Source of the DNA: a virus
Taxonomy: Duplodnaviria > Caudoviricetes
Reading direction: 5' to 3' (one strand)
IMG/VR virus record: IMGVR_UViG_3300017700_000643
Coordinates: 1-40,056 of that record
Length of the DNA stretch: 40,056 bases
Below the pieces are notes generated by a model. It had not been told where the DNA came from and did no database searches. It saw only the letters and a list, made by a program, of their open reading frames with translations. The translations under genes and the position numbers were made by a program. Positions within the stretch are counted from its first letter, which is position 1; every line of letters starts with the position of its first letter. Positions 1 to 40,056 of the stretch are shown piece by piece.

Positions 1-123
1 ATCGACATGGAGGCCAAGGCAGACGTGGCCGCATGGGAAAAACAGTTTGACGACATCGCCGCCTACCATGAGGGCGGGGAGAGCAATGAGTCCTGGTATC
101 GCGCCGCTGAAAGCATGCTTGCC
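1..123. repeat. Terminal direct repeat, left copy (assembly overlap closing a 39,933-bp circle)
   Basis: Bases 1-123 are identical to 39934-40056, and the reading frame of the giant gene continues across the join. Confidence 0.97.
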
Positions 124-3084
124 GATCAGGACCTACCAAGCTACGAGGGCGCCGAAGTGATGCAGGACGGTCTGCGCTCAATGGGCTTCGACGGCATCAC
201 GCACATGGGTGGCGGCCGGGTGAACAAGGAGGGCGCGCGGCACCGGGTGTATGTAACGTTTGACCCGGAACAGAGCAAATCTGCAACGGGCAACATCGGC
301 ACCTTCGACAAGGCCAGCCCGGACCTCCGCTACAGCGTGCCCAAGAAGCGACCACTCCCCGCCACGACATCATGGGCAGCACCGCCCGGCAGTCCGCCGG
401 TTAACCCAGCGGCAGGCGGCGTATTGGCCCCGCAGCCTTGGACGGTATCGGAGCCTGGCGCTGGCGATGCCTTTATCCGCGGCATCCAAAACAACAAGAT
501 CGACATGAAGCGGGTACGCGATGCCATCGCCCAGCAGTTCGGCCGCGTGCCGGAAGCCCTGGACCCGTACCTGGGCGAAGAGCTTTACCAAGGCAAGGTC
601 GCTGCGCGCGTCACCGAGCTGCACGAAAACACCGTTGAGCCGATCCTGAAAAAGATTGCGGTAGCGGGAGCGAATGCTGGCGTCACGCTGGACGATGTGA
701 ACCAGTACCTGCACGCCCGCCATGCACCGGAGCGCAATGCGGCCATGAAGGCAATCAATCCGAACATGCCGAACAACGATGCACTGTCCGGCATGAGCGA
801 TGCCGACGCGGCCACCGTTATGGCTGGATTCCGCACGGCCGGCAAGGATGCCGCCCTGGCGCTGATCGTGAAGGACATCGACCAGCTCAACGCCGACACG
901 CGCACGGCGCTGGTTGCCGATGGCCTGGAAGACGCTGCAACCGTCCAGGCCTGGGAAGCCGCGTACAAGTTCTATGCGCCCCTGCAGCGTGACGTGAAGT
1001 CCAGCGGCACACCCAAGGGAATGGGTTTTAGCGTCCGTGGGCCTGAGGCCAAGCGCGCCGTGGGCTCCAACAAGGATGTGGTCAACATCCTGGCCAACAT
1101 CGTGGCGCAAGCCGAGACGGCCGCCATCCGTGCCGAAAAGGCCAAGGTCGGCCGCGCGCTGCTGGAGATGGCGAAGGCCTACCCGAACCCCAATTTTTGG
1201 AAGGTGGACCAGGCCCCCACCAAGCCGAGGATCGACCCCAAAACCGGGTTGGTTATCCGTGGCGCCGTGGACCCGATGTATCAGACTGCCGACAACGTGC
1301 TGATGGTGAAGGACTACGGCATGGAGCATTTCATTGTCTTCAACAAGGACAGCGACCGGGCAATGCTCACAGCGCGCGCAATGAAGAACCTTGACGCTGC
1401 GCCGATGAACAAGATTTTGGAGGTTGCCAGCAAGGGGACGCGATTCATTGCCTCCCTGCTGACTCAGCGCAACCCGCTTTTCTGGATGACCAACTTTGCA
1501 CGCGACATCCAGGGGGCACTTATCAACCTGGAGGGCACCGACGCCGAAGGCCTGCAGGCCAAGGTACTGGGCAACTTGGGCAAGTCCTTCAAGGGTATGC
1601 ACGCAATTGTCCGGGGCGACAGTACAGGCCAATGGGCGCGCTACGCCAAGGAAATGCAGGAGGCCGGCGGCACCACGGGCTACATGCAGCAGTTTGAAAA
1701 CTCTGACGCCCGCATGAAGAACCTGCAGCGTGAGGTTGACCGCATGGCGCAAGGTAAAGCTGACCCGCGCAAACTGGGCCGGATGGTGCTGGATTTTGTC
1801 GATGATTACAACGACATCATCGAAAACGCCGTGCGCCTGTCCGTCTTCCAGACTGCCCGTCAGGCCGGCGCTTCGACCATGAAGGCGGCCAGCATCGCCA
1901 AGAACATCACGGTCAATTTCAACCGCAAAGGCAACCTGACGCCCCCCGTCAATGCCCTCTACATGTTCTTTAACGCCTCCGTCCAAGGCACGGCCCGGCT
2001 GACTCAGGCGCTTGTCACCAGCCCGAAGGCGCAGGCGCTGGTAGGCGGTATAGCGATCATGGGCTTTGTGCTGGATGCGCTCAACCGAGCCATGTCCGAC
2101 GATGACGAAGAAACCGGCCGCAATCGCTACGACCTGATTCCTGAGTTCGAGAAGTCCAAGAACTGGATTTTCATGAACCCCATGCGCCCCGGCGAGTATG
2201 TGAAGGTGCCGCTGCCGCTTGGCCCCCACGTCTTCCATAATGCTGGCCGCCTTATCTCGGACGCGATCTTCCGCAAGGACCCGCGCAATGCCAGCGAATA
2301 CGGCTGGTCAATGGCAAGCACCGTGCTGGACGCATTCAGCCCGCTGGGCGCTACGTCGTCGGTCGGGCAGCTCATCGCGCCGTCCATCCTTGACCCTGTT
2401 GTTCAGATAGCTGAAAACAAGTCGTTTACCGGCGGGCCGGTGTACAAGTCGAAGGATCGCGGCTTCGGCCACATAGACCCCAAGCCAGCCTACACCCGGT
2501 TTTTTGAGAACACCCCGGACCTGTGGAAAGCCGCATCCAAAGGGCTCAACGACATCAGCGGCGGCGACAAGGTCAAGCCGGGCCTGGTGAACATCGAGCC
2601 GGACATTCTCAAGTCGGTTTTCTACACCATGACCGGCGGCCCCGGCCGGACGCTGGACCAGGCGCTGGACGCCACCCAGTCGCAGGCCCGCGGCGACACC
2701 CCAACCGTCAACCGCATTCCGTTCGCCAGCCGCTTCTATGGCACCAACGACGACCGCCAGCGCGAGCGGGCTTACTACGATGACCGTAAGCGCGTGGCGG
2801 ATGCCAAGACCCAGTTTGACTATTTCGTGAAGTCGGGCCGGGCTGACCTGGCGCGAGAGGTGGCCACCGAGCTGGGCGAGGGGAATCCAGCCAAGGGCCG
2901 GAAGATGATGCTGGAATTCAAGACCGCCGGCAAGACCGTGGGCGCGCTCAATAAGCAGATCCGGGCGGAGCTCGAACAGCAGGAAAAGGGCGGGGACCGC
3001 TCGGAGCAAATCAAGACACTCAAGGCCCGCCGCGTCAAGGTGATGGGCAACGCCGTACGCGACGAAAAAACCGAGGACGAATAA
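1..3084 (+). CDS. C-terminal part of the giant polyvalent virion/ejection protein (end of ART-like domain, then LPD38-like region); continues from 34528
   Basis: ORF 7..3084 is in frame with the open frame from 34528 across the junction. GFDGI...YVTFDPEQSKSATGNIGTF completes the ART-PolyVal-like domain. ITVNFNRKG...LYMFFNASVQG and EKSKNWIF...YVKVPLP are typical of LPD38-type large polyvalent proteins. Confidence 0.85.
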   Translation: MDMEAKADVAAWEKQFDDIAAYHEGGESNESWYRAAESMLADQDLPSYEGAEVMQDGLRSMGFDGITHMGGGRVNKEGARHRVYVTFDPEQSKSATGNIGTFDKASPDLRYSVPKKRPLPATTSWAAPPGSPPVNPAAGGVLAPQPWTVSEPGAGDAFIRGIQNNKIDMKRVRDAIAQQFGRVPEALDPYLGEELYQGKVAARVTELHENTVEPILKKIAVAGANAGVTLDDVNQYLHARHAPERNAAMKAINPNMPNNDALSGMSDADAATVMAGFRTAGKDAALALIVKDIDQLNADTRTALVADGLEDAATVQAWEAAYKFYAPLQRDVKSSGTPKGMGFSVRGPEAKRAVGSNKDVVNILANIVAQAETAAIRAEKAKVGRALLEMAKAYPNPNFWKVDQAPTKPRIDPKTGLVIRGAVDPMYQTADNVLMVKDYGMEHFIVFNKDSDRAMLTARAMKNLDAAPMNKILEVASKGTRFIASLLTQRNPLFWMTNFARDIQGALINLEGTDAEGLQAKVLGNLGKSFKGMHAIVRGDSTGQWARYAKEMQEAGGTTGYMQQFENSDARMKNLQREVDRMAQGKADPRKLGRMVLDFVDDYNDIIENAVRLSVFQTARQAGASTMKAASIAKNITVNFNRKGNLTPPVNALYMFFNASVQGTARLTQALVTSPKAQALVGGIAIMGFVLDALNRAMSDDDEETGRNRYDLIPEFEKSKNWIFMNPMRPGEYVKVPLPLGPHVFHNAGRLISDAIFRKDPRNASEYGWSMASTVLDAFSPLGATSSVGQLIAPSILDPVVQIAENKSFTGGPVYKSKDRGFGHIDPKPAYTRFFENTPDLWKAASKGLNDISGGDKVKPGLVNIEPDILKSVFYTMTGGPGRTLDQALDATQSQARGDTPTVNRIPFASRFYGTNDDRQRERAYYDDRKRVADAKTQFDYFVKSGRADLAREVATELGEGNPAKGRKMMLEFKTAGKTVGALNKQIRAELEQQEKGGDRSEQIKTLKARRVKVMGNAVRDEKTEDE

Positions 3085-3120
3085 CAAAAGTCCGGCGGGC
3101 ACGACACGCGGCTAAAGAAT
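3084..3120 (+). promoter_or_regulatory. Putative late promoter (conserved motif copy 1) upstream of the lysis cassette
   Basis: ACAAAAGTCCGGCGGG...ACGCGGC..AAGAAT aligns without gaps to copies at 17536, 19431, 22648 and 34390; followed by an AGGAGG RBS. Confidence 0.65.
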
Positions 3121-3141
3121 GGGCAAAGGAGGTTATTGCCC

Positions 3142-3378
3142 ATGAAGTTTGCACTTGTCCCCAACTGGCGGAATCTTTGGAAGTCCTGGTCCCTGCGCTT
3201 TGCAGCTTTGGGCGCCGCCGTGCCCGAGCTGCTGCAGCTCATGGCCGATAACAGCGATTCACTCCCCTGGCTGAACGACGGCTACAAGAGCGGGATCCGT
3301 CTCGGTTTCCTGATCCTGGTTATCCTGGCCCGGCCCGTCAAGCAGGTGGCCGTCTCCGGCCCGGCCGAACAGCCATGA
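3142..3378 (+). CDS. Holin
   Basis: 78 aa with two hydrophobic segments, W-rich N-terminus (NWRNLWKSWSLR), AGGAGG RBS at 3127-3132, stop overlaps the endolysin start. Confidence 0.75.
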   Translation: MKFALVPNWRNLWKSWSLRFAALGAAVPELLQLMADNSDSLPWLNDGYKSGIRLGFLILVILARPVKQVAVSGPAEQP

Positions 3379-4019
3379 CGCCGCTGATCCTTTCGCGCTG
3401 TACTGGCGCACGCATTGACCGGGCAGAGCGCTGCCTGCCTGCGCTGCTGCAGGCCATGGCCCTCTATGGCATCGACACGAAGCCGCGACAAGCCATGTTC
3501 CTGGCGAACATCGGCCACGAAACCGGAGGCCTCAAATGGCTGTCTGAAATCTGGGGGCCTACCCCTGCACAGCGCCGCTATGAGCGTGACTTCGCCAAGC
3601 CCTGGCCGCGTTCCGTGGCGGAGTCCAAGCTACCGGAGTTCGCGGTTAATCGCCTGGCCTACACCCTGGGCAATACGGCAGCCGGCGACGGTGAGTTTTT
3701 CAAGGGTCATGCGATGCTGCAGACCACAGGCCGCTACAACCACGCCATCACGCGGGATCGCCTGCGCGCACGCTTCCCGCACATGGACATTCCAGACTTC
3801 GAGCTGGAGCCGGACAAGCTGGCGGAACCGCAATGGGCAGCGCTGGCGGCCGGGGAGTATGTCGCCATGAAGGACGCCAACAGCATTGCCGACGCTGGCG
3901 ACTTTGACGGCTATTGCGACCTCATCAACAAAGGCCGCAAGACCATCGCCCTGGGCGACACGAACGGCTACGCGGACAGGGCAATCCTGTTTGCCGCGGG
4001 CATGGCGGCACTGCCATGA
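3375..4019 (+). CDS. Endolysin, glycoside hydrolase family 19 (chitinase/lysozyme-like)
   Basis: AMFLANIGHETGGL, LGN...GDG, QTTGRYN and ING-like (INKG) motifs of phage GH19 lysins; lies between holin and spanins. Confidence 0.88.
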   Translation: MTPLILSRCTGARIDRAERCLPALLQAMALYGIDTKPRQAMFLANIGHETGGLKWLSEIWGPTPAQRRYERDFAKPWPRSVAESKLPEFAVNRLAYTLGNTAAGDGEFFKGHAMLQTTGRYNHAITRDRLRARFPHMDIPDFELEPDKLAEPQWAALAAGEYVAMKDANSIADAGDFDGYCDLINKGRKTIALGDTNGYADRAILFAAGMAALP

Positions 4020-4549
4020 ACCCCCTTACCTGGCTCAATCCCGGCCGCTGGCTCCTGTACCTGGCGCTGGCCGCTGCACTGGTGGCTGGCTTCTTCGCCT
4101 GGCAGTCGCATGAGCGCGGCATTGGCCGTGAGGAAGGCCGGGCCGAGGTGCAGGGCAAATGGGACAAGGAAAAGATCGCCCAGCAAGAGGCGGTAATCGC
4201 CGAGAACCAGGCAAACGCCAAAGAAACCCAGCGCCGCCTTGAGCGGCAGAAGGAAAACCAAGATGCTCAGGACAAAGAACTGGCCGCAGCTCGCGGCGAT
4301 GCTGTGCGTAACAGCGCTGACGCTGATCGCCTGCGGGACCAAAACGCCGACACCGCCAAGCGCTGGCGTGATGCCCTCCGCAATACCCCCGCTTGCATCG
4401 AGTGCGCGCCAGCCGGAGACGCCATTGTGGTGCTTGCCGACGTGCTCGCGCGGGCTGATCGCCGAGCGGGCGACCTGGCCGCCTACGCCGACACCACCCG
4501 CACCGCCGGCCTCAAGTGCGAAAGGGACTACGACGCCCTGACGAAATAA
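4016..4549 (+). CDS. Rz: Rz-like inner-membrane spanin (DUF2514-like)
   Basis: ATG at 4016 overlaps the endolysin stop; N-terminal TM helix, coiled coil, C-terminal ADRRAGDLAAYAD...AGLKCERDYDAL. Confidence 0.8.
   Translation: MNPLTWLNPGRWLLYLALAAALVAGFFAWQSHERGIGREEGRAEVQGKWDKEKIAQQEAVIAENQANAKETQRRLERQKENQDAQDKELAAARGDAVRNSADADRLRDQNADTAKRWRDALRNTPACIECAPAGDAIVVLADVLARADRRAGDLAAYADTTRTAGLKCERDYDALTK
4263..4541 (+). CDS. Rz1: Rz1-like outer-membrane lipoprotein spanin nested in Rz (+1 frame)
   Basis: MLRTKNWPQLAAMLCVTALTLIA-C signal peptide with lipobox LIAC, Pro-rich mature part with two further Cys, AAGGA upstream, fully embedded in Rz. Confidence 0.75.
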   Translation: MLRTKNWPQLAAMLCVTALTLIACGTKTPTPPSAGVMPSAIPPLASSARQPETPLWCLPTCSRGLIAERATWPPTPTPPAPPASSAKGTTTP

Positions 4550-4763
4550 CCACCGCCGTTCATTCCGCCAAGACTGGGCGGGCGCTGGGGCGGCAATACT
4601 GGCGCAAACCTTCCTCTGGCGGCACAGGGGTTCACGGTCGGGGCCGATAGCGCAGCCGCCAGCCCGGAGCACAGCCCACAAGGTTGCCGGGTAGTCGTAT
4701 GGCGGCCTTTGTCGCCTTGGATAGTTTGGTATCGGATTGCCCGGGGCGCGATAGTTTTCTAGC

Positions 4764-5001
4764 GGGGGACTTTTGGGGGAGTGGCCTTGTATGGCCTGAG
4801 CACAGCAGAGCACGAGTAGTTGGAACGGTCGGCCCGTGGTCTATATAAATCAACAACTTAGCGGTGAGCAGAAAACTACGAACCAAGGGGTCGTGGGTTC
4901 AATTCCTGCCAGCCGCACCATACATTCCTGATGTATTTCAACAGCTTAGAGGCTTCTACCCTCTAGGCTGTTTTTCTTTGCTGGGGGACTTCTGGGGGAC
5001 T
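4764..5001. mobile_element. attP region: core, two IHF-like boxes and arm-type repeats
   Basis: Core 4876-4920. IHF consensus WATCAANNNNTTR at 4848-4860 (exact) and 4936-4948 (one mismatch). Paired GGGGGA(C/G)T repeats at 4764-4782 and 4983-5001. Adjacent to the integrase. Confidence 0.8.
4876..4920 (+). other. attP core = 3' half of a tRNA-Arg(ACG) gene (anticodon loop to CCA)
   Basis: CTACGAA anticodon loop, T-arm GTGGG-TTCAATT-CCTGC, acceptor 3' strand ending GCACCA; no D-arm or 5' half upstream. Confidence 0.9.
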
Positions 5002-6141
5002 GACCACCCGAAAACCCCCGGCTTGCTCCAGTCTCAAGGTGTGCAGGCTCTTATTCCAGGCCCCGCTATCCGCCTTGATTTTCTCAAGCGCCCCGTGCAA
5101 TTCCACAATCTGCGCCACGCTGTAGTGGTGCGTTATCGACTTCTTGCTGTGCCAGAGCAAGTCCGCGATAGTGCCCTCAGCTATGCCGGCTTCCCGTAGG
5201 CGCATGCCCACGGTGTGCCGCAAGTCGTGAACGTGCAGATCGCCCAGCCCGGCCGCCTCGCGCGCCGTCCGCCAGCCGCTGTTATTCATCCGTGCGATAG
5301 GCCGGTAAGGCTGTGCCGCCACCAGGTGCAGGTTTTTGACCCGCTCCCGGCGATAGACGAAAACAAACTCTTTATGCTGGCCCCTGCACGCATCCACCAC
5401 CGATTGGGCCACGCTGTTGCACACCACCACGCGAACGCGGCGGCGGCCCTTGACGTGCTCCCTGGGCACCTCAAACACCGAACAATTCAGCTCCGGTATC
5501 TGGATTTCCCATTCCCACCGGAGGCTGCAAGCCACGTCGTCACGCACGCCAGTATTCAAAATGAACAAGGACATGCGCGCCAGGTGGCCGGGTAGCTTCG
5601 GGATGAGTTGGCGCTGCTGCCCCCAGGTGATTGGCATAGGCTCTCGCTGGTGACCCACCAGTGGCAGCATGGTGATGGCTGGGGCCTTGTCTAACCAGGT
5701 GCGGCCGGCGTCATCACGCCAAGCCGAACAGGCTAGATTCAGGATCCGGCGCACCACGCCCAAGGCCAGGTTAATGGTCTTGTGCGCGATCCCATCGGCC
5801 AGCCGGGCCGTGATGTACGGCGCCAGCGTGCTGTCATGGATCTGGGGCAGTGCGAGCGTGCCGATAAAGGGCATGATGGATTTCAGCAAATAGGCTTCCG
5901 TCGCAAGCGACGGCTTATCCTGATTGGTCAGCAGGTAGTGGGCTGCAGCGTGGTCAAAGCTGACGGCCGGCCTGACGCCGTGCAGTTGCACCTGTTGGTG
6001 CGCCTGCAGCTCGCGTATCAGCCAGCCCTCTGCCTCTTCAGCACTGTTGAAACCGCGCTGTCGAAAGCGCTTTTTCCACTTCCACTTATCGACCTGCCAG
6101 CCGTCCTTGTCGGGGAGGACTCCCCGTGTGGTTTGGCCCAT
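4963..6141 (-). CDS. int: Tyrosine recombinase/integrase
   Basis: NTGVR (R), VKG (K), HDLRH (HxxR), LLWH, THHY (Tyr nucleophile); AAGGA RBS; next to attP. Confidence 0.95.
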   Translation of the reverse strand: MGQTTRGVLPDKDGWQVDKWKWKKRFRQRGFNSAEEAEGWLIRELQAHQQVQLHGVRPAVSFDHAAAHYLLTNQDKPSLATEAYLLKSIMPFIGTLALPQIHDSTLAPYITARLADGIAHKTINLALGVVRRILNLACSAWRDDAGRTWLDKAPAITMLPLVGHQREPMPITWGQQRQLIPKLPGHLARMSLFILNTGVRDDVACSLRWEWEIQIPELNCSVFEVPREHVKGRRRVRVVVCNSVAQSVVDACRGQHKEFVFVYRRERVKNLHLVAAQPYRPIARMNNSGWRTAREAAGLGDLHVHDLRHTVGMRLREAGIAEGTIADLLWHSKKSITHHYSVAQIVELHGALEKIKADSGAWNKSLHTLRLEQAGGFRVVSPPEVPQQRKTA

Positions 6142-6407
6142 GGTTTATTTCCTTTCTGTGTGTCGGGCCGACCGTTCCAGGGGCCATTGTGGGGCATCTT
6201 GGGAAGGGGCTCGTTTGCGGCATCCGTGACAACGCCTGAGGCCTGGGCCTTGAATTCCTCGAAAAGCCGGTCTAGGTCCTGCACGTCAAACAGCAGGATT
6301 CCGCCCTGGGGCATACCGACCAGGCGCGGGCGCCACTTCTCATCGAAGGTGCGGCGCTTCACGCCGACATAGGCCATGGCCTCGGCGTAGGTGTATCCGC
6401 GTTTCAT
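6018..6407 (-). CDS. xis: Excisionase-like winged-helix DNA-binding protein
   Basis: YTYAEAMAYVGVKRRTF...LFDVQDLDR excisionase/HTH_17-like pattern; directly upstream of int and overlapping it. Confidence 0.7.
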   Translation of the reverse strand: MKRGYTYAEAMAYVGVKRRTFDEKWRPRLVGMPQGGILLFDVQDLDRLFEEFKAQASGVVTDAANEPLPKMPHNGPWNGRPDTQKGNKPWAKPHGESSPTRTAGRSISGSGKSAFDSAVSTVLKRQRAG

Positions 6408-6415
6408 CGGCTGGC

Positions 6416-7063
6416 TTAGGCAGTTTCGAGGGTGCGGGCAATGGGGTGCCGGCGGGCTGGGGCGGGGCTAGGCGCGGCTTTCTCCGCCGCAGGCTGGAGC
6501 AGGTAGCCCGATGGCTTGCGAAGCCTACCGGTGGCCAGGCCGTCCTCAATCAGGTAATACTCCAGCACCGCCGCCACGCTGTAGCAGCGAGTACCCCGGG
6601 AGACGTTCGGCCCCAAGACATCAAAGCTCAGGCTTTCCAGGTCGTCACAGTCGCCCCGCACGTCGCCCAGGCGCAGCGGTGCACCTGGCAAGCGGTTGAA
6701 ACCCATCAGGATGGCAGACAAAAGCCCGCCCATCTGGGCCTTGACGGGGAGCTTGCGGCAGGCGTCCAGCAGCGTGGCCGCCATTTTCCCCGCCTCTTCC
6801 GTGATGTCGGCCATGTTGGCTAGGCCCACGGAGACGGAGTACCGCCCGCGCGGCTCCCACAGTTCTTCTACGGTGTAGTGGTAGCCGTTTTCGGCGATGA
6901 ACTCCAGGTCTTTGGAGCGCTTGGGAAACTTGAAGCCGACCGGGAAGACGCCCGCCGCAATGAGCTGTGCGGCGGTGCCTTCAAAGCAGGTGTGCAAGGT
7001 GTACTCTGACACGGCCATGGACTCGGCAGAGGGGGAGGAGGCGATGACTGGTGGTTTTGACAT
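6416..7063 (-). CDS. Hypothetical protein (early left operon)
   Basis: 215-aa ORF co-oriented with xis/int, 8 bp from the xis start; no recognised family. Confidence 0.7.
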   Translation of the reverse strand: MSKPPVIASSPSAESMAVSEYTLHTCFEGTAAQLIAAGVFPVGFKFPKRSKDLEFIAENGYHYTVEELWEPRGRYSVSVGLANMADITEEAGKMAATLLDACRKLPVKAQMGGLLSAILMGFNRLPGAPLRLGDVRGDCDDLESLSFDVLGPNVSRGTRCYSVAAVLEYYLIEDGLATGRLRKPSGYLLQPAAEKAAPSPAPARRHPIARTLETA

Positions 7064-7137
7064 GGTGAAGCCTGTTTTGCTAAAAAGTCGTGGGGTTGAG
7101 GCTTGCCGTCGAAAACGCCTTCTGTGTGCGCGGGAGG

Positions 7138-7177
7138 TGGCTAACCGCTTTCGCGGGTGCTGTCAGTACGTTAGCCA
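7138..7177. other. Branched stem-loop in intergenic region (candidate structured RNA element)
   Basis: TGGCTAAC (7138-7145) pairs with GTTAGCCA (7170-7177), enclosing CGC-TTTC-GCG (GAAA tetraloop on the minus strand) and GTGC-TGTCA-GTAC. Confidence 0.4.
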
Positions 7178-7236
7178 ACATCTGCATACAATTTGGGGTG
7201 TTTACATCTACGGCATAACCCGCTAGAGGGTTTTGC

Positions 7237-7974
7237 TTAGCCGTCTCCGTTAATTACTGCAGCAATCTGGGCCGTGGGCTCGTTGTCACAGTTGCTGCTG
7301 CACACCGTCATGATCTGGCCGTTGAGTTGTTCAATGCGTAGGCACGCAGCCTTGACAACCATGGACAAAGTCAGCTTGGTCGTGTTTTGATCTTCCTGTC
7401 GTGCTTGGTCGCGCAACATCACACACAGCGTTTCTATTTGCCACGATGCCTCTAGCGCCAGCCCGCGCCGCGCCTCTGCATCGTCTTCCGCTGGCTCGGC
7501 GGGCTCCGCTGCCGTAAGTAGGCCCACAGCCAGCGCATCGCTGCCCTCCAGTGGTAGGCCCATCCGGTAGCGGTCAATATCGCGGCACACATCCAGGGAG
7601 CACTGCGCCAGAGTGTCGGCGGTGTCGGTTCGGCCTTTGTAGCCCCTATTGCTAACGTTGAAGTCCTGCGCAGCCAGTGCGCTGGCCGCCTGAATGAAGC
7701 TATCCGCGTCCATCATTTCGTCGTAGGCTGCGCTTGCGGCCTTCTCACCACCTGGGGCAAAACGCTCCAGGGCCCTGCCCACGATACCGCCGGCATGCTC
7801 CAGAACCCGGCCCACGGTGTCGCCATCTTCGCGGGCAACCATTCCCGCGATTCCGGCCTGCAGCCCTGACAGCCGCAATACGATTTTTTCCCGTGGGTCT
7901 TGGGCCAAGGCGGAGCCCTTGGGAGTTGCGCGCTTAGCGGCTTTGGCTGGGCGCTCGATAGTTGCTTGTGACAT
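7237..7974 (-). CDS. Hypothetical protein with LALEAxWxIExLC module
   Basis: 245-aa ORF with AAGGA RBS; C-terminal module shared with 8584..9648. Confidence 0.8.
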   Translation of the reverse strand: MSQATIERPAKAAKRATPKGSALAQDPREKIVLRLSGLQAGIAGMVAREDGDTVGRVLEHAGGIVGRALERFAPGGEKAASAAYDEMMDADSFIQAASALAAQDFNVSNRGYKGRTDTADTLAQCSLDVCRDIDRYRMGLPLEGSDALAVGLLTAAEPAEPAEDDAEARRGLALEASWQIETLCVMLRDQARQEDQNTTKLTLSMVVKAACLRIEQLNGQIMTVCSSNCDNEPTAQIAAVINGDG

Positions 7975-7994
7975 CTTGAGTCCTTGTGTGGTGG

Positions 7995-8558
7995 TTAGGC
8001 TGCGACTGCTTCGCCAGCGCGCGAGCGCGGCTTGGTGGATGCGGGCGCTGCTGTCTGGGTGGCACGCTTTGCGGCCTTGGTCGCCTTGACGCGGGCGTTG
8101 ATGGCGAGTTGCCGCTTGGCGTAGTGCTCGGCTATTGCCTTTTCTTCGTCTTGCAATTTGGCGATCTGCCGGTCGAAATATTCCGCGTAGCGCGCGTTCT
8201 TCGCGAGGAATTTGAGCGCCTCTTCAAATTGCTCCAGCACGCCGGACAGCACGTTGTCTTTGGTCTTCTTGCCGACCCGCATCAGAGGCATGCCACCACC
8301 GCGGCCTGGCGCGCGCAACCCGAGCGCGTCAACCACCATGGCCTCCAGGTGTGCGCCGTTACAGCCGTGAGTCTTCACGTAGTCGCAAAGCTGTTTGACG
8401 ATCTGAATGCCGCGAATCTTGCCTGCGTAGTAATCAAGAGGCTCAACGTCGAAATAGTTGTAGCTTGTCAGCCACCGCCCGCGCGGTGTTTCCTCATGGG
8501 AGACAAAAGACAGTTCCGGATTAACCTTTTTGATAGAGGTCGCGGCTGGTTTTTTCAT
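7995..8558 (-). CDS. Hypothetical protein (187 aa; start re-called at 8558)
   Basis: ATG at 8558 preceded by CAAGGA; the longer ORF-track start overlaps the upstream gene; Lys/Ala-rich C-terminal tail. Confidence 0.75.
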   Translation of the reverse strand: MKKPAATSIKKVNPELSFVSHEETPRGRWLTSYNYFDVEPLDYYAGKIRGIQIVKQLCDYVKTHGCNGAHLEAMVVDALGLRAPGRGGGMPLMRVGKKTKDNVLSGVLEQFEEALKFLAKNARYAEYFDRQIAKLQDEEKAIAEHYAKRQLAINARVKATKAAKRATQTAAPASTKPRSRAGEAVAA

Positions 8559-8583
8559 GATGATTCCTTGAAGTGGCGACGGG

Positions 8584-9648
8584 TCAGGCGGCAACGGGGG
8601 TTTTATTGGCCTTGACTTTGGGCTTGGCCTTGGCCTTCGGCACAGGGGGTGCGGAGGTTTCGCTGTCGGGGAATTTCTCTCCGGGGAGCAGGCCGGTTTC
8701 AGGATGGCGCAGAACGGTCGGAACAATCATTCGGTCGTAGTCGAGCGCGGCGAACTCTTTCACATAGCCCTTGTCCAGAATGTTGGGCCCGATGATGGCG
8801 CTAAGCACGGAGGCAAACCCTTCTGCCGTCTCTGGCTTGCTCATGACCGCCTTTAGATATGCGAGCGCAAAGTTATCTTGACGATGTCCGGGCCTGTGCG
8901 TGCCGTCCAGTTCCATTTTGTCGCCGTCCCTGGTGTGGGCTTTGGTGAGCATTTCAATTGCGCTATTCACCCCGGCCATGTAGTCGTCCTCTTTGGCTGG
9001 CTTAGCGGCCTCCTTCAAGTCGCTGTCAAGGCGCTCATTGGCCCGCTGGCTGTAGACCACCCGGGCGGCCTGCCAGAGGGTGATGTCGGGGCCGGACAGG
9101 CCACTCATGAGGACAGAGTTAAGGGCCTTGATGCGCAGGGCCAGCGTTTCCATTACTGCGCACGGCTGCATGCAGTCGGTATCGACGTTGACTTCTGGAA
9201 TCTGGTTCAACAGTTCATCGCACAGGGGCTCAATGGCCCATGTCGCCTCCAGCGCCAGACCTCGGCCGACCGAGTCCAACATGGTCAGGTCCGAATCGCG
9301 TGTCAGCGGCTCATTCTTCGTTAGCTCCTGCTCGCGTGTGGGCTCCTCGCCCGGCTCAATGGCCTGGATCAGCGGGAGGTATTCGTCCAATTTTTTCAGC
9401 GCGTTATCAATGTTGAGTTTTTGCGCCTCGGTCGTGTCATTGCAGTCATATAGCAGAGGCAGAGTCCCAATCACCATCGTTACGAGCGGAACGCCTCTAG
9501 CATTCATCGGGGCGGCCTGGAAATTCACCAAGAGAGTGGAGGCGCGGAGGGCGCAAGTCGAATTCGGGACGCTTTTGCCGCATTCCACCAAGGCCGCGAG
9601 GTTGCCGGTGATGACGATATTCAGAGCCGCAATTAAATTAGAATTCAT
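8584..9648 (-). CDS. Hypothetical multi-module protein with LALEAxWxIExLC module
   Basis: 354-aa ORF with AAGGA RBS; middle module paralogous to 7237..7974. Confidence 0.8.
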   Translation of the reverse strand: MNSNLIAALNIVITGNLAALVECGKSVPNSTCALRASTLLVNFQAAPMNARGVPLVTMVIGTLPLLYDCNDTTEAQKLNIDNALKKLDEYLPLIQAIEPGEEPTREQELTKNEPLTRDSDLTMLDSVGRGLALEATWAIEPLCDELLNQIPEVNVDTDCMQPCAVMETLALRIKALNSVLMSGLSGPDITLWQAARVVYSQRANERLDSDLKEAAKPAKEDDYMAGVNSAIEMLTKAHTRDGDKMELDGTHRPGHRQDNFALAYLKAVMSKPETAEGFASVLSAIIGPNILDKGYVKEFAALDYDRMIVPTVLRHPETGLLPGEKFPDSETSAPPVPKAKAKPKVKANKTPVAA

Positions 9649-9688
9649 GGTGTCGATCCTTGCTTTGATAGGTGGGGTGATTGACTAG

Positions 9689-9717
9689 ATGCCCCGGCGT
9701 TACAAGCACCGGGGCAT
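9689..9717. promoter_or_regulatory. GC-rich hairpin between the first two PL genes
   Basis: ATGCCCCGG-N11-CCGGGGCAT perfect 9-bp inverted repeat; no U-tract in the transcribed (minus) direction. Confidence 0.45.
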
Positions 9718-9735
9718 TGCCTTTTGGGGAAATAG

Positions 9736-10059
9736 TTAAGTTGGGTAGGCCGTTGCCGCAGTCGCGCCAAGTTGATAGAAGCTGACGACCTCGGCCGCGG
9801 TGAGCGCGTCAGCCGGTGCGCGCTTCGTAAACACTCCAGACAGGCCGAAGTACTGCATGCGCTTTTGCATGTCGCCACAAAGACGGGCTTGCAGCCGCAA
9901 AGACTGTTCGGCGGCGGTCGGGTGGCCGTGAGCGCTCATCGGGACGGCGTCAGCGGCGGCATTGAATAGATGCTGTGCCGCTGGCCAATCGCGGCGAGCC
10001 TGCGCCTTGGTTGCCTCGGCCCGCAGGCCTTTGCTGGGTGTTGCTGGGATATTTGCCAT
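9736..10059 (-). CDS. First gene of the PL operon; small helical protein, possibly ANR/PerC-like
   Basis: ATG at 10059 with GGAGGA RBS; AxxAxxRRDWxAAxxLFxxAA...RxxxxxC pattern loosely recalls phage ANR/PerC-type regulators. Confidence 0.55.
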   Translation of the reverse strand: MANIPATPSKGLRAEATKAQARRDWPAAQHLFNAAADAVPMSAHGHPTAAEQSLRLQARLCGDMQKRMQYFGLSGVFTKRAPADALTAAEVVSFYQLGATAATAYPT

Positions 10060-10096
10060 CGTTTTCCTCCATGCCCCAAAACTAGGGCCGTGAGGA

Positions 10097-10137
10097 ATTA
10101 TCACGTTTGTGATTCAAGCTGTCAACACGTACGTGTT
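10097..10137 (-). promoter_or_regulatory. PL promoter with two overlapping repressor operators (OL)
   Basis: Minus-strand TTGACA (10125-10120)-17 bp-GATAAT (10102-10097). Operators ATCACGTTTGTGAT (10100-10113) and AACACGTACGTGTT (10124-10137). Confidence 0.85.
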
Positions 10138-10250
10138 AACAGGCCTGCGATGTGATTAAAACCACCTATTTGGCGGGGGTGACTATGTGGTTTGTTGCTT
10201 GCTGGCAGGCCGGCGCCAGGCCCACAATGGCAGAATCCCGAAAGATCGCC

Positions 10251-10508
10251 ATGAAAACCCCGCCCAGCTCCATGCCGCCCGATTACCAGGCGGCGTTCAT
10301 CAAGCAGCTTGAAGAATTGAAGGAGGCAGCGGAGCGCGGTGAAGTGACCGGGCTCATGTATCTGGTCGAGGAACCGGATGGGACGCGGCGCTTTGAGGTG
10401 GTCGAGGACTACGCCACTGACCCGCCCGAGTTTCTGGCGGAGGCACGCGCCACTCTGGAGGCGCTATTGAATGGTGAAGACCCGGCTGGCGGGTCCCTGA
10501 GGCACTAG
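10251..10508 (+). CDS. Small acidic hypothetical protein in the immunity region
   Basis: 85 aa from ATG 10251, downstream of a possible TTGCTG-18-CACAAT promoter (10199-10228); convergent with 10516..11028. Confidence 0.65.
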   Translation: MKTPPSSMPPDYQAAFIKQLEELKEAAERGEVTGLMYLVEEPDGTRRFEVVEDYATDPPEFLAEARATLEALLNGEDPAGGSLRH

Positions 10509-10515
10509 GCCCGCT

Positions 10516-11028
10516 TTACTGGCAAGAGGTCGAGACGCCAGCACCGAGGGCATAGCTTGTGCAGTTCACTGGTGGCCGCGGCATTGCGCGGTTGGTCGAA
10601 AGTGCCATGCTCCGCAAGAAATTCCCCATAGCGGTCGAACGTGCGGCATCGCTGGCGGCGGCGGCGGTAGCCTGGTCCTGGGCTTTCTGCTGGGCCGCAT
10701 TAGCACTGTCCCGTTCCGCTAGGGCGGTCTTGAAGCGTGCGAGTCGGTTCTCTTGGAGTTCCATGAATCTCTCACGCGTTATGGCCCCGCCCTGAAACTG
10801 TTCAGCATACTGGCGTACCGATGCGTGGTAAGCGTGCAGCAACCCGTCCGTCGGGAAATAGGCTTTAGCCGCACCTTCCAGCTCAATGGTCGTTTCGAGG
10901 ATGTTCAATTTGCCGGCATCCTGCTGGGCATAAATGCGCTGCATCTCCTGCTCGAACAATTTATTGGCGTCCTGCGCCAGCGCCAGCCCAGCGAACATTA
11001 GCAACATGAAGGCGAATAGCTTTTTCAT
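10516..11028 (-). CDS. Exported protein with Sec signal peptide, downstream of cI
   Basis: MKKLFAFMLLMFAGLALA-QD signal peptide, GAGGA RBS, C-terminal Cys pair (VNCTS...TSCQ); 18 bp after the cI stop. Confidence 0.8.
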   Translation of the reverse strand: MKKLFAFMLLMFAGLALAQDANKLFEQEMQRIYAQQDAGKLNILETTIELEGAAKAYFPTDGLLHAYHASVRQYAEQFQGGAITRERFMELQENRLARFKTALAERDSANAAQQKAQDQATAAAASDAARSTAMGNFLRSMALSTNRAMPRPPVNCTSYALGAGVSTSCQ

Positions 11029-11046
11029 CTGTCTTCCTCTCGGTTG

Positions 11047-11709
11047 TTACAGCTTGCCACGGGTCTGGTACTCGATCACCTTGCCAATCACGCGAACTGC
11101 GGGATCGTCAATCTCCACCATAGGATACGACGGATTCAGTGGTTTGAGATACCACCGCCCGGCGTCATAGGCCAATCGCTTGAAGGTGGCCTTCTGGGTG
11201 GTTACGTCCTTGGCAACAACGTAATTGCCTGGGTCCACGGATCTGTTGGGGTCCACAACAATGATGGTCCCATCTGGGAAGCTAACGTCTCCAGGAATCG
11301 GGCTTGTCATGCTGTCACCGGCCACCTGCAGCGCAAAGGTGCTCGGGCTCGGTTTAGTGTCGTAAACGTGCACCCAGTCGTCGGCCTGGCCGGGTAGATA
11401 AATGTCTTGTACGTCACCCATCTGACCGGCCGTAACCCAGGAAATAAGCGGCACTCTCGCCCGCATTTCTGCGCTGCTGACGTTGGAATCTTGCTGCAAG
11501 GCAAGCGCGTCCTCTTTCCCACTGGATAGCCATTCTGCAGAAACCCCCAAAGCTGCGGCGATGCGCAAAAGCTCACGCGGGCTTTGACGCAGCCCTGATT
11601 CCAGATTGCCAATAGTGCCCTGGCTCACGCCTGCCTGCCTGGCGAGCTGGGCCTGCGTCAAATTTCGCGCCTGCCTGGCTGTCTTTACTCGGTTGGAAAT
11701 GTTTGTCAC
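11047..11709 (-). CDS. cI: CI-like repressor (HTH + S24 autopeptidase); probable GTG start at 11709 (alternative ATG 11736)
   Basis: HTH LTQAQLARQAGVSQGTIGNLESG; Ala-Gly site VTAG; catalytic GDSM and TFKRL. The ORF-track start at 12087 runs through cro and is rejected. Confidence 0.9.
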   Translation of the reverse strand: MTNISNRVKTARQARNLTQAQLARQAGVSQGTIGNLESGLRQSPRELLRIAAALGVSAEWLSSGKEDALALQQDSNVSSAEMRARVPLISWVTAGQMGDVQDIYLPGQADDWVHVYDTKPSPSTFALQVAGDSMTSPIPGDVSFPDGTIIVVDPNRSVDPGNYVVAKDVTTQKATFKRLAYDAGRWYLKPLNPSYPMVEIDDPAVRVIGKVIEYQTRGKL

Positions 11710-11771
11710 GGCCGTGATTAAAACAGGGAGTTGCATCACGTTGGTGTTTGTCCGATAATCACGATCGTGAT
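11705..11771. promoter_or_regulatory. OR region: three operators, PR and PRM
   Basis: GTCACGGCCGTGAT (11705-11718), ATCACGTTGGTGTT (11735-11748), ATCACGATCGTGAT (11758-11771). PR: TTGCAT (11731-11736)-17-GATAAT (11754-11759). PRM -10 TTTAAT on the minus strand (11722-11717). Confidence 0.8.
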
Positions 11772-11785
11772 AATTAAGGAAAAGC

Positions 11786-12073
11786 ATGGAACCCCCAAAA
11801 ACTGAAGAAGAAGCCGCGCTCGGCCCCGAAATGTTGGCCCTTGATGAGGCCATCGCCAAGGTCGGCGGGGTGGGTGTGTTTGCCGGGCGGGTTGGCGCTT
11901 CCGCCAGCGCGCCCAGCATGTGGAAGAAGCGCCGCCGCGTTCCCGCCGAGTACTGCCCAGCCATTGAGCGGGAAACCGGTGTTGTGTGCGAACGGCTCCG
12001 CCCGGATGTGGCCTGGGATGTCCTGCGACTGCAGGGCACCGTCACCACGGCCGCAACCTGCGAGCAGGAATAG
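11786..12073 (+). CDS. cro: Cro/YdaS-like transcriptional regulator
   Basis: Divergent from cI, AAGGA RBS; AIAKVGG...SMWKK...VPAEYCPAIERETGVVCERLRPDVAW Cro/YdaS signature. Confidence 0.9.
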   Translation: MEPPKTEEEAALGPEMLALDEAIAKVGGVGVFAGRVGASASAPSMWKKRRRVPAEYCPAIERETGVVCERLRPDVAWDVLRLQGTVTTAATCEQE

Positions 12074-12083
12074 CGCCTGTGAC

Positions 12084-12323
12084 TCATTGCCTGTTCCTCA
12101 TGCCCCGCGCTGGCGCGCGCACCGGCCCACGCGCAGGCACTGAGGAAAAGCTATGGACGAGGCGGAGCTCACCAGCCCGCCAGTGCATAGACAGCACCGA
12201 AGTGGCTACGGCCATTGTCTTGCGCCCGTCGGCGTCGGTATTGAGTGCAGTCCTGGTGTGGCTGCTTTCGTGGATATGCGCCAGACCGGCGGCGGGTGTC
12301 GTCAGCGTTTTTGTGATGGTCAT
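12084..12323 (-). CDS. Possible small hypothetical protein (strand uncertain; alternative + ORF 12153..12341)
   Basis: Fills the cro-cII gap; both candidate ORFs have purine-rich leaders and neither is recognisable. Confidence 0.25.
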   Translation of the reverse strand: MTITKTLTTPAAGLAHIHESSHTRTALNTDADGRKTMAVATSVLSMHWRAGELRLVHSFSSVPARGPVRAPARGMRNRQ

Positions 12324-12466
12324 AGGGTTCTTTTTTCTTAAACAAAGGGGTTGATTGAGTGGTTGGCTACATGGACGGCGGATGCGGGCATTCAGCTCGA
12401 ATTCAGCCCGGATGCCATGAAGAACCAGCTCAAGCAGCTATCAAAAGCGTAGCAAGAGGTGGGCAA

Positions 12467-12799
12467 ATGGAAGACGAAAATCAATACTCGCGCACCGGCA
12501 TGGTCAGCCCGATGGGCACCTTGACCGAACCAGCCAAGACCCTGGTGGACTTCAAGACCATGCAGCAGTTTCGTGAACTGGTTGCGGGCTTGGACATGGA
12601 CGTGGCCGGCGCACTGCGGGACTGGATCTACCTGCAGGTTCATGGTCAGACGTTTACCGATTTGTGTACTCATGCAGCGAAGGTTAAGGCTCGGAAACTC
12701 TTTGGTGAAGGCCCGAATGCGGGCCGAATCAGGTCCGAACCCGCGGCCCCCGTACAACCAGCGGCAAGCCAGCGCGTTCCTGAGGGCGCCGCGCAGTGA
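12467..12799 (+). CDS. CII-position DNA-binding protein (ribbon-helix-helix-like)
   Basis: ATG 12467 with GAGGT RBS; short strand plus two helices (AKTLVD...FRELVAGLDMDVAGALRDWIY); stop overlaps the initiator start. Confidence 0.6.
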   Translation: MEDENQYSRTGMVSPMGTLTEPAKTLVDFKTMQQFRELVAGLDMDVAGALRDWIYLQVHGQTFTDLCTHAAKVKARKLFGEGPNAGRIRSEPAAPVQPAASQRVPEGAAQ

Positions 12800-13857
12800 A
12801 CTACGTGGATATGCACATCGGCGACTACGCGGAGGCCACGGGCCACCTATCGCCCCTGGAAGACGGCATCTATTGGCGGATGCTGCGGAAGTACTACGCC
12901 ACCGAGCGCCCGCTACCGGCTGAGGTGGAAAAGATTCAGCGGCTCGTAGCTGCCAAAAGCCCGGATGAAGTTGCGGCCGTCGATGCCGTGCTGGCTGACT
13001 TCTTCAAGCTTGGCCCTGATGGCTGGCATCAAGAGCGATGCGACGAAGTCATTGCCGCGTACAAGGCGGGTGAGCCGGATCGCGAAGCGAAAAAGATCAA
13101 CGAGCAAACCCGGTCCGACCGTCACCGCCAAGAACGTCGCAAGTTGTTCGAGGCGCTGAACAATGCCGGAAAACATGCCGCCTGGAATATCGGGATCAAG
13201 GAATTGCGCGAAATGGTACTGGCGCACTGCGGTGCAGAAGCAGTGAAAAACGCGGCAATTCATGCTCCAGAGGCCGCACCGGTAACGCCCAAACCGTCGC
13301 AGGCCGGGCATGCGCCCACCAATGGAGATACGGCACCAGTAACGGCACCTGCGACACCTGTCACGGCAACTGCAACGCTTGTCACGGCTACCCAATCCCC
13401 ACTACCCACTACCCATAACCCAATACCCAATAGTTTAAATACCCCCCTACCCCCCAAAGGGGGCAGACGTGTGAGGGCTCCGCAGCCTGACGCGGAAGAC
13501 CCGCCCGGGTTTATCGAGTGGTATGCCGAATACCGCCGCAAGGACGCACGCAAGGACGCAGTGAAGGCCTGGGTAACGCTGGCACCAGATGCGGCCCTGC
13601 AGGAGCGCATGCTGGCCGCCCTGCGCCGCTGGCCCTGGAAGCCAGAAGCGAAGTTCAACCCGCTGCCCGCGTCCTGGTTGCGCGGTGCGCGATGGACGGA
13701 CGAATGCGTGAGCGAGGCCACGCCAACGAAGTGCCCGGAGTGGTGCCGCGCGGCGGGCTTTGACAACGTACACGAAGCCGCCAACTTTCAGTGCTACGAG
13801 CACACCGCCCACCAGTTCAAAAACCGCCAGCGTGTGGCGGAAGGGGCGGCAGCGTGA
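12796..13857 (+). CDS. Replication initiator, YdaU/DUF1376-like
   Basis: MNYVDMHIGDY...HLSPLEDGIYWRMLRKYYATERPLP N-domain; internal iteron region; C-terminal F..WY..Y.RK..RK.A.KAW...PASWL.G.RW.DE domain. Confidence 0.88.
   Translation: MNYVDMHIGDYAEATGHLSPLEDGIYWRMLRKYYATERPLPAEVEKIQRLVAAKSPDEVAAVDAVLADFFKLGPDGWHQERCDEVIAAYKAGEPDREAKKINEQTRSDRHRQERRKLFEALNNAGKHAAWNIGIKELREMVLAHCGAEAVKNAAIHAPEAAPVTPKPSQAGHAPTNGDTAPVTAPATPVTATATLVTATQSPLPTTHNPIPNSLNTPLPPKGGRRVRAPQPDAEDPPGFIEWYAEYRRKDARKDAVKAWVTLAPDAALQERMLAALRRWPWKPEAKFNPLPASWLRGARWTDECVSEATPTKCPEWCRAAGFDNVHEAANFQCYEHTAHQFKNRQRVAEGAAA
13333..13441. repeat. Putative replication origin inside the initiator gene
   Basis: Three imperfect 21-bp tandem repeats (13333-13395, core GT(A/C)ACGGC), six 7-mers resembling TACCCA(A/C/T) (13389-13430), then AT-rich TAGTTTAAATA. 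Confidence 0.65.
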
Positions 13858-14063
13858 CCGAGGAAATCCGCCACGACTGCGCCACCTGCGGGGCGAAATT
13901 CATCATCCAGCACCCGGCATTGTGCGAGGTGTTCGGCATCCCCAACCCGCGCTTGGTTTTCACCGGCTTTCAGCTTTACGACTCGGTGGCGGATGTCGAT
14001 GTTGATGAGCTGGATAGCTGCGACCGGACGGACTGCCCGGGTCTGAAAGGCGATGCCGCATGA
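13854..14063 (+). CDS. Small Cys-rich hypothetical protein (possible Zn-binding)
   Basis: GTG start overlapping the upstream TGA; CATC...C...CDRTDC; stop overlaps the primase start. Confidence 0.6.
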   Translation: MTEEIRHDCATCGAKFIIQHPALCEVFGIPNPRLVFTGFQLYDSVADVDVDELDSCDRTDCPGLKGDAA

Positions 14064-15862
14064 ACGCAAAAGAGCTATCCGAGCGCATGGCAGGCCAGGC
14101 CGAGAGCTTGGCCACCTACCTGCTGCCCAACGGCAAACGCAGGGGCAAAGAATGGAAGGCTGGCAGTGTTGACGGCGAGGAAGGCGACAGCCTATCCGTT
14201 TGCGTGCAGGGTGCAAAGTGCGGCGTCTGGAAGGACTTCCAGGGCGGCAAGGGCGGCGACATGCTGGACTTGTGGATGGCTACGCGCGGCTGCACGCTGC
14301 CCGAGGCCATGAAGGACGCGGCCGATTACCTGGGTATCCGGGACACCATGCCGGCGAACCAGCCACCGCCGAAGACCTACGCCAAGCCGGAAAAGCCGCG
14401 CGGCAAGCTGGCCCAGGGTCGGGCGCTCGAATGGCTGAAAGGCCGCGGGCTGACCGCTGAAACCATCGCCGCGTTCAAGGTGGTAGAGCAGACGCGCGGG
14501 GAAAAAGTCTATGCGCTGTTCCCATACTTTTCCGAATCGGGCGAGTACCTGAACGGCAAGAGCCGGAACATTGACGAAAAAAAGGACATGCGGCAGGAGG
14601 CCAACGCCATACCCTGCCTGTTCGGCTGGCACCTGATAGACCCCAAGCAGCGGGTCATCGCCATCACCGAGGGCGAGATTGACGCCATGACGCTGCACCA
14701 GATGGGCATACCGGCGCTGTCATGCAATGCTGGCGCGGGCAATCACCAATGGATTGAGAGCGACTGGGAACTGCTGGAGCGTTTCAGCGAAATCATCATT
14801 TTTTACGACTGCGACGAATCCGGCGAGAAGGGCGCGCGCGAAGTCATCCAGCGCCTGGGGCCTGATCGTTGCCGCCGCGCGCTGTACACCTACGGCGCCA
14901 AGGACGCAAACGACATGCTCATCAAGGGCTGCGAGCGCTCCGACTTCCTGGAGGTGCTGGATTCGGCCAAGTCGATGGACCCGGAAGAGCTGCGGGCTAT
15001 TTCCGACTTCATCAGCGACGTGAAGGCCAGCTTTTACCCCGTTGAGGGTGCTGCCCGTCCGCCGCGCCTGCGCCTTGACCAGGAGTTCACATGGTTCGAG
15101 TTCCGGGGCGGGGAAGTGACCCTATGGACGGGCATCAACGGCCACGGCAAGAGCATGCTGCTGTCCCAGGTGTCGCTGGGCCTCATGAAGCAGGGCGAAG
15201 TTTTCACCGTGTTCTCCGGGGAAATGCAGCCAGCGCGACAGCTCAAGCGCATGGTCAAGCAGGCCACCGGACTGGACAGGCCCGCCACCCCGTACATCGA
15301 CGCCGTCGGTGCATGGCTCTTGGACAAGTGCTGGGTATTCAACCAAGTGGGCCAAGCAAAGATTGATCGCCTGCTGGAAGTCTTCACGTACGCCCATCGG
15401 CGCTATGGGTCAACGCACTTCGTGATTGACAGCCTCATGACCACCGACGTGCCAGACGATGGACCGAAGGCAAACACCGAGCAAAAGCAGGCGATTGCCA
15501 AGCTTTGTGGGTTCGCCAAACAGTACAACGTCCACGTCCACCTGGTTGCCCACCCGCGCAAAGGCCGCGACGAAACCAGCGGCCCGGGAAAGATGGATGT
15601 CGCCGGCAGCGGCCACCTGACCAACGGCGTGGACAACATTTTCAGCGTGTGGAAGGCCCAGAAGGACGAAGCTAAGCCAGACGACACCGGGGAGCGGGAC
15701 GCAAAGCTGGAGCTCATGAAGCAGCGCGAGGACGGCGTTCAAAACTTCAGCCTCTCCCTCTGGTTCAACAAGGCGTCCATGCAGTACCGCTCAAGCAGCA
15801 GGCCCTTCTATTTTTGCTATGTCGATTACTCCAACCGGGAAGACCATGAACACACCCAGTAA
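14060..15862 (+). CDS. Bifunctional primase-helicase (TOPRIM + SF4/DnaB-like; T7 gp4/Twinkle type)
   Basis: ITEGEIDAM and YDCDESG TOPRIM motifs, KDAND, Walker A GINGHGKS, Walker B FVIDSL, HLVAHPRK. Confidence 0.93.
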   Translation: MNAKELSERMAGQAESLATYLLPNGKRRGKEWKAGSVDGEEGDSLSVCVQGAKCGVWKDFQGGKGGDMLDLWMATRGCTLPEAMKDAADYLGIRDTMPANQPPPKTYAKPEKPRGKLAQGRALEWLKGRGLTAETIAAFKVVEQTRGEKVYALFPYFSESGEYLNGKSRNIDEKKDMRQEANAIPCLFGWHLIDPKQRVIAITEGEIDAMTLHQMGIPALSCNAGAGNHQWIESDWELLERFSEIIIFYDCDESGEKGAREVIQRLGPDRCRRALYTYGAKDANDMLIKGCERSDFLEVLDSAKSMDPEELRAISDFISDVKASFYPVEGAARPPRLRLDQEFTWFEFRGGEVTLWTGINGHGKSMLLSQVSLGLMKQGEVFTVFSGEMQPARQLKRMVKQATGLDRPATPYIDAVGAWLLDKCWVFNQVGQAKIDRLLEVFTYAHRRYGSTHFVIDSLMTTDVPDDGPKANTEQKQAIAKLCGFAKQYNVHVHLVAHPRKGRDETSGPGKMDVAGSGHLTNGVDNIFSVWKAQKDEAKPDDTGERDAKLELMKQREDGVQNFSLSLWFNKASMQYRSSSRPFYFCYVDYSNREDHEHTQ

Positions 15863-16151
15863 CCCAGCCGCAGGCGGCGGCCTGACCCTTGTCCATACCC
15901 GAGGCGCCACGCCATTGCCGCGCCCTCCTGTCTGGGTGTTGCTCTGGAGCCAAAGCCAGAACGCGCTTCACGTCGAAACCGTCGATGACATGCTGACGGC
16001 AAACCGGAAAGCCTACAGCGAGGACAGGCGCATGGACTACGTGCCGGTCTGCATCGGCCCGGAGGACGTGGTTCGCCAGATGGCCGACGCGATCCGCAAC
16101 ACCGTACACACGCGAGAGCTCAACAAGGCGGAAAAGCGGGAGCTTGTCTGA
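15846..16151 (+). CDS. Hypothetical protein
   Basis: ATG 15846 overlapping the helicase end; 101 aa, VLLWSQSQNALHVE...DRRMDYVP. Confidence 0.7.
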   Translation: MNTPSNPAAGGGLTLVHTRGATPLPRPPVWVLLWSQSQNALHVETVDDMLTANRKAYSEDRRMDYVPVCIGPEDVVRQMADAIRNTVHTRELNKAEKRELV

Positions 16152-16156
16152 TGCCG

Positions 16157-16396
16157 TCAGTCTTCCAGGTCAAAGGCGTCTTGCACCTGGCGGATGATGC
16201 CGGCCACATCGGCGCGGTAAGTCTCACGGCTGCGTACCGTCTTGACTGTCCAGTTGGCTCCGCGTCCGCTGGGCTGCTTCCACACAATGCCGCCCGCCTG
16301 AATGTCCGTCACCTGGCCCCGCAGCTCCGGAATGGCGTCGATGCGCTCCTGAATCAAGGCCTGGAGCTGGGCGGCGGTTCTTGTGGGCTTGGGCAT
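16157..16396 (-). CDS. Small counter-oriented (moron-like) hypothetical protein
   Basis: 79-aa ORF opposite to its neighbours; extended -10 TG-A-TACGCT lies 6 nt before the ATG (leaderless). Confidence 0.7.
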   Translation of the reverse strand: MPKPTRTAAQLQALIQERIDAIPELRGQVTDIQAGGIVWKQPSGRGANWTVKTVRSRETYRADVAGIIRQVQDAFDLED

Positions 16397-16415
16397 GGTG
16401 GCAGCGTATCAGGTC

Positions 16416-16794
16416 GGGTTTCCACTAAGCAAGCGTGGCTTGCGCGCGCAACTGTGGGTTGCGTGGGGTTTTCCCTTCCCCGCCAGCAGCATAACCCGCC
16501 CCATCGGGCTGCAGGCCGCGCCCAGCTTGGCATCCGCCGAGAGCCGGTTAGCGCCGGGATCCGCCCGGCTCGGGTTTACCCCCAGCAAGCCACAGTTGCA
16601 TTTCCCGATTTCCGGATTTTTCGCCCTGATTTGGTCCGATTCCGGCTGAATTCGAGCCAAAAACAGGGGACGGGACCGAAACAGGCTTTTTCAGCAGCAC
16701 CAGGTCATTTTCTCCAATGGAATCAACGGCTTAATGCTGGTACTCACACAAGCGCACAACTTGAATGCAACTGCCAGTTGCGTGGGGTAAACCC
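16416..16794. repeat. Four 28-bp bipartite palindromic sites plus an IHF box
   Basis: GCAA-N7-TTGC-N3-(GGGTAAACCC-like) at 16416-16443(-), 16448-16475(+), 16572-16599(-), 16767-16794(+); IHF consensus AATCAACGGCTTA at 16721-16733. Confidence 0.8.
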
Positions 16795-16885
16795 TGGCCA
16801 GCACCACGGGCAACCCCAAATAGTCGGGATTCCGACACCCCGCCCGGCGGACGCTATGGCTTTCCAACCTCAAAGGAGCCAGCCC

Positions 16886-17086
16886 ATGCGCCGATTCATT
16901 GACGCCATCGACCCCATTTGCTGGGCCATGTGGATTTCCTGCTGGATTGCGCGCGCGCTGCTCAAGGTGATGTGTCACTACCCAAGTACCAGGTGGATGG
17001 TGTGGCTCCCCGACGCACTGGGTGATTTCAGTGAATTCCTGCAAAACCATTTCGGCTATCCGGGGCCGTGGAAGAAGTTTCCTTAA
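16886..17086 (+). CDS. Small hydrophobic hypothetical protein (66 aa)
   Basis: AAGGAG RBS at 16873-16878; Trp/Cys-rich hydrophobic N-terminal half. Confidence 0.55.
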   Translation: MRRFIDAIDPICWAMWISCWIARALLKVMCHYPSTRWMVWLPDALGDFSEFLQNHFGYPGPWKKFP

Positions 17087-17096
17087 GGACATGCCT

Positions 17097-17348
17097 ATGA
17101 AGCCGCAGCAGGATCAAGACATTGACGACTTCCCACCTGGCACCTGGGTGAGGACGCCCAGCGGGAAAGTGGGCTCCGTGCTCAAGGCCCGCGGCTCCGA
17201 GAGTAAGCACGATCATTTCCAGCGGGTGGTGGTGTACTTCGGCGGAGGCCCAAGGGACACGGTGGTGCTGCAGCCGCACCTCCTGACCAAGCTCGACAAG
17301 CACCCGGCCAGTGATGGCGATGACTTGAAGGTGCTGGATGTCGCCTGA
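17097..17348 (+). CDS. Small beta-rich protein with KOW/SH3-like pattern
   Basis: TAAGGA RBS; FPPGTWVRTPSGKVGSV...VVVYF...VVLQPHLL resembles KOW/SH3 barrels. Confidence 0.6.
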   Translation: MKPQQDQDIDDFPPGTWVRTPSGKVGSVLKARGSESKHDHFQRVVVYFGGGPRDTVVLQPHLLTKLDKHPASDGDDLKVLDVA

Positions 17349-17535
17349 GGGCATAGCGCTGGCGATGGAGCGCGCCTGGCTTGACCTCATGGAAGCCGAC
17401 CGACGCCACCCGCCGCGCTGGATGTACATCAACGGCGAGCTGTACACCGCCCTGGACGCCTTGGAGCGAGAGCCACAAGTCTGCTCACCCGCTGGCTTGG
17501 CCTGCCTGTTCCCAGCCCTGCGACGCAAGGCCTGA
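17338..17535 (+). CDS. Small hypothetical protein (65 aa)
   Basis: Overlaps the upstream stop; ends immediately before the terS promoter motif. Confidence 0.5.
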   Translation: MSPEGIALAMERAWLDLMEADRRHPPRWMYINGELYTALDALEREPQVCSPAGLACLFPALRRKA

Positions 17536-17572
17536 ACAAACATCCGCCCGAGGCCTTTACGGCGTCAAAAAT
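17536..17572 (+). promoter_or_regulatory. Putative late promoter (motif copy 2), probably giving a leaderless terS mRNA
   Basis: ACAAACATCCG...CAAAAAT; -10 hexamer 6 nt before the terS ATG, which lacks an SD. Confidence 0.6.
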
Positions 17573-17578
17573 CGCTGC

Positions 17579-18109
17579 ATGAGCCTGACACCCCAACAAA
17601 CTCGTTTCGTCGCTGAATACCTGCTGGACCTCAATGCCACTGCGGCTTACAAGCGTGCGGGGTACAAGGCGCAGGGTCGATCTGCCGAGAATGCAGCCTC
17701 CCGCTTGTTGGGGAATGATGGGGTTCAAGCTGCGATCAAGGAAGCCATCGAAAAGCGCGAGAAGCGGACCGAGGTAGACCAGGACTACGTCATCAAGATC
17801 ATCCGGGACACCATAGAGCGCTGCCAGCAAGCCGCTCCTGTCCTTGACCGCCGTGGTGAGCCGGTGATGACAGAAACCCCGGCCGGCGACATCGCCCCAG
17901 CCTACGAGTTCAATGCAATGGCCGTCCTCAAGGGGGCCGAGCTGCTGGGCCGCCACCTCAAGATGTTCACCGACAAGACGGAACTGACCGGCAAGGACGG
18001 TAAGGATTTGGCCTCTGGCTCTGGTGTGCTGCTGGTGCCTGGTGCAATGAGCGTCGAGGACTGGGAGAAACAGGCCAAGGGGCACGCCGAGAGCACCGCC
18101 AAGGCATGA
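17579..18109 (+). CDS. terS: Terminase small subunit
   Basis: LTPQQTRFVAEYLLDLNATAAYKRAGY...ASRLL and ELLGRHLKMFTDKTELTGKDG; overlaps the terL start. Confidence 0.93.
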   Translation: MSLTPQQTRFVAEYLLDLNATAAYKRAGYKAQGRSAENAASRLLGNDGVQAAIKEAIEKREKRTEVDQDYVIKIIRDTIERCQQAAPVLDRRGEPVMTETPAGDIAPAYEFNAMAVLKGAELLGRHLKMFTDKTELTGKDGKDLASGSGVLLVPGAMSVEDWEKQAKGHAESTAKA

Positions 18110-19500
18110 AGCAACCCCCGGTTATCTGGAAGCCGCTACCGGGCAGCCAGTCCCTTTTCCTGCCATGCCCGATATTTGAGGCCTTGCTTGAAGGCACCAG
18201 GGGCGGCGGGAAGACTGACACCCTCCTGATGTCCTTTGCCCAGCACGTTGGGCGCGGATACGGCGAGCACTGGCGCGGCGCACTGTTCCGCCTGACCTAT
18301 CCGCAGCTTGCCGACGTGGTGGCCAAGTCAAAGCGCTGGTTCTATCGCATCTTCCCGGGCGCGAAGTTCAACAAGGTGGACAACTGCTGGACCTTCCCGG
18401 ATGGCGAAATGCTCTATTTTCGGTACGGCGCCGACGATGAGGACTATTGGAATTACCACGGGCATGAGTACCCCTGGCTGGGATTCGAGGAATTGACCAA
18501 CTGGAAGAACCTGTCCTTTTATGAGGCCATGCACTCAACCTGCCGGTCATCGTTCCCCGGTATGCCGCGTATGGTGCGGGCAACCTGCAACCCGTTCGGG
18601 CGCGGGCATGCTGCCGTAAAGGAGCGCTTCAACCTGGGCACGGGCGGCACGCCGTCCGGGACCGTCATCCGCCTGGATGGTGAAAAGCCACGGGTCAGCA
18701 TCCATTCCAGCATCTACGAAAACACCCATATCCTGACCGCTGACCCTGAGTACATCAACACGCTCAAGGCGCTGAAAGACCCGAACCGGCGCAAGGCCTG
18801 GCTGGAAGGTGACTGGGACATCCATGTAGGCAGCTTCCTGGAAGGCGTCTGGGACGCGACAAAGCACGTCGTCAAGCCTTTCCCCATCCCGTCGAGCTGG
18901 AAGGTCTGGAAGTCCATGGACTGGGGCTATGCGGCCCCTTACGCGATCTACTGGTTCGCCATGGACCCGGACGGCTGTATCTACATCTGGCGGGAGTGCT
19001 ACGGCGCTGGCGAGAAGGCCGGCACCGGCACCCGAGAGCAGGCCGCCGCAGTGGCCCGGCGCGTCAAGGCGATAGAGGAACATGATGAACGCCTTGGGTA
19101 TGAGTACCGCGCCAACCTGGCCGACCCCTCCATATTCAGCAAGGTGGGGGCCGACCGCTCCATTGGGAAGATTTTCAGTGACGCCGGCATCAAGTGGCAA
19201 GAGGCCTGGAATGCCAAGGGCTCCCGGGTCAACGGCGCGCAGACCATCATCAACCTGCTGGCCGAAGACAAGCTCAAGGTGTTTTCCAACTGCAAGCACT
19301 GGCTCCGCACCATCCCCAGCATTGGGCCGTCAGACCTCAACCCGGAAGACGTGGACACGGATGCCGAAGACCATGCTTGGGACGCCACCAGGTACGGGGT
19401 TATGCGCCGCCGCCGGTCGCCAGATGACGAACAAAAGTCCGAAGACCCCGCAGGCTCAGATTACAAACAGGACGAACGCGGCCACCACATAGCTGTCTAA
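18106..19500 (+). CDS. terL: Terminase large subunit
   Basis: Walker A GTRGGGKT, Walker B LGFEELT, ATCNP coupling motif, nuclease SMDWG and EDHAWDATRY. Confidence 0.95.
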   Translation: MKQPPVIWKPLPGSQSLFLPCPIFEALLEGTRGGGKTDTLLMSFAQHVGRGYGEHWRGALFRLTYPQLADVVAKSKRWFYRIFPGAKFNKVDNCWTFPDGEMLYFRYGADDEDYWNYHGHEYPWLGFEELTNWKNLSFYEAMHSTCRSSFPGMPRMVRATCNPFGRGHAAVKERFNLGTGGTPSGTVIRLDGEKPRVSIHSSIYENTHILTADPEYINTLKALKDPNRRKAWLEGDWDIHVGSFLEGVWDATKHVVKPFPIPSSWKVWKSMDWGYAAPYAIYWFAMDPDGCIYIWRECYGAGEKAGTGTREQAAAVARRVKAIEEHDERLGYEYRANLADPSIFSKVGADRSIGKIFSDAGIKWQEAWNAKGSRVNGAQTIINLLAEDKLKVFSNCKHWLRTIPSIGPSDLNPEDVDTDAEDHAWDATRYGVMRRRRSPDDEQKSEDPAGSDYKQDERGHHIAV

Positions 19501-19515
19501 CCGAAAGCCCTCCCA

Positions 19516-21483
19516 ATGGATCCACTCCTACCACCTGCTACGCCTGACCAGCTCAGCGGACTCCCCGCGGCACCAGGCGCACCGGTCGAGCGCGTGAAGC
19601 CGGAGCCGGATGAGCTGGCCAAGACGTGGAATAAGCGCATTGCTGCTGCCCGGAAGCACTGGGAGAAGTTCCACAAGCGCGTCCAGCACAACCGCGCCAC
19701 GGTGGCCGGCTTCGACTGGACCAAGGACCCGAAGGACAAGGACTTCTACAAGCTCCGGGCGAACCTGATTCACGGCACTATCACCGCGATACTGCCCAAC
19801 ATCTACGCCAAGAACCCCGAAATCAGCGCTTCATCCACCCACAAGGGGCGCAACCTCAAACTGCTGTGCAAGACGCTGGAGACGGTCACAAACCGCTATC
19901 TTGAGCAGGCCGACCTCAAGAACAGGGCCAAGTCCAGCGTGCGATCTGCCCTGACTTGCTCGTTTGGCGTGGTGAAGGTCATGTATCAGCGCGACATCCG
20001 CGAAGACCCGCTCATCCGTGGCCGCATCCAGGACACCCAGGACAACATCCTGGCCGCCGAAGGGCTGCTTGCTGACGTGACGGACCCGGCCCAGCGTGGC
20101 GACATCGAGGCCAAGCGCGCAGAGCTGGACCAGATGATGACTTCGCTGAATGCCAAGCTCGAAGTCACGGCCGCCGAGGGCCTGGTGATTGACCGCGTGC
20201 TGACGGACAACCTCATTGTTGACCCGGGCGTGTGCGAGTTCTGGGACTACAAGGATGGCGACTGGATAACCCAGGTCATCCCAACAAAGCGCTCCGCCGC
20301 AGAAGCCCAGTACAACATGCTGCTGACCAACGCCACCGGGTACGACGCGGGCGCGGGCGGAATGACAAAGGGCGATGGTCGCCTGGCCTCTGGCGTCTCA
20401 AAGGATTCCGGCGACCAGATGATTGCCGTTCTGGAAATCTGGGACAAGCGCAGCAACACGGTTTTCACCATGGCCGAGGGCTGCGACTACTGGCTGCGCG
20501 AGCCCTACAACCCGCCCAAGGCCGGCGAGCGCTGGTATCCCTTCTTCCTCCTGCCCTTCAATGTGGTGGACGGCCAGTTTGTAGGCCCCAGCATGGTAGA
20601 CCTCACCGAAAGACTGCAGGACGAACACAACGACGCCCGCAACGGCTTCAACAAGCACCGAGAGCTGTGCAAACCAGGCTGGATTGGCAGCTCGGACATC
20701 AACGAAAAGTCTATCAAGCGGTATACGGATAGCGAGATTGGCGAGATAACCATTCTGGACCTTGAGGGCAAGCCGCTCAGTCAGGTCATCATCCCGCGAC
20801 AGCACCCAGCGATTGACCCCACCGTGTACGACACCAGCGCTGTGCGCTACGACTGGGAGCAGGTCACTGGCCTGCAGGATGCCGCGCGCGGGTCCACAGT
20901 CAACCCCAAGACAGCGACGGAGGCCAGCATCATGCAGCAGAGCCTTTCCGGCCGCGTGAGCGAGTTCCGCGACGGCGTAGAGGACTGGCTGCAGGAAATC
21001 GCCCGCTATGGCGCTCAAATCCTTTTGCAGGAGCTGACCACCCAGCAGGTCGAGCGGATCATGGGGCCGCCTGTCATGAAGATGGTCAAGAACCCAGCCG
21101 ACCCAATGGGCGGCATGGTCGAGACACCGGAAAAGCAATACGACTGGCCCGAGCTGTCCCGCGAAGAAGTGTTCGACATGATCGAAATGAAGATCAGGGC
21201 CGGCACCACCAGCGCGCCGGACAAGCTCGAACAGCAGGAAGCTTGGACCAAGGTGTTGCCCATCATCCAGGAACTGGTGAAGACCATCAGCACACTGCAG
21301 GCCCAAGGCCAAGACGCCGAGCCCTTCATCAACATGCTGCGCGAGACGCTGGCCCGCTTCGATGAACGCCTCGATGTAGAGCAGTTCCTTCCCAAGGCCC
21401 CGCAACTCCCTCCGCCCGCGATGCCCGGCGGCATGCCCGGCGGATTGGGCGGCCCTCAAGTTTCTCCCCCTGTAATGCAATAA
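19516..21483 (+). CDS. Portal protein
   Basis: 655 aa directly after terL; TATEASI motif typical of podoviral portals; Pro-rich tail. Confidence 0.85.
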   Translation: MDPLLPPATPDQLSGLPAAPGAPVERVKPEPDELAKTWNKRIAAARKHWEKFHKRVQHNRATVAGFDWTKDPKDKDFYKLRANLIHGTITAILPNIYAKNPEISASSTHKGRNLKLLCKTLETVTNRYLEQADLKNRAKSSVRSALTCSFGVVKVMYQRDIREDPLIRGRIQDTQDNILAAEGLLADVTDPAQRGDIEAKRAELDQMMTSLNAKLEVTAAEGLVIDRVLTDNLIVDPGVCEFWDYKDGDWITQVIPTKRSAAEAQYNMLLTNATGYDAGAGGMTKGDGRLASGVSKDSGDQMIAVLEIWDKRSNTVFTMAEGCDYWLREPYNPPKAGERWYPFFLLPFNVVDGQFVGPSMVDLTERLQDEHNDARNGFNKHRELCKPGWIGSSDINEKSIKRYTDSEIGEITILDLEGKPLSQVIIPRQHPAIDPTVYDTSAVRYDWEQVTGLQDAARGSTVNPKTATEASIMQQSLSGRVSEFRDGVEDWLQEIARYGAQILLQELTTQQVERIMGPPVMKMVKNPADPMGGMVETPEKQYDWPELSREEVFDMIEMKIRAGTTSAPDKLEQQEAWTKVLPIIQELVKTISTLQAQGQDAEPFINMLRETLARFDERLDVEQFLPKAPQLPPPAMPGGMPGGLGGPQVSPPVMQ

Positions 21484-21493
21484 AGGACAAACC

Positions 21494-22594
21494 ATGCCAC
21501 CTGAACTTAATACCGAGGCCACCACTACCACCGCCCCCGATACCACGGCCAAGGCTGACGCCACCGACCTGCACGCGCCGGATACCACCAGCACGCCGGA
21601 TCCTGCCGCGTCTGCAGCCTCTGACGCTGCCGCCGCCGCTGCACCTGGTGCCAAGGGCGCGGCCTTCCTGGACGCCCTGATGGAGCAACCAGGCACTGCA
21701 GCAGCAGGCACGGGCACGGCCGCAGCCAATCCCGCCGCAGCAACCGCGGCAACCACCGGCAAGCCCGGCGAGAAGCCTGCCGGCGCCGCGGTGGACGCAG
21801 CTGCGCAGCCCGGCGCAAAGACCGTCGAGCAGGAGGAAGCCGAGCTTCTGGATGGTGTGAAGTCCGAGCGCGGCAAAGAGCGCATTAAGGCGGTATTCGC
21901 CAAGTCCAAAGAGCTGGAAACCGACATCAAGGAATTCCGCGAGCTGGTGAATTCCACCGGCATGAGCCCGCAGGACTTCGCCCAAACCCTGGAGTTTGGC
22001 CGCCTGGTCAACTCCGGCAAGGAGCAGGACATCCGGGTTGCGCTTGAAATGGTGGAGACACAGCGCACCGCCTTGTATGCCAAGCTGGGCGTCGAGGCCC
22101 CGGGCATTGACTTGCTGGCAGGCCATGACGATCTGAAATCCCAGGTCGATAACCTCGAAATCACCCGCGCCGCAGCCGTTGAGCTTGCGAAGCATCGCCG
22201 CAATGCAGGCGAACAGCAACAGCGCCAGCAGGTGCAGCAGCAGACCCAGCAGGAGCAGCAGCAGTTTGTCCAGACGGTCAACCAGGCATCAACAGCCATG
22301 GAGGCCTACCTCGAAACCCGCAAGAATGAGGTGGACCACCTGCCCCGCATGAAAGTTCTGTCAGACCATTTCCGCGACCCGGCCAAGATGCAGCACTTTG
22401 TCAGCACGTACCGCCCCGACCAGTGGGCGGCGACTGTGAAGATGATGTATGACAACGTGACGGTTGCGCGGCAGCCTGGCGCCGGGGGCAACCAGCCTTT
22501 GCGCTCGCGGCCGGCGAACCTCGGCACCGCATCAACTTCCGGCCAGTCCACCACGGACCGCATGCTGAACCGCCTGGATCAGATGGGCCTTTGA
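21494..22594 (+). CDS. Scaffolding protein (putative)
   Basis: Low-complexity acidic/Ala N-terminus, coiled coil, located between portal and capsid; AAGGA RBS. Confidence 0.7.
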   Translation: MPPELNTEATTTTAPDTTAKADATDLHAPDTTSTPDPAASAASDAAAAAAPGAKGAAFLDALMEQPGTAAAGTGTAAANPAAATAATTGKPGEKPAGAAVDAAAQPGAKTVEQEEAELLDGVKSERGKERIKAVFAKSKELETDIKEFRELVNSTGMSPQDFAQTLEFGRLVNSGKEQDIRVALEMVETQRTALYAKLGVEAPGIDLLAGHDDLKSQVDNLEITRAAAVELAKHRRNAGEQQQRQQVQQQTQQEQQQFVQTVNQASTAMEAYLETRKNEVDHLPRMKVLSDHFRDPAKMQHFVSTYRPDQWAATVKMMYDNVTVARQPGAGGNQPLRSRPANLGTASTSGQSTTDRMLNRLDQMGL

Positions 22595-22614
22595 CCTGCA
22601 CGTAACCTAGAACC

Positions 22615-22641
22615 AGCCCGGCAAGTCCGGGCTTTTTCTTT
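22615..22641 (+). terminator. Intrinsic terminator after the scaffold gene
   Basis: AGCCCGG-caagt-CCGGGCT followed by TTTTCTTT. Confidence 0.85.
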
Positions 22642-22647
22642 GGTGCG

Positions 22648-22684
22648 ACAAATGTCCGGCGGGTGCTTGACGCGGCCCAATAAT
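22648..22684 (+). promoter_or_regulatory. Putative late promoter (motif copy 4) for the capsid operon
   Basis: ACAAATGTCCGGCGGG...ACGCGGC..AATAAT, immediately after a terminator; closest match to the lysis copy. Confidence 0.7.
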
Positions 22685-22690
22685 TCCATT

Positions 22691-22953
22691 CACCAGTTGC
22701 GCGGTTAGCGATTGTCTGGTTTGCAAAACGTGCGATAGCGGGGTTCGCCTCCCGAAGCAAATCACTCAATAGCCGATTGCGCTACACATCGAAATGTCGC
22801 TGCATCGCCGGAGTCGCGTCCGGTAGCGCCAAGCGCTCGGGGTCTTGTGTATCCGAAGTCACGACGGAAACCCCAAGCGCTAAACCTGACGGAAAGGGCG
22901 TGCTGTCAACGGTGTGAAGGAGTTTCCCAACCTTCATTTATCGGAGCAGCATC
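22691..22953 (+). ncRNA. Structured 5' leader / candidate ncRNA upstream of the major capsid gene
   Basis: Three stem domains, each capped by a related hairpin loop (GTTCGCCT, AGTCGCGT, AAGTCACGA), then two more hairpins before the RBS. Confidence 0.55.
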
Positions 22954-24003
22954 ATGCCTATTTCCTCGCCCGACCTTGCCGAACTGGCAAAAGTCTCCCT
23001 TGACGATTACCTGCGCAACATCCCGGTCGATCAGATCGCGATTGAGCGTCCCTTCCTCAAAAAGCTCATGGCCGGCCGCAAGACCTTCCTGGGCGCAAAA
23101 CAGAACGTCGTAGAAAACATCCGCAAGGACTACGGTTCTAACTTCACCTGGGCCTATGGTGAAGACGCGGTGGCTTTCAACAAGCGCAACACCACCGAAG
23201 GCGCTGCCTTCCCATGGCGCCGCGCCGTGGACGGCCTCTACCTGGACTATGACCGCCTGTTTGGCAACGGCATCAAGGTCCGTGAAGGTGGCCGCGGCGA
23301 ATTCAAGCTCGAACAAAACGAGAAGGTCCAGCTGGTCAACCTGATGGATGAGCAGATGGAAGTCCTCAAGGAAGGCTTCATGAAGAAGCTGGACTTCGAG
23401 CTGCACCGCTCTGGCGCTGCCAGCACCGACGCCATCACCGGTCTGGACACCCTGGTTTCCATCGCTCCGACGACTGGCACCGTGGGCGGCTTGAACCGTG
23501 CCACCGCCACCTACTGGCGCAACTACGCAGAGACGGCAATCGCCAGCACCACCGCTGGCCTGCTGGCTACGCGCATGGAACTGGCCTGGCGCAAGTGCAT
23601 CAAGAACGGCGGCGCTCCAGACTTCATCCTGGCCGGCGGCAAGTTCATCGACGCATACCGTCAGTACGCCATCACCGTGACGAACAACGCCGAGGCAGGC
23701 TCTGCCAAGCGTCTGGACGCAGGTGTGGGCACTGGTGTGAACACCGGCCTGTACTTCAAGGGCGTGGAAATCCTCTGGGATCCACAGTTTGAAGAACTGG
23801 ACGCCCTGGATGCGCCGGCTGTCGAGTGGGAGAAGCGCTGCTACTTCCTGAACTCCAAGCACATTAAGTACCGCGATGACGAAATGGACATCGTCACCCC
23901 GACCCGTCCGCACACGGTGCTGGCGCTGTACACGATGGTGAATCTGCGCTGCGCGCTGTCCATCAACCGCGCCAACGCAATGGCCGTTCTGGCAATCGCT
24001 TAA
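22954..24003 (+). CDS. Major capsid protein
   Basis: 349 aa, GGAG RBS, strongly biased codons, follows the scaffold gene, followed by a terminator. Confidence 0.85.
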   Translation: MPISSPDLAELAKVSLDDYLRNIPVDQIAIERPFLKKLMAGRKTFLGAKQNVVENIRKDYGSNFTWAYGEDAVAFNKRNTTEGAAFPWRRAVDGLYLDYDRLFGNGIKVREGGRGEFKLEQNEKVQLVNLMDEQMEVLKEGFMKKLDFELHRSGAASTDAITGLDTLVSIAPTTGTVGGLNRATATYWRNYAETAIASTTAGLLATRMELAWRKCIKNGGAPDFILAGGKFIDAYRQYAITVTNNAEAGSAKRLDAGVGTGVNTGLYFKGVEILWDPQFEELDALDAPAVEWEKRCYFLNSKHIKYRDDEMDIVTPTRPHTVLALYTMVNLRCALSINRANAMAVLAIA

Positions 24004-24019
24004 ACGGTTGCAAGCGAAT

Positions 24020-24051
24020 GCCCGGCCACTTCACCCTGGCCGGGCTTTTTT
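24020..24051 (+). terminator. Intrinsic terminator after the capsid gene
   Basis: GCCCGGCCA-N8-TGGCCGGGC followed by T6. Confidence 0.88.
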
Positions 24052-24074
24052 CCACCTGAAACAGAAAGAGTCCC

Positions 24075-24401
24075 ATGCCCAAAATTGCAATGCCCTACGT
24101 CGATCTGACGATCCGCCGCGATGCCAACACCATCACGCCAATCCAGGTGCCGGCTTATGAGGTGCCGCTGGTCAAACATATCTTCGGCAAGGAAAACGTG
24201 ACGGATGAGAGCCCGGCACCGGTTGGCGTCGAGCTGGACCCCGAAGGCGAATACGAGCGCCTGTCCGCCAAGTACGGCGCCGAGGCCATCGCCAAGTTTT
24301 ACGGCGACGACGGCGGCCAGCGCCTGCAGGAGCTGATTGCCAAGGCTCTGGAAGCTGCCGACAAGGCCGCTGCCAAAAAGCCCGCCAAAGCCGACAAGTA
24401 A
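24075..24401 (+). CDS. Hypothetical virion-associated protein
   Basis: 108 aa directly after the capsid terminator; Lys/Ala tail. Confidence 0.75.
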   Translation: MPKIAMPYVDLTIRRDANTITPIQVPAYEVPLVKHIFGKENVTDESPAPVGVELDPEGEYERLSAKYGAEAIAKFYGDDGGQRLQELIAKALEAADKAAAKKPAKADK

Positions 24402-24413
24402 GCAGGCAACACG

Positions 24414-25568
24414 ATGGCGCAGCCGCAACCATATAACCGTACTGTTGACTTCACGCAGCGGGATGGTGACGACACCGACCACGCGGGGATAAACGCGGAA
24501 TTTGATGCGGTTGCGACTTCCGTCAATGAAGTCCGCGACAACCTGGCGCTGATCCAGAAGGACGATGGAAGCCTTGCCAATGGCATCGTTACGCCGGACT
24601 CCCTGACGCCGGAAGTATTCGAGGCTCTGACGCTGGACATCAGTGAGCAGGTGGCCGATGCTTCGGCTTCGGCCCAGTCGGCATTGAACAGCGCGCTGTC
24701 CGCCGCGGCAAGCGCTGCCACGGCTGTAGGCTCGGCCAACGCTGCTGCCACCTCTGAGAATGCCTCGGCTCTGAACGCCAGTGGGGCCAATGCATCGGCC
24801 ATCGCTGCCGCAGCAAGCCAGACAGCCGCCGCCGCCAGCGCCGCCGCCGCGCTTGCCAGCCAGAACGCTGCAGCCGCGAGCGCAACCGGAGCATCCACCA
24901 GCGCAGGCACCGCCACGACTCAGGCGGGTATCGCCACGACGCAAGCGGGGATTGCGACTACCCAAGCAGGCAACGCGGCCACGTCGGCGACTACGGCCAC
25001 GACACAAGCCGGCATTGCCACCACCCAGGCGGGCACGGCTACCACGCAGGCCGGGATTGCTACAACCCAAGCCGGGAACGCTGCCGCATCGGCTGCTGCG
25101 TCCGCTGCCTCTGCCCTGGCATCGGCGGCCAATGCTCCGCTGCTGCTGACTGGCGTAACGGGCACCAACACTGTGACGGCCGGCACGACACCGGCCACGA
25201 CCGCATATCTCACCGGCCAGCTTTTCAAATTCATTGCGGCCAACACCAACACCGGCGCAGTGACGGTAAACGTCGATGCCGTGGGTGCGGCACCCATCAC
25301 CAAAAACGGCACCGCCGCGCTTACGGCGGGCGACATCCAGGCAGGCCAGGCCTATTTGCTGCTGCGCGATTCGCTGGGTAATTTCCAGCTGTCCGGCGGT
25401 TCCGGTGGCGGCGCCCAGGCCGGTGGCGTGCTTTACGAAAACAACCAGACCATCCTTGCCGATTACACCATCACGACGAACAAAAACGCCATGGCGGCCG
25501 GCCCCATCACCATAGCCACCGGGGTGACTCTCACCATCCCGACGGGCTCCACCTTGAGCATCGTATGA
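24414..25568 (+). CDS. Tail fibre 1 (anchor, Ala/Thr heptad shaft, C-terminal connector)
   Basis: N-terminal anchor shared with 28339..29031; ATTQAG(I/N/T) repeats; FIAANTNTGAVTVNV fibre motif; C-terminal ENNQTILADYTITTNKNAMAAGPITI. Confidence 0.85.
   Translation: MAQPQPYNRTVDFTQRDGDDTDHAGINAEFDAVATSVNEVRDNLALIQKDDGSLANGIVTPDSLTPEVFEALTLDISEQVADASASAQSALNSALSAAASAATAVGSANAAATSENASALNASGANASAIAAAASQTAAAASAAAALASQNAAAASATGASTSAGTATTQAGIATTQAGIATTQAGNAATSATTATTQAGIATTQAGTATTQAGIATTQAGNAAASAAASAASALASAANAPLLLTGVTGTNTVTAGTTPATTAYLTGQLFKFIAANTNTGAVTVNVDAVGAAPITKNGTAALTAGDIQAGQAYLLLRDSLGNFQLSGGSGGGAQAGGVLYENNQTILADYTITTNKNAMAAGPITIATGVTLTIPTGSTLSIV
24912..25079 (+). repeat. 21-bp/7-aa tandem repeats (ATTQAGx, seven copies in two blocks)
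   Basis: Read directly; synonymous positions have diverged while the protein repeat is conserved. Confidence 0.9.
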
Positions 25569-26116
25569 CCATGACCCTGCACGGCTCTTTGGGGGCCACT
25601 TTTCCCGGCGGAGGCAACCCGCAGCGCCTGCCCGCAAAGCTGCTTGGAATGTCCTATGGGGAAGTTCTGACGAGTGGGACCGGGGCCACCCTCTTCCTGT
25701 GGGATAACAGTATCCCGCTGATCAGTCAGGGCAATCAAGTCCTGTCAGTGACGCACACCCGACTCAGCGCAACCAGCAAGCTCTATATCCGCTGCGTGGC
25801 GTTCTTGGGGGAAAACTCCAATACGACTGACACGGTAATGGGCGCTCTGTTTCAAGACGCCACCGCGAATGCGCTTGTGGCCGGTGTCATCACCGGGCAG
25901 GCCGACTCAAACAACGGGTGGGGCAGTTTCGTGGCGGCCGGTCAGCTTGTTCTGGAGCGCGTTATCCCTTCCCTTGCCACTGGCGACACAACCATCCAGC
26001 TCCGCGCCGGATGCACGGGTGCCGGTAATGTTCGATGGAATGGCGCGAATGGCGCGGCCACAAAGTTGGGCAACACCATCATCACCACGCTGACCATTAC
26101 TGAGATTGAGTCATGA
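25565..26116 (+). CDS. Tail-fibre tip / receptor-binding module A
   Basis: ATGA-coupled to fibre 1; beta-rich; paralogous to 26715..27272. Confidence 0.7.
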   Translation: MTMTLHGSLGATFPGGGNPQRLPAKLLGMSYGEVLTSGTGATLFLWDNSIPLISQGNQVLSVTHTRLSATSKLYIRCVAFLGENSNTTDTVMGALFQDATANALVAGVITGQADSNNGWGSFVAAGQLVLERVIPSLATGDTTIQLRAGCTGAGNVRWNGANGAATKLGNTIITTLTITEIES

Positions 26117-26712
26117 GCGCGATTAAAACCAATGCCGTGCAGCTCGGTGATTCCGCGACCGCAGCACAAAACTTCCACTGGAAGACCAACCTTGACGGAA
26201 CCATGTCGCTGTTTCGCGGCAATGTCGGGGCGCCCATCGGTGTTGCAATTCTTACTGTTCTTGCGAGCGGTGAGATTGTGCGCGGCTTCCAGCCGGCCCA
26301 GATCATTCTGGACACAACCAATGGCTACGGCAGTACCAACACGTTTATCCGACGCTGGGCGAATCTTCAATCGAACCTAGGCGGCACTGCCATTACGGCC
26401 AACGATAGCGCAACGCTGGGCGGCAACCTCACGATTAATGAGGCCGACCTCTACACAGTGATTTACACGGACAACTTCAACGCCGCCCACACCACCGGTT
26501 TGACGTTGAACAGCGCATCCAATACTGCCATCGCCTCTGTACCTGCGGCCAACCGCTTGGGTATCGCTACCAGCGGAGCAGCTGACCACGGCGCTACGGT
26601 TGTCGCCCGTCGGTGGTTCCCTGCGGGCTCCGTCATCAGGGCCAATACACAGGGCGGCGCTGCTGCCGGGGCGTCACCGGCCCTGTCCTTTATTTCGATC
26701 ATCAGGGGCTAG
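26113..26712 (+). CDS. Tail-fibre tip / receptor-binding module B
   Basis: ATGA-coupled; MSAIKTNAVQLGDSATAAQNF N-terminus; beta-rich C-terminal domain. Confidence 0.7.
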   Translation: MSAIKTNAVQLGDSATAAQNFHWKTNLDGTMSLFRGNVGAPIGVAILTVLASGEIVRGFQPAQIILDTTNGYGSTNTFIRRWANLQSNLGGTAITANDSATLGGNLTINEADLYTVIYTDNFNAAHTTGLTLNSASNTAIASVPAANRLGIATSGAADHGATVVARRWFPAGSVIRANTQGGAAAGASPALSFISIIRG

Positions 26713-26714
26713 CC

Positions 26715-27272
26715 ATGACCGCCGCAATCAAAAACAACGGTGGTAGCCAGCTTGATGTCCTCATCGGCGGGATTGTTGTCGGAAAGTTCGACAGCACCGG
26801 TATGAGCACGGGGGCCGGTCGGCGTTTGGCGCAAATCCAGACGTTCTCTACGGGTGCCGTGGCCACGGGGACCACGCTAATCCCCATCGATGACACCATC
26901 CCTCAAATAACTGAGGGCGATCAATACATGTCGTTGGCGTTTACGCCGACCAATGCAGCCAGCACACTAGAAATTGATGTTGTCTTGTTTTGCGCGTCCT
27001 CTGTAGCCAACAACTATTTGGCCGCTTGTCTATTCCAGGACGCAATCGCAAATGCTCTGGCGGTGGGTAGCGTTTTTTCCTCCGGCATCAGTTGGCACAA
27101 AGAAATCTCTTTTAAGTTCATCGTCTCTGCGGCAAGTGTCACGGCGAGAACGTACCGCGTTCGCGCTGGTGGTTCAGTAGCCGGGACATTCACTTTGAAT
27201 GGGTCCTCTGGAGCTCGGTTCTATGGCGGGGTCATGGCCTCCAGCATCACCGTCAAGGAATACCTCCCATGA
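26715..27272 (+). CDS. Tail-fibre tip / receptor-binding module C
   Basis: ATG 26715 two bases after the upstream stop; shares DxxIPxIxxGxQ, LFQDAxANAL and RAG...NG motifs with module A. Confidence 0.7.
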   Translation: MTAAIKNNGGSQLDVLIGGIVVGKFDSTGMSTGAGRRLAQIQTFSTGAVATGTTLIPIDDTIPQITEGDQYMSLAFTPTNAASTLEIDVVLFCASSVANNYLAACLFQDAIANALAVGSVFSSGISWHKEISFKFIVSAASVTARTYRVRAGGSVAGTFTLNGSSGARFYGGVMASSITVKEYLP

Positions 27273-27658
27273 CTGCCCTTGTTGTCGTTCGGAATGCTGG
27301 CGGCTTTGTAGTCGCTTTCGGGCCGGCCGACGGCGCTTATCAGCCGTGCCTCCCGAACGGCTGTACTTCCAGCGTGGAAACAGACCCGACCTTGAACTTT
27401 GAACCGCCCCCCGACCCTGCGCCTATCGAGCAAATCCGCGCCATCGAGCGCACGCCAGAGGTTGCCGACGCAATGCAACGCGGCAGCCGTCTGGTTGCCC
27501 TAGCTTATGCCTTGGATGACTTGATCCGGGTTGCCGCCTCAAAAGGCCAAACGGTCACAAGGACGCAGGCCCACGCCTGGGCGATGGCGAATGACACCAA
27601 TTACAAAACGCTGTACGACGCAGAGCAAACCATCAAACCACTGAGGGCACTTGTATGA
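27269..27658 (+). CDS. Putative tail-fibre assembly chaperone
   Basis: 129 aa after the fibre-tip genes; beta N-half, PPPDPAP hinge, helical C-half as in Tfa-like proteins. Confidence 0.5.
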   Translation: MTALVVVRNAGGFVVAFGPADGAYQPCLPNGCTSSVETDPTLNFEPPPDPAPIEQIRAIERTPEVADAMQRGSRLVALAYALDDLIRVAASKGQTVTRTQAHAWAMANDTNYKTLYDAEQTIKPLRALV

Positions 27659-28038
27659 ACATCCTCGAAATCACTCTATGGATTGAGCTTTTCCTGCTTG
27701 TGCTGCTTGTCATCAGTTCCCCCATTGATCTGCTTGTCCACTTTTGGGCGCTCATGAACTACGCACGCGTGCGCGAACTGCCGGGCGGTGGCGTTACCAG
27801 GCAGGCAACCATCGCAGCCACCTATTTCTTGGTGCGCGGCTACCTGTTGGACTTCATCGTCAATGTTTTTTGGATGTCGGTGTTGCTTCGTGAATGGCCG
27901 CGACAACTCACCGTCACTTCGAGGCTCGGACGGCATGCAGCCACCGGTAGCGGCTGGCGCTTCGAGCGCTGCGAGCGCATTCAGATTTTGTATCTCAAAT
28001 GGTTCGACGTGAAGCACGCGGACGGAATACACCGATAA
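27655..28038 (+). CDS. Membrane protein
   Basis: Two hydrophobic segments; LDFIVN...TVTSRLGRH...C...FD..H. Confidence 0.7.
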   Translation: MNILEITLWIELFLLVLLVISSPIDLLVHFWALMNYARVRELPGGGVTRQATIAATYFLVRGYLLDFIVNVFWMSVLLREWPRQLTVTSRLGRHAATGSGWRFERCERIQILYLKWFDVKHADGIHR

Positions 28039-28049
28039 GGACCGGTCCG

Positions 28050-28325
28050 ATGAGCGAACCTCAAACACACAGCAGCACCCGCGTAACCATTGACTACAGC
28101 GTCCCGCTGTGGGGCGTCTTGTCCGTGCTTGGGGTTGGCCTGCTTGTCCTTATCGGGATGTATTTCAACGGCCTGGCAACACAGAAAGCCGTCGAGGAAT
28201 TGCAGATCCTAGTCAAGAGCGGCAACAACTCCGTGAACCTGCTGGACAGAGAGGTCAACCTGCTCAAGTTCCGGGTGGATGGACACGATTCGAGCATCAA
28301 GGTTTTGCAAGACCGAAAGCAATAA
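28050..28325 (+). CDS. Single-TM coiled-coil protein (holin/antiholin-like?)
   Basis: TAAGGA RBS; one TM segment (LWGVLSVLGVGLLVLIGMYF) followed by a coiled coil. Confidence 0.65.
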   Translation: MSEPQTHSSTRVTIDYSVPLWGVLSVLGVGLLVLIGMYFNGLATQKAVEELQILVKSGNNSVNLLDREVNLLKFRVDGHDSSIKVLQDRKQ

Positions 28326-28338
28326 CAGCGAGCACCAC

Positions 28339-29031
28339 ATGCAAGCACAAGCCTACAACCGCACCAAGAATTTCCTTGAAAACGCCAGTTCGGCTACGGA
28401 CCATGGCGCGATTAACTCCGAGCTGGATGCTGTTGCGACCAGCGTCAACGAACTGCGCGACAACGCCGCCTTGCTGCAAAACGACGACGGCACCCTTAAA
28501 AACGCCACCGTTAACGCCGCATCACTAACGCCCGAGGCAGTGGAAGAGCTGCAAGTGCCTGGACCTACCGGGCCAACCGGCCCCGCCGGACCAACCGGCC
28601 CGCAAGGCATTCAGGGCGTGAAGGGCGACACGGGCGCTTCTTTCGAGGCTGATGTGCAAGACCTGTTTGCCAATCGCGCGCTGTACAACCTGCAGCCGAA
28701 GGGTTTCAGTTTCCTTGCGCTGGACACCGGCAACCTCTATTTCAAGCTGTCCGCCACCTCTGCCGACTGGTCGGGTGCGTACACCTTTGGGACAGGCGCG
28801 ACTGGCGCAACCGGCGCAACCGGCGCAACGGGTCCGCAGGGCATCCAAGGCCTGCAGGGTATCCAAGGCATCCAGGGGCCGACAGGGGCCGCCGGCAGCG
28901 ATGGCGCCGACGGTGCGATTGTCACTATCGACACAACCACGAAGACCGCCAGCCTGATAGGCCGGACCCAGGTTTCCGCCCGCTTAATCATGGTCGGCAC
29001 GGAGCTGACCATCTCACTGACCACCACGTAA
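28339..29031 (+). CDS. Tail fibre 2, collagen-repeat protein
   Basis: Anchor paralogous to fibre 1; two Gly-X-Y tracts flanking a small globular domain. Confidence 0.8.
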   Translation: MQAQAYNRTKNFLENASSATDHGAINSELDAVATSVNELRDNAALLQNDDGTLKNATVNAASLTPEAVEELQVPGPTGPTGPAGPTGPQGIQGVKGDTGASFEADVQDLFANRALYNLQPKGFSFLALDTGNLYFKLSATSADWSGAYTFGTGATGATGATGATGPQGIQGLQGIQGIQGPTGAAGSDGADGAIVTIDTTTKTASLIGRTQVSARLIMVGTELTISLTTT

Positions 29032-29039
29032 GGCCGGCC

Positions 29040-29750
29040 ATGACTGGACTATCCGCACGCAACCGCACTTTGGGCGAACTGATGTCCGAGCTGCGCGCGC
29101 GCCTGGGCTTTCAGGCGCAGGGCTCTGCGGCCAAGGCCAACGATCCCATCATCAAGAGCTTTCTGACGGAATCTCATGAGTACGTTTTCGGCGAGCTGGA
29201 GCCACCAGTTCAGCGCAAGAAAGCCATCATCACCGCCCAGGCTGGTTCCTTCCTCTACGACTGGCACAACGACGCCGAGGATGAGGACATCAACCCCGGC
29301 CGGGTTTTGACCGTGTTCATCACGATAGGCACCACCGAAGCCCAGAAGATGACGCAGGGCATCACGCAGTACGACCGTGCCGACGGCGAACAGCGGGAAC
29401 AGCCGCGCAAGTACGACACGCTGGACGGGCAGATGGAAATATGGCCGATTCCCGAGCGCAACTACGACATCACGGTTGAATACATCGCCGAGCGCGCGCG
29501 ATTCACCCAGACCGCTGACCGCTGCAGTGTGCCGGATCGTCTGGTATTCCTGTACGCACTGGCAACCGCCAAAGCCCACTACCGCCACCCGGACGCGCAG
29601 GCCTCCGCAACCGCCTTTCAAAACATGTTGTCCCGCGAGAAGGGCCGGCAGCGCGAGAACCGCCGCTATTTCGTCAACGGCAGCCCATCCGCCGCCGCCG
29701 TTCCTCAAGTTGTCCGCACCACCGACGGCTACAAGCTGAGCACGCAGTGA
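29040..29750 (+). CDS. Head-tail adaptor (tail tubular protein A-like)
   Basis: TLGELMSELRARLG N-terminal helix, EIWPIP motif, position before the nozzle gene. Confidence 0.7.
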   Translation: MTGLSARNRTLGELMSELRARLGFQAQGSAAKANDPIIKSFLTESHEYVFGELEPPVQRKKAIITAQAGSFLYDWHNDAEDEDINPGRVLTVFITIGTTEAQKMTQGITQYDRADGEQREQPRKYDTLDGQMEIWPIPERNYDITVEYIAERARFTQTADRCSVPDRLVFLYALATAKAHYRHPDAQASATAFQNMLSREKGRQRENRRYFVNGSPSAAAVPQVVRTTDGYKLSTQ

Positions 29751-31144
29751 GCAAAATCACCTTCGACCGCTTCGACCTGGGCATTGACCTGCGCAAGGGG
29801 GCCGCCGTTTCTGACGCCAACCGCCTGCGCCAGATGAAAAACGCCTTTGTGACCACCGGCCTGGCGACGCAGAAGCGCCCCGGCCTGGTCAAGGTTGCAG
29901 ACCTGGAGGCTGGCACCAAGGGCCTTTTTGCGGCGTTCGGCAAGCTGCAGACCTTCTACGGCTCCGGCACCGTCACGCACGCCAATCCGCTATTCAACCC
30001 CAATAAGGTGGTCTATTCCGGCGGAGCTCAGGCCGTGAAGGATGTCCACTTTGCAGATGTCTTCAACGCCTACATCTACGCTTCCATTGAGTATGTCGGC
30101 GGCCAGATCGAGCACCACTACCTTGACGGCACCCCTGCAACGCACATCGTTGATGCCAACTGTCCCGATACCAAGGCCTGCATCAAGCTGGCCAGCAAGA
30201 TTTTTGCCGTCGGCGCCGGCATCGGTGACACGGTGCGGTACTGCAAAACCAGTGCTCCGCGTGACTGGACTCTAGCCGCCGATGCGGGCTTTTTGCCTAC
30301 CGGGCTGAATAGCCGCGGCGACCGCTCTGCCAATGCGCTGGGCAGCTACCAGAGCAAGCTGGTGGTGCTGACCAAGGACGGCGCCCAGGTGTGGGTAGTG
30401 GATCCTGACCCCACCAACATGAAGCTTGACACCGCCGTGGAAAACGTCGGTACGAGCTTTCCGCGCACGGTGGCGAGCGTGGCCGGGGACTTGCACTTCC
30501 TTTCGGACTACGGTTTCCGCTCCATCACAACGCTGCAATTGACCAGTAACCTGGCTGACGTGGACGTGGGTTCGCCCATTGACTCCCTGGTGCGCCCTGA
30601 AACCAAGGTGCCGGGTGTTGCGCCGAAGTCCTTCTACTTCTACGGAACCGGGCAATACATTTGCGCGATTGCCAACCGGCTGTTTGTGTATTCCATTTCC
30701 CGCACCGCCAAGATTGCCGCCTGGAGCGAGTACTTCCTGAGCGTGCCGGTGGACGCTTTCGCCGAGCTCGGCCAAACCCTCTACATCCGCTCCGGCGATG
30801 CCGTCTACAAGCTGGACGACAGCGTGAGCACGGACGACGGCAGCCAGTACGAGGTGCTTATCGAGCTGCCTTACATGGACTTCAAGCTCCCCGGCAACCT
30901 CAAACAGATCGTAGGCGCGGATGTGGTCATTACCGGCCGTGCCGAGTTCTCCGTTGGCTGGGACTCCCGCGATCCTGACGCCTTCACCAACCCCGTGCGC
31001 GTGAAGGGCAACACCAGGCCCGCCGGCACCATCCCGGTTGAGTGCTCCGGCACTGAGTTTGCCCTGCGCTTTCGCAACTACGACAACCAGCCTTTCCAGC
31101 TCGATTCCGTGACGATCTATTTCAACGATTTGGGGCCAGTATGA
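29747..31144 (+). CDS. Tail nozzle / DNA-stabilisation protein (P22 gp10 / tubular protein B-like)
   Basis: 465-aa beta-rich protein; GIDLR...KRPGL N-terminus and IAAWS motif; GTGA-coupled to the adaptor gene. Confidence 0.7.
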   Translation: MSKITFDRFDLGIDLRKGAAVSDANRLRQMKNAFVTTGLATQKRPGLVKVADLEAGTKGLFAAFGKLQTFYGSGTVTHANPLFNPNKVVYSGGAQAVKDVHFADVFNAYIYASIEYVGGQIEHHYLDGTPATHIVDANCPDTKACIKLASKIFAVGAGIGDTVRYCKTSAPRDWTLAADAGFLPTGLNSRGDRSANALGSYQSKLVVLTKDGAQVWVVDPDPTNMKLDTAVENVGTSFPRTVASVAGDLHFLSDYGFRSITTLQLTSNLADVDVGSPIDSLVRPETKVPGVAPKSFYFYGTGQYICAIANRLFVYSISRTAKIAAWSEYFLSVPVDAFAELGQTLYIRSGDAVYKLDDSVSTDDGSQYEVLIELPYMDFKLPGNLKQIVGADVVITGRAEFSVGWDSRDPDAFTNPVRVKGNTRPAGTIPVECSGTEFALRFRNYDNQPFQLDSVTIYFNDLGPV

Positions 31145-31557
31145 ACGTGACATTTATCGTCAGCCCTGACCTTTTCGCTCAAAAATTCCACATGGCCGCA
31201 CCATTGTTGGAAACAGTGGTGAAAGAGGCGGCACGCGGGGAATTCACCGTTGACGACATCGCCCGATTGACCCTTGAGGGCCGGGTGATTACGGCAGTGG
31301 TTGAGCGTGACGGCGTGGCGATCCTGGCCGGCGCGTTCGAGTTTGTCCACTACCCGCAGACCTTGGCGGTGAACATCCTGGCGCTTGGCGGCGGGTTTGT
31401 CGATGAAGTGGCGGAACAGTTTTGGGGCACCTTCAAAGGCTGGTGCAAAGACGCAGGGGCGACAGTGATTGAGGCCTCATGCAGCAATGCAATGGCCCGG
31501 TTGCTGCGCAGATACGAATTTGAAACCGTGTACCAAGTGGTACGCACAAAGATTTAA
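31141..31557 (+). CDS. GNAT-fold-like virion assembly protein (P22 gp14 / T7 gp13 position)
   Basis: VNILALGG...GWCKDAGATVIEASCSNAMARLLRRYEF resembles a degenerate GNAT; syntenic position. Confidence 0.55.
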   Translation: MNVTFIVSPDLFAQKFHMAAPLLETVVKEAARGEFTVDDIARLTLEGRVITAVVERDGVAILAGAFEFVHYPQTLAVNILALGGGFVDEVAEQFWGTFKGWCKDAGATVIEASCSNAMARLLRRYEFETVYQVVRTKI

Positions 31558-31570
31558 ACGGAGCTACATC

Positions 31571-32248
31571 ATGCTGATTACAACCAAACATAGCGGCTAC
31601 GCCCGCGACGGCAGCCGTCTTTATTTCAAAGGCGGCGGCGGCGACGCGGGCGCTGATGCCCGCGCGCAGGAAGCGGAGCGACAAGCTCGCATCACGGCGG
31701 CCACCGAGCAAATTAACAGCATCTTTGGAAATACTCCGCGCGAATCGCTGTATCAAGACCAGAAGAAGGCCGTCTACGACATCAACAAGGCCGAGGTAGA
31801 CCGACAGGCCACCGATGCGCTCAAGGCCAACCGCTTCGGCTTGGCGCGTTCCGGCCTGGCTGGTGGCTCTGTGGACATCGACAGCAACGAAGACATCAGC
31901 CGCCGGACAAACGAGGGCTTGCTGCGCGCTGGCGGTATCGCCGACCAGTCTGCCGCCGACCTGCGTACTGCGGACGAACGCACGCGCGGCAATCTGCTCA
32001 GCATGGCCCAGTCCGGCATTGACACCGGATCTGCCGCCACGATGGCGCTCAACGGCTTGAAGGTCAACGCTGACGGCGTGGCGGCGCAGCGTGCTGGCGC
32101 GAACGTGGGCAGCCTGTTCAATGATATGAGCCAAGCCTACCTGATGAACCAGCAGGGATTGGGCCGGGCAGCCGGCGCACAGCTCCCAGGTGCTCAGTGG
32201 CTTGGTGTGTCCTCGCCGAGTAGTACCTACGGCGGCAAAACCCAGTAA
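31571..32248 (+). CDS. DNA ejection protein 1 (P22 gp7-like leader)
   Basis: GGAG RBS; 19-aa leader followed by KGGGG; Ala/Gly/Gln-rich helices; LARSGLAGGS motif. Confidence 0.65.
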   Translation: MLITTKHSGYARDGSRLYFKGGGGDAGADARAQEAERQARITAATEQINSIFGNTPRESLYQDQKKAVYDINKAEVDRQATDALKANRFGLARSGLAGGSVDIDSNEDISRRTNEGLLRAGGIADQSAADLRTADERTRGNLLSMAQSGIDTGSAATMALNGLKVNADGVAAQRAGANVGSLFNDMSQAYLMNQQGLGRAAGAQLPGAQWLGVSSPSSTYGGKTQ

Positions 32249-32262
32249 GGGGCTCAGGAACC

Positions 32263-32763
32263 ATGACAGAGCATGCAACCACCGCGATAGCAGTCCGGCC
32301 AATCTCTGGCCTGATGGTCCAGGCCCAGCGCTTGCCGGCCATGACTGAGGACGCCATCGCCAAGGTGCGCGCAATTGAGGCAATGTCGCTGGCGCTATGT
32401 GAGCAAGTCGAGTTCCCCACCGAGCACGTCATTCACGGCGGCATGTACGTCCGCACCTTGCACATGAAGGCCGGGGAAGTCCTGACCGGGGCGCTCTTGA
32501 AGGTGCCCACCGTGTTGATTGTTTCTGGCGATTGCTCCGCTTTCATCGGAGAGGAAACCATCGAGCTGCGCGGTTATTCGGTTCTGCCTGGCAGCGCCGG
32601 CCGCAAGCAGGTTTTTCTTGCCCACACCGATGTAAGCATGAGCATGTCCTTCCCGACGAAGGCCAAGACAGTGGCTGAGGCCGAGCAGGAATTTACCGAC
32701 GAGTTCGCCATGCTGATGACCAATCGGCAGGACTGCGTACAAACACTGATAACCGGAGAATGA
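32263..32763 (+). CDS. Cupin-fold-like protein
   Basis: EHVIHGGMYVRTLHMKAGEVLTG...LIVSGD...GSAGRKQVFLAHTD pattern of phage cupin-like proteins. Confidence 0.6.
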   Translation: MTEHATTAIAVRPISGLMVQAQRLPAMTEDAIAKVRAIEAMSLALCEQVEFPTEHVIHGGMYVRTLHMKAGEVLTGALLKVPTVLIVSGDCSAFIGEETIELRGYSVLPGSAGRKQVFLAHTDVSMSMSFPTKAKTVAEAEQEFTDEFAMLMTNRQDCVQTLITGE

Positions 32764-32764
32764 C

Positions 32765-33523
32765 ATGGCAGGCGCAATAAGCGGAACCACAATTGCAGGG
32801 CTCGCCGCCATGTTTGCCGGCGCGGCAATGCAGTACAAAGCAGCAGACGACGCACGAAAGCGCCAGCAGGCTGAAATCCGCGCTGGGTTGGCTTCGCAGC
32901 GGGAACTCCAGATGCAGGCCGAGCAAAAGGCGCTGGGCGCAGCCGAGAAATTTGCGACGCCTGACCGTCAGGCCGAGCAGCAGCAAATCGAGGACACCAT
33001 CACACAGGAGCTGATCGCGCCTGTAAGCGAGAGCCAAACCATCCGCGCGGCCCAGCAGACCACCCAAGGCAATGTGTCGGGCGACTACAAGACCGCCAAG
33101 GCTACAAGCGACCTCAATGCCATGAAAGCAGCCGAGAACCTGGCCCGGATGATGGGTAAGACATCATCGGCGAACCGTCTTCGCATGAATGAGGGCATCC
33201 GCCTTGCAGACACCGGCATGGACATCGACCGCCTTGCAAGCTTTTCACGCGGCCAAGCAGGTGCGGACCAGATCGCAACCCAGCAAGCCGGACAGGTTGA
33301 CCCCGGCATGATGTTCGCGGGTTCACTCCTACAGGGCGCCGGGTCGGCCGGAATGATGGCTGGCGGCACCGCAGGCAGCACAGCCACCGGCTCTGGGCTC
33401 CAGGGCTCCACCGGCTCCGGCACGTCGCTGTTTGCGCCGACCGGCGGCATGGGGCTAAAAATGAACGGGGCTTTGACCTCTGGTTTCAAAATGCCAGTCG
33501 GCGGCCTCCGGATTCTGGGGTAA
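32765..33523 (+). CDS. DNA ejection protein 2
   Basis: Hydrophobic Gly/Ala N- and C-terminal segments around a Gln/Ala coiled coil. Confidence 0.65.
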   Translation: MAGAISGTTIAGLAAMFAGAAMQYKAADDARKRQQAEIRAGLASQRELQMQAEQKALGAAEKFATPDRQAEQQQIEDTITQELIAPVSESQTIRAAQQTTQGNVSGDYKTAKATSDLNAMKAAENLARMMGKTSSANRLRMNEGIRLADTGMDIDRLASFSRGQAGADQIATQQAGQVDPGMMFAGSLLQGAGSAGMMAGGTAGSTATGSGLQGSTGSGTSLFAPTGGMGLKMNGALTSGFKMPVGGLRILG

Positions 33524-33527
33524 CAAC

Positions 33528-34523
33528 ATGAAATTCACACTCGACGGTTCGGGCGCTCAAGCTGCAGGTCAAGGCATTGGCAGCCTGTTCAAGGCGTACG
33601 CGCTGGCCCCCATGTACCGGCAGCAGGCAGAGCAGGAATCAGCAGCCAAGGCGGCCACCGCCTACGCCCACACCCAGCAGGGCAATAAATACGGCACCGA
33701 AGCGGAGGCGGGACGGTACACGCTCGACCAGCGCCGTGGTGTTGATGCGGACATTGAGGCAAATCCCAGCATGCCGGAATACGAGCGCACCATGCGCCGC
33801 GTCTTCAAGATGACCGGCGACACACACGCCGACCGGGTTGCCAAGGCTGGCACAGAGTTCCAGGCTCAGGGCTTCCGGGACCGTGCTGCCGCAGCTCCCA
33901 ACATCGAGGCCATGAACAAGCTTATTGCTGTCACGGCGGATAAGCCTTACTTGCCCTTTGACAACGTCGGCAATACGGGGTATTCGATCAACAGGGCAAC
34001 CGGCACGGGCGGTGAAATCAACCCAGTACTGGCGAAGATTTTCCAGACCGTTGAAGCGTCTAAGGCCAACGAGAACAACGCACAGGCGGGCTCTGCTGGC
34101 GCTTCTGCTGGGCTGTCTTCTGCGCGCAGGGATCGCGTGGTTGCAGGCCTTGATAAGCCCGTGACTATCGTTGACGAAGATACCGGACAGGCCACCGTCA
34201 CAACCTTGCCCACGAAAGGCGCTCCCGTCTCCATCGGAGTGGCCCCCAGCAAGGGCACCGGAGAGGCAGCCACCAACGCGAAGACCCGCAACGCGATCAT
34301 TGCCGCCGTGGAAAAAGAGCTTGGCGGGTATTCCACCGAGGCGGAGATTGCCGCCGAAGTGGCAAAGCGCCTGGCACGCCGCGGCATGAACAAAAGTCCA
34401 GCAGACACCCCCGCTGCGCCAAAAATCAAGGCTTCTGTCCCCAAGGACCACAAGCAAATTGGCACGTCTGGTGGGAAGCCGGTTTATGTAGGACCTGACG
34501 GGAAGCGCTACATCATGGAGTGA
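33528..34523 (+). CDS. DNA ejection protein 3
   Basis: 331 aa, Ala-rich, directly before the giant gene; C-terminal GTSGGKPVYVGPDGKRY. Confidence 0.65.
   Translation: MKFTLDGSGAQAAGQGIGSLFKAYALAPMYRQQAEQESAAKAATAYAHTQQGNKYGTEAEAGRYTLDQRRGVDADIEANPSMPEYERTMRRVFKMTGDTHADRVAKAGTEFQAQGFRDRAAAAPNIEAMNKLIAVTADKPYLPFDNVGNTGYSINRATGTGGEINPVLAKIFQTVEASKANENNAQAGSAGASAGLSSARRDRVVAGLDKPVTIVDEDTGQATVTTLPTKGAPVSIGVAPSKGTGEAATNAKTRNAIIAAVEKELGGYSTEAEIAAEVAKRLARRGMNKSPADTPAAPKIKASVPKDHKQIGTSGGKPVYVGPDGKRYIME
34390..34426 (+). promoter_or_regulatory. Putative late promoter (motif copy 5) upstream of the giant gene
   Basis: ACAAAAGTCC-N20-CAAAAAT with the same spacing as the other copies; about 100 bp upstream of ATG 34528. 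Confidence 0.5.
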
Positions 34524-34527
34524 TTGA

Positions 34528-37500
34528 ATGGCCCTCAAAGAGTTTACCGGCGAGCTTGATGCTCCAAAGCTGAAAGAGTTCACCGGGCTACTTGACGGGG
34601 AAGTCGCTCCAGGCCGCGATGAAGGCATACCCCTTGTATCGGGCGACCCCATGGGAATGGGCGGCGCGGACATTCTTGCCGCTGCCCAGCAACCCAAGCC
34701 GACCAGCGTTCTTGAGGGCGTGCGTTTCGACGGACCCGAAGCTCCTGCAGGCATCGACTTCAAAGCTGCTAGCGCTCGCAGCCTGGCCCAGGCCCGCAAG
34801 CTGCCCGTCGCGCGCGCTCCGAGCGAGGCCCAGCCCTCGACCCCCGTGGATCAAACTTTTTTGGATAACGCCACGCGCGTCCTGCGAAAGACGCTGGGTG
34901 GCATCAACTCCGGCACGGCCGGCATCATCCAGATGGTTGGCGATGTCACCGGCATGGATTCCGTCGCCGACTTCGCGCGTACCTCCGGCCGGGCTGGCAA
35001 GCGCTTCGCCAACAAGACCGAGGCCGGCAAGACCACCATAGAAGGCTTCACGCCCAATTCACCCGTGCAGGGCCTGCCTGGCGCGATTGAGGACGCCGCC
35101 GTGTCCATCGGCCAGCAAGTCCCAGCCCTTGCCACTGGCAACCTACCCGCGGCCCTTGCAATGATGTTCGGCCAGTCCACCGGCACCCAGTACGGTGAAG
35201 TGCGGGAAAAGGGCCTCGACATCGCCCCGGCAATTGCCAATTCCGTGCTGACCGGCGCGGCCGAGGTAATCGGCGAAAAGCTCGGCGGTACACCTGGCAC
35301 CATGCGAGCGCTCAAGGGCGCCGTCGCCGGCAATGCGCCTGCGCGCGTAGCCGCTGAAATGGCCCGTGCTGGCGTGCGCGACATCCCCGGCGAGAGCCTG
35401 ACCACCTTGATGCAGTACGGCACAGACGCCGCACCAGTCATCGGCACCAATGCCGCGCCGTCTTTCGGCGAGCTGGGCGGCCAACTCAAGAACACCGTGG
35501 CTCAAACCCTGCTGCAGGGCGGAATGATGACCGGCGGCGGTGCGGCCCTGGCCAGCGCAGCGCAGAAGATGGGCGCCGCGCCCAAGGACGGCCAGCTACT
35601 GCCCGCCGTCAACAGCGACTTTGCCGCCAAAGAAATGGCCCGGGAGATTGATGCCGCCGCCCAGGAAATTGCCGACGCGCCTACGCCACTGTTTCCGCAG
35701 CAAACCACCATTCCCAAAAGCACGCCCGCCAAGCTGCGCCCGATGCGCGCAGATGAAGCGCTAGACGGCGAACAGCCCGCACCGCGTGCAGCCCAATCAC
35801 AGAGCGCCCAAGCAGCTACTGAAACCATAGCAAAGGACTCGCTTGAAACTCCTAGCCAGACCAGCACAGAGCAAGCCGCCCCCGCGATTGACCAGGTATC
35901 AGCGCCTGCTCCAGCAAATGGAGGGGTGCAGCGCCCTGGAGCTGGCCCAGCGCTGGAAGCTGATCGCACCGAGCCCACCACGCCAACACTGAGCGAGCCC
36001 ACCAATGTCCAAAACCAAGTTGCGGCCGGAGCACCCGCCCAAGCTCAAGCCGCGCCAGATCAAGCGCCAGCGCCAGCGGGAAGCACTGGAGGCGGACAAG
36101 CCGCAGCCGGAACCCAGACCGGAGCCGGTGCAGTACAAGCCACTGGGATAAATGCCCCGGCAGCCCAGACAACGCAAGGGCAAGATGCTATAGAAAACAT
36201 AGCGCCGCAGCGCATTGGCCGGAACAATGTGCCAATGGCCGAGGGCGGTAAGCCGTTCAAAACCAACATGGCGGCCAAGGAAGCGCGCAAGCTGCAGCCC
36301 GGCATGCGCGTCATCAAGGTGGACGGCGGCTACGCCCTGGCCGAGAAGACCCGCGCCCAGTTGGCGGCGCAGGAGAAAGCCGCCCGCCGCATGGGACTCC
36401 CCCAGACCAGCGCGCGCGGCGAACCCATCCCGGCGCATGCCTTCATTGCATCCGCTGGCGGCCTGGCTGGCGCGACTCGCTCTGACATGAACATGCAGGG
36501 CAACGTCCGTATCGGAAACCGCAGCCTTTTCGCCGGCACCGGGAAGGGCTTGACCATTGAGCGGGCTACCGAAAAGCTGATCGAAGAAGGCTACCTCCCA
36601 GAGGGCGCAGGCCACGACCAGGCGCGCGAGCTCATCAAGCGCAGCCTGAAAGATCCTCAATACACCCCCGAAGGCGTGGAGCGCATGGCCGAAAAGGGCA
36701 CCGTAGCACGCTTTGAAGACCACCTTGCCGCCCAGCAGGAGGCCGCGGAGAGCGACCCGGATTTTGATCCTTTCCCGGACATGGACATCCAGGAAAGCGA
36801 CTTCGCGGGCACCGGCTTTGCAGAGGCCCCGAATGAAACCCAGCTCGAAGTACAGGCTCTGATCGCCATGGCCGACGAACGCGGCATTGACAGCGAAACG
36901 ATAATGCTTGATGCTCACGACGCCACGCGTGAAGGCACAACCCAGGATTTTTATGACAACGCAAAATCAGCCCTCGAAGCAGCCATCGGCCAAGGCCGTG
37001 GAGATAGCCGCCCAGATTCTGGCCAACAAGGCGACCCGCCTGCAGAAGGCCGGCAGCAAGCCAGCGAAGACCGCCCCGACGAAGGCCTAACCAGCTACAC
37101 GGAAGGCGATGTCCTTGCCCGCCTGGACGCCCTGGAAAAGGGCGAAAAGGATACCGCCGCCAAGGACGCAAAAGCGGACGCCGACGCCAAGAAAGAGCGC
37201 GAGCGCCGCGACATAGCGAGCCGCCAGCAGGCCAGCTCCGACAACTTCGAGCTCGGGCAGAGTGCCGACGACGCGATTAGCGGACAGGGCCGGATGTTTG
37301 CAGAGAGCCCGCAAGTGGGCTACGATGGAAATTATGAAAAAGACCTCTTCGGGGATCCCCTACCAGTTACCCGCCGAAAGGATCGGCCAGCCGAACCCAA
37401 GCGCGCCGGGGTATCTGGGGACGTACGCGCCGCCGGCAACGTACAAGCCGACATTGCCGGATCAGAGTTCTACGCAAACGCCTTCGTTGGCTCGGAAACC

Positions 37501-40056
37501 AGCCGCGAACTAGGCGCGGCGGTAGTCAGCACGCCCACACAGGCGGCGCAAGCAACCCAATACCTCTACAAGTCAGCCGTCGAGCGATTCGACGCCATCG
37601 TTACCGACAAGGCCGGGAAGCCTTTGGGGGTGGTCGGGGGCTTTAAAGGCGCGCTGGCACAAACGTCCGTCTACCCCGCCACTCTGGTGGGCGAGGCCAT
37701 CCGCATTCCAGGCGCCGCACGCATCTGGTTTTCTCACAACCATCCCAGCGGTTCGGCGATGCTTTCGCGCGCTGATGAACACCTCAACAGGACGCTTACC
37801 GACATTTTCAACGGCAGCGGCATTGAGCCTATGGGGTTGATGGCGATAGCGGGCGAAACCTTCTCCTATGTCGATGCACTGGGCGATGTCACGGAGTCGA
37901 ACCGTCCCATTCCCGCACCTAGCGACAAAATCAGCGTGCCGGTTATGGAGCGCCAGTTAATGCCTGGCGCGCTCAAGACGCGCGTTGACAACCCCTCAGA
38001 CGCGAAGAAGTACGCAAAGCAGTTCTATGAAAAGAGCCGCCAGCCCGGCATGATGCTGCTGGATTCTCAGATGGGCGTGGCGGCATGGGTGCCGATTCCG
38101 CCCAAGATGAGGGGTCAGCTTCGCGACACCGGCCAGCTTGCTGCGCTGTACCGTGCCGTCAGCCAGTCAAATGCCGGAACTGCAATCTTGGCGCATGGCG
38201 GAGAGCTCGATGTTGTGGGAGATTTCCCGGGCAAAATCACGGCCGGCAACAACGTCGCCGCAGCTCTTCAGAAGGTCGATGTCCGGGTTGTTGATTCGAT
38301 CAATGTCAACTCCGGCGTGTCCCGCGCAGAAACCGGTCAAGAGATAGCTTTGGGCCCCATGTATTCGAGGCCCAAGAGTCAAGATGCAGCACCGGCCGCA
38401 TTCCGGCAGGTCAAAACCAAAAGCGGGGCCACGGGTTTCTTGAATGCTGACATCGCCCTGGGTTCGCCGCGCTTGAACGTGCGGCAGCCCGGCGGTAACG
38501 TGACGCGGATCGACTTCGACATTCGGGACACCGCGGCATTCACACGCGCCCAAGCCGAGGGCATGTCTAACACTGAGGCAAGGGAGGCGGCCCATGTAGG
38601 CATCCTGACCATGGATATGGACAAGGCCGGCCAGTTCAAATCCCTGCGCAATATCGAGATATTCCAATCAAAGCGGGGCAACAACAGCGCGGAGAAGGTT
38701 GTTGGCTCCATCATTGCCAGCCTGCCGCCCGGCGGCAAGCTTCACATCCATGACATCCTGCCCACCGCAACGGGCTTCTGGGATAAAATGGGCGCGAAGT
38801 TTCCGAGGTCTGAGGACTTCATGGAGGCTTATCTAACGCCCGAACAATACAAGGCAGCCTATGACACCCGACCACGTACTGCAGGAGCGAGAGGACAATC
38901 GCAAGAGTCACGCGCGACCACGGACGGAACAGGAAGAGGCCGACGATCTGGAGCTGATGGAAAAGATGTTTCCGGCTCCCAACTCGCCAAAGACTCCGAC
39001 CGAGTAAGCACGCCCGACCAGGTGCGTGCCGTTCTGGCCGCGCGCTTCGGCCCCTTGGCTGCACGCATGGAGGCCCGGGGCTTCCTCAAAATCTGGGACG
39101 GCACCCAGGAATTCAACCAGACAGCACAGCGCTCCGAGCAGATCGAGGGCAAGGCACAGGGCTTGTGGGACGGCAACACTGCCCACCTCTTTGCTGACGC
39201 CATCGAGCCGGGCACCGAGATTGCCGTTCTACTCCATGAGGTAGGCGAGCACGCCAGCATGAAACAGATGTTGGGTGACGAAAAGTATGCCCAGCTTGTG
39301 AAGCGCGCCCGCGCCCTTACCCAGGCAGATGACCCCACCGCCTTGGAAGCCGTCGCCCGCATCCCTGACGACACCCGCCCGGAATTCCTCGATTCTGAGC
39401 TGCTGGCCTACATGATCGAGACAGTAGCCGCGAAGGACGCCAAGGCATCGCCAAGCGCCCGCAAGTGGCTGGCCGACATCCTGGCAGCCATCCGGGCTTG
39501 GTGGACCACCACGGGGCTATCCAGCAAGTTGCAGGACAGCTACGGCCTCAAGCTGGACCTGACGCCGGAGGACATTGCAGCCCTCGCCGTGCGTGCCGTC
39601 AAGTGGCAGGGTCAGCAGTCAGGGCAGAAGCAGGGTCGCCAGATGTCGCGCCCGGCCAGTCGTGCGCAGACCGACACCCCAGCATTTAAGGATTGGTTCG
39701 ACGGCAGCAAAGTGGTGGACGCGCAGGGCAAGCCCATGGTCATGTACCACGGCACCAGCGCCAGCGAGGGCGGCGACGCCTTCACGATGGTGGACACCTA
39801 CGCTTCAAGCTATGGCCTGATGGGCATGGGCGGATATTTCACCGCTGACCCCGAGATAGCGAACAGCTACACCACCAAAGGCCGGGGCGGATCGCCAACT
39901 GTCTACCCGGTCTATTTGTCCATCAAGAACCCCATCGACATGGAGGCCAAGGCAGACGTGGCCGCATGGGAAAAACAGTTTGACGACATCGCCGCCTACC
40001 ATGAGGGCGGGGAGAGCAATGAGTCCTGGTATCGCGCCGCTGAAAGCATGCTTGCC
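34528..40056 (+). CDS. N-terminal part of the giant polyvalent virion protein (~2,829 aa when joined to 1..3084)
   Basis: Frame 1 from ATG 34528 (MALKEFTGELD) showed no stop in the stretches I translated and is absent from the ORF track, consistent with running off the window end. JAB HNHPSG..S..D (37735-), GNAT-like (about 38590-38800), zincin HEVGEH (39235-39252), ART-PolyVal-like YHGT/GYF/VYPVYL (39673-). Confidence 0.88.
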   Translation, partial: MALKEFTGELDAPKLKEFTGLLDGEVAPGRDEGIPLVSGDPMGMGGADILAAAQQPKPTSVLEGVRFDGPEAPAGIDFKAASARSLAQARKLPVARAPSEAQPSTPVDQTFLDNATRVLRKTLGGINSGTAGIIQMVGDVTGMDSVADFARTSGRAGKRFANKTEAGKTTIEGFTPNSPVQGLPGAIEDAAVSIGQQVPALATGNLPAALAMMFGQSTGTQYGEVREKGLDIAPAIANSVLTGAAEVIGEKLGGTPGTMRALKGAVAGNAPARVAAEMARAGVRDIPGESLTTLMQYGTDAAPVIGTNAAPSFGELGGQLKNTVAQTLLQGGMMTGGGAALASAAQKMGAAPKDGQLLPAVNSDFAAKEMAREIDAAAQEIADAPTPLFPQQTTIPKSTPAKLRPMRADEALDGEQPAPRAAQSQSAQAATETIAKDSLETPSQTSTEQAAPAIDQVSAPAPANGGVQRPGAGPALEADRTEPTTPTLSEPTNVQNQVAAGAPAQAQAAPDQAPAPAGSTGGGQAAAGTQTGAGAVQATGINAPAAQTTQGQDAIENIAPQRIGRNNVPMAEGGKPFKTNMAAKEARKLQPGMRVIKVDGGYALAEKTRAQLAAQEKAARRMGLPQTSARGEPIPAHAFIASAGGLAGATRSDMNMQGNVRIGNRSLFAGTGKGLTIERATEKLIEEGYLPEGAGHDQARELIKRSLKDPQYTPEGVERMAEKGTVARFEDHLAAQQEAAESDPDFDPFPDMDIQESDFAGTGFAEAPNETQLEVQALIAMADERGIDSETIMLDAHDATREGTTQDFYDNAKSALEAAIGQGRGDSRPDSGQQGDPPAEGRQQASEDRPDEGLTSYTEGDVLARLDALEKGEKDTAAKDAKADADAKKERERRDIASRQQASSDNFELGQSADDAISGQGRMFAESPQVGYDGNYEKDLFGDPLPVTRRKDRPAEPKRAGVSGDVRAAGNVQADIAGSEFYANAFVGSETSRELGAAVVSTPTQAAQATQYLYKSAVERFDAIVTDKAGKPLGVVGGFKGALAQTSVYPATLVGEAIRIPGAARIWFSHNHPSGSAMLSRADEHLNRTLTDIFNGSGIEPMGLMAIAGETFSYVDALGDVTESNRPIPAPSDKISVPVMERQLMPGALKTRVDNPSDAKKYAKQFYEKSRQPGMMLLDSQMGVAAWVPIPPKMRGQLRDTGQLAALYRAVSQSNAGTAILAHGGELDVVGDFPGKITAGNNVAAALQKVDVRVVDSINVNSGVSRAETGQEIALGPMYSRPKSQDAAPAAFRQVKTKSGATGFLNADIALGSPRLNVRQPGGNVTRIDFDIRDTAAFTRAQAEGMSNTEAREAAHVGILTMDMDKAGQFKSLRNIEIFQSKRGNNSAEKVVGSIIASLPPGGKLHIHDILPTATGFWDKMGAKFPRSEDFMEAYLTPEQYKAAYDTRPRTAGARGQSQESRATTDGTGRGRRSGADGKDVSGSQLAKDSDRVSTPDQVRAVLAARFGPLAARMEARGFLKIWDGTQEFNQTAQRSEQIEGKAQGLWDGNTAHLFADAIEPGTEIAVLLHEVGEHASMKQMLGDEKYAQLVKRARALTQADDPTALEAVARIPDDTRPEFLDSELLAYMIETVAAKDAKASPSARKWLADILAAIRAWWTTTGLSSKLQDSYGLKLDLTPEDIAALAVRAVKWQGQQSGQKQGRQMSRPASRAQTDTPAFKDWFDGSKVVDAQGKPMVMYHGTSASEGGDAFTMVDTYASSYGLMGMGGYFTADPEIANSYTTKGRGGSPTVYPVYLSIKNPIDMEAKADVAAWEKQFDDIAAYHEGGESNESWYRAAESMLA
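35843..35992 (+). CDS. Nested +1-frame micro-ORF 1 (49 aa)
   Basis: TTG start with AAGGA RBS; MKLLARPAQSKPPPRLTRYQRLLQQMEGCSALELAQRWKLIAPSPPRQH. Confidence 0.35.
   Translation: MKLLARPAQSKPPPRLTRYQRLLQQMEGCSALELAQRWKLIAPSPPRQH
36005..36151 (+). CDS. Nested +1-frame micro-ORF 2 (48 aa, basic)
   Basis: MSKTKLRPEHPPKLKPRQIKRQRQREALEADKPQPEPRPEPVQYKPLG; host-frame codons become A/T-ending across it. Confidence 0.45.
   Translation: MSKTKLRPEHPPKLKPRQIKRQRQREALEADKPQPEPRPEPVQYKPLG
36953..37090 (+). CDS. Nested +1-frame micro-ORF 3 (45 aa) with its own promoter
   Basis: TTGACA (36887-36892)-17-GATGCT (36910-36915), CAGGA RBS; MTTQNQPSKQPSAKAVEIAAQILANKATRLQKAGSKPAKTAPTKA. Confidence 0.5.
   Translation: MTTQNQPSKQPSAKAVEIAAQILANKATRLQKAGSKPAKTAPTKA
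37334..37513 (+). CDS. Nested +1-frame micro-ORF 4 (59 aa), leaderless
   Basis: TTGCAG (37298-37303)-17-TACGAT (37321-37326), then 7 nt to the ATG; MKKTSSGIPYQLPAERIG... Confidence 0.5.
   Translation: MKKTSSGIPYQLPAERIGQPNPSAPGYLGTYAPPATYKPTLPDQSSTQTPSLARKPAAN
38861..39007 (+). CDS. Nested +1-frame micro-ORF 5 (48 aa, acidic)
   Basis: AAGG leader; MTPDHVLQEREDNRKSHARPRTEQEEADDLELMEKMFPAPNSPKTPTE; in the linker between the GNAT and zincin domains. Confidence 0.45.
   Translation: MTPDHVLQEREDNRKSHARPRTEQEEADDLELMEKMFPAPNSPKTPTE
39934..40056. repeat. Terminal direct repeat, right copy
   Basis: Identical to 1-123. Confidence 0.97.

Follow-up and report, generated by a model that had tools for sequence, protein, structure and literature searches.

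Five small reading frames in the +1 frame of a polyvalent giant gene of a temperate phage

Embedded genes and polyvalent proteins

In phage lambda, Rz1 is encoded in the +1 frame of Rz and its product binds Rz (PMC5295617). The five open reading frames (ORFs) described here resemble Rz1 in that a small gene lies wholly inside a larger one, on the same strand and in its +1 frame, and in that constrained regions of one frame are placed over flexible linkers of the other (PMC5295617). A second likeness is to comS of Bacillus subtilis, a short peptide gene in another frame of the giant modular gene srfAB; comS is expressed from the mRNA of this larger gene (PMC12915044). Rz1 is, however, one lipoprotein gene with a known partner, and comS is single, chromosomal, and regulatory. 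Here, five unrelated and apparently soluble peptides form an array in one 8.5-kb gene of probable virion function, are exchanged with its modules, and have putative partners. In polymorphic toxin systems, immunity genes are found downstream and outside of the toxin gene. The present ORFs share with toxin-immunity pairs the tie between a small gene and an exchangeable enzymatic module, but three of the five flank non-toxic modules, and the ADP-ribosyltransferase-type (ART) domain has no partner.

The gene that harbors the ORFs belongs with those of polyvalent proteins by its RadC-JAB, ART-PolyVal, and LPD38 domains, its metallopeptidase-type motif, and its apparent place at the end of a virion module (PMC5512222). 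One homologue, gp47 of phi24B, was detected in virions and proposed to be an ejection protein (10.64898/2026.04.10.717836), and the LPD38 protein of PTXU04 (PTXU04_00025) was found to be critical for infection (10.1101/2023.09.18.558157). A comparable case is the Dar system of P1, in which DarB, itself a giant protein that is injected, enters the virion together with several other internal proteins whose packaging follows a dependent order; unlike the embedded ORFs, the Dar accessory proteins are encoded by separate genes (PMC12810830). The terms overlap, linker, and low-complexity are absent from the main text of the polyvalent protein study (PMC5512222), and embedded genes are not mentioned in the available portions of that study or of the gp47 and PTXU04_00025 reports (10.64898/2026.04.10.717836; 10.1101/2023.09.18.558157). 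A search of the openly accessible literature found no published description of embedded genes in polyvalent proteins. Embedded +1 genes as such are known from Rz1 and comS.

The giant gene and its five embedded ORFs

The window, which is the whole stretch of 40,056 nucleotides that was analyzed (IMGVR_UViG_3300017700_000643), is a whole phage contig, circular in form, whose ends share a 123-nt repeat. Its other genes encode an integrase, a CI-like repressor, a primase-helicase, terminase, portal, capsid, and tail proteins, and the phage is temperate. The giant gene follows the terminase, portal, capsid, and tail genes; its 2,829 codons start at 34528, run across the contig junction, and end at 3084. 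Positions 34528 to 40056 are covered with no differences by one contig of a freshwater metagenome that may be the source. The gene encodes a polyvalent protein, with disparate effector and LPD domains (PF04002, PF18760, and PF18857) joined in one polypeptide of 2,829 aa (Table 1). Giant proteins in 355 phage records, including those of Stx phages, Bcep22, and Ralstonia phages, are homologous to its C-terminal part. By analogy the giant protein is likely packaged in the virion, a location known from the homologue gp47 only. As the closest homologue of the JAB domain is found in a Polaromonas genome (79%), the host is likely a member of the Comamonadaceae. Pfam searches returned no match for the GNAT-like domain or for the HExxxH module, whose motif type has been described in polyvalent proteins (PMC5512222).

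Table 1. Coordinates of the giant gene, its modules, and the embedded ORFs in the window.
Feature	Position	Strand	Evidence or remark
Giant polyvalent protein gene, first 1843 codons	34528..40056	+	Goes on over the circular junction to 3084
17-bp palindrome, Comamonadaceae repeat type, 11 nt upstream of ORF1 start	35815..35831	.	Sequence
ORF1, 49 sense codons (49 aa), TTG start, weak Shine-Dalgarno (SD) signal, amphipathic core	35843..35992	+	Homologues with same stop context; SD 4/4
ORF2, 48 sense codons (48 aa), ATG start, basic, fixed C-terminus	36005..36151	+	Selection, pattern matches, protein clusters, model
17-bp palindrome, second copy, 35 nt past ORF2 stop	36187..36203	.	Sequence
Small main-frame module, aa 740-815, contains SD and start of ORF3	36745..36972	+	8/48 giant genes
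ORF3, 45 sense codons (45 aa), ATG start, basic, likely one amphipathic helix (from sequence)	36953..37090	+	Homologues; variant contig
ORF4, 59 sense codons (59 aa), ATG start, Pro/Tyr-rich, main-frame motifs at both ends	37334..37513	+	Homologues, fixed silent positions
RadC-type JAB domain pair	37462..38367	+	Pfam PF04002; Foldseek to RadC 2qlc
GNAT-like domain (lead only)	38395..38862	+	Atlas 0.88-0.90 to GNAT clusters
ORF5, 48 sense codons (48 aa), ATG start, C-terminal half acidic	38861..39007	+	Selection vs L029; homologues
Zincin-like metallopeptidase-type module, HExxxH motif	39010..39612	+	Seen in sequence
ART-PolyVal domain, N-terminal part	39718..39993	+	Pfam PF18760 E 1.9e-12
Giant gene C-terminal part (end of ART-PolyVal, LPD38 about 2122-2727)	124..3084	+	Pfam PF18857 E 2e-40; PHROG 616/14770

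All five +1-frame ORFs of the original prediction were found where they had been placed, wholly inside the giant gene and on its strand. The order that it had given also held, with ORF4 before the JAB pair and ORF5 after the GNAT-like domain; in fact, ORF4 ends inside the first strand of the JAB pair and ORF5 starts inside the last helix of the GNAT-like domain. Alternative upstream ATGs are present for ORF3 (36911) and ORF4 (37325). A sixth candidate at 35753 was rejected, since it is open in a close relative of the phage (L029, 25 aa) and closes after three codons in the window.

The products of ORF1 to ORF4 are basic, and that of ORF5 is acidic. None of the five had a match in Pfam, PHROGs, or PADLOC at curated cut-offs, single-sequence searches with the peptides found no matches, and neither did a search of PDB chains with the ORF2 and ORF4 profiles. 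No product resembles a stand-alone enzyme, and from this we infer that the peptides bind partners. For ORF2, the structural model (pLDDT 83, pTM 0.39) contains one helix (residues 16-29) between extended Pro-rich arms, and because of this predicted shape the peptide would need a partner.

The lengths of the five ORFs are at chance level, as nine ATG ORFs of at least 45 codons were observed against 6.4 expected from synonymous resampling of the giant gene. Base composition is more distinctive. An earlier hand count over ORF2, in which 28 of 49 main-frame codons ended in A or T compared with 0 of 20 at 36301-36360, proved exact. When a third-position A content of at least 0.25 was also required, five ATG ORFs of at least 45 codons were observed vs 0.06 in the null (maximum of 2 in 1000). 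Third-position A is raised, given the amino acids, in all five ORFs (p <= 0.01); the same rise is seen in three ORF-free linker pieces (p 0.001-0.009), and composition alone therefore does not decide. On the question of linker composition, the rise in A is thus not diagnostic, and it is the switch of selection between frames, described below, that argues against chance.

Most of the ORFs had been credited with an SD-like leader or a promoter. SD signals do exist in the window; they are weak and not above background, for among the 65 ATGs in the +1 frame of the giant gene, 23-65% match the energies of the five starts. No sigma-70 promoter was found in 35000-40056, and own promoters or expression in the lysogen, as once proposed, are not supported. 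At the level of families, SD energies were compared with those of 2344 background ATGs, 21% of which pass a threshold of <= -3.5 kcal. Against this background the signal is enriched in the families of ORF1 (4/4), ORF3 (6/9), and ORF5 (3/6), marginal in that of ORF2 (7/24), and absent in that of ORF4 (2/13). Left out of these counts and of the column counts for ORF2 were a chance pattern match (L059), a locus from the same contig as L029 (L060), and near-duplicates (L069, L071, and L076).

Selection and conservation in the +1 frame

The close relative, IMGVR_UViG_3300038704_000066 (L013/L029), is collinear with the window apart from module swaps. Between the two, pN/pS in five main-frame domains is 0.06-0.20 in the main frame and 1.3-3.3 in the +1 frame. 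Over ORF2 and ORF5 the relation is turned around, with +1 values of 0.17 and 0.14 and main-frame values of 1.83 and 2.16, respectively. For ORF1 the values are 0.60 in +1 and 0.83 in main (core, 0.46 and 1.5). ORF3 differs from L029 by five changes only, none of them silent in the main frame. Sorted by main codon position (1:2:3), changes were concentrated on position 1 rather than 3, with distributions of 12:3:3 and 9:2:1 vs 100:39:526 in controls. A variant contig, for which 26 of 33 differences were listed, has seven changes in ORF3, of which none is silent in the main frame and four are silent in +1; outside ORF3, the main-frame protein is left unaltered by 16 of the 19 listed changes (Fisher test on codon position, p 0.005). 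The ORF-free linker 400-438 served as a negative control, and there selection in the main frame persists (pN/pS 0.23). Purifying selection on the +1 frame is therefore found for ORF2, ORF3, ORF4, and ORF5 and is modest for ORF1 (pN/pS modestly below 1), with the evidence for ORF1, ORF3, and ORF5 consisting of pairwise values, one variant contig, and alignments. The evidence for ORF1 is the weakest of the five.

The two frames were also compared by phage codon usage. The gain of +1 over main is +0.17 for ORF1, +0.56 for ORF2, +0.21 for ORF3, and +0.52 for ORF5; the score over ORF4 is -0.13, and 292 other windows have a mean of -0.45 and a maximum of +0.03. Because phage codon usage fits the +1 frame better and the main frame is unconstrained, the linker of the giant gene, not the small gene, appears to be the passenger frame for ORF1, 2, 3, and 5. 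This suggests a direction opposite to that of the original prediction, which had described micro-genes overprinted on the linkers. The idea that a GC-rich small gene would by default leave the frame of the giant gene open was rejected, as stop densities are alike in both shifted frames of ordinary genes of this phage (2.94 and 2.72 per 100 codons).

ORF4 is truly dual-coded. It has at least 16 homologues, and in the set of 17 that was aligned the JAB domains are 48-82% identical to that of the window. Across the ORF4 core, no stop interrupts the +1 frame in any of these 17 genes with JAB. Here, main-frame third bases are fixed where first bases vary (A in 17/17 with 1.6 expected, G in 17/17 with 3.3, and C in 17/17 with 5.1), and the silent main-frame positions match what the +1 residues require. 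At the start, the Tyr codon is the one that makes an ATG in 13 of 13 genes in which the next base is G; the remaining four of the 17 have other upstream starts. Identity over ORF4 is 0.43-0.47 in main and 0.39-0.40 in +1, compared with 0.68 and 0.34 in JAB, and is similar in both frames overall because the main frame constrains ORF4 at its two ends. No conserved RNA structure was found over ORF4. The set leaves out a broken frame (L028), two weak matches (L040 and L041), and L034, which was taken as the same sequence as L020.

Further ORF4 relatives were found elsewhere. Of ten matches in protein databases, most have tails unlike the JAB-overlap type (by eye). When ORF4 profiles were run against 961 genome slots, nine new loci came up, three of which precede a JAB domain and six of which have no adjoining JAB. 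Four of these six sit behind one kinase-FHA gene (labelled by eye), and three of the four are damaged. The ORF4 frame of L050 extends over the start of a 575-aa gene next to a CRISPR array, and the relative in L086 comes after two genes, one phosphoesterase-like and one small (labels by eye). In L050, L085, and L086, the frame of the giant gene holds stops, and the ORF4 core stays open or recognizable beside unrelated genes. A divergent JAB subfamily still has an ORF4-like frame.

The ORF2 family is the broadest, with homologues in more than 20 phages. A pattern built on +1 residues only was matched in 24 viral contigs, in 23 of which the match is nested in a long ORF of the -1 frame; one match is by chance. 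Columns outside the search pattern are also conserved (A in 22/23 with 4.3 expected, T in 20/23 with 3.9, and T in 20/23 with 5.1), counts which, like those for ORF4, are not independent trials since the homologues are kin to one another. Start codons exchange at the same place (21 ATG and 3 GTG of 24). A profile of five sequences searched against 1.84 billion proteins found 28 clusters, 26 of them sized 35-63 aa, and their named members are annotated "hypothetical protein"; alignment A9 leaves out P0014, P0026, and P0032. In the Atlas, ORF2 reached scores of about 0.8 only, to clusters without names. The neighbors of ORF2 differ widely among phages, and its basic character and terminal motifs are kept whatever comes next.

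The other families are smaller. ORF1 and ORF5 have three homologues each (L029, L062, and L079), those of ORF5 each lying behind the same GNAT-like domain, and ORF3 has eight, or nine when the window is counted. Loci found via ORF2 alone yielded homologues of ORF1 (L062 and L079), ORF5 (L062 and L079), and ORF3 (L056, L063, and L068). Starts and stops of the +1 ORFs are conserved across homologues. With this and the frame-switched pN/pS, the analysis supports the proposed hidden layer of small proteins, with selection acting on the +1 frame, and, on sequence evidence, the five ORFs are very probably real genes.

Travel with modules and possible roles

The association with modules was followed in 48 giant genes, many of them partial, so that a domain or ORF missing from a partial locus does not mean absence. 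The module of aa 740-815 occurs in eight of the 48 with ORF3 behind it each time (8/8), and a ninth ORF3 copy sits behind a weaker copy of the module. The full GNAT-like domain occurs in four with ORF5 behind it in all (4/4); four distant GNAT-like domains have different +1 frames behind them. The ORF4 profile matches 18 of 22 JAB-bearing giant genes, 17 of these 18 having built the profile, and one of 26 without JAB. JAB and ORF4 were lost together in L029, and L024 has a JAB domain without ORF4. In some giant genes the ORF3 slot is filled by another family. The original proposal of small proteins that travel with a neighboring domain is supported to the extent that ORF3, ORF4, and ORF5 travel with the adjacent module. 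In these small samples ORF3 and ORF5 were found only with their cognate domain, which is not so for ORF4 (six of nine new loci without JAB) or ORF2. Co-travel would be expected from linkage alone too, because starts and stops are embedded in the codons of the neighboring domain.

A scan for +1 ORFs rich in third-position A gave 100 candidates in the 48 giant genes, which were gathered through these modules and are not a random sample, vs 0-1 in three shuffles. The candidates fall into 12 families that recur and 40 singletons. A strong +1 candidate (z 14) lies in gp75 of the cultured phage Bcep22, whose RefSeq record does not list it. Searches of the +2 frames with four profiles found no matches.

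What the peptides do is best explained, tentatively and from sequence, by binding to the module to which each is tied. Ribosomes would initiate internally on the late mRNA of the giant gene to translate the small frames, as the SD enrichment in three families and the ATG/GTG interchange suggest. The peptides may then bind the adjacent module as chaperones or clamps before packaging, and the bound peptides would keep the giant protein soluble, quiet, or packageable. The five ORFs need not share one mode of action. A partner for each toxic domain, as had been envisaged, was not what was found: ORF1 to ORF3 flank modules without known toxic activity, no A-rich +1 ORF was found beside ART-PolyVal, and ORF4 occurs without JAB in six of nine new loci.

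Nearly as probable is that the genes are real and autonomous. In the manner of ComS or of small internal virion proteins, the peptides would then have host proteins, nucleic acid, or the capsid as their targets, and the linkers would be no more than the place where they are encoded. This applies chiefly to ORF2 and ORF4. An ORF4 core that stays open beside unrelated genes with stops in the giant frame (L050, L085, and L086) would fit such a role, as would an ORF2 product with 13 K+R of 48 residues whose motifs are kept regardless of the neighbor, and a slot that is taken by different families. Precedents exist in comS, which lies inside srfAB and acts on MecA/ClpCP rather than SrfAB (PMC12915044), and in P1, which packages several internal Dar proteins (PMC12810830). 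Against autonomy, ORF3 and ORF5 always lay next to their own module, the divergent JAB subfamily keeps an ORF4-like frame, and damage is seen in three of the six ORF4 copies that have no JAB.

Two further explanations concern translation itself. The act of translating the small frames could matter (through coupling, mRNA protection, or tuning of giant-protein output) and the products not; tandem frames with short gaps (12 nt from ORF1 to ORF2 and 0-3 nt in L078 and L066) and the overlap of the L050 ORF4 frame with the start of the next gene are in line with this, yet residue-specific conservation in dozens of homologues exceeds the needs of an open frame and makes it unlikely. Ribosomal frameshifting into the +1 frames, which would then serve as alternative C-termini of a truncated giant protein, is rather improbable: conservation starts at the Met, where ATG and GTG interchange, the ORF4 start ATG is kept in 13/13, SD signals precede the ORF1, 3, and 5 families, and the ORF4 region has no conserved RNA structure, even if SD signals are weak at ORF2 and ORF4 and P0032 (192 aa) fuses a giant-protein-like N-terminus to ORF2 sequence (by eye). 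Chance ORFs in compositionally odd linkers, to which the near-expected number of long ORFs, the raised third-position A of ORF-free linker pieces, and the weak SDs would point, are highly improbable given the frame-switched selection, the conserved families, and the main-frame selection kept in the ORF-free linker, and are already contradicted for ORF2 to ORF5 and least firmly for ORF1.

If the peptides are indeed module-tied binding partners, the unit of exchange of polyvalent ejection proteins could perhaps be a domain together with its cognate +1-frame peptide. The linkers would then be shadows of peptide genes, and several peptides per phage might chaperone, silence, or accompany the injected enzymes. 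Giant polyvalent proteins are widespread, homologues are present in Stx phage virions, and infection depends on one such protein. The phi24B authors listed as an open question how a multi-enzyme of 300 kDa stays harmless, is packaged, and is ejected (10.64898/2026.04.10.717836), and a conserved layer of small genes tied to the modules offers direct, testable candidates for it. A further consequence is that several genes in each phage escape annotation. What passes for a "disordered linker" can be the by-product of another frame, and deleting or recoding these linkers removes genes unnoticed.

Module exchange and the motif ahead of the JAB pair

L029, a close relative of the phage studied here, is about 90% identical to it outside the exchanged modules. 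In the L029 giant gene another module replaces the JAB pair (compared regions, aa 931-1286 and 1710-1918) and the ART domain is absent. These differences are clean cases of module exchange. Upstream of the JAB pair, the main frame carries a Y-x-x-D-L-F-G motif which is invariant in 17 homologues and reminiscent of the beta-clamp binding motif.

A palindrome in the N-terminal linkers

ORF1 and ORF2, two of the small +1-frame ORFs in the giant gene's linkers, are flanked on both sides by copies of a 17-bp palindrome, which is found three times in the window against 0.04 expected. A stricter form occurs 78 times in a Polaromonas genome and 108 times in a Rhodoferax genome (control 1 in each case), and 11 times across the 48 giant genes, where 1.25 were expected. 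Most copies in giant genes are located in N-terminal linkers. The palindrome may be a site for a host protein within a phage gene.

Related frames at other loci

At locus L053, an ORF4 homologue overlaps the start of a 575-aa gene, which had no Pfam match, and adjoins a CRISPR array and cas-like genes; this looks like a polyvalent locus broken into pieces. Elsewhere (L052, L085, L087, and L089), a kinase-FHA gene is immediately followed by ORF4-like sequence. The four sequences have different tails: one is intact, one contains a stop, one has an out-of-frame start and one is joined to a membrane-protein-like frame. A further +1 microgene family, in which all seven members have a clear SD, stops at the same place as the window's ORF3.

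Coordinates of the palindrome copies, motif and related frames
Feature	Location	Remark
Palindrome	window 35815-35831	flanks ORF1+ORF2
Palindrome	window 36187-36203	flanks ORF1+ORF2
Palindrome	window 12437-12453	
Y-x-x-D-L-F-G motif	window 37333-37353	main frame
ORF4 homologue, 575-aa gene	L053:6835-8689	- strand
Family sharing ORF3's end	L001:5072-5269	
Same family	L016:2880-3023	
Same family	L032:6645-6779	
Same family	L036:6765-6956	
Same family	L038:6744-6905	
Same family	L042:7686-7850	
Same family	L043:7616-7792	
Tandem +1 ORFs	L019 (L005:188-763)	
Bcep22 +1 ORF	L080 (NC_005262.3), gp75 codons about 1446-1570	A-rich frame

L019 carries a tandem pair of +1 ORFs, 84 and 106 aa long, the stop of one adjoining the start of the next, and by eye the second is similar to a frame in Bcep22. 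This frame, an unannotated +1 ORF of ~107 aa counted from its ATG, lies in the DarB-like gene gp75 of this cultured phage and provides a test case at hand.
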